NCBI GenBank assembly: GCA_904063045.1 | Contig: CAJFCJ010000003.1 | Span: 744,001 to 808,000, forward strand | Source: Dimorphilus gyrociliatus | Lineage: Eukaryota; Animalia; Annelida | Direction of reading: 5' to 3' | DNA: 64,000 nt | Shown here: positions 1 through 64,000 of the stretch, one piece after another | Layout of the letters: every line of letters starts with the position of its first letter | How positions within the stretch are numbered: position 1 is the stretch's first letter | Notes under the pieces: model-generated | Told to the model about the DNA's origin: nothing | The model's database searches: none | What the model saw: only the letters and a program-made list of their open reading frames with translations | Made by a program: the position numbers and the translations under genes

Positions 1-493
1 TATATATACAGTTCGCCCCTTTCTCTCTCACTCTCGCTCTCATTCTTCATTTATATCTATGACAAGGCTTAGGCCTACTATTTAAATACTTTCTTCCATT
101 ATCTTGAGAAAAAATGTTAAATATCATTAATTATAAGAAATGATCCCATTGATAGAAAATAATATATAATTCACTTTTTAGAATATAAACGAGTTTTTTC
201 ACCCTTTGATTTTCATTATAGAATGATTTATAAATTGTTTACAAAAAAACCCTGGTAGTTACGCCTTCCGTTATATCAATAAAGGAAATAATTTCACTTA
301 ATGTTTATAAAATGCATTTATATTCTATTTGTTCTAACGAAAGCGAGAATAAAGGTTAATGGAACCTTTATTTAAATCTTGAATTATGTTTCCTTACACT
401 CTTTTTCACATTCATTAATAAACTCAATCGATTAAACTTCTTCGATTTAAGCCATTTGAAAGAAAAGAACGTTTTCTACTGTGACATACGTAC

Positions 494-863
494 CCGTTTT
501 GTTGTCCTAAAGTCTCGGGTTGAAAGAGCGTTTCATTCTTTCCTTTCAACCATTCTCTATGATGGTCGTAGTCTGCTTTTAAGACAAAGTCCAAAGAATC
601 CCTTGGAGCTTTTGGATCGTAATTGTAGACCTCACGTCTGGTTGAAGACAACGTTCCGGAACAGTTTAATCTGTTCCAAGGATCTTGTTTTTGATCCAAA
701 TGTGTTGGTTGGGTGTATGCTTCTTTCTGTTATTTAAAAATAAAACTTTTAAATTGTCAATTAATTCCGATCTAAACTAATTTACCTTATAACTCCTTAG
801 ACCAGCAAAGTCATTATCATTTTCGTAGGATGGATAAGGATAAGGATTACGTAAAGATGTCAT
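494..863 (-). CDS. CFAP276: Cilia/flagella-associated protein 276 (C1orf194)-like. Exons 863-786 and 726-494; 3' exons not resolved
   Basis: The spliced product MTSLRNPYPYPSYENDNDF...KEAYTQPTHLDQKQDPWNRLNCSGTLSSTRREVYNYDPKAPRDSLDFVLKADYDHH closely resembles the CFAP276 core (PTHLAQQQEPWSRLN..T..S.RR..Y..DP..P.D.LDF.L.A.Y.HH). GT-AG junctions preserve the frame. Confidence 0.75.
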
Positions 864-1089
864 TTTCACTTCTTATTATCTTTCCTCGCAAACTTTTCCT
901 TAGGCACTAAAGCTTTTCTTTGCAACCAAGGATACGCGTAGCCCCGCACTTAATATAAACTATAAATTCTACAACATTGACAAAAATTATTTGTTGAATG
1001 GTATTTTTGATATAATGAATTAATCCATAAAGAATATTTTTTTATAAAATTATTTTAGAGACTTTTACTTTAATTTATACGTAAATAGT

Positions 1090-1098
1090 AAGATGGCG
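1090..1098 (+). promoter_or_regulatory. YY1-type motif AAGATGGCG in the divergent CFAP276/PLCXD promoter
   Basis: Exact AANATGGCG match in the roughly 300-bp head-to-head spacer. Motif match only. Confidence 0.35.
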
Positions 1099-1158
1099 CC
1101 ATAGTAATATAGCATTTGGAAGATTTTACCGGAAATTAAAATAACTAACAAGACCAAG

Positions 1159-2213
1159 ATGACAAATCATGAAAATTGGATGGGAAACTTACCCGACAAG
1201 TTTCATAATATGCCACTAAATAAGATTGCTATTCCAGGTTTAGAAATTATACTTCTTTCGATTTAAATAGGCAATGGAAATCGTTAGAAAAAAGTTAATA
1301 TTTAATCAGAATTGAAATTTCTATATAAAATAAATTATAAACTGCTCAAACATGATACTATTATAATTATTTTACAGGATCTCATAACTCCAGTTCAAGC
1401 ACATTGAAAAAATCAAATAATATATCCCCTGATCAGCCATCAGCAATAAAAAACTTAGGGACTTTTGTGAAACCTATTGTTTATAACTGGTCAGTTTGTC
1501 AGGACAAGAGTATCACGGATCAATTAAAATTAGGAATAAGATATTTAGACATAAGAGTCTGTACTAATGGAAACACCGATGAACTCTTTACTTTCCATGG
1601 TCTATTTAGTCAAACTATTGAATCATTGCTGATAGAAGTTCGAGAATTTTTAGAAAATCATTCAAAGGAAGTAGTATTCTTAGATTTTAATCACTTCTGT
1701 GAAGTATCTAATGATCAGCATGAGAAATTGGTAAAAATGATAGAAGACTATATGAATCCTTTCATATCCGTGAGTAATTATACCATTGAGAGTATTTGTT
1801 TAAATGGCTTATGGGAAAAGAAAATCCAAGCTCTCGTCTTTTATCAAAGTGAAAAGGTCAAAAACTGTAAATTTTTGACGAGAAATTCTATAATTAGTCC
1901 TTGGGCTAATACAGAGGAATTTGAAGAACTACTCCCATACCTTCAAATTATGCTGGAAGATGATAGTAGAAAGGATCGTTTTCACGTTTGTCAAATGATT
2001 CTAACACCTAAAACCGATACTGTTTTGAAAGGATTATTATCAAATTTAAGATCGAAAATGTGTACTCCCTATTTTGAAAAAATGATAAATTGGATGAATG
2101 ATCAGTATACTGGATACGATCATGGTCTTAATATTGTTATCAGAGATTTTATAGATGAACAGTTTACGGATAAAGTTGTCAAGTTGAACTATGAAAAATG
2201 TCTTTATGAATAA
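1159..2213 (+). CDS. PLCXD: PI-PLC X domain-containing protein (exons 1159-1237, 1378-2213)
   Basis: WMGNLP...PLNKIAIPG|SHNS N-terminus; Q(L)KLGIRYLDIRV and FHG catalytic motifs; EVVFLDFNH; NIVIRDF C-terminus. These are typical of the PLCXD family. Confidence 0.85.
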
Positions 2214-2413
2214 ATTATGAAAATTTTACTAATAAAATAGTTTTCTAATAAACTTACTACACTTACTCTAAAACACAGATTATTTATTAAGCACTTCTTA
2301 ATTAGCCCTAATTTGATTTACATTACTTATCTTGCTAATGAGCACTCGACAGAATTTTAATTTAGCCAGTCGAAAGAGAGTAACATATGAAAGATTATAT
2401 CCTCCAAGGAAGG

Positions 2414-5221
2414 ATGTCCAAAAAATTCAAAAGAAATAATTCAACAGGGAACGAAGATCAGGTGATTATAAGAATCGAAAATGACTTCGAAGAGAATGTT
2501 TCAACTGCCTATAAGACTTTCAACTTGTTATTATTCTCACCAAAGAGGCTATTGACCATATCAAGCAAGAAATTTATTCGCATAATTGTTCGCGATATAT
2601 GCCTTACAACTTTACAATTACCTTGTCTAATAACTGATTTCATATCATTATTAAAAAATGCAACTTGTGGAAAGAGGATTTGTTTCTCTTCAACATCAGC
2701 AAGGTCAAGGACCACTAGCCGTATCATACAACATCATCATTGTTGGGCTATAGAGAATTCAGTAATATGGGATCAAGATCAAGCTTGGAATGAAGAGATG
2801 TACTCGAATATAATATTAAAGATAATGAATACTGAAGATTTATCTTCTGAGATCAATAATATTATTCTCAATAATTCCATTCAAAGGATGAAAGTACTAA
2901 TAAGATTGAGCGAAAGATATAATTTCATAAAATCGTCGTTGAATGATAGGGTATATAAAAAGGAAATAGGAAAATAGAGATTGAAAGATAGCAGCTTATC
3001 CTTTTCCTCAAATAGTTTGTTATTCTGACAATAATTTATCAAAAATTCTCCTTCTATTTACCATTTTTATATATCCTATCAATATTAGTCTAATAATCCT
3101 TTGTTAACCGCTTTAAAGAATAATAAGCCGGGAATAGCTGGAAAACTTTTATCCATTTCGACAAAGGATACTTTACAAGATTGCGTAAATGATAATCAAT
3201 ATTGCAGTATGAATGCTATACACTTGTCAATAGTTCACTGCTTGCCAGAAATTCTTCAAAGAATTATGAACAAGTGTATGGAATTTGATATTTTAGACGA
3301 AATGTGCTCTGCACCAGCGAACGGAGAGGCACTTTCAAAGTGTTACGGTTTGTCAGCAATTCTACCTCTTCATCTAGCAACAGTCGTCGGTAACAATTGT
3401 GTTATAGATTGTCTTGTTTCTAATGGCTGCAAACTTGACAAACAAGACTCAATAGGCAATACAATAATCCATTCTCTAGTCTATTCAAGTAAAAAGCAAA
3501 GCGGACCGGCAATAGAGACCTTAAATTATATTTTAAATCTCTGTAGTCAACCTTCATATTTATCGATCTCTCACCAAAGAGTTAGTGAACTTGATTTATT
3601 TTCCTAGTGTAATCTGTATTTAAGTCTTATTATCTTTCCCTCGTAAATATTCACCTTTTCCTGGAAAAGAAAAACAATAAAATAAAACAAGTTCACTATT
3701 GGTTTACCAAATTAGGCAACCAAAAAGCATCTTATCAGATATTTATTAACGATAAAAAACTACTCTGGATTTGACCCTTTAAAGTTAGCGGCAGTTGAGG
3801 GTTGTGTCGATATGTTGAAAGCTCTACTAGAAATTGAGGGAACATATAGGATCTCTCAGACTCAATTAGGCCGGGTGAACGTCCTCGAATACGAAGTAAC
3901 TAACATAGAACCAATTTTATGTCGTATGCAAGCTGCTCCAAGCGTTTTAGAATTACTTGCTTATTCACCAAATGATGATAATATAAGAGATGCATTTTGT
4001 ATTCCTTTGGTTGAAAAGATTGTGGATCAAAAATGGTCTCACTATAGAACGTACTATTGGATATGGGCCATTGTGCACTGTTCCTATATGGCATGTATAT
4101 CCCTACTCTTTTTAAAGAACAAGAGATTTCCTTTTGAAAATTGTAAACCGAAGTAAATACTTGATAGAGATTAATTTTATAAAGAATAATTAAGTAATGA
4201 GCTATTAATTATTAAAACTCTAGCCAATTAGTGAAATATCAAGTATTGTACTAAGAACTCCTTACAAACAAGTGTACGATTATAAATTATGTTCGGCTGT
4301 TTTGAGTTTATGTATCATGCTTCTAACATACGGTTTAACTGGTTTTATTTGTACTCTTATTACTCAATGTTTCCGACAATCTAGGATAAGGAGGACACTG
4401 TCTGTTACTAGAATGGGCAAATATTATGTATTTTTAATAGGTAACAAGTTTAACAGAACTATTAAATAGGGATACATTTTTTAATGATTTCTTTTAAAGG
4501 TCATCCATCTTTAACCATTATTTGGTGGCTTTGTTGGGTTTTATGCGTAAAATCGGATATTTGCATGGTGATGGAGACCGTAATTCTCGTGACTGGCTGG
4601 TTATATGCAATAACGTTTAGTAAACTCTTCCAATTAACTGGTTTTTTCACTGTCATGTTTGCTAAACTTGTCAATAAAGATTTACCTAGGTTTTTACTTG
4701 TTTCATCTTTGGCTATTATTGGTTTTGGCACTGCTTTATTTGCCACTTACGCCCAGACTGTAGAAAAACCTCCTGAGGTATCCTCTCTTCCGGTGACCTA
4801 TATTAGTCTATTTAGAGTGTCTTTAGGTTTGACCGATTTACATTTCCTTCACGACGAAGAAATTAATTTGCATAGAATGTTGCTTTATATGACATTTTTA
4901 ATAACAAATAATGTTGTACTACTACATATGTTAATAGCAGCTTTAACGGACACTTATACTTCAATATCAAGACATGGGTCTTCAGTTTGGAGAAGATCCC
5001 AAGCGCAAGATATTCTTATGTTGGAAATGTCGCTCCCAAACTGGCTTCAGTTGAATTTTGTACATAAACATTATCTACCAGTAACCTTGGATGAATTAAT
5101 TATGGGAAATAAATTAGTTCAGAGGAAAACTTATGAATTCCAATTAATCGATTCTGAGCCTGCTCAGAGTCGTTGCAAGTTAAAAAGTTCAAATAAAATT
5201 TCACCTGTTGACAAACAATAA
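2414..5221 (+). CDS. Divergent TRPV-like cation channel, copy A (ankyrin repeats + 6TM). Alternative start at 2387
   Basis: Exons about 2414-2950, 3089-3580, 3716-4152, 4232-4440, 4500-5221. Ankyrin repeats (MNAIHLSIV, LPLHLATVVG, QDSIGNTIIHSLV), SVLELL, IV(D)QKW, S4-S5 linker FTVMFAKLVNKDLPRF, S6/TRP-box LLHMLIAALTDTY...W...A..ILMLE. Confidence 0.85.
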
Positions 5222-5585
5222 CAAAAATTTATCGCTTTCATTTTATTTGCTAACTAAAAAGCTCGTTCTTTATCGTCTATTTACGTATAACATGCATAGT
5301 ATTATATATATACTTGTATATTGTATATACCGTATTAAAATATAAGATATATTGCAAGTGTTTAAGGCAACATAACGTGTTTTCTTTTATTTTAATTATA
5401 TCATTCAATATTTATTTGTATAAACGATATTTACTGAATAATTCATAAAGTAATTATCAAAGATAGCAAAAAATATATAGAGATAAAATTCTAACCATTA
5501 CATTTGCGCTGCAACTTGGCAAAGAAGTAGCTTGTTCGGACAAACTTTTCCTTTATATTATAATATATATATTCATATAGAACAT

Positions 5586-8267
5586 ATGGCATCTGTACAA
5601 TTTCAGCAAAAGACCTGTAATCATTGTAATGAACAAGTAATTATACGAATGGATTATGATAAAGATGAAGAATTTTTCAATAGAGATCTAGGATTACTTA
5701 ATGGAAGCTGCCCATCGTTAAAAAAGCTTAAACTCCGCAATATTTTCCTATTGTTGAGTGATTGTTGTTTAACGCTTTTACAGTTACCCTGTATAGTATT
5801 TGATTTAATTTCAATAGTAAGAAATCGGTTTATTAATAGGACAAGGCGACGAATGAAAATTGACTTATTAAATGATTCTGTCATTAAACACGTTGACTGC
5901 TGTAAAAAGGATTGCTCTAACATTTATCCGGAGGATATTGATTTCGATGTACACGTATATTCTCGGAAGATAGTTATGTCTTTATCTTCATACGATGACC
6001 TGATCTACGAGTTGAACTTGATTATTGACAAAAGTTTAACTCAGAGGATGAGATGCTTAGTTAATCTTACAGAAAGTTTTCCGGCAATGAATTACACACT
6101 AAACGATATGGTATTTAGACATTTTCCCTACTCTTTAATTATGTAAACCCTAATGTATAAACTATTCATATATGTGATGGAAAATCTCTTTATATCATGA
6201 AGAAACTGAAACCACTATTGACGGCCATCTATGATAATAAATTAGAAATAGCCGAACAATTACTATCAGTCGCAACAAAAGAAACTTTATTTGCAGTTAT
6301 CTCTGATAAAGATTATTCTGGAATGACAGCATTACATTTGGCTATAGTTAATTGCCAATATAATTTATTACAATCTCTACTAAATAAATGTCGTACATTC
6401 GGTATTCTTGATCAATTAGAGTCGTTAGAAGTAGGAGGAGAAGTTTTGGAAGAATGCTATGGACTATCAGGAATGACGCCTCTACAACTAGCATCCACAG
6501 TTGGTAATAGAGAAATTATAAACTGCCTTATTCAAAACCATTGTAAACTGGACAAACAAAATTCTAAAGGGAATACAATATTTCATTCTTTAGTATATGC
6601 CAGTAAGAAACATAGTAGTCAAGCCATAAAAACGCTTAAGTACATTCTAAGCAGCAGTAAAAAAACTTTTTGCAATTCTTCAAGCATTTCAGGGGTTTTA
6701 TAGAGTTTCTCGAATTATCTATTTTTTATAAATATACACTAAACGTATACAAAAAATTAGAAACGTAATGTTCATAAATAGAATAGTAAAAAGGATTATA
6801 GACCTATAGTTCTTCAAGAAACTCTATAAGATCAAGCCGAATCAAGTTGTTAGATATTTATTATCAATAAGAAATTCCTATGGTTTAGATCCTTTAAAAT
6901 TAGCGGCCGTCGAAGGGTGCATTGATATGTTAGAAGCCATCTTAGAACTTGATGGAGTTTATAGAGTATCTGAAACTCATTTGGGGCACGCAAAAATTTT
7001 GCTTTGTGATGTTAGTAATATCGAACCTATTTTATGCCGTTTAGACAAAATTCCTAGTGTCTTAGAACTTTTAGCTTTTACGACAGAAGATGAAAAGAGT
7101 ACGTCTGCCTTTAAAATACCTTTAATAACAAAGATAATTGAACAAAAATGGACAAATTATAAATCGTATTATTTCATTTGGGCAACAGTTCATTGTATTT
7201 ATATGTCACTATTAACTAGTCTGTCGCTTGGAGTAACACAAACTCACTATCGTACGACTCGAAGGGAGTGTTACAATGAATCAATCAAATCAGAGAAGCA
7301 TACTCTATTTAAAGATAAACTGGGCATTCCAGTTTTTATAATATGTTTTATACTACTTATCTATGGTATAACTGGTCTTTCCTGTCATATTAAAACTTAT
7401 ACTAAACGCTCCAAAAATTTTCGAACGACTCTATCTCTCGCTAAGCTTAGTGAATATTTCCTTTTCCTCATAGGTAATGTATTCTTAGGAAGACAAAGAA
7501 CCGTGTCATAAAGTTGTACTTTCTATTCAGGACACCCTTCTCTGACCATAACGTGGTTAATATTTTGGGAGTATTGTCTGCAAAAGAATATATCTTTAGT
7601 TATTGAAGTATTTGTTCTAGTCTCTGGATGGTTGTACATAATTACGTTTAGTAAATTATTTAGAGAAACTGGCTTCTTTTCTGTTATGTTTGCTAAAATA
7701 ATTATAAAAGATTTGCCAAGATTTTTATTGGTAGCCTCTCTAGCTGTTATTGGGTTTGGAACGTCTCTTTACGCCACGTATTCAATACATGAAGACAAAC
7801 CTGTGCAATTTGCAGATTTACCGACATCATTTATCAGTCTTTTTCGGCTTTCATTAAGCCTAATTGACTTGAATTTCTTACATGACAGGCAAAATTACAA
7901 ATTTTTGAGAGTTTTCATATATTTAACTTATCTAATAACAGCAAATGTTGTTCTCTTGCATATGCTGATAGCCGCATTAACGGATACATATTCAACTATA
8001 TCGAGGCAAGGTTCGTCGTTTTGGAGAAGATCTCAAGCTCGAGAGTTACTAATGCTTGAAAATTGTCTACCGTATTGGGTGCAAGCGAATAGTGTTCAAA
8101 AGAATTATTGCCGTGTATTACTTCAAGATATCAATTCGGAAAAGGAATTTGTGCAGAGAAATATACACTGTCAAAAGCTCATAGATCCAAAACCTTGCGG
8201 AGAAGGATGCGATGATTGCAAACATGATTCTGAAGCGTCACATTCATATTGTAGAAAGACAAGATAA
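5586..8267 (+). CDS. Divergent TRPV-like cation channel, copy B
   Basis: Same domain order and motifs as copy A (MTALHLAIV, TPLQLAS, SVLELL, IIEQKW, KDLPRF, LLHMLIAALTDTY). Shares three intron positions with the other copies. Confidence 0.85.
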
Positions 8268-8741
8268 ACTATCATTTATTTATTCAAGCAAGAATGAAAT
8301 ATTAGTATGCTACATAATTGAAAATATGAAGAATAGCCTTAGTCATCGAGTCATATGAGCATTACGAATAAATACTTAAAACTATATCTTAATTAATTCC
8401 CTTAATGACGTTACCTTATCATTAGACTCTATCTTATTCATAGCGAGAATAAACTAATTCGTTATATAAGTGTAAGAGTGTAATTTGACTTTTTCCTTTT
8501 TTAAACTAATAGATAAACATATATATTAATCTAAAATACATATATAATATAACATTTCAGACTTAATGTGTCAAACCTTATTTACAGTGCCCTTAGAAAT
8601 TCGAATAATACTAAGTAATTTTTCTTATCCAATTTATCTGTCCATTAACCAACGATACTTAGATAATAGATAAGAACACAATGAATAAAAGAGAAAGAGC
8701 TTAACTTCTTTTGGAAACGCTTTACTAACTTTCATAGAGTC

Positions 8742-11308
8742 ATGTCTTCGGAAAGATTCGAACAAATTAAATGCATGGAATGCCAACAGCAAATTATATT
8801 TAGACATGAAAACGATTTCGAAGAAGATGTTTCAAGAGCTTATTCCATTTCTAAAAGTATATTCTGTTCACCTAAAATACTTTTAAAATGCACTGGAAAC
8901 TTTTTCTTAATTTTATTAAAAGATATTTGGTTAACTATTTTACAAACTCCGTGTTTAATGTTGGATTTTTTTATGTCATTAGGGTCAACATGCTCTAATA
9001 AATGTTGCCAATGTAAAAAGAATAGAATTGAATCTTCACAGACATCTTATCATAAAAATTGCCTAATTTCTAATAGTTCAAAACTTTGGAATGAAAATGA
9101 TTTTCCTAATATTAACTCTTACGAAGAGAACCTAATTAATAACAAAGAAAATCCAGAATATTTACAGAATGAAATAAAGATTTTAATAAGAAAGTCGCTT
9201 GAGGATAGAGTAAAGGTATTTGTTAAACTAGCAAGGAAGTACGATCATTTTAACGCTGTTATTAACGATATGGTAAGTTTTTTTTATCTCTTCTCTTTAA
9301 AATATAATTTTGATAAATTAATGTCAAAGGTGGATAATCCATTTATACAAAGTCTAGAGAAGAATAAAGCCAATATCGCCGAATTATTATTAACAGTTTG
9401 TACAAAAGATATACTTATTGGCAGAGCCAAGAGCTTTAAATATAAAGGCATGAATGCCATACATTTAACTATTATTCATGGTTTATCTGACACTTTACAA
9501 AAGATAGTAAACAAGTGTAGATCATTTAACGTTTATGAGGAAATGTGCTCAATGAAAGCAAGGGGAGATATTTTAGGATTATGTTACGGACACACAATAA
9601 ATTTACCACTACATTTAGCAGTTGTTTCTGGAAATTTTTCAATAATTGATTGCCTAATTAGGAATGGATGCAAATTAGATCAGCAAGATGAATTTGGTAA
9701 TACGATATTCCATTCTCTTGTAATGGCAAGTAGAAATCAGAGTGGAACAGCGATTAGTACTTTAAAATTTATATTAAATTTATGTCATGAATATAAACAT
9801 ATATCTATTCAATGCGATAAGGTAAAACTCTATCATTTCTTAACAACTATGACCATTTTAATTATAATTTTTTTCTTTAATGTGCCTAAAGATTACACCT
9901 GAATTGGTACTTAGGCACCTATTAACCATACGTAATCAATTAGGTTTAGAGCCTTTGAAGCTTGCAGCTAAAGAAGGTTGTATTGATATTCTGGTTAATA
10001 TTCTAGAACTAGAAGGTGTTTATAAGATCTCTCATTCATCTGTTGGTCAATTATCAGTTTCTGAGTATGATTTAGCCGGTATCGAACCGATACTATGCCG
10101 TAGACAATCATCCCCGAGTGTACTTGAACTATTAGCTTATTCGTCACCGTACGAACAGAGTATTAAAAGCTTTCATATACCTTTAATCAAAAAGATGGTC
10201 GAGTTGAAATGGCAAGCATATAGACGATTCTATCTAATGTGGATTATTTTACACTTTTGTTACATGTTCAGTGTCACAATGTTGTCAATGGGGGTACACG
10301 CATCTCTACCTATTTATTGTTCAAATAATACAACAGTCGCTTCTATGTTCCGACTTCGAAAGATTGTTCTATATACAACTGTTAACACAAATTGTTTAGT
10401 TTTACTAACATATGGAATTACTGGTCTTATTTGCACCCTTCAAGTTCATCGAGGACGTGTGCCGGCAATAAGAAAGACCTTCTCAGTAACAAAAACTGGC
10501 AAATACTACGTCTTTTTAATAGGTAAATACAAATACGAATGTATCCTATGACCTCTGTAGAAAGGCAAACAAAATTTATTATGTAAAATTGACACGCTAA
10601 CTAAATTTACATCTCGTTTTAGGTCATCCCCTTGGTACTTTGTTTTGGTTTTGGATATCCCTGATTTGCGTAAAACAAAATTTTGCTCTAATTCTTGAAG
10701 TTGTCATTTTAGTAACCGGATGGCTTTATATAATCTCTTTTAGTAAGCTCTTTAAAATGACTGGTTTCTTTACCGTTATGTTTGCAAGGATTGTGAGTCA
10801 AGACCTTCCTAGATTTTTAATTGTCACTGTTGTTGCTATTATTGGATTTGGTTCTGCTTTATATGCTACATACGCTAGGTACGATGAAGAGGTAAAGCCG
10901 GAGAGCGTTCAAAATATCGGAATAACATACGTAAGTCTATTTAGGCTTGCACTAACTCTCTCTGACATGCAATTTATACACGATTCCCCTCTTGAATTGA
11001 AATTTACCAGATTGGCAATATATATCATGTATTTAATTACTTGTAATATAGTACTTTTGCACATGTTAATTGCCGCTTTAACCGATACCTATTCGACAAT
11101 ATCTAAGCACGGCTCCTCAGTATGGAGGAGATCCCAGGCAAGAGATATTCTAATGTTGGAAATATCTTTACCATGTTGGCTTCAAATACATTATATTCGT
11201 AAAAATTTTAAATTACTTGTTCAAGAAGAGTTGCATAAAGATGAATCGATAATTCAAAAGAAAACTTATACATGTCAACTAATTGACACGGAAAAGAAGG
11301 AAAACTAA
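8742..11308 (+). CDS. Divergent TRPV-like cation channel, copy C
   Basis: Same motifs (MNAIHLTII, LPLHLAVVSG, QQDEFGNTIFHSLV, SVLELL, QDLPRF, LLHMLIAALTDTY). An in-frame 57-nt intron lies at 9273-9329. Confidence 0.85.
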
Positions 11309-11508
11309 ATTGTTTGAAATCTAATTCTAATTTCTATTCATATTTAAAATGAAATGTAATTGTTGTCAATGAAAGGAAAGAAGAAAAAGAAGAGAGAATT
11401 GGTCTTAAAATGTTTTTTTTTTATTATTATAAATATAAGCCTTTAAAAAAATTCATTTACATCTACAATTTCATAATGGCCATATAGAGCATATAGAATT
11501 TTCATTTA

Positions 11509-12795
11509 TTAATAACTTTTCATTAAAGTTAAAATGTTAGCTACTATCTTTTCGTAAACAACTAACATAAAAGCAGCAGTTAGAACGGTTTGCGTGAGCT
11601 TTGCTTCAAATCCTAAGAAAAGACCTTGGAAATTTTTCTCTTTAATAATTGCCTTCAATATCGCAGACGGATTTGAGTTTTTAGCTCTACATCTGGTTTG
11701 TAAAATTTGTAGAGGATATGTTAGAAAAGTCGCTAAAAATTTTGAGATGGCACTCAAAATGAATATAGTGAATGATGATAATTCGTCATTATGAAATATT
11801 CTTGCGACGTAGCGTTTCAGTGACTCATAAAACATCCATTGAATAGCTGGATTAGACGCTAATAGCAAGGACACTGTAGTTCCACTCCACAACGCTTTTA
11901 TCCCTTCAGCAGTTATAATTTTGCTTGCGCAGTCTAAATAGACAAAAAGAGAACAAATAAGAGGAAAACAATAGATAGGAAAGTTATCTTGATAATTTTA
12001 CGTTATCTATTAGAATTTAATAAATACCTATTATACCAGTATATCTATTGGAATTGGACTGCAATTTTAATCTTGTATTAACCACCCAAAGCGGTGTTGA
12101 TAAAAGAACGTTAATAGCACCAGCAGTATATGCCGTCAGTAAATCCATTGTTGCTGTACGATTTTTCTGGCATACTTTTATACAATTGTATGCATAAAAA
12201 TAGACAAAGTTTGAAAAACCAAGGGCAGTTATTATGGAACTCAAACCGCGATAAATACCGTATCTATTATCAGCAATAACAACGAAAAGAATATGATTAC
12301 TCTTCGTGGAAAGTTATTGAATATATTATCATCTAGAAAAAAGGTTAAGATATAGAGCACTAGAAAAGGTTTTTAATGATCAAAAACTTCTTTTCTCTAT
12401 CATTTTCTTTCGCTCTATTTCTTTCTTTATAGCACCTAAAAATGTACTCACATTCCTTCTTTTTCAAATATTTCCCTTATTAATTGTAGAGAAAAGTTAT
12501 TTTTCGATTTTAAATCTCCAGCTAATTGACGATGTACAATGGATTTATTGAAATATTCCAATCCCACATGTATTATAATTACCTTGTAGTCTTGTTCTAG
12601 CTGAATCGAGAGGGTAGAAAGTTGAAATCGCTACGACACTTGCCTTAAAAAATATTTACATTCATAAAATACATTTCATATTCTTAAAAAATTTTATAAG
12701 TATCATGAAGTACTAACCGTCGAACCAGAGATAGCATGCACTAAATTCTTTACAGATAGTATTTCATGTAAAACGCTGTCAATTAGATGCTTCAT
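11509..12795 (-). CDS. SLC25A17: Peroxisomal solute carrier PMP34 (SLC25 family)
   Basis: LVHAISGS, SNFVYFY, TPLWVVNTRLKLQ, NPAIQWMFYESLK, TYPLQ and EAKLTQTVLTAAFMLVVYEKI match SLC25A17. Confidence 0.92.
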
Positions 12796-13192
12796 AATCG
12801 ATAATTAAATGACAAATGATAAATTTTCCAGAAACATTTCTATAACCATATAACCATGTTAGCAGACGACAAAAGAGAAACACTTTAATCTTTTTTTATT
12901 CTAATAATTAGCTGTATTATCTCATTAAGCGAAATTTAAAGAGTTTATGAAAATCGGAATACAAAATTAAAAATATATAAAATTGCTGTATACTATTTAC
13001 ATCGATTCTTATAATATCTGGCAAAATGTTTGAAAACTTTTTTTGAATGGTTATAAGCCTATAACAAATATGAATTCCGATGTATCATTTGTTAGCCCCT
13101 TTTATATTTTTGTTTGTTTTAATATGGAAATAAGAAAGTTAAGAAATTTATTAAGTAGAAAGAAAGAATGAAAGAAAGAAAGAAAAATAGGA

Positions 13193-13218
13193 AGAGAGAG
13201 AGAGAGAGAGAGAGAGAG
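13193..13218. repeat. (AG)13 microsatellite
   Basis: Directly visible dinucleotide run. Confidence 0.95.
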
Positions 13219-13606
13219 AAGGAAATAGAAAAGTAAATCCAAAATAATGAAAAGACACTTTATCTAAACAATATGTTGTTTAGTATAACATCATCATATT
13301 TTGTCTCCTTTTCCCTAATTTCTCTCTATCTTATTATACTTTATCTAACATTAAAAATAGTGAAATAATAACAAACAAAAGCGATTAAAAGATTAAGATA
13401 ATCTAAGAATAAAATATTAAATATACTAATAAAAAGAAAATATTCCTCATTATTCATATTTGTATGTATAATAATTATTGTTTATGTAAATAAAAAACAT
13501 AAAAAAATCTATAAATGTTTTGATTTTTTTTCAGGTAAAACGCCACCTGTGAATTTAATAGCTACAAGTTTCTCTAAAGATATAAATCAATATTCTTGTT
13601 ACAGAG

Positions 13607-14586
13607 ATGAATTGCTGCGAAAAATGTATGAATTTTTTTTCCTCCCTTGCAATAATAGGGGCATTAACTACTATTATAATATTTCTTGTTGGAGAATACC
13701 TGCATAAAACTATTATTGTTAAATTGGAGTTGGTTTATAATTTAAATACACTTATATTTATTATTGGTAAGTTTCAATTTCTCAATATTTTTCCTTCTTA
13801 GAGTGTCCTTTAAAAATTTCCTTCCTGTTTTCAATTTTCCAATCTTAGGAAGTCTTATGCTAGATACTGTCTATAATTCCCTAAAATCTCTTCTTACAGC
13901 TTATTATATATAAATATATATGGGCTGCATAGAAATTGTACTGAATAAATTATATATTCAGTTTATATATATTTATATAAATATATATATACAGTATACT
14001 GTTTATATTATATTAGAATATATAATGTAAAACATAGAAGAGATATTATATGTTAGCATAGCTTTTAAACTAGGGGGCGTCTAAAAGCTTTTACAAAGTA
14101 TTAATATTTAAAAAACATAGAGTCAGCATTTACATATTATTTAGAAAAATCATTTTTTAATCATATACTACAAAAGTTGTTGTTTAAAACATTTCAAATT
14201 CACATTTCACAATGTAGTAATACTGTAATAGAAGGTATGCTTATATAATGTACATAAAATCAATTGGGTAATTCTTAATTTAATAATTATTATTTAATAT
14301 TTTTAATGTAGCCACGAATGGATACCTTTTGTTTATTGGTATAGTAATGCTATTCTGTCGAACATGCAAGAACAAACGTGTTGATTCTACAAAACCAGAG
14401 AGTACTAGAACAGATGAAGCTGGAGCTTCAGATTTAGATCAGCATAGAAATTCAACTGGAGATAATAGATTGGCTCGAAATAGACCACCAGTTCCAACGG
14501 CACCTCCTACTTGCGCCCCGGGCACTGTATCTCAGAATTGCTACCCGAGAGGGCCATTACCTTCATATGATGAATGTCTTTATTAA
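13607..14586 (+). CDS. Small orphan membrane protein with two hydrophobic segments and a C-terminal LPSY motif (exons 13607-13767 and 14312-14586)
   Basis: A phase-1 donor (ATTG|gtaagt) joins acceptor tgtag|CCACG in frame. Product: MNCCEKC...LAIIGALTTIIIFLVG...LLFIGIVMLFCRTC...PPVPTAPP...PLPSYDECLY. Confidence 0.6.
14067..14083 (+). promoter_or_regulatory. CTCF-like motif (AAACTAGGGGGCGTCTA)
   Basis: Matches the CTCF core C.AG(A/G)(G/T)GGC(G/A). GC-rich island in an AT-rich intron. Confidence 0.5.
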
Positions 14587-14852
14587 AATCTATTTTATAA
14601 ACAAAATCTCACTACTTGAATAATTGTGCCTGTATTTATACTGTATATATATATGAGTCTCTACGTCCTTTTCCACGCTTAGCACGATCTCCAAGCGTTA
14701 CAATCTGCACTCAACAATTTGATTCTTTCTCTTTATATTTTTATAAATACATAAACATGTGTATAAGTTGGCAGTAGTATTTAAAAGTCTACACTATATC
14801 TTGAAGAAACTTCTAATCTTGATCATTCCGCTTTCTCTCATCGGAACACACG

Positions 14853-15669
14853 CTATATAGAATAAATATCTGGTGATTTCCTTCTTGATTTTTTCAATGA
14901 TTTTATTCTTTTTTCCTTTATTCTATGTTCATTCGACTTTTTCATTCTGAAAAAATTAAATCTTACTTTTAATTTATCAGTAAATAACACTTCAAAGAAA
15001 TTGAATACAGCCTCTTAGTTTTACATACAGTATAAAAAGTCTACAAGCTTTAAAGATTAATTTTCTATCTAAGGTTCTTAACATACCTGGTCTTCTTTAG
15101 CTTTATCTCTTCCTCTGAAGGAATATAATCTGGTTTTTCGACTCTTTGAATTATCGTTTTAATTTTCTCTATACAATCTTTCAAATTTAAATGTTGATTT
15201 GGAGTTTTTTCAGAACTTACAATAAGGTATCCATCTTTCGTTACTTTGTTTTTCTCCTTTGAAATAAAATGTTCACTTGAATTTATTAAAAACTTTATAA
15301 GAACAACCTGAATTATTAATTTGCTTTTAATCTCTTCGGAAATCCACGAAGAAGATTGAATATGAAAACGAACATCAACTTTCGAATTAATTTTATTAAC
15401 ATTTTGTCCTCCAGGTCCGCTACTTCGTGAGTATTTTATTTTTAATGCATCTAATAGGTGTAAATATGACATTTGTCAATAGAAGAAAGCATTGCAGTTC
15501 TTTGATATCTACTAGATGGAATATAACAAAGTATACCTAAAGGAATATTTGTCGAAACTCTCCTCATATTCCATATCTAAAATAATAACTTGTAGTTATA
15601 TTTTTAGGAAAATAATAGTGAATTAACCATTTTTAAACTTTTGGTAAAGAAGCACGTTCTGAAATTCAT
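14853..15669 (-). CDS. MRPL58: Mitochondrial peptidyl-tRNA hydrolase ICT1 / mL62
   Basis: TNIPLD|ALKIKYSRSSGPGGQNVNKINSKVDVRFHI with the GGQ motif. Basic C-terminal exon RMKKSNEHRIKEKRIKSLKKSRR. Transit-peptide-like first exons. Confidence 0.9.
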
Positions 15670-15743
15670 GAGAAACGCATCAGACGATAATAGGCAAAAA
15701 TCAAAACTAGAAGAGAAAAGCTTGAATGTTTTACTTTAATCTT

Positions 15744-15754
15744 TTTGGCGGGAA
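15744..15754 (+). promoter_or_regulatory. E2F-type motif TTTGGCGGGAA upstream of MRPL58
   Basis: Motif match about 75 bp upstream of the MRPL58 ATG. Confidence 0.35.
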
Positions 15755-17791
15755 GAGTTAATGTTCTATATTACTAAATTGATAACATTTATCGCCTCAA
15801 AAAGTAAACGTCACAATCCTTTCAAAGACTATCTCCAAGAGAGTTATAAATATATATGTAATTTTGGGTACAGAATTAGACTCAATTAATAATTACTTGC
15901 TAAAAATGAGAAAATGAATAAAGCTCAAGAGGAAAATTTTGGTCGAAATGGAATTTTAAATTTATATAGTGATAAAACATTAAATATGTCACCTTTATAT
16001 GTAGATTAGTTTCGTTATAGCATTTATTTTCAAAGAGTTTGGAAGTAATAGAAGTGACAAACATTAAGTTTGATAAATTTCGACTTTTGAGGATACAACT
16101 TATATTTAATGCAGTACAGTTCTTCTATTCAACGGTCGTTCTTGTGAAATACAATTAGTCTTTTTTCATAAAACTCGTTTGTTATAGATAATTTATCTTT
16201 CTTCTTTCATTGCAGAAACTTTAATAAGCGAAGCTTTTTCCAGAAAAGAATAATATTGTATATATAATTGATTTGAAATATAGCCTTCTACTTTATAATT
16301 GAAATCTAGTCTATAATGATATAAAAGCTAATTAAATGCTTATTACTGTAATCAACGTTTCTTATATTATTCTCCCATGCAAAGATTACAAGCTCATTTA
16401 TCTGTTCATTGAAAATAGATAAATGTAAAAAAAAGCGATAGTCTTTTAACAGATACAGCAATATCTATTTCCAATTGGCGAACAACTCTAATAAACAAGA
16501 AATCAAACTTACTAGGTGATTCTGCAATATATCTAATGCAAAGAAAAGAAGGAAGGAAAGTAAGAAAAATGACTACAAAGGATTGTCAATAGCTCTTTTT
16601 AACAGGTACAAAAAAGTTATATAAGACTTTCATAAATACGTTTTCTATATTCTTTTTATTTACTTTTCATTCATATACGTCCCATGTTGTTTTCAAATAT
16701 TATCGTATATTGTCAAAAATATCACATAATTCGTTTTTAAAGCTGGTGACAATAACTTATTAATTTTAGAAAGATTATAAGTACAAATCATAAATTTATT
16801 GTTTGTATATTTGTAGTAGAATTATAAGTTTTTAAGCCTGAAATTAAATTTTTAATCCCTTCAATTTCTCAATGACAAATTGAAACGTCTTGCACAGGTC
16901 ATCCAATTATTAATAATACTTTATCTTGTTACTGAACTTTGCACAATATAGGTAATTGCAGGTAGTATAGAAGATTTTCATATGGTGTGTAAAGAATAGA
17001 AAAAAAACAGAGGGTCGCCTACATAACTAATTTATTTTAATTGAGACACAAAATTAAGTGAGCTTCCATAGACAAACTACGTTAATATGTTGATTTGGCA
17101 ACATCAGTTGTACTTTCATGATACATTTTATTGAAAAATATTCTGTCAAGCAAATATATTTTGGAAAAAAGTACGTTACAAAGTTTGACTCAACCAACAA
17201 AAATCTCTCTTTACTGTATAAAAATTGCATGTATATATATGATAGGAAATTGTATATTGAAAGGAAAATATATCTTTTTTTTGCATTTTTATTATCATTC
17301 TATCTATTTCATCATATTGGTTGCTTTAAACATAATATTAAAGGTAGGCTCGTGCTAAGGGAAAATTTTTCCTCATGCAAAGGAATATTCCTATAGGATG
17401 CATAAATATGCATTTCTACTGTTAGAAAAAAGCGAAGACATTTTCTATAAACAATAGATCAACACTGAATGGAATGCTTTGCTGCTAAGAATTGAATTTT
17501 TGCTTAGTTTCACGGTTCGTTGAAGTCATAATGAGCCATTTAATAATCTTTGAAATACAATACATTATTATCTTGATACTAATAATAGTAAAAACAATTT
17601 TTCTCTAGTTTTAGGAATTCTCAAAAAATTATAAAATAAAGAATAGCGATGAAAATTAATAAGAAAAGTCTATTGGATAGCAAAACCAAGGAGGAGCAAC
17701 GACGCCGCCCTAGCGAGCCTCGGCTGGCATAAATATAAAAGAACTATGACTCTTTTCAGCATCTAGCTCTTTAGAAAAAGACGGAGAATAA

Positions 17792-20250
17792 ATGGTAAGT
17801 TATTTCCTTCAGAACGGTAACGATAATATTAATTTCATAGAATTTATAAAAATGTATGTATGTCAAAAAACAAACATTTTGGATACCGAATATCAATCAT
17901 CAATAGAAAACTTCGTTTTCACGGGAGCACATAAACCTTTCGAGAAAAAACTAATCTTAATATTGATGTCTATATTCTGCATAATGTGATAGATATTCGT
18001 CCACTTCTAAAAAACAATCACATTTTGTAGATGTATTTATTGGAGTAAAACTACATAAAAGCATGAACTTATATTGTAGGTGTGTTTTTTTTGTTATTAG
18101 TCATTAACATAGATATGTAGACGCTACCTAAGAAAACTATAAAGTTCTAATATACCGTATTGGCTACTTAACTGTCAGCGTGATTAACCTTTCTCTTTAT
18201 ATCTTCTTTAACATAAAAAAATATATAGTATTTAGTTACAATAACCGAATAATAGTATTGTGAATTTTTGTTTACTATTCTTGTCAGTATAGGTATCAGT
18301 AATAAGAGGATTGTATACAGTACTTTCAATGTACTTCTGTAAAGTTTGATAATTGAAGATAAGGTATATAAGGTCACCGAATAAACATTATAGCGCCCTC
18401 AGAAAAAGGACATTTTGACTAAGTTGTTAGCTATACGTTCGTGTAGTTTAACATTTTAGCTAATGCAACCATTAAAGTAGGTATTTTAAAAAATGATCAA
18501 TATATTGGTATACGTACATGGCACTTATGATAAATCACCTTAAAAATATAAAAAGTAGATAGTGTACCTTTTTTATATTAATTAACAATTACTTTCTAAT
18601 TATATTAATTTTGATTATTCTATATTTTGATTATATTCTATATAAAAAAATTTTTTCATTCCATAAAATTCAGTTTTAAAACATATGTTGATCTCGAAAA
18701 GATGGGGGTCATTTCAAATATCGTGGTTAACATGAAAGTTGGACTATTGACTATTGGAAAAATGCCAGAAAGGAGTATGTTTAAATAAATTAGCTGAAAG
18801 TTAAAAATACCTACTATAGATACATGCGACTAAATAGAAATATTTACCTAACAAAACATTTAAGGAGGTAGCTCTTCCCTACAAGGATATTTAAGGCGTT
18901 AATATACAAGGCCATACAACCTACAAGAGTATCCTGAACTCTTTAAAATGTTAGAATAGTCTAGAGAAGACGTATCTTCAGATTGTCTAAATTACTATCT
19001 GCTACTATAGGATGGAGAAGCCGTGCAATACATCTATAAGCATGATAAAGTACCTAAAGAAAATAAATATATAGGGAACTAACCACTCTCTTTCTCTTAT
19101 TGTGTTTCTATTCATATATACCGAATTGTTGACTTATTAATATGCCCACATTTGAAACACTAGTTTACTTATAGTAAATTGATAAATTTGTATTTTACTA
19201 CAGGAATCAAAGCTGAACAGTTCACTCTTGATAACAACAAATACTTCAGAGCTATTTAATCATCCGTACTTTAAATTGGGTCTCCTGCTAAATAAATTCA
19301 TCCTTCCAGTGATTATTATATTTGGCACGATTGGAAATGTGGCTTCTATAGCTGTCCTAACTAGACCGAAAATGAGGTCGAATGCCACATACTTTTATCT
19401 GACTTTCTTAGCAGTAGCGGATACTTTGGTCTTATACGCGAGTGGATTAAAAAGTTGGATAAGGATAATTACAAATGTAGAATTATTACACCTATCAAAC
19501 GCATCTTGTAAAACATTGAGTTTCCTGTTCTTTTTTAGTCTGCATTCTTCAGCGTGGTTTGTACTATTGGTTACGGCTGACAGGTTTTTTGCTGTAATTT
19601 TTCCGTTGAAGATAGCTGTATTTAGCAGTGTAAGTAGAGCAAGAAAAATGGCAGCTATTGCAACGGCTTTAATCGCCGCTTATAGTTCTCCTCTAATTTT
19701 CGATGTCACACTTGTGAAGAAAAACAATAACACAATGTGGTGTTGGAAAAGAACTAAATTTATGAAAGAAGTCTATCCTTATTTTAAACTAATTACCTAT
19801 TCTATTATACCTTTTACTGCAGTATTCTTTATGAATATTGTTATTATAATGGTGATTGCAAGAAAAACCATTGAACGAACTGTTCAGAATACCCAAAACA
19901 ATCAAAATAAACTTATCATCATGCTTTTGGCTGTTTCTTTTGCCTGGTTTCTATTATCAACCCCATTTTCTATTTATCCTCTATTGTTTAGTAAAGAGAA
20001 TACTGTGGAAAATAAAGCAAGAAAGTTTCTGGTTAAAACAATTTGTTTCTTACTCGTGTATTTAAACAGTAGCATCAATTTTTACATCTATTGCATAACT
20101 GGTCAAAAATTCCGAGGAGAACTTAAAAGTCTATTCTGCCCTAGGTGGGTAACGCCAAGAGGAAGCAAGGCAACTATTCGAACACAATTTCAAACCAAAT
20201 TACAAAGAAGGGATTCAAAAGAGGATGTTCCTTTGAAAATAATTTTGTAA
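17792..20250 (+). CDS. Class A GPCR, peptide-receptor-like (FMRFamide/TRH-like clade). Exon 1 contributes only ATG (17792-17794); exon 2 is 19204-20250
   Basis: Seven hydrophobic segments: GTIGN (TM1), LAVAD (TM2), DRF (TM3), PF/W TM6, NSSINFYIY (TM7). N-glycosylation sites NSS and NTS. The long ORF lacks an N-terminal ATG; ATG|gtaagt at 17792 splices in phase 0 to tacag|GAA at 19204. Confidence 0.88.
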
Positions 20251-23159
20251 CAGTGACAAAATGGAGTGTATTTTATTATAAACTTAAAACATTCTTTTAT
20301 TCTTTTTCTCTTTATTGTATAACGAAGCTATACAATTCAAATAATCGTTGAAAGAAGCTGGAAAGAAGGCATTTCACGATTAGAAAAGAAGCAAAAAAGT
20401 TATCTTTATCTCTCCCTCTCTCCTGTCTTAATTTCTCAACTGTCTCAATTCGATTGACAGTCTTGATACACAAATCAATCAAAAAACGTGGAAAACAGAT
20501 TGAGCTTATACTCAAACAGCGTAACCCATTTGAACAGTTACAGTGTATTTCTTTTTTAAATGTTATATAAACATCAAAGAAATATGATACTTATGAGAGT
20601 AACTATACTTTATTATAGAGCAAGACAAGAAACAACGAAAGGGAGAAAGATTGAAAACTGTTTCATAATTTGACGTTTAAATTTAAAGAAGATACATTTT
20701 TATTTTCTGTCATAGAGAAATTACGGAAAGGATGAAAAAGGATATGTATAGTTTAAAGGTTTTGTTGGCTTTAAAACGAGTTAAAAACTATTGTCACGAG
20801 TAGCAGCAAGACTATTTTATTAATTACTTTTATCTGTTCTGTTCTTCTAACTATTATAGAACTTGTTACGTAAAGGAACTTTTCCTTTCCTATTCCTGCT
20901 ATAGATTAGTGTTATATCTTTCCTATTTATCTAATTAGATGCGAATTCAAAATTACTCTGTTTTTACAGTAAGATAATAAATACGAAAACTGATGACGCA
21001 TCAATAAAAAAAATTTCGTTCCATATATATAGAAACTTAAATATAACTACCTATATTATTAGCTAAAATAGAGTAGCCAGAGGGTAATGTAGCACAAATA
21101 CATATTAATACTTTTCATCATATATTTAACAGAGATATACTTAAGAGATCTAAATAAAATTTTAAAAGATACAAAACACTTTAAATTCCTCTGTTAAAAG
21201 GAAATTAACACATACTTTTTCATTTAATTTGGTAATGTACTGTATAGTCCGTTTAACGTACATTTAGTTAAAGTATCACTGAACTCTTTAATAATTTGCA
21301 GCTTCAAGGTTAAGATACTTGATACGTAAATGAAAACAAAGACAACTAGATCAGCTATTCGACCGTATATCACTAAAGTGTCTCTTTTTCTCATTAATAT
21401 TATTAGACTAAGACAAGAGAATTAGTGGTTGTTTAATAAAAAAACAAAGAAAATCGATCTAATGAAAGACATTTATTTTATAAAAATTGTTCTTATTGTT
21501 ATAATACTTTTTATCTCAAACGAAATGACAGATAATTGGTACTGCTGAAGCTAGTACATTGCGGTAGACATTTAAGAAAAAGAAAGAGATTGATAATTCA
21601 ATAAGTTTAAAGATACTAATACTGTGTACAATAGGTTAAGTATAGTTTTGCTCAACTTATCAATAATACTATTGATAATTATTCTCCTAATTTTTCTTAG
21701 AAACTTGTTTGTAAATTAAATTTCCTCTCTCTCCATCAATCAGGTACTGAGACATAAATTATAAAATTTAACTCTTCCTGAAGATCTTTTTATCTAAGAC
21801 AGCAGTGTAAGCTAGAAAAAGCGAAATAAAATACCTTAAAAGATTAGCGATGCAGAAGAGACTGTTTAGTAGTGATTATAGAAATAGTTATAAAGATTAT
21901 CGTGCTATATGACTTCAATATATGGACTGCTTTTTATATCACACTAATGAGTTATTTCTAATGAGTATGAAAGTTATTAGTCCTGAAGCAAACAATAATT
22001 AAAATATTTAATATTTGATCTACAACTATTAGCTGGTAATGAGAGAGAGACTACCTGAACTAATTAAGTCAAACCAATAAAGCGTTATTGAATTATTCAG
22101 GTAGGTGAAGAACCAAGCCAATATATTCTTTCCGTCATACCGTGTGCAGGCGCAACCACCTTAAATGAGGTTTCAAGAAACAAGATGATAATTCTCAATT
22201 TACTCTTGCTATTTGTTGATTGAACTTGTTGATCTTAATCACAAGTTAAGAAGGATTATAAGGAAGAATATTGTTTTTAACATATTGTCCTCATATTTAC
22301 GTAAATAGAATTTTTAAATATCATAATAAAGCTTGAATTTTAACGGCAACGTATCTATCTTTCATTAAAACTACAAAACTATGTGATAAATATATATTTA
22401 AGAGACTGATAAAAATAAATAGAGATGCTAAAATAGGTTAAATATTATATAAGTAATATGCTCTTAACCTTAACCTCTTTTTATAAGCTTCTGGCATTAA
22501 AAGTTTTAAATGAAGGCTAATAATCCTTACCCTTAATTAAAAATAATTATCAAAAACAAGGAAGGAATGAAAATGACAACTGATGAAGTCTTTTAAATAT
22601 GGTATATCTTTTTCATAGTTGTACGATTTTTAAACTATGATTAGGAAAGAAAGAAAATTATGTTTAGAGCTTCTTTTTCCTCTACTCCTTTTCAATATTT
22701 AATAATTATGTAAATGTTTTGGAAAATTACATTAGGCATATAAAAAATTTAAGAGTCAAATATTCAAATAATCTACATTATGAGATCACAATCAGTTATA
22801 TTAAATGTGAAGAAGGGGTAAATTATCAGATATACCTTCTGAGCATCTATTACTTATACTAAATATTCAAATTTTAAATTTAACTTTTAAGAATCTTGAA
22901 GAAATTTTGCCTTGATAATTTAAGTTTATAATAAAGTAATGATAATTTTGAGTCTTAATTAACATAAGTTGTTATCGCTTAAAGAGATTGAACTTCGTAT
23001 ACTCTCTTCACTTTCGCTCATTATATCGTTAAATATAGCAACTCTCGTTGATTATCGCGTGAATAATAATTTCTATGGAAACTGGTGAACTTACCGCGCA
23101 ATAGTCGCTGACTAAGGCGACGTCTATGTTTTTCAATATGGCCGGTTACGACGCACATG

Positions 23160-23167
23160 GTCACGTG
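23160..23167 (+). promoter_or_regulatory. E-box GTCACGTG upstream of ABCF2
   Basis: Motif about 120 bp upstream of the ATG, in a GC-richer promoter patch. Confidence 0.35.
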
Positions 23168-23284
23168 TAAATTAAGCAATTATAAAGCTAGTGACCGATA
23201 TATATTAGCTAGAACTTCAATTATTTTAAAATAAATTCTTTAAATTATTTTAAATCGAAAAAAACCGATTATTAAAATAAAAAT

Positions 23285-25941
23285 ATGCCTTCTGATGCTA
23301 AAAAACGTCGGGCAGCCAAAAAGAAAGATGCTGCCAAATTAAAGGACACTCCTGGTAGGAAAATTGAAGAGAACGGCAGCAGTAAAACTAACGGAACTCA
23401 AAATGGAGCTTCTGTGAATGGAGGTACGTAATTTATGAATAATAATTATTATCCATTAGCTCAGATTCTTAAAAAATTTTTACTCAATTTTACAGCGGCC
23501 ATAGACAGTGTTACAGAGGAAATGGATAATTTGGATATAGCAGCAAAATTTAGGTCTGTTACGGGCGTTTTAGCCTCTCATCCCGAAGGAAGAGATGTAC
23601 ATATTCATAGTTTATCAATTACTTTTCACGGAGCCGAGCTCTTAAGTGACACGAAATTGGAATTGAACAACGGAAGAAGATATGGTTTGATTGGACTTAA
23701 TGGCTGTGGTAAGTTAAAACGAAAAAAAATCTCAAAATATTGATTTTTATAACTACTTCAAAAATAAAGATATAATGCTAAGTGCGTAAAAAGCACTTTC
23801 ATCTATAAAACTCCTTCTTAGGACACATGTGAATTTTATTTACTTGGTTTTCATAACATATTATTCATATCGAAAGTTATATACCATTTTCTATCACAAT
23901 AATTAGTAATGTCTTTCCTTATTCAGGTAAATCGTCATTACTGTCTGCTTTAGGACAGAGGGAGGTACCAATTCCCAATCACATAGATATTTATCACCTA
24001 AGACGGGAAATGGCTCCTTCGAGTAAAACTGCATTGGAAACTGTCATGGAGGTGGATGAAGAACGAATTCGTTTAGAAAAGGAAGCGGAAGAATTAGCTA
24101 CTTTGAATTCTGAAGAGGCAACTGAGCGTTTAACTGATGTTTACGAACGTTTAGATGATCTAGATGCAGATAAAGCTCTGCAGAAGGCTGGTAGAATTTT
24201 ACATGGATTAGGATTTTCAAAACAAATGCAGGACACTAAGGTATTTTAATTAATAAAAGAAATACTACATGTAATTTGTAAGACTTCATTTGTTCACAAG
24301 TGATTCATATGTCATTTACTTTCACTCTAGGTTGAAGATTTTTCTGGTGGTTGGAGAATGAGAATATCGCTTGCCAGAGCTTTGTTTATATCCCCTAGTT
24401 TATTATTGTTGGATGAGCCTACTAATCATTTGGATTTAGAGGCTTGCGTCTGGCTGGAAAAAGAATTGAGAGAATTCAAAAGAATTTTGGTTATAATTTC
24501 TCATTCTCAAGATTTCTTGAATGGAGTATGTACAAATATTATTCATATGAATCAAAGAAAATTGAAATACTATGGTGTAAGTAGTCTAAGAAATTTAACA
24601 TGATATCTAATATGAATGATGTATAATTTTTTCTTAACTTTCTTCCATAGGGAAATTATGACCAGTACATTCAAACGAGATTAGAATTGGAAGAAAATCA
24701 GATGAAACGATACAAATGGGAGCAGGGACAGATAGCACATATGAAGGTGAAATATATTAAAAATTAAAACTCCTCCAAGTTTCCATTGATCAATAGAATG
24801 GTAATATTAATAAATGATACTATTAAAAAATGATGAAAGCAAGGCCGAGGATAAGACAATCCTGCTCCTGTTGATTTTAACTGTTAACAGTTGTAGCATA
24901 ATTGTTCAATGATCATACCCCTAAAGCGATTATTCTGATAAAATTACTGAAGCTATCAAGCTCTTTTGATTAGCTACTTTAATAATTTAAGTTCTAATAT
25001 TAAATATCTTATAATATTTTACCTTACAACAGAACTACATTGCAAGATTTGGGCACGGAAGTGCAAAATTAGCCAGACAAGCACAAAGTAAAGAAAAAAC
25101 ATTGAAAAAGATGGTAGATAGTGGTTTAACTGAAAGAGTGGCTCTAGATAAAACAATCTCCTTCTATTTTCCTGATTGTGGTACAATTCCACCTCCAGTT
25201 ATTATGGTTCAGAATGTTTCATTTAGATATAATGATGAAAAACCTTATATCTATAAGAATTTGGAATTTGGTGTTGATTTGGATACCAGATTAGCTTTGG
25301 TTGGTCCCAATGGAGCTGGAAAGTCTACTCTTCTAAAGTTAATTGTGGGTGAGTTAATTCCAACTGATGGACTTATCAGACGACATTCACATTTGAAGAT
25401 TGGAAGGTAATTTTAATAAACAATTAGCTTTATTGAGATTTCAAAGTATTGATTGTTTGTTATTAGGTATCACCAGCATTTGGCTGAAATGTTGGATCTA
25501 GAAATGTCGGCTCTGGACTGGATGATGAAGTGCTATCCAGACATTAAAGAAAAAGAAGAAATGAGAAAAATTATTGGACGATACGGTTTATCCGGTCAAC
25601 AACAAATATGCTGCATGAAAAACTTGTCCGATGGTCAAAGATGCCGAGTAATTTTCAGCTGGCTTTCCTGGAAAGCTCCACACCTGTTGTTACTTGACGA
25701 ACCTACGAATCATTTGGACATCGAAACGATAGATGCTCTGGCAGATGCCATTAATGAATTTGAAGGGGGTGTAATGTTGGTAAGTCACGACTTTAGGCTA
25801 ATTTCGCAAGTCGCTCAGGAAATTTGGGTTTGCGCCAAACAAACCGTGACTAAATGGGATGGTAGTATATTTTCATATAAGGAATCTATCATGAAGAGCA
25901 TTGAACGCGAGGAGAAGAAAGAATTAAACTCTAGGAAATAA
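23285..25941 (+). CDS. ABCF2: ATP-binding cassette sub-family F member 2
   Basis: [14 protein letters not shown] start. Two ABC domains ([28 protein letters not shown]; [28 protein letters not shown]). No transmembrane segments. Confidence 0.96.
24830..24950 (+). ncRNA. Candidate intronic box C/D snoRNA/scaRNA in ABCF2 intron 24747-25032
   Basis: ATGATGA (box C) at 24830, an ATGATCA C'-like element at about 24909, and CTGA at 24935 and 24947, inside an unusually long intron. No target verified. Confidence 0.35.
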
Positions 25942-26638
25942 ACTTTTATGTAAACGCAACTATTTCTCTTTTGTTGATGAATAAATGCGATTATTTAAAA
26001 GTTCATAAATTCATAATAAGGGTATCCCTTGCAGTAAACTGTTTTTAATATTTATCGTCTCCTCAATGATTAACATGATATTGAATCGTCGTTAAGCGTT
26101 TTATGCTTAAAAGAAATATATGTGTGTTTATACATACAGACTATATTCGCTTTCATCTTTGTAAATCGGACACTTTTACAAGATATTGAATACCGTATAA
26201 GATTCGAGATAAAACAGAGCAAGTGCGATAAGGAGAAAAGAAAAATAAATATAAGAGACCTTAAAAGTTGATAAGGAGCAACGTATTTCAAAAGTAATTT
26301 GAAATATCTTGAAAGATTTTCGAAGAAATTTAAGTGAGGAACAAACATATTAGATTATTACGAAATATAGTGCACGTGTATTCGAACAAAGCATATACAA
26401 TTACCATAATAATGCCCTACAAATTTCTTTACTTTTTTTTGGTTGCATATTTAATTCATTTAAACAACGACAGAAAAAACATCGACTAAGAAGACTAAAC
26501 CTAAAAGTGTTATAAAAATATATACAAAAAACTGCACCAGAACAAAAAGAAAATATGGAAAAAAAGATGGGAATTCTGTTTCTTAATGGTTTTTTTTTGC
26601 TTTCTTTTTTTTTTGGTTTTTTTGTTTTTTTTTGTTGT

Positions 26639-29600
26639 TTACATATTAGTAAAAGCCGATAAGTCATATTCTCCTGGTTCTAACATGCTCATAACATCAT
26701 TAACTTCATGATTGTTATTTGAATTATTTTGACCCGTACTCTGCTGTCCTTCAGTTCCAGAGGTTTGCTGACCGCTATTCCACTGCCAATTATTCGGATT
26801 CGGTTGGTAAGACGATTGCATTGCAGAAGCCCAACTTCCCGATTGTTTCACCAGGGAATGTTGCATCTGCTGCAAAGGATATTGACCTTGCGACATGGCA
26901 CGGGCGTACAGATCAGTGTCAACAGTGTTCTGAACCTCAGACGCATCGTTGGCATTTGATTGTCTGAAAAAATCATTCTATTGTTAGAGTATTCTATAAA
27001 CTCTGACAGCTAATTTACTTACGTTGAAGCTGTATTAGTAGAGACTATATATTCTACTTGATCAGTGTATGGATTTAGAAAACTGAATGAACAACTCTTA
27101 ATCCAGGTCCATTCTCCTGATTTATTCCTAAGACGATAGGCCAAAGACATCATTTGACCTTTCAATTTCAAAACTGTAACGGAAATGGTTCATTATTTTT
27201 TTATAATATCCATAGACCATCAATAATAAAAATTGAATACGTATTAAAATGTATACCATGATCGAAGCTCTCCTTTACTTGGACTTCTTCCTCTGGGTGG
27301 CATAAATCTTGAACGTGTTTATCTAATAACTCTTGAGGCTGGTAGCCGAGAACAGCTGTAACTCTTTGATCGACAAATGTTATTTTCCCGTCTACTGAAT
27401 GCCTCGAGATATAGGTAGAAGCATTTCCTGAACTAATGTCTGATACGTTAGGAGTTGAAGTAACTTGTAACCTTCCGATTCCCACCAAACAACAAGAAGT
27501 TTGTAGTTCATCGTCCTGCGAAGAATTTCTCTCAACATGTACACCGCTCAGCGGCCAGTTTTTAAGATAACCCGTCACATGTACTATAGCATATTGTTGA
27601 CCATCCGACGATTGACCTAGTGTATTCATCTGACGTAACCGAACCGTGTGGTTGGCGGTTAAAGGATCTATTGGGACGTTGCCGACTTTCATTCGACAGA
27701 TGAAACCCCGCCGCGAACTCATGCAGAGTCGCATTGAAGCTGAAAGAGAAAGCTTTTATAATTAACCAAAAACACTTTTTAATATGACACTTACATTGAT
27801 GACCTTCTTTTTTCAAAGTTCCAGTTTTCAGGTCTAATATTCTACCTACATTTTGAGATTCAGATGTGGAGAGTTGCTCACGTAATTTCTGAACGTCGTC
27901 AGGGTGCACCATGTCAAAAATAGAAGAAGCCGAATACCAATTTTGCTAAAAAAACATAAATAAGTGAAATGGAGAATAATAAAGCAACATTATGTTTCTT
28001 TTATTACCTGAGAATGATTAAGAACTGGTAAAATTGAGTCAGATACGTAAATTATCCTTCCTGTCTCACATTGGACAACGAAAAGAAATCCATCAGCCGC
28101 CTTCAAAGTAAAAATCAGACCAAAGTTAATCAATAGCACTATCAGCAAAATATGCAATTTACCTCTAAAATCAAATGCTTCAACTCCTGATCAGTAAGAA
28201 AGGATGGTTTGTATGATCCATCGGAACTGGTATTTCCGGTACCTGTAGTTGTTTTTGTATATAAAAAGATCTTTTAAGTCGAAAACAAAGAGAAATATTA
28301 TCAATAAAAAAGAGACTAAGTTTAGAAAGAATGTTACATTTCGCACAAAGTACATCTTAAGTGATTTGGTTTGCTTCTCCGATATAAAATATCCATAAAC
28401 TTATTAATTATGTAAAAATATGTAAATTATACAACAAGCGAAATAAAAGTATAGTTGATTTTCTTGTACAGCATATACGTACTTTTTCTTATATACAGTA
28501 TATACCGTGGCTTTCTATTTAGTCTATATATACAAATACATATACAGTATATATATATAAACATGCGACCTTTGAAGCATGTAAATAAATCTTGACCGAA
28601 CTCACACGGACCTCAAAGTCTATTTTAGGATTGTGATATTGGTTTTTTGTAGGAAAATAATGAAAAACTTATAAATTAGTTTTGGATTGTGGTTAAAGTT
28701 CTTTATGTTGTATCGGATATCATCATCAATTATTCAATAAGAATTTACGAGCAAATTATGAAAATACTTAGATAATTATAATAAATGCGATAAGTAAATG
28801 AAAGAGAATTGATATAACCTTGTAAAGTTTTCATATGCGCTACGGCCAATCGTAAGATGGTTAACTTATCGGGTTTTCTAGCTAAAGTTGAACATGCGGG
28901 TACCATATCGCATAATTCATTTACGTAAGTCGCCATTTTACTCCTTCGTCTTCTTTCGATTTCACAATGACTTTCCCTAGCCAAACGTTCTTTATCCGTA
29001 ACATCCGTATCTCCAGCATAATTTGATTCATCTTCGGAACTAAGAATGGTATAATATTAGCAACTATATTTCATATAATACTATATATATATAAATAAGA
29101 AAGAATCTATTCAAAATATATTCTAGAGTATAATTAATCCAATACATATTGATTGAATATTATACAATCAATAAATTTAATCGTCCTTCAACTGTAACTA
29201 TTATGGATACTTTTTAGAATGTAATATAATCAATGTTCTCTAAATATGAAACGAATATTGTAGCAGTATATAGTGAATATTTCGCTGGTAAATGTCTCTT
29301 TATTAAATTACGCACTTAAAAATTCTTGTAGTCTTTTTGTATAGGAGGAAAAAAAAATACGTAAACAATAGGTGATTTTACTTTCACGATTAATAAGGGA
29401 AATTTTTAAAATGAAATATTAATAATATTGAACAAATACTTTATGATTTTGCACTTAATTTTGATTAAATTTTATTACAGTGTGATATTTTACTTACTCT
29501 TTTTCGCTATGCTTTCGCTTTCCTCTTTTCCCACCATCTTCTGAACCTGTTCATTTACAAGGCAAATAGAATAAAGTAGAAAAGTAAACATTAAACATAA

Positions 29601-29888
29601 ACATTAAATAACTGAATTCCGACTCTATTTTTTTATTAAAAATTACTAGTCTTTTTTGTTAAATAGCTTTGTAGTAAAGAATATGAGTAATAAATCAATC
29701 ATTTGTAGTGGAAATTTTTAGGCGCTGGGTAAGGTATCGGTGATTCTTCGAAATCGTAGCTAAATCTATCAAATTTAGTTCGATAACACACATGAATGTT
29801 TATTATAATACTCTGTGTATAAAATATTATTTAAAAAGCGATTGAAGTCGAAATATTTACCCGAAATTGCTGATGATAGTAAATCCAT
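26639..29888 (-). CDS. ARNT: Aryl hydrocarbon receptor nuclear translocator (tango), bHLH-PAS
   Basis: b[19 protein letters not shown]...[38 protein letters not shown]|AADGFLFVV...[49 protein letters not shown]-rich tail. Confidence 0.95.
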
Positions 29889-29978
29889 AGCTCATAGCAG
29901 ACTATATTAACTCCGCAGTAAATTTATGATTAATTTTAACCAACCATCGATTGACGTACTTAACAGTACGCTAGTCTT

Positions 29979-29988
29979 GGCCAATCAG
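29979..29988 (+). promoter_or_regulatory. CCAAT box (GGCCAATCAG) in the divergent ARNT/carboxylesterase promoter
   Basis: Good NF-Y consensus about 90 bp upstream of the ARNT ATG. Confidence 0.4.
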
Positions 29989-30157
29989 CGCCCACGTTAC
30001 ACTCGCGTGTTTACATTGTTATCATTGATTTTTTAAGAAAGATTATGTTAAATTACTAAAATCTATATCTATTTTAATAAATAAATACTCTTTTTAGTCT
30101 AAAAGGAGCAATCTTTTATCTCATAGATGACTGAAAAGACACTTAAGACGTCGACTA

Positions 30158-30174
30158 TAGACGCCCTCTAGCGT
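30158..30174 (-). promoter_or_regulatory. CTCF-like motif (reverse strand ACGCTAGAGGGCGTCTA)
   Basis: Strong CTCF-core match in the 366-bp head-to-head spacer. It is 13/14 identical to the motif at 14070-14083. Confidence 0.55.
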
Positions 30175-30254
30175 GGCGCCAAGTTCCATATCTTGAACTT
30201 TATGAAGATCTTTATTACCAACATAGATAAGGCCATAATACAAATACAAACAGA

Positions 30255-32116
30255 ATGAACCCAACTGTTAATTTATCGGCATCCATAAGTTTGCAAGGAG
30301 TTAGGAAATTCAACGAAATCTTTGAAAAGTCTGTCGATGGTTTCCTTGGAATCCGTTATGCAACAGCTGAAAGATTCTGTAGACCAAAGCCCTTTACGCT
30401 AAAGGGCAAGCACTCGGTTGTTACATACGGTGGGTACATATTCAATAGAAGAGACGGAAACATGCATTGAAATTCTATTGCAATACTATTCTTCTATTCA
30501 GGCAAAGTAGCACCGCAACGATTAGCTGATGTTGCTAAACTATATTTTCCTTTGAAAATACCAGGAGTTGAAAGCATTAGCGAAGATTGTTTGTATTTAA
30601 ATGTTTGGAGGCCGTCAGACATTAGTCATGGAGAACAATTACCAGTTATGGTTTGGTTTCATGGAGGTTCATTTACACAGGGTTTGAGTAATATATTCGT
30701 TGGTGATGCAATTTGCTGTGTTAATAGGGTGCTATTGGTATCGTGCAATTACAGACTAGGTTTTCTAGGTAATTACATTTCTATACGACAAATCTTGTAC
30801 CTAATAATAATAAATGTTTACATAGGTAACGCTTGTTCACACGATGGCTATCTGGAAGGTAACTATGGATTTCTTGATCAACTTGAAGCTTTGGAGTGGG
30901 TAAAAAGGCATATAGAAAGCTTTGGAGGAGATAAGAATAATGTGACAATATTCGGAGAGAGTGCTGGAGGGATGAGCGTATCATTACATCTCGTTTCTGA
31001 ATTATCAAAGGGATTATTTCATAAAGCAATCTGTCAAAGTGGAGCTGCGTATGGTCGACATTTAATTTGGAATAGAAGTCAAGCGTCAAATTTACTTTTA
31101 TCTAAAGCTAAGAGAATTGGTAATGTATCGATTAAAGAATGACATAAAGCATAGATTTAAACACTTTTTTATATTAAAAGGTTACAAAGGAACTAGAAAT
31201 GGTCAAGAATTGAAAGAATTCTTAAATTCTCTTTCCTACAACGATATTGTCAATATGCTGCCTGGAAATAGTGCTCTAAATGGAATAATAGATGGTAGAT
31301 TTTTGAAAGCATATCCTTTAGATATTATCAACGAAAACCCTTCAAATATTCCTTTAATGACTGGTTGTACAAATGACGAAGGATCATTGTTCATAATGCC
31401 GTTTTTAAAGAACTATGTTGTCGAGGATGAAAGGCATTATTGTTCAATATTGGATACAATAATAAGAAAAATGTTTTTTAGAGGCTATTCGGAAAGTGTC
31501 TTGAATCGTTTAATAGACAGAATTAAGGAAGTATATTCCAAAAATGAGGAAAGTTACGAGAAACGATTATCTAGATTTTATAGTGACGTTGTTTTTGTCG
31601 TCCCATCCTACAACTTAGCGACTAGACATCAGGAGCACGGTAAGGTTATTCGAATGACAAATACGATAGAATATATTACTATTTTTACACCTTTTATTGC
31701 TGACTTGTTGTAGCTATCGTCTATCAATACGAACTGCATTATCGTCCTTCCTTCTCTATTTTCCCTCCTTGGACAGAATGTATTCATGGTTTTGATATTC
31801 CATTTGTATTTGGTGAACCATTTTTAGGGCGAATTTCATACGAATGGCCGAAAAACGAGCAGAACCTAAGTATAGAAATAATGAAAGCATGGGGAGAATT
31901 TGCAAAAACAGGGTATATTTAACTTTTCCATCTTTTATTTAATTCATATGTATATTTTATAGTAAGCTTAAAGAAGAGAAAACGTTTAGAGAAGGACATA
32001 TAAAAGTGTGGAATGATGGAAAAACTTATACAAGTGTCTTTCAGAATGATATAATAAACTTCTGGAATAACGAGGCGAAGGAAATTCTGAGAAATGATTC
32101 CCGATCGAAGCTTTAA
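30255..32116 (+). CDS. Type-B carboxylesterase (alpha/beta hydrolase) with C-terminal SKL
   Basis: FLGIRYA, SEDCLYLNVW, PVMVWFHGGSF, GNYGFLDQ, catalytic GESAG, Glu in TNDEG, His in CIHGFDIPFVFG. The last exon (from about 31963) ends INFWNNEAKEILRNDSRSKL*. Confidence 0.93.
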
Positions 32117-32766
32117 GTTAAATAAAAACTTGCTCCTTTATTTCATGTAATTGTTACATGAATATATAGCTTCAAAAATAATGTAATCTTTAACTAGGAT
32201 CCATGCAAAACACTTGTACACACTATTTTGTGCATAATATATACAGTATATATATATAAATTTATACTATATACTATATTCTTACTAAACATTGTATTGT
32301 TTTTTCATTGTCAACTTGCTCTTTCAACTCTACCAGACATATGTTGTCTATAAGAATAAAATGACTATTATCGAATGTTAATCTTATCCATATAACTTAT
32401 TTATAGTACCATGCATTATTTTTATATAATTGTACTTGATATTAATATAATAAAAGAAGCTTTAAAGTCCTCAAAAAAGAAAATTCCTTCTTACGAATGA
32501 CCTTTGCCGTAGCCACTCCTCTTTTAAGCCTATTTTACCCAGTTTTTATAAGATTATGCGTTTCTTTTATAACTTGGAAAAGGAGGTTTGACATGTACTT
32601 CAAAATCATTTTATTGATTCATTTTTCTTCGTTATTACCTTAATTATATATTCATCATTTTGAGGAAATCTACAAGAAAGGAAACATACATATCATAATA
32701 AGTATATTACATTAATACTATTAAATATTCATATTTTTTAAGTTTTGTTTTTTCTTTTTAGATGTA

Positions 32767-32776
32767 ATGACGTCAT
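32767..32776. promoter_or_regulatory. Perfect CRE palindrome ATGACGTCAT upstream of guanylyl cyclase 1
   Basis: Motif match about 490 bp upstream of the ATG. Confidence 0.35.
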
Positions 32777-33263
32777 CATTGACATTGTGGTTGGTGACAA
32801 AAACGAAAATATATAATATATAAACGAGAGTATCAATTTGTCGTGACATATGCATTTGATTGTAAAGGAAATATTGATGATAATTCCATAAGTAAGTAAA
32901 GTCTGAAAAGATGCTCTTTATTCTTTGTTAATACTTCTTCTCGTTTTAATTAAGCTTATTTAATCGTTTCCTGAAAATATCCCTGTTTTTTTCTTCTAGT
33001 AAATGAAAGAAAAAGTGCCTTTTTTTAAATATGAGACAGGATATGGAATTAACTTAATGGTTAGAGGCTGAGAATAGAAAATTTTGTTATGCAGTATTAA
33101 TTAAGCATCATTGGATTGTTTTACTCTTTTATAAGATACAAGAAACTATCGGAGCTTTCTTTAACAAATAACGCATGCGCTGGCCTTCTCTTTTACAGGG
33201 AAGCGAGAAGCATCTTATAAAGTTACAAGCAACGAATGAGAACAAGGAAAAAGTAAAAGCGAT

Positions 33264-36200
33264 ATGTTGTTAAAATTTCTCGCTTTTTTGTCTATTATCG
33301 GTGTAAAGTCAATTACTGAGATTAAAGTTGGTGTCATAATTATCTCAGATTACGGCGGTCCATACGACTGGAAAAAATCTGGATCGGCTATAAGATTAGC
33401 TTTTGAAAAGGTTAATAGTGATATCCTAAATGGAACTGACTATAGAGTACTCCCAATTGAGAAACAATATGGTCCTGGATGTGATTTGAAACAGACTCCA
33501 GGTAAGAGAGAATGTTATTTTTTTTCCAAAGTTCTACTTTTAGTTTATCAAAGAGGGCTACTCAAAGAAGACTAGATACAATGATAAAGGAAATATTTCG
33601 TATTAAGGAAAATATTAGAATCAATACTCTAGATATTAATGTCAAGGGAGGGGTTGTATAGTAGAAAAAAAAGTAAACATCCTGATAAATTGATAATGAA
33701 TAATGTTCCAAGCTCTTTAACGATCTAAGTGGCGTTACGCTTATAACTTAGTCTATAGCTTTTACTATATTTCCTGAAGCTATTGCTGCGGAACTCTACT
33801 ACAAAGAAAACGTATCCGCTATTATTGGACCTGGGTGTTCTGGGGCTATGGATGCTGTTGGTTTTATGGGAGCTGTTTGGAACCTTCCAATAATATCTGG
33901 AGAAAGTGCTGCCAAAAGGTTTAGTCATAAAGAGAATTATCCAACTTTGGTGCGTATGGCCTATTGTCAATGCGCATTAAGAAGAGTATTTGGTTCGGTT
34001 TTGAATTATTTCAATTGGACTGAGCTGTCTCTATTTGTTGACGAAAGTAATGAATTTAGCTCAGAGATGGCAAACTCTCTCGACCATGGCCTTCGAGAAA
34101 TGGAGATTTATCCTAATAAAGTTCTCTTCGATAGTAGAAATTTTAAAGAAGATCTTAACAGGTATAAAAAGATTTTAATGGAAGCCAGAAAAAGATCTCG
34201 AAGTAAGTTAATTAGGCCTGATATGAAAACCTCAGTTCCCTTTTTTCTTTTATAACCACCCTCCAACTTTCTTTCCTAGTGTTCTTTCTTTTCGTCATAT
34301 CTCTTTGTTTTTTCCTTTCTTTATCCTTTTCCTGTAACATTCATTCAAAGTTTCACTCCGTCGATGTATTTATTGTCTCTTTCACTCTCTGTCTCTCTCT
34401 CTGTCTCTCTTTCTAACTCGCTCTCCTTCTCTTCTCCACCTTGTTTTTTATTACTTTTATCTAATAAACCACTGTGTTAATATAACTCTTGTATACAGTT
34501 TTTATTTTTATGGCGCACGCGGATATCGTTAGATATTTCTTAATTTCTTGTTATGATCTGGGTTTCGTGGAAACGGGGGAATACGTTTTTATGTACGCCG
34601 AATTATTTGAAGATGAATATTGGGGACTTTTCAATTGGAATAGAAGTCTACCAGATGATTATAAAGTTAGAAAAGCTCAAGAAGCCGTTTTTAAGTTTGG
34701 TTTAAAGCTTGAGAAAAGTAAAAAATTTGAGACATTTGCTGAGACAGTAAAGAGAAGAGCTATACAGGAATTCAATTACGATTTCAATAACAAACACGTA
34801 CGTTCACTCTATATTCGTATATACTTTTCTATTTAGAAGATGACATTGACATTTTTCCTATTTATAAAAGATAATGACTTGTCACGCAAGGAAAAGAAAA
34901 AGAATTAGAAATCGTACGGCTAATTTTCTATCCTTTCTTCCTTCACAGGTAAACTTTTTCATTGGTACTTTCTACGAGTCAATTATATTATACGGCAACG
35001 CCCTGAACGAAAGTATTAAATATGATATTGACCCTAGAAATGCTTCAGCCTTCATAGAGCTATTTCGGGAAACTAGCTTTGAAGGTATTACAGGGCCTGT
35101 TCATATGAATGAGGTAGCAGATAGGGAAGCTACTTATGAGATTTCGCACATGAACCCTGACACTGGTGAATTCTATGTAATTGGACAATATAGTGGATTT
35201 TCTTTACGCTTTGAAAGGATTCCTAATACGAAGATTTATTGGCCCGGTAGAAGAAATTCACCTCCATTAAATGAGCCTATTTGCGGCTATCAGGGTGAAG
35301 CACCAGTTTGTCAAGAATCAGGTAAATAGTCTTACTAAAAGAAATCGCACGTAAAAAAATAATTTCTTAAATACATGTAAGCACAAATTATATTTGTATC
35401 ATTTACAGAGCCGATGAATATGACAATAATTGCCCTTATTACTCTATTTTGTCTCTTACTTATCAGCGTTATCTGCGGTTTGGCAGTTTATCGGTAAAAC
35501 TGATAAGAATAATTATCAGCTCAAGTTAATATTTTCAATTGTCTGTTTCTATTTTAGGAAGATGAAATTAGAATCGGAAATATCCGATAATTCTTGGATC
35601 GTTCACACTGATGATATTCATATTATACAGAATTTTGGAAGAAGTTTCTCACTTAAATCACGATTGAGTACAGTAAGTATTCAAATAGAGTAATTCATTA
35701 TATTCAACACAATATTCCATTCTTTTATATTACCTTAGTCCATTCACGAGAATAATGATAACGTAACTTTATCAAGAAACAGCAATACATATGCTCAAGC
35801 TTTTATTGAAACGGCAAAGTTCAAAGGAAATCTTGTTGCAATCAAATCGTTTCCTTTAGAGAAAAAAATTAACATTACTAGATCTCTAAGGATAGAGGTT
35901 AAACAAAGACGTTTAGCTTCTCATAATAATATATTAAAATTTATTGGGACTGTATTAGAACCTCCTACTAAGGCTGTACTTATACACGAATACTGTAAAA
36001 AAGGTAGCCTACAAGATCTCCTGGAACAAGATAACTTTGAATTAGATTGGTCTTTCAAATATTCATTAATGAATGATATAGTTAAGGGTTTACAATTTAT
36101 TCATAATTCTCCAATTGGTATTCATGGCAATTTGAAATCGCCTAATTGCCTAATAGATGATAGATTTGTTGTTAAACTCTGTCATTTTGGACTACCGAGT

Positions 36201-37783
36201 TTTATGAATCTTTGCGAGAAGAAGGAAAAGACGCATGCGTATTACGAAGCTTTACTTTGGTCGGCACCCGAAATTTTAAGGGATTCCAACTGTAGATATC
36301 CTCTGGTTATCAGCCAAAAAGGAGATATTTATAGTTTCGGAATAATTATACAAGAAATCCTTCTACGAGGCCATCCATTCCTTTTGGAAAGAGAGAGCAA
36401 TGATCTAACCCCAGAAAGTTTGTTGAAGCATAAATTGCGTTTCATTATATTCTTCTTTGTAGGTACACATTAAACGAGTGTATTTAATAGCTCTTGTCCA
36501 AAGAATACGTAAAGGTGTAGAACCTTTAACAAGACCAGAAGTACCATTAGATTATACTAACAAGATACTGGCTAATATCACTGAAAGTTGCTGGAGGGAA
36601 ATTGCAGCTGAAAGGCCAACGATATCCGAAATTAAACAGCAACTTCGCAAATTGACAGGGTAATTGTCTTGTTTCCATTAAAAAGAATTAATTAAATAAT
36701 ATCCTCTTCAAATTTTTTAATCAGTGGAAAAGAAGTTAATATTATGGATGATTTATTAAAGAGAATGGAACAATATGCTAATAATTTGGAAAATATTGTA
36801 GAAGAGAGGACAATGCAGTTGGCAGAAGAAAAGCAGAGAACTGACGAACTTTTGTTACAAATTCTACCAAAGTAATAATTTAAAATAGAATTTTGTTACA
36901 TTTAAGAGTAAATTTCTTTCTTTTATCATTAAGATCAATAGCCGATCAGTTAAAAGCAGGAAAGACTGTAACTCCGGAAACGTTTACGAGCGTTACAATC
37001 TATTTCAGTGATATTGTTGGTTTTACGGCACTTTCGGCTCAAAGTACTCCTATTCAGATTGTTAAGCTTTTGAACGATTTATACACAATGTTCGACGAGA
37101 TTATTTGCGAATTCGACGTCTATAAGGTGGAAACAATCGGTGACGCCTATATGGTTGCCTCCGGCCTACCAATAAGAAATGGTCAGAACCACGCAAAAGA
37201 AATTGCTAAAATGTCTTTGAAGCTTTTGTCGAAGGTGAGATCGTTTCGAATGGAACATAGGCCAGATGAACAACTGAAATTGAGAATTGGTCTGCATACT
37301 GGTCCTTGCGTTACGGGAGTTGTAGGTTTGAAGATGCCAAGGTATTGCCTATTCGGAGATACTGTAAATACAGCATCGAGAATGGAATCGACAGGAGAAC
37401 GTAACTATCCTCTTTTTTCATTCATTTACAATATTTTAAAGATAATCACCAAATTTTCAGCCTTGAAAATTCATTTGAGTTCTGCAACTGCCGACATTTT
37501 GAAGACTTTTAGCGAATTTCAACTTGACTGTCGAGGAGAAATCGAAGTTAAGGTATTAGAAACTAGATGGCGTGTTTCGATAATTACAGAATTCAATTAT
37601 TAAAAATATGAGTTAACAGGTCGTTTCCAGAATTAATACATAGCACTTTAAAGTCTTAGATAAATATTTTAGCATTGGAGTTTCTTAGAGAATGAGAAAT
37701 AAGAACGTAAACGAGTTTTTTTTGTATTTTTGCAGGGCAAGAACGTTATGAAAACGTTCTGGCTTCTCGAGCAACCACTCTAA
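33264..37783 (+). CDS. Receptor (membrane) guanylyl cyclase, NPR-like, paralog 1
   Basis: Signal peptide, ANF-receptor-type ectodomain ([14 protein letters not shown]), TM exon at about 35411-35493, kinase-homology domain ([12 protein letters not shown]), cyclase domain ([40 protein letters not shown]). Last exon [15 protein letters not shown]. Confidence 0.93.
36950..37551 (+). repeat. 602-bp segment identical to 44509-45110 (cyclase domain, including a 60-nt intron)
   Basis: Line-by-line comparison found no mismatch at a constant offset of 7559. Mismatches occur immediately on both sides. Confidence 0.92.
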
Positions 37784-40595
37784 AAGAACATATTTGCAAA
37801 CAAAGGATATATCAAAGAAGAAAAGAAAATATATAAATAGATATCTTAAATATTTCCTGTTAATTTCATGACAAGTTTAATGAAAGAAGAGTGAATTTTT
37901 CCCAAAAAAAAGCCAAAGATGGATAATTTATCGTACGTCTCTAGATATTTTTAAAAGCTAATAAACATAAGTAATTCATTACAATAGTGTGAACTATATA
38001 TATAATTATATCCTATATATTTTTACTTTCAATTTGGGTATCCGGACATCTTTAATGAATTGATGTTCTACAGCAGTTTATTACACAGTTTTTGTTGTCT
38101 GTGCTGCAAATATCACAGAAAGTGCTAATTTACCGTCATGTTTTCACTTTTAGACTATTTAAACTCTATTAAATGTATTAAATAATACATTTACACGAAT
38201 ATAAACTACATGCAAATGTATATCATACATACAGTATTATATGACTGTCTCTAATTTCTGTTTTGTCTTGCTTTGTTCTTACTTGGAAAATAATGAATAT
38301 TGATTTTAATAACAGAATTCCTCCCTCTTTTTTTCTCTCTCTTTTCTTTTTATTCTTTACATATACTTTGTTCTTTCTTATTAATAATAATTTCAATAAA
38401 ACATAAACATGAATTTCTTTTGGAAGTTAGAAGAAACAATTTTTTAATTCTTTCTTCATATTTTAACTCTCTTCCTTATTATTTTATCATTTTTTGTTTA
38501 ACTTTTCTCTCCTCTTTCCTCTCCTTCTTAATAATCAGTTCCTTCTTTAACTTTAACCAAAATACTTCTCCAACTCATTCAATCTCCTCCGTCTAAGCTC
38601 TCTTATTTAGTTTTTCATTCATTATTTCTCTATTTCAAGGAAGATTTAAAGAAAATGCAATTTTATTTCCATTCTTCATTTGTAAAGAAGTTTAGAGATG
38701 AAACGAGAAAAAAATGATTACCTATAATTTTTGTAATCTTTTCTTTTTTGATATTTATGATTATTCTTACTGAATGAAGCATTTTCTAATAAAAGAAATA
38801 ATGTCAATGATATAAAATATCTTAAAAACAGATTTTTAGAAAAAGTCATCTATATTCATTTAAAACAATGTATATAGTTTCTCTAATAGATTCTGGCTAA
38901 CAGACATAAAAATTGAATATTCAAACATGTAGTATTTAATTCATCGCCCATTTGTTTTTATTATGGTTTCTGCCTATCTGCTTGTCTCTTTCACTCTCTC
39001 TGTTCTCTCTATTAAAGAATTCAAACAGATTATTATTATTTAATTGAAATTTATATTTCAAATGGGAAAGGTTTCTTTTTTATAGTAATTACTTCCTATT
39101 TATTAGTAAGAGAAAAAAGTTTATTCTATATAAAGCACTTGATACTGCTGAAGTAGTTTGCGGCAAAGAAGGAAATTTAGCTAATTAACAGACGTCTCTC
39201 AGACAAAGAAAACCTAATATATATATATATGCATATATATTGAAATATTATGATTTCTCTCTACTCAAATCCAGTAAATCAGATTAAATTACCATTTTAA
39301 AACCTTTGTTTTAAAAAAAGGCATAAAATACATGTATATTAATTATTTCTCTTAGTTTATAAATGATGAGTTAGCGATGATATCTATCATCTTAAACTTT
39401 TATTGAAAATCCATTACTAAATAAAATACATTTTACAGAAAACTTTTAAAAAAATTTCTTTATCATTGTAGAACAAGGGAAGAAACAAAGAAAGACCGAA
39501 AGAGAGAGAGAGAGAGAAAGAGATAGGAGAGGGGAACAAGGAAGAGAAAAAAGAAAGAAATAAAAGAATAAAGAAAGAAAGAATAAAGATGATGAAGAAG
39601 AAGAGAACGAGCAAGAATCTTTTCCTTAAATGTTAACTAGAAGACGTATTGATAATATATTTGCTTATAGTAACATTAAAAGTGAAAAATTTTCTTGTTT
39701 TCTTTCCATCATTCTTGTTTCATTGTGTCTATAAACAAGGTTATATTATACATTATTTCAACTAGGTTATTGTATATACAGTATAATGGAAAGAGTATGT
39801 ATTTATAGCCTTTCTCTAACATGCAACATCTATGCTACCGACATTTTTCTCGTTATTACAAAAGATGAAATCCTCATCATCTATATGATTATTGCAATTG
39901 TCTATTTTTCGTTTAGTTTTTGATTTTTTCACATTCTTCTACAACTCAAGTGATAAGGAAAAGACTATTCGCTTCTAAAAACAAATGCAATTGAAAGAAT
40001 GTCCCAGTTAATAGAATCTAATAAAAGGCTTGGCGAACTTTCTTTTGGTATCTGTTACATATATTATTGTTATTGGTTTATTAATATTAGTATCAGATTG
40101 CTATAGATATTCGAAGTAAATTGTCAGGATGACTTTATTATACGAATTTATGTATTGGAATATATCTCAATGTGTGTCATAAGATATATTATCATTTCTA
40201 TACGAAATAGAGTAACAATTGGCTGATAATTGAACACGGAAGTATTTTTAACTTGTCAAATATTAATTACATATTAATTATATTGCTTATATAAAATTAT
40301 GTATGTTCACTGTTTCTTTTTGAACAAAGTAATTACTGATTTTTGATATTTTAGCCATGATTAAAATTGTCTCTTGTTATCTTATTCTACGACTACACTG
40401 TCAGAATATATCCAAGGAGAAAGGAGAACCCTTTAAGAAGCGAATTCTCTGATAGGCAGATAGACCTTGATGAAGAGGGCGGGAGAGTATGTTTACATAT
40501 TTCATTAGTGTTTTAAAGTAGAGCGAGTACTCATATACAACGCATCATTTTTTTATTGTTTTCACTCTCTCTGTCAGTAATATCTTCAAGTCGAG

Positions 40596-43500
40596 ATGAA
40601 CTTTGGCTATACTTCCATTCTACTCTTTACCAATTTCTTTTATTATGTCAACAGTATTGAAAATATTAAAGTTGGAATTATTATGATAAATGATTACGGC
40701 GGACCTTATGACTGGAAAAAATCTGGAGCAGCAATTAGATTAGCTTTGGAAAGAGTTAATACAGATATTCTAAAAGGTACGCCCTATCAAATAACAGCTA
40801 TTGAAAAACAATATGGTCCTGGTTGCGATCAAAAGGAAACTCCAGGTGAGTGTGTATTAATATAACTCTTGCTGAAAAGATCTTTCTCTCTGCTTTTTGA
40901 AATTAACAAATAAAATATTAATATCATTCTTACAAAATACTTTGTTAGCAATATCTGCGGAACTGTATTACAAGCAAAATGTCTCGGCCATTATCGGGCC
41001 TGGTTGTTCCGGAGCGTTAGATTCTGTTGCGTTTATGGGATCGAAATGGAATCTTCCAATTATTACAGGTGAAGGAGCTGCCGGAAGATTCAGCTTCAAG
41101 CAAGACTATCCAACATTAGTTAGATTAGCATATTGCCAGTGCGCCCTTCGAAGAGTTTTTGGTTCTGTTTTCAATTATTTCAATTGGACAACTGTAACTA
41201 TATTTACGGATGTCTATAATGAATTTAGTAAAGAAATGGCAAATACCCTAAATAGTGGTTTGAGAAGAATGCAAATATATCCTTATACAGAGGACTTTGA
41301 CAGTCGTAATTTTAAGGATGATATAGAAAAGTATAAGAAACTACTTAAAGATGCTAGCGAAAAATCTCGAAGTAATAGCATTATATTAATTTTTCATAGT
41401 CTGATTAGAATTAATTAATATAATTTTCATTTATCCTTGTATTCATTTCGATAATTCGTGGAAAAATTAATAATAATCACCCAATTGATTACTCAATATG
41501 TTATATATAAGTATTAACAATTAGTAATTCTATTCGGCGGAGAAATCTATAAGTCTATAATCAACAACTATAGATTGATAAATAGCTGGAAAGAAGATGT
41601 AAATCTTAAGAATGGGATCATAGATTAAATGATGACATACATTTTATACTAGATATACTTATATGATATAAAGTAAATTTTAAGTATAGACTTGAACATC
41701 TCTAAAGTCGTAAATGAAAATATTTCTGGTACAAAACTTTTTAACATTTTATCTTATTCTTTATCGACACAGTTTTTATATTTATGGCTAATGGAACTGT
41801 AACGAGAAAGTTATTGTTGGCTTCTTATGATCTTGGTTTTGCGCAAAGTGGAGAATATGTCCTTATGGATGTTGAACTCTTTCAAGATAATTTCTGGGGT
41901 CATTACCACTGGGAAATGAACTTGGGAGATGATTCTAAAATACGTAAAGCTAGTGAAGCGGTTATTAGAATTGGTCTTAAATTGGAACAAAGCGATAAAT
42001 TCATACAATTCGCTAAAGATGTCAAATTAAGAGCTAAAAAAGACTTTGGTTACAATTATTCAGACGCCGAGGTTCTATTTTCAAATATATCCTTTTCTCT
42101 AAGAGAGCTTAATCACCATAAATCGACAGGTTAACTTTTTCATAGGAACTTTCTACGAGTCAGTTATACTCTACGGTACTGCGTTGAGAGAGAGCCTAAA
42201 AGAAGATATTGATCCGAGGGATGCGAGGAAATTTTTGAAATTTTTTAGAGAAAGAACTTTCGACGGTATTACTGGTCCTGTGTATATGAATGCAAAAGCC
42301 GATAGGGAAGCTACCTACGAAATACTTGATATGAATCCTGAAACTGGTAAATTTGAGGTATAAAAATCTAAAGAGCATGAAAGATATCAGTAGAGTGTGT
42401 ATCTATTCTTTAAAACAAAACAAAAGAGACTGCACTGATGCATAACTACTTTCTTTGATCATTCTCACTCTCGCCTTAGAGTTTTTAGATTCTTTTCAAG
42501 ACAATAGAAAAGAACTCTTCTACGAACGTCTTTGTTTTTTTTTTAGACTTTTGGACATTATAGCGGATTCTCTCTAAAGTTTGAACCCGTTCCTGGTAAA
42601 ATAGTTTTTTGGCCTGGTGGAACAAACAAACCGCCACTTAATGAACCCAAATGCGGCTATAAAGGCGACGCTGTTTCATGTCAAAAGTCTGGTAAGATAC
42701 AAATAACTTATTTACAATGAATATATTCCATTAAAGTTTTCTTTTAGGCGTTATTTATTTCAATAGCTAACTTGCTAGTGTAGTTTCCTCTTGTCTAGTC
42801 ATCAGATAAACTTACTAAAAATAGAAATAATATATGATGATATGGTTAAAGTTTCAATCGTTTAACTACGAATATAGTAGAATTTGCAATTTATAAATCA
42901 ACATAATCTAATATGTTAATTTAAATATTTTCTATCTTCTAATTATCAATTTTTCTATACAGAACTTTTTGCTCTGACAAACATCATTTTAATAACTTTG
43001 CTATGTCTTTTTCTTATTTCTTTTATAATTGCTGGATTAATTTACAGGTAATACTAGAGTATTTCCTAGATTAATTAGTAATCAGAGTATAATAAGGTAT
43101 TAATTACAGGAAAATGAAAATTGAAGCGGAAATATCAGATAATTCATGGATAGTGTCTGATGATGATATCAGCTATCAAACAAATATCGGCAGAAGTGCA
43201 TCAATAAGATCTAAAATTGGAGATGTAAGCAACAGATTATTTCTTTATCTGTAATTCTATATAAATCTCCTTTTATCTATAGATTGATAGTTATTACGAT
43301 GGACGATCAATTAAATCGAAGAGAAGCTACTTATCCTTACAAGCATTCATAGAAACAGGTAGATTAAGGGAGACTATTGTCGCCGTCAAATCTGTTGCAC
43401 TTGATAGAAAATTGAATATAACAAGAAAACTTCGTATCGAGATAAAACAACGGCGTTTAGCATCTCACAACAATATCTTAAAATTCATTGGAGTAATTGT

Positions 43501-45215
43501 CGATCCAGTTTCAAGAAGTGCATTAATTCACGAATACTGCCGCAAAGGAAGTTTACAAGATCTTCTGGAAGATGATAATTTAGAATTGGATTGGTCTTTT
43601 AAATATTCAATGATGAATGATATTGTTAAAGGAATGCAGTTTATTCATTCATCCGCTATTGGAGTACATGGAAATCTGAAATCGTCAAATTGCCTTATTG
43701 ATGATAGATTTGTTGTAAAACTATGTCATTTTGGTTTGCCAAGTTTTTTAAATAATATTGAAAGGAAGGAAAATACTCATGCCTTTTATGAGGCTCTTCT
43801 CTGGTCAGCCCCAGAAATTCTAAGAGAATCAAATTGTAAATATCCATTAGCATCTTCACAGAAAGGTGATGTTTATAGTTTCGGAATAATTATTCAAGAA
43901 ATTATTCTAAGAGGCTGCCCTTTTCTAATGGAAAGAGATCTAAAGACAGTTGAAGGTTAGTTTTCAAAGTGTTAAAAATTAATAGCCTTTAATGAGCAAA
44001 GATTTCGATTCTAGAAATTGTATTGGAAGTTCATAAGGGCATTGAGCCTTTAACTAGACCTAGTATGCCTGATGATTCCACGGACAAATATATAACAGCA
44101 ATAGCTGAAAGTTGTTGGAACGAAAATCCTAATTTTAGGCCTACTTTTCCAGATTTGAAGCAAAAACTAAGAAAACTTACAGGGTAATAAAAGAATTGTC
44201 TTGGTTTAATATACTGTACACAATATATACACTGTATATATATTGAACTATACCATTTTTTCCTATATTTTCATTGTCTCAGGGGTAAAGATGCAAATAT
44301 TATGGATGATTTATTAAAGAGAATGGAACAATATGCTAATAATTTGGAAAATATCGTTGAAGATCGTACAAAACAACTGGCGGAAGAGAAGAGAAAAACA
44401 GATGAACTATTGCTCCAAATTCTACCAAAGTAAAGTTTATTCTCAAGTAATTGATCTGTAACATCTTATTATCCATTTTCTCCTTTCTATAGGTCGATTG
44501 TTGATCAATTAAAAGCAGGAAAGACTGTAACTCCGGAAACGTTTACGAGCGTTACAATCTATTTCAGTGATATTGTTGGTTTTACGGCACTTTCGGCTCA
44601 AAGTACTCCTATTCAGATTGTTAAGCTTTTGAACGATTTATACACAATGTTCGACGAGATTATTTGCGAATTCGACGTCTATAAGGTGGAAACAATCGGT
44701 GACGCCTATATGGTTGCCTCCGGCCTACCAATAAGAAATGGTCAGAACCACGCAAAAGAAATTGCTAAAATGTCTTTGAAGCTTTTGTCGAAGGTGAGAT
44801 CGTTTCGAATGGAACATAGGCCAGATGAACAACTGAAATTGAGAATTGGTCTGCATACTGGTCCTTGCGTTACGGGAGTTGTAGGTTTGAAGATGCCAAG
44901 GTATTGCCTATTCGGAGATACTGTAAATACAGCATCGAGAATGGAATCGACAGGAGAACGTAACTATCCTCTTTTTTCATTCATTTACAATATTTTAAAG
45001 ATAATCACCAAATTTTCAGCCTTGAAAATTCATTTGAGTTCTGCAACTGCCGACATTTTGAAGACTTTTAGCGAATTTCAACTTGACTGTCGAGGAGAAA
45101 TCGAAGTTAAAGTATATAAATATAATGAAAAAACTTCTATTACTATTATTGATTTGCCTTTCCATTTGCCTTATAGGGAAAAAATAAAATGACAACTTAT
45201 TGGCTCATTCAATGA
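40596..45215 (+). CDS. Receptor (membrane) guanylyl cyclase, NPR-like, paralog 2
   Basis: Same exon layout and motifs as paralog 1. Last exon 45177-45215 reads [12 protein letters not shown]. Confidence 0.93.
44509..45110 (+). repeat. Second copy of the 602-bp identical cyclase segment
   Basis: Identical by eye to 36950-37551. Confidence 0.92.
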
Positions 45216-45613
45216 TAAGGATGATATCGAATCAATAATCTTGAACAAAATTGATAGATGTCTCATTTTGAAGATATTTTTTTTGTCTTTTTTGAGTGCA
45301 AAAGTTTTGGCACAGTTTTAAACTTTATAGCCTTTTATAGAGTATATTCTGTTTTAGAAATACATTACTTAAAAAACCCCTGCATGTATTGTGTTAAGAA
45401 ATAATCATAAATAAAAAACATAGTGTAATACATATATTATAATAGACGGTAAGTTCCATATTAGTTTAATTAGGGAGAGTTTGTCATATTTAGAACAAAC
45501 GCCATCTGAATATTTAAATGTATTTCTTTTTTATTTTCTTTTTCAGGTCACCTAAAAGATTATCTAGATTATACAATTAGGACAATTCAATAAGATGCAT
45601 ATAATTATTATTC

Positions 45614-48600
45614 TCAAAGTAATCGATCGCAAAATTGTCCGGTATAACCTGAAGAGCATTCGCAACTAACGGACCTGTCGTGTGGTACACATTTCCCATT
45701 TTGTCCGCACGGCTGACCTGCAGGAAATGCTTCGCATGGGTTTGTCGTATCACATTTACTAGATTGATTTTTATGGAACCATCCATCAAAACATCGGCAG
45801 CGGATTTCAGCTCTCTCTGGACTGAAACTTATCGTTTCGCAAATTCCGTTTTGACAATCCAGAGTAACTCGTTGACATAGGTCTATTTTCTGTTCGCAGA
45901 ATTGTCCCGTATACAACACATGACACTTGCAATAATAATCCGTTTCCGATACTTTTTGACAAACTCCTCCATCATTGTTACATCGATGATTAAGGCATGG
46001 ATCACTTGAAGCTATAGGAAAAGAATTGCGTTTAGCTGTTTTTAAGTGTTTATTAAAATTTTTAGGATTAACTTTGTTGTTTGCAAATGCTGCCAGTCCA
46101 TCCAGTATTACATATACAAGATAAAGATTTTGTATTGTTAGATATACATCGTCCATTAGGCAAACAAGGATTAAATGTTAGACAGGCGTTAGAAACTCCT
46201 TCAAAAGTTAGATGATAGTTTTAAAGTAATATTAGTTCGTATTAATAATGTAGATGATACTATTTAAACTATTAACCTGTCTCACACGTTGATCCCGTCC
46301 ACTGATTTGTGCATTTGCAGCTAAAACTTTGACCATTTCGTATACATTCTCCGTTGTTTTTGCATGGACTGGAATAGCAGGCGTTGTAGGTTTCACATCT
46401 GAGACCAATATAGTTTATGGGACATTGGCATCTGAAATTATTACCGCTTGCTATGCATGTACCCCTTTGACAAGGTTTAGCAGTACAAGCATCTTGTTTT
46501 CTTCTATCGCATACATTCCCTTCCCATCCATCATTGCAATTACATGTAAAAGCTTGTCCACTTTGAACGCATTCTCCATTTAGGCATGGTCTTGCAGCAC
46601 ATAAGTTTATTTCTAAGGAAGGAAAGTATAAACGACTGCTTTCATTCTTAAAATCAAATAGTAACCCGTGTCGCACGTATTTCCTGTGTATCCCCCATAA
46701 CAAGTACAAGAGAATATATTTCCATTATTTGTGCAGACGCCATTTTTACAAGGATTAGATGCACAAGGCGTTACTTTAACTTGATATATAATTATACAAC
46801 TATGAAATTGAAATATATGTTTGAAAAAAGAAAGCTGATACCTTCATTACATCTGATACCAGTCCAACCATCATTACATGTACAAGAGTACGCATCTCCG
46901 TTAATTCTACACTGTCCGTTTACGCACGGATTGGATACACATGGTGAAATTACTGAGTATAGAATATATCGTAGATAGTTTTCTTTATACAATGAATAAA
47001 CACTTACCAGAATCACATCTAGATCCAGTCCAACGAGATGGACAAACACATCTAAAACCATCATTTACATTTTGACACTCTCCATTAACACATGGATTAC
47101 TTTTACAAGGTTCCTTTCCTATGTAAAGTTATGAAATATATTTAATATTTTTCCAAAAACATTCTATGGCATACTCTGATTGCAATAGATTCCCTCATAT
47201 CCAGTAAAACAATCGCATCTAAAGCTATTTCCTACAACTGTACAAGTCCCTTGTACACACGGTTTATTCGAACAGGCAGTTGATGCAACTGTTTAAGAAA
47301 TTACTATTCAATATAATAATTTATGGTGCAAGATGTAGTATTTTACCAGTATCGCAACGCTTTCCGTCATAACCAGTCCAGCAAGTGCATTTATAAGAAC
47401 TATTTTCAATACTACAATCTCCATTAACACATGGATTAGATGCACATGGATTACTGACTGAAAGTTTGACAGTCGTCTATTAATTAAATCTGATCAAAAG
47501 ATTTTAATTAGTTAAATCTTTACCTATATTACAATTCTTTCCTTCAAAACCAGCTGGGCAGTTACATTGATAACCTTCAATAGTCGCCAAACAATTACCT
47601 CTTGTACAAGGATTAGATTTACAGCCACTAGCTAGATCTAAGACATTTCAGAAGTTATATAATAATAGTTCTCTCAGTTTGCAATAATGTATTTTTTGAT
47701 TGTACTAACCGATACTACACCTTGATCCTGTCCAACCTTGATAACATATACACTTGTAACTAGCTCCGTATTTTTGGCATCTACCATTAACACAAGTATT
47801 AACTGAGCAAGGATGATCGGCTATTTTGGAGTTTGAATAGTAGTTTTTAATCTCCCTTTTTAATTATTATATACCTATTTGACAACTATCTCCTTTTAGA
47901 CCCGCTGGACAGTTACATACGTATTGTGATTCCGTTAAAGAACAGTATCCTCTAGTGCAAGGATTAGTAGTACAAGATCCCGATGCACCTGAATTGATAA
48001 TTAGCTTTAGTACAATTAAAAATCAACGAAATTCTCTTACGAATATCGCATTTCGACCCCATATATCCCGCATTACAGGAACAATGGTAACTATCGAATG
48101 ATCTATCACAAGTACCAAACTTGCAGGGATTTGTTGAGCAATGATTAATTTCTAAAATCATAAATGATATCTTATCCAATAATATATAACGACTCCACGT
48201 ATAAGACATGTAACACAAACCTAGTTCGCATTTCTGACCTTCGAATCCTTTTGGACATGTACAAGAGTATCCATTACCTCTTTCTGTACAATAGCCTCTT
48301 ATACAAGGGTTAGCTAAACAAGCTCCCTTAGCAACTTATAAAATAAAATCATAAATATAAATATACATATGATTCACAGTAAAGATGTATTTATTGTTTT
48401 TACTTGTTTTACAACCACTTTCCATCCATCCATTAAAACATGTACAAATATGAGAATTCGTGCCAAATTCACAGAAGCCGTTACTGCATGGATTCGGATT
48501 ACACATTTCGTCCACTATATAGATAAAACGATTGAAAAATTATCGAATGTAGTCATATTCAATATATTACTTTTTTCACAGTGTTGACCAATATATCCTT

Positions 48601-51239
48601 CGGGGCATTCGCACCTATAGCCAACAATTAATAGTATACATTTGCCTTTGTTGCATGGATTAGTAGTACAAGCTGATGTAATTGCTAAAGAAATAGAAAT
48701 TCAATTGTTTCTTTTTCGATATGGAATACTTTTAGATAGATATAATCACGTGAGTTGCAGTTCTTTCCAGTCCATCCTGATGGGCATGTACATTCGTAAT
48801 CATTATCTCCTATAGGTTTACAGGTTCCTCCTCTTTCACATGGATTCTCAGAACAGAGATTGGAAGCTAGAATTATGGTTAACGAGTAAATAAAAAGAAA
48901 AATAGTTTGAGAGGAAGATTTTCAAGACTAATTGATAATAAAAAATTACTATAATATCAATTAGTTTATGAAAACTACCTATGTTACAGGTTGTTCCAGT
49001 CCATTGATCGAAACAAGAACATTTAAATGTGTCTCCATTGGGCGAGCAAGTACCATATATACAGGGATTAGGGTTACAAACTCTAGTAGCTAAATTAAAT
49101 GTAATTGTTTTACAACATTCAACTAACGACTATTGAGTGTAATACAATATAAACATTTCTTACGTATTTCGCAATATGTTCCCGTAAAATATTGAAAACA
49201 ATCACAGGCAAATCCACCATTTGTTTGTCTACAAACTCCAAATCGACAAGGGAACGAAATACATGGATTGAATTCTAAGAGAATGAAGGATTAATAAACA
49301 TATTTCTATTATAAGGCTATTAATAGTTGAAATATTTACGGTCATTACACCTATCACCTGTCCAACCAGTCTTACATTTACACCTATATCCATTGAAAAT
49401 TGGTTCACAAGTACCGTCATTAAAACATGGAGAAGATGAGCAAAAGTTAATTTCTGATTGTTAAGAAATTTCATATATTAGAAAATTAAGCTGTCAAAAG
49501 AAACTAGATTACGTTGGCCGCAATTTTTGCCCTCGTATCCAGCAGGACATAGGCACTCATAGCCACCAGATATATCTCTACAATTTCCCCTAACGCAAGG
49601 ATTATTGGAACATCTTATATTGTTATCTAAAATAAATTGATATATAGAATTGCTAGATTCAAAGATAATGACTTACCTATTTCACAGTTTCTTCCGGAAT
49701 ATCCAGAAGGACATAAGCATTCATAACCGCCAGATATATCTCTACAACTTCCTCTGACGCAAGGATTATTGGAGCATCTTATTATATTGTTATCTATAAT
49801 AAAACAATTTACGAAATGGTTGGATTCAGGGATTATCACTGACCTATTTCGCAGTTTCTTCCAGAATATCCAGAAGGACATAAGCATTCATAACCGCCAG
49901 ATATATCTCTACAACTTCCTCTGACGCAAGGATTATTGGAGCATCTTATTATATTGTTATCTATAATAAAACAATTTACGAAATGGTTGGATTCAGGGAT
50001 TATCACTGACCTATTTCACAGTTTCTTCCAGAATATCCAGAAGGACATAAGCATTCATAACCACCTGTTATATCTCTACAACTTCCCCTAACGCAAGGAT
50101 TATTAGAGCATCTTATTATATCGTTACCTATAATAAAACAATATACGAAATGATTGGATTCAGGGATTATCACTGACCTATTTCACAGTTTCTTCCAGAA
50201 TATCCAGAAGGACATAAGCACTCATAACCACCGGTTATATCTCTACAGCTTCCTCTAACGCATGGATTATCGGAGCATCTTGTTACGGTGTTACCTATAA
50301 CAAATTGTTTTACATGGTCATTAGACAGAAACTAATAGCTTACTTATTTGACAAAACTTCCCGAAAAAATTAGTTGGACATTGACATCTAAAATCTGTTC
50401 CCTCGACAATGCAAATGCCACCATTACAATAATTAACTGAACAGGGAGGGTCTAGATTCCTTATTTTATGGGATTTAATATTAATCCAGAACCTTGATAA
50501 CGATTGTACTGCTGTCATTCTGTCAAATGATTTTTATGGTATTCAATAATATTGAATAACTTTTAGTGAGTTTTCGATAAATATAAGCGAATGTTTTAAA
50601 AGTTGTTTTATACATACACAAACTCTATATCTCCGTAGTTATCTTCAGCAAACCATTCAAATTGTATTGTTGACTTGAGATTTGCCGCATTTTGAGTTAT
50701 AGATGTTTTTATCTTTCCGCCGCAAACCATACCGTGTCCCTCATTATTAAAAACAAAGACAAACTTTCCCACTCGCACTCCAGTGCCATACCGCCTAGCT
50801 TGAACCATAAATCCTCTAAATCCCGGACCGCTCTCAGTAATAATTTTACCTAAGCGATAAAGAGTTGAACTTATTCATGTTCGTCGGTCAATAAAGAACT
50901 TTATAAAAAGAGGAAAGCAATCATATGGAAAAACTTTTTTCAAAACAAAGATAGAAATGAAGAAATTTGAAAAATTCAACAGATTCTTCTCTTAATAAAT
51001 AGAAATATGTTTATTGGAAAATTATGAATTGTTTCTTTTCCTTAAATGATTAACAAACCGGTAATTATATCTCCCTTTCTATAGTTATTTGGTCGAATTT
51101 GAAACTGATAGGGAGAAGGTGACAGTTGAGCGTTGACGCCATGACCGGGCAACATCGAATCGCATACTATATCCGGTGATCCCTGAGATAACGAATAAAC
51201 TGATGTTATCATCAGTAAAAAGCTTATTAGTTGAATCAT
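45614..51239 (-). CDS. Secreted protein: signal peptide + Reeler domain + about 29 tandem EGF-like repeats
   Basis: [16 protein letters not shown] signal. Reeler motifs [33 protein letters not shown]...FW. Then mostly one six-Cys EGF module per phase-1 exon (C.SNPC..G.C......Y.C.C..G.TG..C). No TM segment before the stop. Confidence 0.85.
49513..50294 (-). repeat. Tandem array of EGF exon+intron units, period 167 bp (four 117-nt exons plus one 114-nt related exon)
   Basis: Exons at 50178-50294, 50011-50127, 49844-49960, 49677-49793 and 49513-49626. The 50-nt intron is also repeated. Two adjacent units differ at only about 2 positions. Confidence 0.92.
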
Positions 51240-51864
51240 AGCTGCACCACTTAGTTCCTGCTATCAGTTCCGCTTGAAAGCAGTTCAATACAGGGTAAGC
51301 CTTTGAATACACTTTATTATTGAACTTGCATATTATGATCCAGTTGATACGTCAAATAACGGCTTGGTCTTGTGTCCTACTAAGCATTATAACTCCAATA
51401 AGATATAACATTACTCATTTCTTGTAGACTTTATTGGAAATAGTTCAAAAACATCTGATTCATCACAGAACAATTTTTAATTTGATTTAGATTGGAATGT
51501 GAGAGTGTTTTTTTTAAAAATATACTGCAATACAGTAGTTCTTTACTATTTCAATAGACTTTCTTTGAATTGAACGAGACTAATAGGCCTTCTATAATTC
51601 CTTTCTCACGCCTACGAGTACTTTTTCTTAGTGGGATCAGGTAAAGCCAATAACCAGTGAGCCAATCAACTTGTGTATTTCGGTATTAGGAATGTTAGCA
51701 TTCTTAATTAGAGGACAAAATAAAGATTGATCTTTAAATTTCAATAAAAGATAAGTTTATAGGCATATTTTTACAAGAATTATGAAATAATATTTAAATA
51801 TACTTTCTATCATTTCTGTATTGTTCAACGATCTATATTGCAAAATATTTAATTATAGAGAAGT

Positions 51865-52467
51865 TTATTTGTTGTATTTGTAAAATCCTTCTCCAGTTTT
51901 AACACCAAACTTTCCCTCTTGAACAAGTTTATTAACCATTTCACTTGGTTCGAACTCTTGTATATCGGGATAAGCTTTGCTCCAACCGTCCAAAATAAAT
52001 TTGGTTGTATCTAAACCAACATAATCAGCTAATTCAAATGGTCCCATTGGATATCCGGCACCTAGTTTCATGGCAATGTCAATATCCTTTGCTGAAGCAT
52101 CACCTGTAATAGAATGGTTTGTAAATATATTTGTTTTATATGTTTGCAATATGTTAGAATTACCTCTTTCAAGCATTCGTACGGCAGAAACCATATAGGG
52201 AACGAGCAAACGATTAACAATAAAGCCTGGAGTATCCTTAGCTTGCACAGATACCTTTCCAAGTTTATCAGTGAACGATTTTAAATTTTGATAAGTTTCA
52301 TCAGTGGTTTGCGGAATTCTGACGATTTCAACAAGTTTCATAACTGGAACTGGATTGAAGAAATGTAAACCTCCAAAGTTAGATAATCTACTTTGGCTAC
52401 ATAAAGAAGCTATGTCGCCGATAGGTAGAGATGACGTATTGCTAGTAAAAATTGCTGACCTAGAAAA

Positions 52468-52498
<31 letters not shown>

Positions 52499-53078
52499 TA
52501 GTATTTATATATTCATAAATTGAGTTAATTCAATAAAGTAATTAATTACTCTGGTGCAGCCGAATCTAAATCTTTAAATAGCTTCTGCTTTATATCCAAA
52601 TTTTCAACAATAGCTTCAATAACCAAGTCAGTTGTTTTGGCAGTCTGAACAAGATCAGTAGATGCTTTTATTCTATTCATTGTTTCTTCCATGTATTTCT
52701 TTCCTTCATCGGAATTGTCTCCGTACTTCTTTTTGGCAACTCTAGCCAATGACTTTCCTACGCGACCTTTGGATGCATTTAACAAATCTTCATTCAAGTC
52801 GACCATAGTCACCTCAAAACCTGATTGTGCCGCAACCTGAATGTCAATAGAATAATAAATTGAATTATTTAATTAGAGAACTAGGATGCATCTGCGAAAA
52901 ATGCACTATTTAACAACAGATGATACGAGTGTAAAGTGAGATGTGTGGTAATATACTAGATACTTACTTGAGCAATTCCAGAGCCCATAAGGCCGCCGCC
53001 AATGACCGTAACATTACGAATAGCAAAATTAGCGACAGAAGTCGACAATTTCCTGCTTAAAATTTGAGAAAATGCCAT
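51865..53078 (-). CDS. HADH: Mitochondrial short-chain 3-hydroxyacyl-CoA dehydrogenase
   Basis: Transit peptide followed by [82 protein letters not shown]. Confidence 0.96.
52474..52497. repeat. (TA)12 microsatellite in a HADH intron
   Basis: Directly visible. Confidence 0.9.
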
Positions 53079-54146
53079 GTTTTTCTTTCGATGAAAAAAA
53101 AAGGTTATACCAAATATCGTCTGCTAAGAGTTTTTTTTATTATTAAAAACTATAACTAGTTGAAGAGAAATGAACTACAGCGACCTCTACAATTCTACAT
53201 TTTAACCGGTCAAAATAATCAGATATTCTAATTGATCTCTATCGATAAATATATCAAAGGTCATAAAATATTTCAAGAACGTTTGTTTAAAACAAAAAAA
53301 GAAAAAAATTTATTAATATCTGAAAAATTCGAAGGAAAAGATATCAGTGTTTATTCTTTTTCTTTTAATATTATTATTTTTTGTTCATGTTTTGAAAGTT
53401 ACCTTTCAGTTTTTCTCAAGAAGAAACAATCACATTAAACACTACACGAAACCATTTACATATTTATATATATATATATGATTATTTTGTCAAAATCTTG
53501 AGTAGCATGCAAAAGAAACATAGATGAAAAAAAAAAGAAAAAAAAAATACAATGTAAGAGATGTAGCGTTATTTTTTTAATGATAGAGTAAATTTGGAGA
53601 TTTTAGGACAATAGTAAATCATGTCAACGATTGTAAATTGATGGTATGTAGATAAGTGTGGAGAGGATCATAACATTCCAGAATTGAGAAGGTAATAATG
53701 ACTTATTCTAGCCTTCAAATATTTCCTTTTTCTTGGATTGTTTTTTTTTCTTTTCTTTTTTTTTTACACTTAAATTTCGTTGGAAAAAAATGAATCACCA
53801 TACCTTTTTAGAAAAAGAAAGACAAAAGAAGTTGTAAATAAACTAAAGAGAAAAATGTTAATAATTTGAAGAAACAAGCACATATAATTGATGACAAAGT
53901 AACCCAAGCGTAATTGCGATATTTTTCGAAGTTTTAAATCAGACAACTTTCTCTCTCTTACATTCTTTTTCATACTTCATATACATTATATAGTTGAAAT
54001 AGTTGAAAACTATTTTAGAGCATCATGGAATATTTTTGTTTTTCTAATCATTAACCTTTACATTCATTATTGTTATATAAATTTGTTATGCTTTTTTTTT
54101 TATATTTTTCTTTTCTCTTTATCTCTATATCTCTTTTTGGTCAGAT

Positions 54147-57100
54147 TTAATATCTGTTACCAGGTCCACCAGAAAATTGACTTTGAGCAGCTTCGGAAAC
54201 AGCTGTAGCCGCTGTTTTCTACAAGAATACAAGAAAAGAAAATTTAATAAAAATATAACTTCAATAATCAAAAAAAAAAAAACTATTCAATAATGTTTGT
54301 AATGACTTACTTGAACTGTTTTATTACTCATTATATCCTTTGCAAATTCCTGTTGGGCTTTTTCGAAACTTGCTCCTGATCTTCTATAGATTCTGTGGAC
54401 CTATTTTAGATAGTTGAAAAAAGAAAACATTTAATATTAAATATACAATAAATATTTAATCGGAAAAAGACTGAAAAATGATTTAATAGAAATAATAGAA
54501 AAAGTTGATTATGAAAAGAAGAAAGCACCTTTGTTTTTATAAATATATATAATTATCAAAATTATTATTATTCGAAGAGTTTGAAACTGATGAAAAAAGT
54601 CAACTTATTCATTATTATTTGTTTTAAATCATTTAAATATTAATATTGATTTACTAAACTAAGCAATCAAGGTACAAGCAAGACAAAATTGAAAAGAAAA
54701 TAAGCATCAGTAGATATAAGCGAAAATTTTTGCATTACTCTCTCACCCTAATTAACAAGATTAACTGTCCTACTGCTATGATAATGAAAAGGATTCCAAT
54801 TATCAATCTAAATACGGCAACTGGCTTTCCTTTAGTATCATCCTGTCCAAATGACTTAATACCAACGTATACTCCGCTGTTATAAAATAATTATAACCTT
54901 AAGCAATTAACAGATTCATGCAAAATCAATTAATAAATTACTGAAATAAAATAAAATATATTTATGCCAACATTCCGAAACCTTTTCGCTTTTTTAAACT
55001 AGGAAAACTCAAGATGCGTATGGGGAATATAACAAAGAATTACAGACAGGACACTTATTAATTCGTAAGACTTTATATAAATATATATCGTGCTAAGAAA
55101 CCTTTATAAGTAGAGTTACACATCCAACGCAGAAAACGGCAAAAATCGTAGCCAGTAGAAACATGATGACTCCGACAATTTTTGCGGAAGTTGTTTTTTC
55201 AGTTATAACGCCTATGGCGGATAAAAATCCGCTATGTTTTTAAATTATAATATCGATTAATAATTTCGTTAAGACAGGAATGTTGATAAAATAAAATGAT
55301 TTTATATATATATATATTATATAAGTATTTAGGAACAAATGTAATATTTACCAAGTCCCATAGCCAGGTATTCCGACTGCTTGGAATATGCTGACTAAAA
55401 ATTGGAAAAAGAAGATAAAGAAGAATAAAAAGAAGTTAAAGGAAGAATCACTCCTGTTTAAACACATATAGTTATATGTTAGCCTTGGTAATTAGTAAGT
55501 AATCAAGGTATCCTTACCTAAATGCTTTGTATAACGGCCTAAACCAGCAAGCAAACGAACAAGGTGTAAATAGAATAAAATACAATATTGATAGACCAAA
55601 ACTTTGTCCATGACTCTCACCAGCTCCCAAAGCTGCCAAGGCTGCTAGAGTTCCTAACACATTAACTGCCAAACAGCAAGAATAAACGATCCACATAATG
55701 TAACCGATTCTAACAATTTTTTGAAATTCCATTGGGATTTCTACGGAAATATCTTGATAAAAGCATGGTTGTACACAGCATTTTTGCGGCAGAGGAGGAA
55801 AGTTATTAGCACGAACGCCAAATTGCTGATTTCTTAATTCTTGTTCTCTACGTTCAATTTCTGCAGCCTTTTTTTCTAATTCCTCTTGTCGTTTTTGTAA
55901 ATCGTCTGTAGCGACTTGGGCAGCTGATGGTGTATATGCTGGAGGTTCTTCCGTTGGTTTCATAATGGATGGTTGAGTTTGTGCGGGTTGAGGAGGTGGA
56001 ACATGATGAGTCTATAAAATGTCAAGAAAGAAAACAAATTATTTCGATAAATTTTCACAAATTTTCTATAGAACCATAACCAAAAAGCCTCAACCTCTTT
56101 CGTGTTAATAGAACAGAGACAAAGAAATATAAAAACCAACTATATATAGTCTATTAAAAACAGAGAAATCAATTAATAATTCTATTCTATCTTTATAAAT
56201 TTAAATATTTAAGAGATTGAAAAATGAACTGGAATAAAGATATATTGTTCTACTGTATGTAAATAAGCTGTAGGAATGACATATTCAATAGAGCAGTTGA
56301 ATACTGAAATGTATTCATCAGTAATAACATTTTTAGTATTTAATTACTGATTTACAAATTGTTCAAAAAGAAGAACTTATGTCGGATATAGAAATTTTAC
56401 TCTTCTACATAAATAAGTTTAATTTTGATTATTAGCTAACAAATTCAATTCATTAACCCTATAAATTCTATTTGAGCTATTGATTTCTCTACAGCAGTTT
56501 AAAGAATAATTCTGTAACATGTAATCCTTCTTATATATTAGTATCTATATTAATCTTCTATTTAAAGACTTTTCTTTTTAATTTTTGTTTAAAAAAATAA
56601 ATAAAAAGTAAGATAAAAAACTGGTTCACCAAACTAAAAATTTGTATAATTTTGTTTCTACTTAGATATCGTGTTCAGATTCTATTCAGTTTGAATAGGA
56701 TAGTTGTTACTATATATAAACTATTCAGTAACAACATTTATAAAAATACTATTCTCTATTGATGTATTGAATTATCGTTGTTTCTCTTTTACCACTAAAT
56801 CTCACATATTTAACTAAATAATAATTATACGAATTATAATAGCAATTTTTTAACACTTACTTCCTCCTAGTTTGGTTTAAATGAAAGTAAAAATGTAAAA
56901 TATTATTGAAAACACGTATATGTAATAATCTTCTGACTGTCACATGACTTAAATTACTCATTTGAAAAACCTAAAAATTCTTACCGATTGGGCAGCTGTA
57001 TTTTCGGAAAAGGGATTGAATTCATTTATAGTGGGTCTCGATTGACTTTTGGCTTGTTGAACAGCCGGATCCTAATTGATTAATACAATAAATTCAAAAA

Positions 57101-57186
57101 TACTAAAAATTTAATGCTTGTAAACATACCGCGAAAGGATTTGCTGCCTCTGGATCAGCAAATGGATTAGTGTCTGCGTCCGCCAT
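54147..57186 (-). CDS. SCAMP: Secretory carrier-associated membrane protein, with mutually exclusive exons 55102-55231 and 54747-54876
   Basis: N-terminal NPF repeats (TNPFAD, NPFA, FNPF), coiled coil, NNFPPLP, PCFYQDI, E-peptide [37 protein letters not shown]. Confidence 0.95.
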
Positions 57187-57306
57187 TCTATCCAATGTGA
57201 CTGAGAATTATAAGAGATATTTTAATTGTTAATTAATCTAACTAAGCGTATTTTCCAGAAAATTATTTATAAATAATTGTTCCAGGATGAGTCGATTTGG
57301 ATTTAG

Positions 57307-57318
57307 TGCGCATGCGCA
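57307..57318. promoter_or_regulatory. NRF1-type palindrome TGCGCATGCGCA in the divergent SCAMP/SEC24 promoter
   Basis: Perfect GCGCATGCGC. An E-box (CACGTG, about 57444) and an ETS-like TTCCGG (about 57467) lie nearby. A similar CGCATGCGC lies at 33172. Confidence 0.5.
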
Positions 57319-58234
57319 AGTCGTATATTTCCTGTCTTGTTTCGTAAATGAGTTTTTAATAAGAAAAAAAACGTCAGGTTTTAAGTGAAACAAAAATATC
57401 ATTTATTTTACCCGAATTATTTCATCTCGTAAAATCTCGTTGCCACGTGCACCAAAATAAGGTCATTTCCGGTTTGTTGTCGATATTTTCGTCGGCTGGT
57501 TTACAAACTCGACTCTATTGGTTTACTCAAGATTTTCAGGTAATTTACCACTCTTAAAGCATATTTAATATTTTTGGAGACGTCCTACAGGTTTGTTTTT
57601 TTAATACAAAATTCGTGCATTTTAATCATTTTTTAGTTGTCAAAGGTATTGATTTGTACATCGTAGATTAGCAGTACAAGTGAAAATTTAGGATTGCTGT
57701 ACATTAAACTGGGTTATCAAATATATAATTTGATTATTGTATGTAAGATGCCTACGATATCATAAGAATTATTAAGTAAATTAGAATTAAGTGGTATTAA
57801 ATAACTGATCAACTATTCAAAGTCTATCCCCTAGCTGACTGTACTTTTAGAGGGTAACAAATTCCATTAAACAGTTTGTTATACAACTGTAAAGTTCATT
57901 CTATTCTAATACTAAGAAAATTTCTTTTACATAACATTTTAAGCAAATCGTTTTGTATAAAATTGCCACATTTTTTTTAATTGATTCCTTTTTTTTACTG
58001 TCTATTTAAGATTAAAATTTTCTGTATCTTAAGGATTTTATAAATTTAAATATTGATAATTTTTGTTTTTTTTAAAAAGCCAACTCCTTGTCCAAACTAA
58101 ATGAACTAAGTGCTTTTTAGAAGAAGTTAAAATTAAATATATATTTTATGCATAGTAGGAATAAGAGAGGGTAAAAATAAAAAAAAGAACAGTATCTCTG
58201 AAGGAAACTTTGTTCCTAACAGAATATGTAACGA

Positions 58235-61200
58235 ATGAAAAATATGGCTATACCTCCAAACAGAACCGGAATGCCATATAACAACTTCAATGCTGAATTT
58301 CCTTTACAGCAAAACGGCCCGAAACCAACAATGATGCCAGCAAACTCGTTTCCTAATTTGCAACCGCCTAATATACCGCACAATGCATCTGCACCTTCAT
58401 TAGTTTCGTTGCAACAACCTGTAACCTCATATTACGCACCGCCAGCCGATACTAAGGGAATGGCTACAAACTATGGACCACCCATTGGTGGACTTTCGAA
58501 TATGCATATATCATCAACTTGTCCACCCGTATTGAATCCATCTTCAGGTAATTTTCTTCTATTCAATATAAAAAACACTAAGCGAGAACTTTGAAATGTT
58601 TTGTTTATAATCTTTGTACCAAGAACTGTTATCGATAAGAAAATTAGTTATTCAAACCATCAAACATTTAAATTCTCTTTGTTTACAGTAAACAATAGGC
58701 CGAGCACTGTACGACAACCTGGTGTTCCAGCGCCTCTGCCATCGAATTATCATTCATATCCGAATATTCCAATCATGCCTGTGCCTCAAGGACCTACAGG
58801 AATGCAAAATCCCGGACCGACCACATCATCTCGTCCCCCTGGTACTATAAATCAACCCAATATACCAGGACTTCCTCCAGGGTCTCTTCCTCCTCAGCCT
58901 ACAGGTCCATCTGTACCACCTTTGGGAGGTCTTAGTAGACCACCAGTTCCTTCTGGATCGAATGGTCTACCAGTCTCCTCCGGACCGCCAGGACCTATTA
59001 TGCCTCCAGGACCACCTGGACATATTGGGCATAATGGGCCCCCTATATCTATAGGACTCAATGGTCCTCCGGGATTGAATGGACCAAGCGGCCCTCCAGG
59101 ACCTTCAGGAATAAATGGACCGCCTGGGCCTAATGGACCTCCAGGACCTCCTGCACAATTCGGGTCCAATATTTCTTATTCTGGTGGAACTTTTCCTCCT
59201 AATCCGTCAGCACAGTTTAACGCTGCAAGTGCATGCCCTCCACCTGCAATGAGTTCAAATTCAACACCTACTTTCGATAGCAGCAGTCGACAAACTAGTA
59301 CTGGATTTGCTCCACCTCCGTTAACGAGTAGCACCTTAAATACTGGGTTCCCCCCGCCATTAAATACAAACGGTAGAAAGCAAGTATGGAATTTAATGCA
59401 AGAGCGTCAACTCATATCACCAGAAGGATTGGAAACACCCGAACCAACATTGCCCCATGACTGGAAACAAGTTAACTGTTCGCCTGAAATATTTCGTGCA
59501 ACTTTAAACGCAGTACCTGCCACTTCGAATTTATTGCAGAAAGCTCGTCTGCCTTTGGGTGTTCTTATTCATCCTTTCAAAGACCTTTCACAACTACCTG
59601 TTATTCAAAGTCCACAAATAGTGAGATGTCGAGCGTGTCGAACATATATTAATCCTTTTGTCACGTTTGTTGATAGTCGAAGATGGAAGTGTAACTTGTG
59701 CTTTCGGATTAACGATGTTCCTGAAGGTTTTTGTTATGATCCCGTTTCTAGAAGTCATGGTGATCCTCAAAAGAGACCAGAAATTCAGAGTGCAACAGTT
59801 GAATTTATAGCGCCTACTGAATATATGCTCCGTCCTCCCCAACCAGCGTGCTACGTATTTGTATTAGACGTTAGTTTCAATGCTGTTCGCACGGGATATT
59901 TACAGACATTCTGTTCTATGTTGCTCGAATGTTTAGATAATCTACCAGGGGATAAGCGAATGCAAATTGGTTTCTTAACTTTTGACCGAACCGTTCAATT
60001 TTATTCACTTGACGGAGCAGAACCGAAGATGATGATTGTAGGTGACATTGACGATATATTTTTACCTACACCTGAGTCTTTAATGGTTCACTTCCGTGAT
60101 GAAAATAAAAATGTTGTGAAAGAGTTATTGGAAAAGCTACCATCAATGTTTGAAGACAATCAAGAGACAGCCTCAGCTCTTGGCGCTGCTCTTCAAGCTG
60201 CACGTATGATGATAGCAACTACAGGAGGTAGAATAACTGTTGTTCAAACGATCTTACCATCTGTCGGTCCTGGAAGTTTAAAGTGTAGGGAAGATCCAAA
60301 TGACAGAGCCAGTAAAGAGGTGAAAAATTTGGGTCCTGCAACTGATTTTTACAAGTCTTTCGCATTACAATGTTCTGAGGTTCAGATAGCTATCGATTTA
60401 TTTGTACTCGCCTCCCAATACGTCGATTTAGCAACAATCAGCGGCATGGCCAAGTACTCTGGAGGATGTCTTCATTATTACCCAGGAGCTCATGCTCATA
60501 ACAATGTACCAGAATTGGAAAGGTTTGAAGAGGATGTAAGGAGATATTTAACTAGGAAAATTGGTTTTGAAGCTGTGATGAGACTACGGTGCACTAAAGG
60601 GTTGGCTATACATACCTTTCACGGAAACTTCTTTGTGAGGTCTACTGACTTGCTGAGTTTACCCAATGTTAACCCAGATGCTGGCTATGGAATGCAATTG
60701 GCAATAGAAGAAAATTTAAATGAAATGCAAACAGTTTCTTTTCAGGCCGCATTATTATATACTTCAAGCAGGGGAGAAAGAAGAATAAGAGTTCACACTC
60801 TTTGTCTACCAGTTGCAAACAGTATTCAAGAAGTCTTTGCAAATGCAGATCAAGAAGCAATTGTTGGTTTATTAGCTAAAATGGCAGTTGATAAATCGTT
60901 AACCTCTCTATCAGATGCGAGAGATGCTATGATAAATGCAGTTGTTGATATGTTGTCTAGTTATGCTAGTGCAGTAGCAGGAAGTAAAGTTCCTGGAACA
61001 CTTGCCTGCCCGGATTCACTCCGACTTATGCCCTTACTCGTATTAGGATTGATTAAATTTACGGCATTCAGAGTCGGCATTTCAACAAAATTAGATGAAC
61101 GATTTGCAGCTATGGAACTCTGCAAAACTGAACCCTTACAGTATCTAATTCTTCATATATATCCAAGATTTTATCCTGTTCATAATCTGGACACTAAACA

Positions 61201-61612
61201 ATTAATATCGGAGGGTGACGATGATATTCCGCAAGCACCTGTGATGCATCTATCAGCTGCTTACCTGGAAAGAACTGGAGCATACATATTAGATGCCGGC
61301 TCAAAAATGTACTTGTGGTTGGGTAGTGCCATAGATCAAAAATTTGTACAGCAAGTTTTTGGAGTTGAATCGTTCAATAGGGTACCCGATGGATTAACAA
61401 CTTTACCAGAAATTGAAACTGACTATTCAGAGTTATTAAGAAGTTTTGTAGACAATTTAACAAGCAGTAGACCAATGAGTGTTAGTTTACAGCTTGTGAA
61501 AGATGATGGAAAGGGTAGGGCTGCTTTTGCTCAACGTTTAGTTGAAGATCGAACAGAGGGGGCGCTAAGTTATTATGAATTTTTGCAGTACTTGCAGAAA
61601 GAAATCAAATAA
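58235..61612 (+). CDS. SEC24A/B: COPII coat subunit Sec24A/B (coding exons 58235-58547 and 58689-61612)
   Basis: Pro-rich N-terminus, [13 protein letters not shown], Zn finger [12 protein letters not shown]...WKCNLC, trunk [33 protein letters not shown], gelsolin-like C-terminal domain. Confidence 0.96.
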
Positions 61613-62497
61613 TAATTGTCAAAAAAAAATAATAGAATATGAAGAATAATACTTTTTTAGAATTTATTGGGATTCTGGAAAAAAATAATAAACTTATAGG
61701 TTTATAAATATAAACATTTTTTTTGAATGTGCTTTACCATCCTTTTTAAACAATTTGCAATTCGTTTCTGTATTATTTATGAATCATATAAAACGATCTA
61801 AAAATTTAAAAAAATTCTTTTAACATCAGTGCTATTTAGAAAAGAAAGGGAAATAATATATAAGTATATATATATATATTTATGTAATCTCTTTGTGCAC
61901 ATTTAAAAAATGCTGCCTAATTAAGCCAAAAAAATTAAAATGTGTTGTTTTTTCAACGTTTCTTTAATATGATCGTTAAATATCAATAACTTATTTTTTT
62001 AAGGAAAAATAATAAATACTATACACATGAATGTATAATGTATCTGCATATTTTATTTTGGTTTATTGTTTATATTAATATACTCAATTAAATTCTATAT
62101 TAATGAAATATAAGAAAACAATGATTTTATTGACATTTGTGTTTTTTTGCGAATGGGAATAACAATCGCAATTATTTTCATCTTAAAATGAGAAGAAATT
62201 TAGAATATTTTGATATTTTTAGTTAATATTCAATGTATTTATAAAAAATATACTAATACTGATAAGGAGAAACTTCAATTTTTTTCAAGTTTCTTCTTCG
62301 TTGAAACTAAAAGCACCAACATAGTTTTTTTGTTTGCTCTTTTCTCTGTTATTTTTTTTACCTATTCTACCAAAAATTCATTCAGTTTGTATAATTTAGA
62401 GAAATCGGCGGGAAAAACTAAGTCAAAGATTGTTCTTAAATATTGAAGTAAAAAAAGAAGCAAACAAGACAAAACGTAAGGGAAATGAAAGATATGC

Positions 62498-63831
62498 TTA
62501 AAACTCATCGTGTCTTCCTAATGCTTCTCCAAAGTCAGTTGCTTGACTTCCAACAAATAGGTCGTACTTTTCTAACACTTCGTCTTTGGTTAATTTCCCG
62601 TCCTTATAAATATGGATAATATTAATTAGTTACTATTGGTCATGTGATTGTATAGAGAAGAAATATATCACTTACCTTACTAATATCCGCTTCTTGAATT
62701 AAATGTTTGGCTTCTGAATCAGAATGATCGTAATCTTCAGGTATTATCCAATCTTTTACTTCGTCACGATCCATAAAACCGTCTTTATTCTTATCTCTAT
62801 AATTTATAAACTGATCCCTTTCTTCCTTAATCCACGATGGTTCACTTCCATCCCCTTCTTCGTCCTCTTCACGCCATAAATCTCCTTTTTAAGGTTATTA
62901 AATTAATAATACATAGTAAGCTTAGAAGAAAGATAATATATTAACAAATATTTACTTATAAACTCTTCAATATCTATTTTACCATCACCATTTCTATCAA
63001 TGTCCTCAATAGTTTCATCAACAACAACATCTCTCATATATTCTGCGTCTTCCGGATGTAGAAAGTACACAAATTCTTCTCTACTTAACAAACTATCATT
63101 ATTTAAATCAGCCTTATTCCACCTTCTTTCATCTCTTTTAATAAGATTTTTGACACTTTCATCATCTTCTTCAGTTTCGCTACCTGGTCCGTAAGTTATT
63201 CTTTTATAACTTTCAAAGTTTAACAAATTATCTTGTAAATCGTTTTTAAAGTCTTTCCAATGGTTATCAGTGTCTGTGGAGGTATATCGAGTTTGTACGT
63301 ATTGTATCCAAGTACGTAGTTCTCGTTCAGTAACAAAGCCATCACCATCCTTATCGATTTTATCATAAATTTTCCTGAAATGAAAGAATTTACTTAACTC
63401 CAAATACAATTGTTTGATTATGGATTTAACACGTTCAAATGTCTAATGTGACACTTTGAATAAGCTAAAACTGTGTATATGACGTGTATAGTTTATAAAT
63501 AGGTTGACAAACCCCAGTTTTTCTTTGCTTTCTGTTGGTGATAAATTTTCAAAGTCTTTAGCCTCATTCCTTCCTAAGAAAGCTTCATGATCGAACTCGG
63601 AATTGTGAAGTTCACCAGCTCCATGATCAATATCACTCAGTTTCTGTTGATTTTACAAAAATTAAATAACTATTTTAAAATATAAATCATTTTCTTTTCC
63701 ATGATTTTTTTTATGATAAAATTACAAACCTTTTCTAAAATTTTATTTAATTCTCTATGAGGTTTTGGTATAGCGGAAAACGTGGCAGATACAATTAGAA
63801 ATGAAAAAATTATATGACAATAAGTTTTCAT
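62498..63831 (-). CDS. CALU: Calumenin / CREC-family multi-EF-hand ER protein
   Basis: Signal peptide [19 protein letters not shown]; [28 protein letters not shown]; EF-hands [34 protein letters not shown]; C-terminal HDEF. Confidence 0.93.
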
Positions 63832-64000
63832 AATTGATTATTCGTGATAAAAAAATTCTATTCTATCTGAAAATAAAATAAGTTGAAAGTAATTAAGTAG
63901 TAACTACCTAACTTTTACATTTGTTCTAAATTGGTTCGGATGGCATTATTTTACTACCTTAGCTGAAAAAAAAGAGTTTGTCGTGCTCCTGATCCGAACC

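Follow-up and report, generated by a model that had tools for sequence, protein, structure and literature searches.

The window, a 64,000-nt stretch of a Dimorphilus gyrociliatus contig, carries on its minus strand a SCAMP gene of 3.15 kb, the only SCAMP locus in the 77.9-Mb genome. SCAMPs are ubiquitous membrane proteins of post-Golgi and recycling vesicles, and their membrane core is poorly understood. RNA data were available as assembled transcript contigs, with X3 representing the organism's own run and X1 and X2 representing environmental metatranscriptomes of relatives from independent studies. The parts of the gene and its candidate splicing elements are collected in Table 1. The 5′UTR reaches at least to 57250, and the 3′UTR runs on below 54135. 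Contigs of X3 joined exons 2 and 3 both with and without the six nucleotides GAGGAA, and the homologous place in a related species reads AG/GAGCAA/GTAAG (slashes denote splice boundaries).

Table 1 Parts of the SCAMP gene and proposed regulatory elements, with positions in the window ("relative" denotes the related species)
Feature	Position	Strand	Properties	Support
Exon 1, coding part	57130..57186	−	ATG 57186-57184; 19 residues; first two NPF motifs	Joint with exon 2, 57129/57070, in X1 and X3
Exon 2	56985..57071	−	29 codons; third NPF motif	Sequence, translation, RNA joints
Microexon, optional	56861..56866	−	6 nt, GAGGAA (Glu-Glu); flanks ctAG and GTAAGT	
Exon 3	55518..56011	−	Coiled-coil region, TM1, TM2, 11-residue peptide; ends in AG of a split Arg codon	Joints 56011/56985 and 55517/55452 in transcript contigs
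Exon 4, constitutive	55352..55453	−	TM3; ends in TG of a split Cys codon	RNA joints
Intron-4 island TTTATCAACATTCCT	55276..55290	−		Identical in the relative; rest of intron ~44% identical
Proposed docking arm, core TCAACATTCC	55286-55277	−	Within the intron-4 island	
Alternative exon 5A	55102..55231	−	130 nt; 43 codons	Sequence, RNA joints, relative
A–B intron island GGAATGTTGGCA	54965..54976	−		Conserved in the relative
Proposed selector arm, core GGAATGTTGG	54976-54967	−	Complementary to the docking arm	
TGCATG (UGCAUG, Rbfox-type motif)	54917..54922	−	46 nt upstream of the exon B acceptor	
Alternative exon 5B	54747..54876	−	130 nt; 43 codons	Sequence, RNA joints, relative
Exon 6	54311..54400	−	30 residues	Sequence, RNA joints, translation
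Exon 7, coding part	54147..54218	−	Stop TAA 54149-54147	Joint 54218/54311

The Pfam search was run exon by exon and not on a spliced model; joined sequence entered only the local frame translation. Exon 3 matched the SCAMP family PF04144 with 117 bits (E = 1e-33), and exon 4 matched positions 91-123 of the same profile with 36.9 bits (E = 5e-9), the cut-off being 27. Together with the three NPF motifs in exons 1-2, the conserved (C)W(F/Y)RP(L/I)YKAFR-type peptide in exon 3 and four hydrophobic spans, these matches identify the product as a SCAMP. Exon 5A (hereafter A) gave a weak, sub-threshold match at positions 125-164, exon 5B (hereafter B) gave none in Pfam, and BLASTP of A against B returned no alignment. 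These results can be attributed to the exons being short TM peptides, which are too weak for such tests. A sequence search of the PDB returned no related solved structure.

According to the first-pass annotation, A and B are tandem minus-strand exons of 130 nt that both start with ag/C GGA and end in phase 0. All of this was confirmed, and the two 43-residue peptides that it quoted are exact translations of the exons. Exon A is bounded by ...catag/CGGATTT...ATAAAG/gtttct and exon B by ...aacag/CGGAGTA...ATTAGG/gtgaga, the two being alike in AG/C-GGA acceptor, GT donor and phase. Each consists of a single nucleotide, which closes the TG/C codon opened at exon end 55352, followed by 43 codons; the exon after the pair begins at 54400 with VHRIYR.... 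The introns around the pair measure 120, 225 and 346 nt. Local translation bore out the proposal that the reading frame enforces exclusivity: inclusion of both exons led to a stop six codons into B, and skipping of both shifted the frame. The pair thus combines a shared phase with out-of-frame joint inclusion and skipping, as is expected of mutually exclusive exons (MXE). Both exons are indeed missing from the ORF track, but trivially so, because neither begins with a start codon. When A and B were compared without gaps, 12 of 43 positions were identical, with G1, K17, F30, VG35-36 and LLI(K/R) shared. Both align to TM4 exons of other SCAMPs and are homologous versions of the same structural element.

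The X3 contigs contained all four joints (exon 4 to A, A to exon 6, exon 4 to B and B to exon 6), each at high depth, although contig depths cannot rank the A and B isoforms against each other. For A, the joints lie at 55352/55231 and about 55102/54400 (55100/54398), with contig 14 spanning exon 6, exon A and exon 4; for B, they lie at 55352/54876 and about 54747/54400 (54745/54398). Each exon is hence spliced to a common upstream and a common downstream exon. The junctions named in advance as a check on the pair (55352-55231, 55352-54876, 55102-54400 and 54747-54400) were all recovered, and RNA use, whose absence for A or B had been named as an argument against the pair, was seen for both exons. 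The relatives added further joints: a contig of X2 joins exon 7, exon 6 and exon B, and in a contig of X1 the end of exon 4 continues into the first 14 nt of B. Neither an A-to-B joint nor a skip from exon 4 to exon 6 occurred among the transcript contigs listed, contigs being prone to drop rare variants.

The genomic contig of the relative has kept both exons at 130 nt, with AG/CGGA acceptors and AAG/GT or AGG/GT donors. Amino acid identity with the relative amounts to 81% for A (dN/dS 0.16) and 67% for B (dN/dS 0.25), and the constitutive exons show dN/dS of 0.01-0.03. Synonymous sites of the neighbouring exons are saturated (dS ~1.8-2.2), the introns flanking the pair are no longer alignable overall, and around B nothing but the exon itself can be aligned. 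The relative also retains Cys34/37 of A, together with Lys7, Asp12/13, Lys15/17, Arg23 and Gln37 of B. Judged by these values, 5A and 5B are both under purifying selection, and the pair is conserved in the manner of MXE. One might still suppose that one of the exons has no protein role and reflects splicing noise or a pseudo-exon in decay, particularly B, which has no Pfam match and evolves faster than A. We consider this very improbable, given that both exons stand in high-depth X3 contigs and B appears in the RNA of two relatives as well, and that both have remained open with their splice sites next to exons of saturated dS, with dN/dS well below 1. The pair lies beyond chance because the four RNA junctions, the intact exons of the relative and the frame logic coincide. 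Our main reading, to which we assign a probability of about 0.9, is that 5A/5B are a true MXE pair in the one SCAMP gene of this compact spiralian genome, which thereby gives rise to two SCAMPs that share everything but the luminal TM3-TM4 loop and TM4. The earlier idea that one gene yields two SCAMP proteins is thus backed by RNA junctions, the frame check and the single SCAMP locus. Double or null forms arising by mis-splicing would be cleared by NMD.

The swapped exon corresponds to Pfam SCAMP positions ~125-164, that is, to the TM3-TM4 loop and TM4. The switch had been annotated as a replacement of TM3, loop and TM4; this holds for the loop and TM4, but the constitutive exon 4 supplies TM3 (positions 91-123). 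The peptide of A contains a 25-residue uncharged stretch as well as Cys34/Cys37, and that of B lacks Cys, carries more charge in its loop and places Arg23 and Gln37 in the helix region. The isoform differences that had been listed, namely loop charge, an Arg in the TM region and two Cys, are all present, and the residues concerned are kept in the relative. In isoform A, the uncharged stretch would form a 25-residue helix with two Cys near its cytosolic end as candidate S-acylation sites, and in isoform B the helix would be broken by Arg and Gln and preceded by the more charged loop. These differences in helix, Cys and charge would most probably set the isoforms apart in membrane sorting or in their intramembrane partners. 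Because the switch kept by selection exchanges only TM4 and the luminal loop, it would mark TM4 as a functional determinant, be it of sorting or of lipid or partner contacts, possibly involving S-acylation. A and B thereby offer a ready-made isoform pair for comparison.

We then considered how the choice between A and B might be made. Intron 4 and the A–B intron each hold a conserved island, and the cores of the two islands are complementary (Table 1). The resulting dock/selector helix is the sole 10-bp helix with at least four G-C pairs between these introns, and such a helix appeared in 1/1000 and 0/1000 shuffles (≤1/1000 in each species). It extends over 10-11 bp with a duplex energy of −13.9 / −14.6 kcal/mol, is the same in both species and is built from the best-conserved islands of otherwise unalignable introns. 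Pairing of the arms would bring the distal exon near the upstream donor. We therefore propose, on the basis of these complementary arms, that the helix may loop out A, perhaps hiding the branch region of A, and so favour B. No conserved pairing was found between the A–B intron and the B–6 intron.

The islands might instead be protein-binding or branch-site elements that are complementary by chance, with exclusivity arising from splice-site competition and decay of frame-shifted products. Branch-site matches (UUUAU / UCAAC-like) do occur in the intron-4 island, at 45-60 nt upstream of exon A. The comparison of the two species revealed no compensatory changes, since both helix arms are invariant, the relative differing by one extra G-U. 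Folding cuts both ways: for the window RNA, both the MFE structure and the centroid contain the helix, but in the MFE of the relative the selector pairs with a similar sequence inside exon A and not with the dock, and the whole-region RNA folds gave ordinary z-scores (−0.86 and −0.41). In addition, the corresponding introns of Lingula and of amphioxus yielded no helix of at least 10 bp with at least four G-C pairs. A chance origin of the complementarity has to contend with the rarity of such a helix among the shuffles of each species and with its recurrence in both. We regard this non-helix explanation as possible but clearly below even odds, and retain the dock/selector helix as a proposal.

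A second element lies between the exons. Rbfox-regulated exons follow a UGCAUG position rule, and the sense strand of the SCAMP gene contains a single copy of TGCATG (chance per intron ~0.03). The relative likewise has exactly one copy across intron 4 and the A–B and B–6 introns, again located in the A–B intron, at −30. As at Rbfox-regulated exons, a conserved UGCAUG thus stands near the alternative exons, on the downstream side of A and 30-46 nt before B. In the presence of an Rbfox-type factor, the motif would favour A. A profile search of the genome with Fox-1_C (PF12414) gave no match, but the control genomes came out blank as well. What is new here are the complementary islands that would loop out exon A and the conserved UGCAUG upstream of B, which together point to a regulated choice. 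With its short introns and two sharply conserved complementary islands, this compact gene would be tractable for studying RNA-structure control outside insects and mammals.

Other spiralian and arthropod SCAMP loci had been proposed as a place to look for the pair, and two tandem exons were indeed found in brachiopod, annelid and scorpion. Taken more widely, a tandem exon pair occupies the same slot in amphioxus, sea urchin, scorpion, brachiopod and another annelid. The ten exons of five species share an AG/N-GG acceptor, an AAG/GT or AGG/GT donor, a length of 118-142 nt and a size of 1 mod 3. Among RefSeq isoforms, which for these invertebrates are pipeline-predicted gene models, oyster, octopus and snail have pairs whose difference is exactly the swapped segment, and octopus X2/X6 differ only at residues 253-289. 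The pairs of Octopus bimaculoides (X2/X6), Branchiostoma floridae (X1/X4), Diadema antillarum (X1/X2), Centruroides vittatus (X1/X3) and Crassostrea gigas (X1 vs X6-8) agree with 5A/5B in gene family, slot, phase, tandem order and swapped segment. In all of them, as in Dimorphilus, the slot lies between a TM3 exon ending in G.[CV] and the VHRIYR exon and is filled by 1 nt plus n codons, so that 5A/5B have slot, phase and tandem order in common with the bilaterian array. This array is recurrent across bilaterian phyla and absent from vertebrates. A literature search found no paper on SCAMP mutually exclusive exons, in line with the first-pass annotation, which knew of no description; the pair is not unique, however, since the slot is duplicated in many bilaterians and recurs in RefSeq isoform pairs. 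The SCAMP switch is real, yet it is also present in predicted gene models of many other invertebrates, and its novelty is limited. One metagenome protein (P0039) with a B-like segment (GVWFMIRSFQGD...) was set aside, since its gene, on a 2.6-kb JGI contig, is intronless and says nothing on splicing.

Other bilaterian pairs fall into a recognisable upstream 'GI/GL' type and a downstream 'GW' type, whereas the type signals of A and B conflict. A first tree of exons placed A and B without resolution. Profile HMMs of the two types, which sort 49 of 50 known exons correctly, returned 8.3 (upstream) vs 18.1 bits (downstream) for A and 11.4 vs 27.5 bits for B, both being downstream-like at low scores. 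These scores would suit a dinophilid-specific duplication, in which loss of the ancestral upstream copy was followed by copying of a downstream-type exon and which would still leave a real MXE pair; we distrust the placement, however, because the upstream profile is mostly molluscan. Similarly, the exact 130/130 nt of A and B departs from other bilaterian pairs, which are usually unequal (118 vs 130-142 nt), but A also matches the 130-nt length of the Paralvinella upstream exon. An AU test on 43 columns left A+B standing as one clade (p = 0.24, not rejected), while the free tree on 43 columns grouped A with the upstream-type exons Par_UP, x167 and x258 and put B outside. A weak tblastn cross-match links B to exon A of the relative (E = 2e-4), but with their 12 shared residues A and B resemble each other no more than they do exons from other phyla, and A has SAKIVG.IM in common with the upstream-type x258. 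A duplication specific to dinophilids thus appears unlikely, though by no means negligible. We tentatively prefer descent from the old bilaterian array, with A representing the upstream and B the downstream type.

Taken together, these observations allow a joint reading, to which we give just short of even odds: the TM4 pair would be ancestral to bilaterians and lost in vertebrates, SCAMP would be a multi-cluster MXE gene, and in dinophilids the choice would be made by helix and UGCAUG. On this ancestral reading, an upstream- and a downstream-type exon would have persisted in lineages as far apart as annelids, molluscs, brachiopods, scorpions, sea urchins and amphioxus, and vertebrates would have kept the downstream type only and multiplied the gene instead. 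The MXE clusters would then comprise TM1-2 in seven copies in Owenia, TM3 in two copies in oysters and TM4 in two copies widely.

Competing RNA structures between a docking site and selectors are known from the mutually exclusive splicing of Dscam1, 14-3-3 zeta and human ATE1 (PMC6071210, PMC7797038, PMC8791459). The SCAMP arrangement resembles these systems in its conserved putative dock in the upstream intron, its complementary putative selector just upstream of the distal exon and the proximal exon that would be looped out. It differs from them in that they possess a competing set of selectors, whereas in SCAMP only one candidate selector with a short helix was found, seen only in this species and its relative. 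As regards protein diversity, a parallel to the multi-gene SCAMP family of vertebrates had been drawn in the first-pass annotation, and it holds as an analogy only. Like the A/B isoforms, vertebrate SCAMP1-5 are a set of PF04144 four-pass proteins whose differences include TM4 and its loop; but the A/B split has no counterpart among the paralogues, because in every vertebrate SCAMP listed this segment is of the downstream 'GW' type and 39 residues long. Vertebrate SCAMP diversity resides in separate genes, whereas Dimorphilus draws on a single gene by splicing, which would fit a wider pattern in which one lineage duplicates exons and another whole genes to reach the same diversity.

The SCAMP gene of Dimorphilus gyrociliatus spans ~57250 to ~54135 on the minus strand of the window and is the single SCAMP locus in the whole 77.9-Mb genome. 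Its exon 3 protein is about equally similar (60–63% identity) to mollusc, brachiopod, nemertean and annelid proteins. Exons 4 and 6 flank two tandem 130-nt exons, A and B, whose coordinates, AG|C-GGA acceptors and GT donors agree with the first-pass annotation; the peptides quoted there are exactly the translations that we obtained. The frames of the products with both exons and with neither were read by local translation. Joint inclusion leads to a stop six codons into B and joint omission shifts the frame, so that either breaks it, as had been claimed. Searched alone against Pfam PF04144, exon A gave a weak SCAMP match at profile positions 125–164, while exon B gave no SCAMP match. Since TM3 is encoded by constitutive exon 4, the swapped segment comprises the TM3–TM4 luminal loop and TM4; the earlier assignment "TM3-loop-TM4" thus holds for the loop and TM4, but not for TM3, which is constant.

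Features of the SCAMP gene and conserved intronic islands in the window
Feature	Coordinates	Strand	Remarks
Exon 1	57186-57130 (from ATG)	minus	with exon 2 holds three NPF motifs
Exon 2	57071-56985	minus	with exon 1 holds three NPF motifs
Exon 3	56011-55518	minus	Pfam SCAMP PF04144, E=1e-33
Exon 4	55453-55352	minus	PF04144 positions 91-123, E=5e-9; TM3; 3' end = TG of split Cys codon
Exon A	55231-55102	minus	130 nt; AG before, C-GGA start, GT after
Exon B	54876-54747	minus	130 nt; AG before, C-GGA start, GT after
Exon 6	54400-54311	minus	opens VHRIYR
Exon 7	54218 to TAA at 54149-54147	minus	last exon
Island TTTATCAACATTCCT	55290-55276	minus	intron 4, conserved in relative
Island GGAATGTTGGCA	54976-54965	minus	A-B intron, conserved in relative
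Island TGCATG	54922-54917	minus	A-B intron, conserved in relative

Transcript contigs supported the use of both exons. The run labelled as the organism itself (X3), whose library kind is unrecorded, behaves like a transcriptome, in that every canonical CT..AC joint (GT-AG on the minus strand) of SCAMP is found in its contigs. All four diagnostic joints that the first-pass annotation had named for checking were present in X3 (55352|55231, 55102|54400, 55352|54876 and 54747|54400), and a single 185-nt contig covered exon 6, A and exon 4. In a marine metatranscriptome (X2; a relative, most of its aligned sequence being <95% alike to the window), a 236-nt contig linked exon B to exons 6 and 7. A coral metatranscriptome (X1) yielded a contig with the end of exon 4 followed by 14 letters matching the start of B save for the last two (CGGAGTATACGTTG in the window, CGGAGTATACGTGG in the contig). 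Neither an A-to-B nor an exon 4-to-exon 6 joint occurred among the joints listed for the assembled contigs of X1–X3, although contigs cannot prove absence, and contig depths are unfit for ranking the two isoforms. A 6-nt microexon, GAGGAA (Glu-Glu; 56861-56866, minus strand; flanks AG/GTAAGT), lies between exons 2 and 3 and is optional in X3, with one contig including and one lacking it.

Unspliced or intron-retaining RNA was also present in X3: a 385-nt contig (54390-54774), ~4% as deep as those of exon B, spans the entire B–exon 6 intron. Intron 2 is covered in part by another contig of this low-depth kind (56376-57013), in which 123 nt are skipped at 56511/56635.

Of the database proteins, the one nearest to exon 3 (93% identity) lies on a 3.7-kb Logan genomic contig of a related species (L001). 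This contig keeps both exons at 130 nt each; the acceptors read AG|CGGA and the donors AAG|gt or AGG|gt. It also carries AG|GAGCAA|GTAAG (~1163) at the place matching the microexon. Protein identity to the relative was 81% for A and 67% for B. Exon B formed an isolated alignable block in blastn, its flanking introns no longer aligning. Nei–Gojobori dN/dS amounted to 0.16 (A) and 0.25 (B), compared with 0.01–0.03 for exons 2–4. From small counts, dS was 0.56 for A and 0.77 for B, below the ~1.8–2.2 of constitutive exons. Reduced synonymous divergence is usual in alternative exons carrying splicing signals, and the low values, small counts as they are, hint at overlapping splicing signals within both exons. 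We conclude that the mutually exclusive pair A/B is genuine, that it is expressed and kept by selection, and that it was read correctly at first.

The predicted contrast between the isoforms was likewise recovered. Isoform A has an unbroken 25-residue uncharged stretch with two cysteines (Cys34 and Cys37) six and nine residues from the cytosolic end; in B, Arg23 and Gln37 lie inside that stretch and there is no Cys. The loop and N-terminal helix region (through Arg23) contains six charged residues in B and three in A. The relative retains Cys34 and Cys37 of A as well as Lys7, Asp12/13, Lys15/17, Arg23 and Gln37 of B. Since such differences commonly alter membrane-thickness preference, S-acylation and helix–helix contacts, the isoforms would be expected, judging from their sequences, to differ in sorting or partners.

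Other species were surveyed by profile search and comparison of the segment following the DSSFNF motif. Many RefSeq isoform pairs, among them pairs from oyster, octopus, the snail Physella, amphioxus, the urchin Diadema and the scorpion Centruroides, differ solely in this segment; octopus X2 and X6 (344 aa each), for instance, differ only at residues 253–289. Six SCAMP genomic loci were retrieved, and two tandem exons occupied the TM4 slot in amphioxus, Diadema, Centruroides, the annelid Paralvinella and the brachiopod Lingula. All ten exons had an AG|N-GG acceptor, an AAG|GT or AGG|GT donor, and a length of 118, 130, 136 or 142 nt (all 1 mod 3). The upstream copy is of a "GI/GL" type and often longer, the downstream copy of a "GW/GF" type. 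The deposited protein model of Paralvinella palmiformis (P0190) lacks the upstream-type exon of 130 nt, which is intact in the genome (L007:15967-16096; GIINSLDMIAYGGAGPIAAGLIMLIIGIMFALMALTVMIVLIK) and has AG/GT sites. No description of mutually exclusive SCAMP exons was found in the literature searched, so that the switch is, as far as found, machine-annotated only. The earlier suggestion of an undescribed pair stands as to publication, within that literature, but not as to uniqueness: A/B adds one more case to an array that is widespread and is not in itself a novel kind.

Profile HMMs of upstream and downstream exons classed 49/50 known exons correctly (leave-one-out) and rated A and B both as downstream-like, albeit at low bit scores and with a mostly molluscan upstream profile. 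With annelid-like sequences added, A clearly resembled 43-residue upstream-type exons; it has SAKIVG.IM in common with exon row x258, and its nearest tree rows were x167 and x222. The ML tree placed A within a clade containing upstream-type exons (support 80/91) and B outside it, among downstream-like exons, while an AU test on the 43 columns did not reject A and B as one clade (p=0.24).

Further duplications were seen elsewhere in SCAMP genes. The Owenia fusiformis locus (L006) holds seven tandem copies (6496-14450) of the exon for residues ~155–220 (TM1–TM2), 52–100% identical to the annotated copy, in what looks like a large mutually exclusive cluster in another SCAMP region. The exon for residues 117–159 is present twice (4147-4628), and a single TM4 exon was found at this locus. 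Oyster isoforms differ in the TM3 exon as well (SDSSFSFFVFFFNFFFQAICCIVMLIGITDF versus a 31-residue alternative; P0121/P0123 versus P0124 in Crassostrea, P0127 versus P0128 in Ostrea), which is a second mutually exclusive pair. The gene models of Pinctada (P0173) and Nucella (P0187), in which the two copies of an alternative exon are read one after the other, look mis-annotated. In Diadema (L004), Owenia and Lingula (L008), SCAMP and an AP-3 beta adaptin gene (Adaptin_N, AP3B1_C) are arranged head-to-head, suggesting conserved microsynteny; the upstream neighbour in the window differs, being a Sec24-like gene (58235-61612, plus strand).

As to how the choice may be made, every splice site is GT-AG, and steric exclusion between A and B is unlikely because the A–B intron measures 225 nt. 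The three introns around the pair are ~44% identical to those of the relative apart from a few islands. The 3.15-kb gene contains a single TGCATG; the corresponding three introns of the relative likewise contain exactly one between them, located in the same intron (~0.03 by chance per intron). Rbfox-type factors follow an established position rule that links site location to exon choice; by this rule the candidate site, which follows A and closely precedes B, would promote the use of A where such a factor is present. The intron 4 island is complementary to island GGAATGTTGGCA of the A–B intron, with a duplex energy of -13.9 kcal/mol for UCAACAUUCC and GGAAUGUUGG; the relative's version has one more pair (-14.6 kcal/mol). 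This is the sole 10-bp helix with at least four G–C pairs between the two introns in either species, matched in 1/1000 and 0/1000 shuffles. It appears in the computed MFE and centroid folds of the window RNA; the relative's MFE has a competing pairing inside exon A in its place. Fold z-scores were ordinary, the arms displayed no covariation, and no comparable helix was present in the Lingula or amphioxus loci. Pairing would loop out exon A along with the 45–60 nt before its acceptor and may shorten the distance from the exon 4 donor to B. This proposed logic, predicted here from the sequences of two species, is that of docking/selector systems (PMC6071210, PMC7797038).
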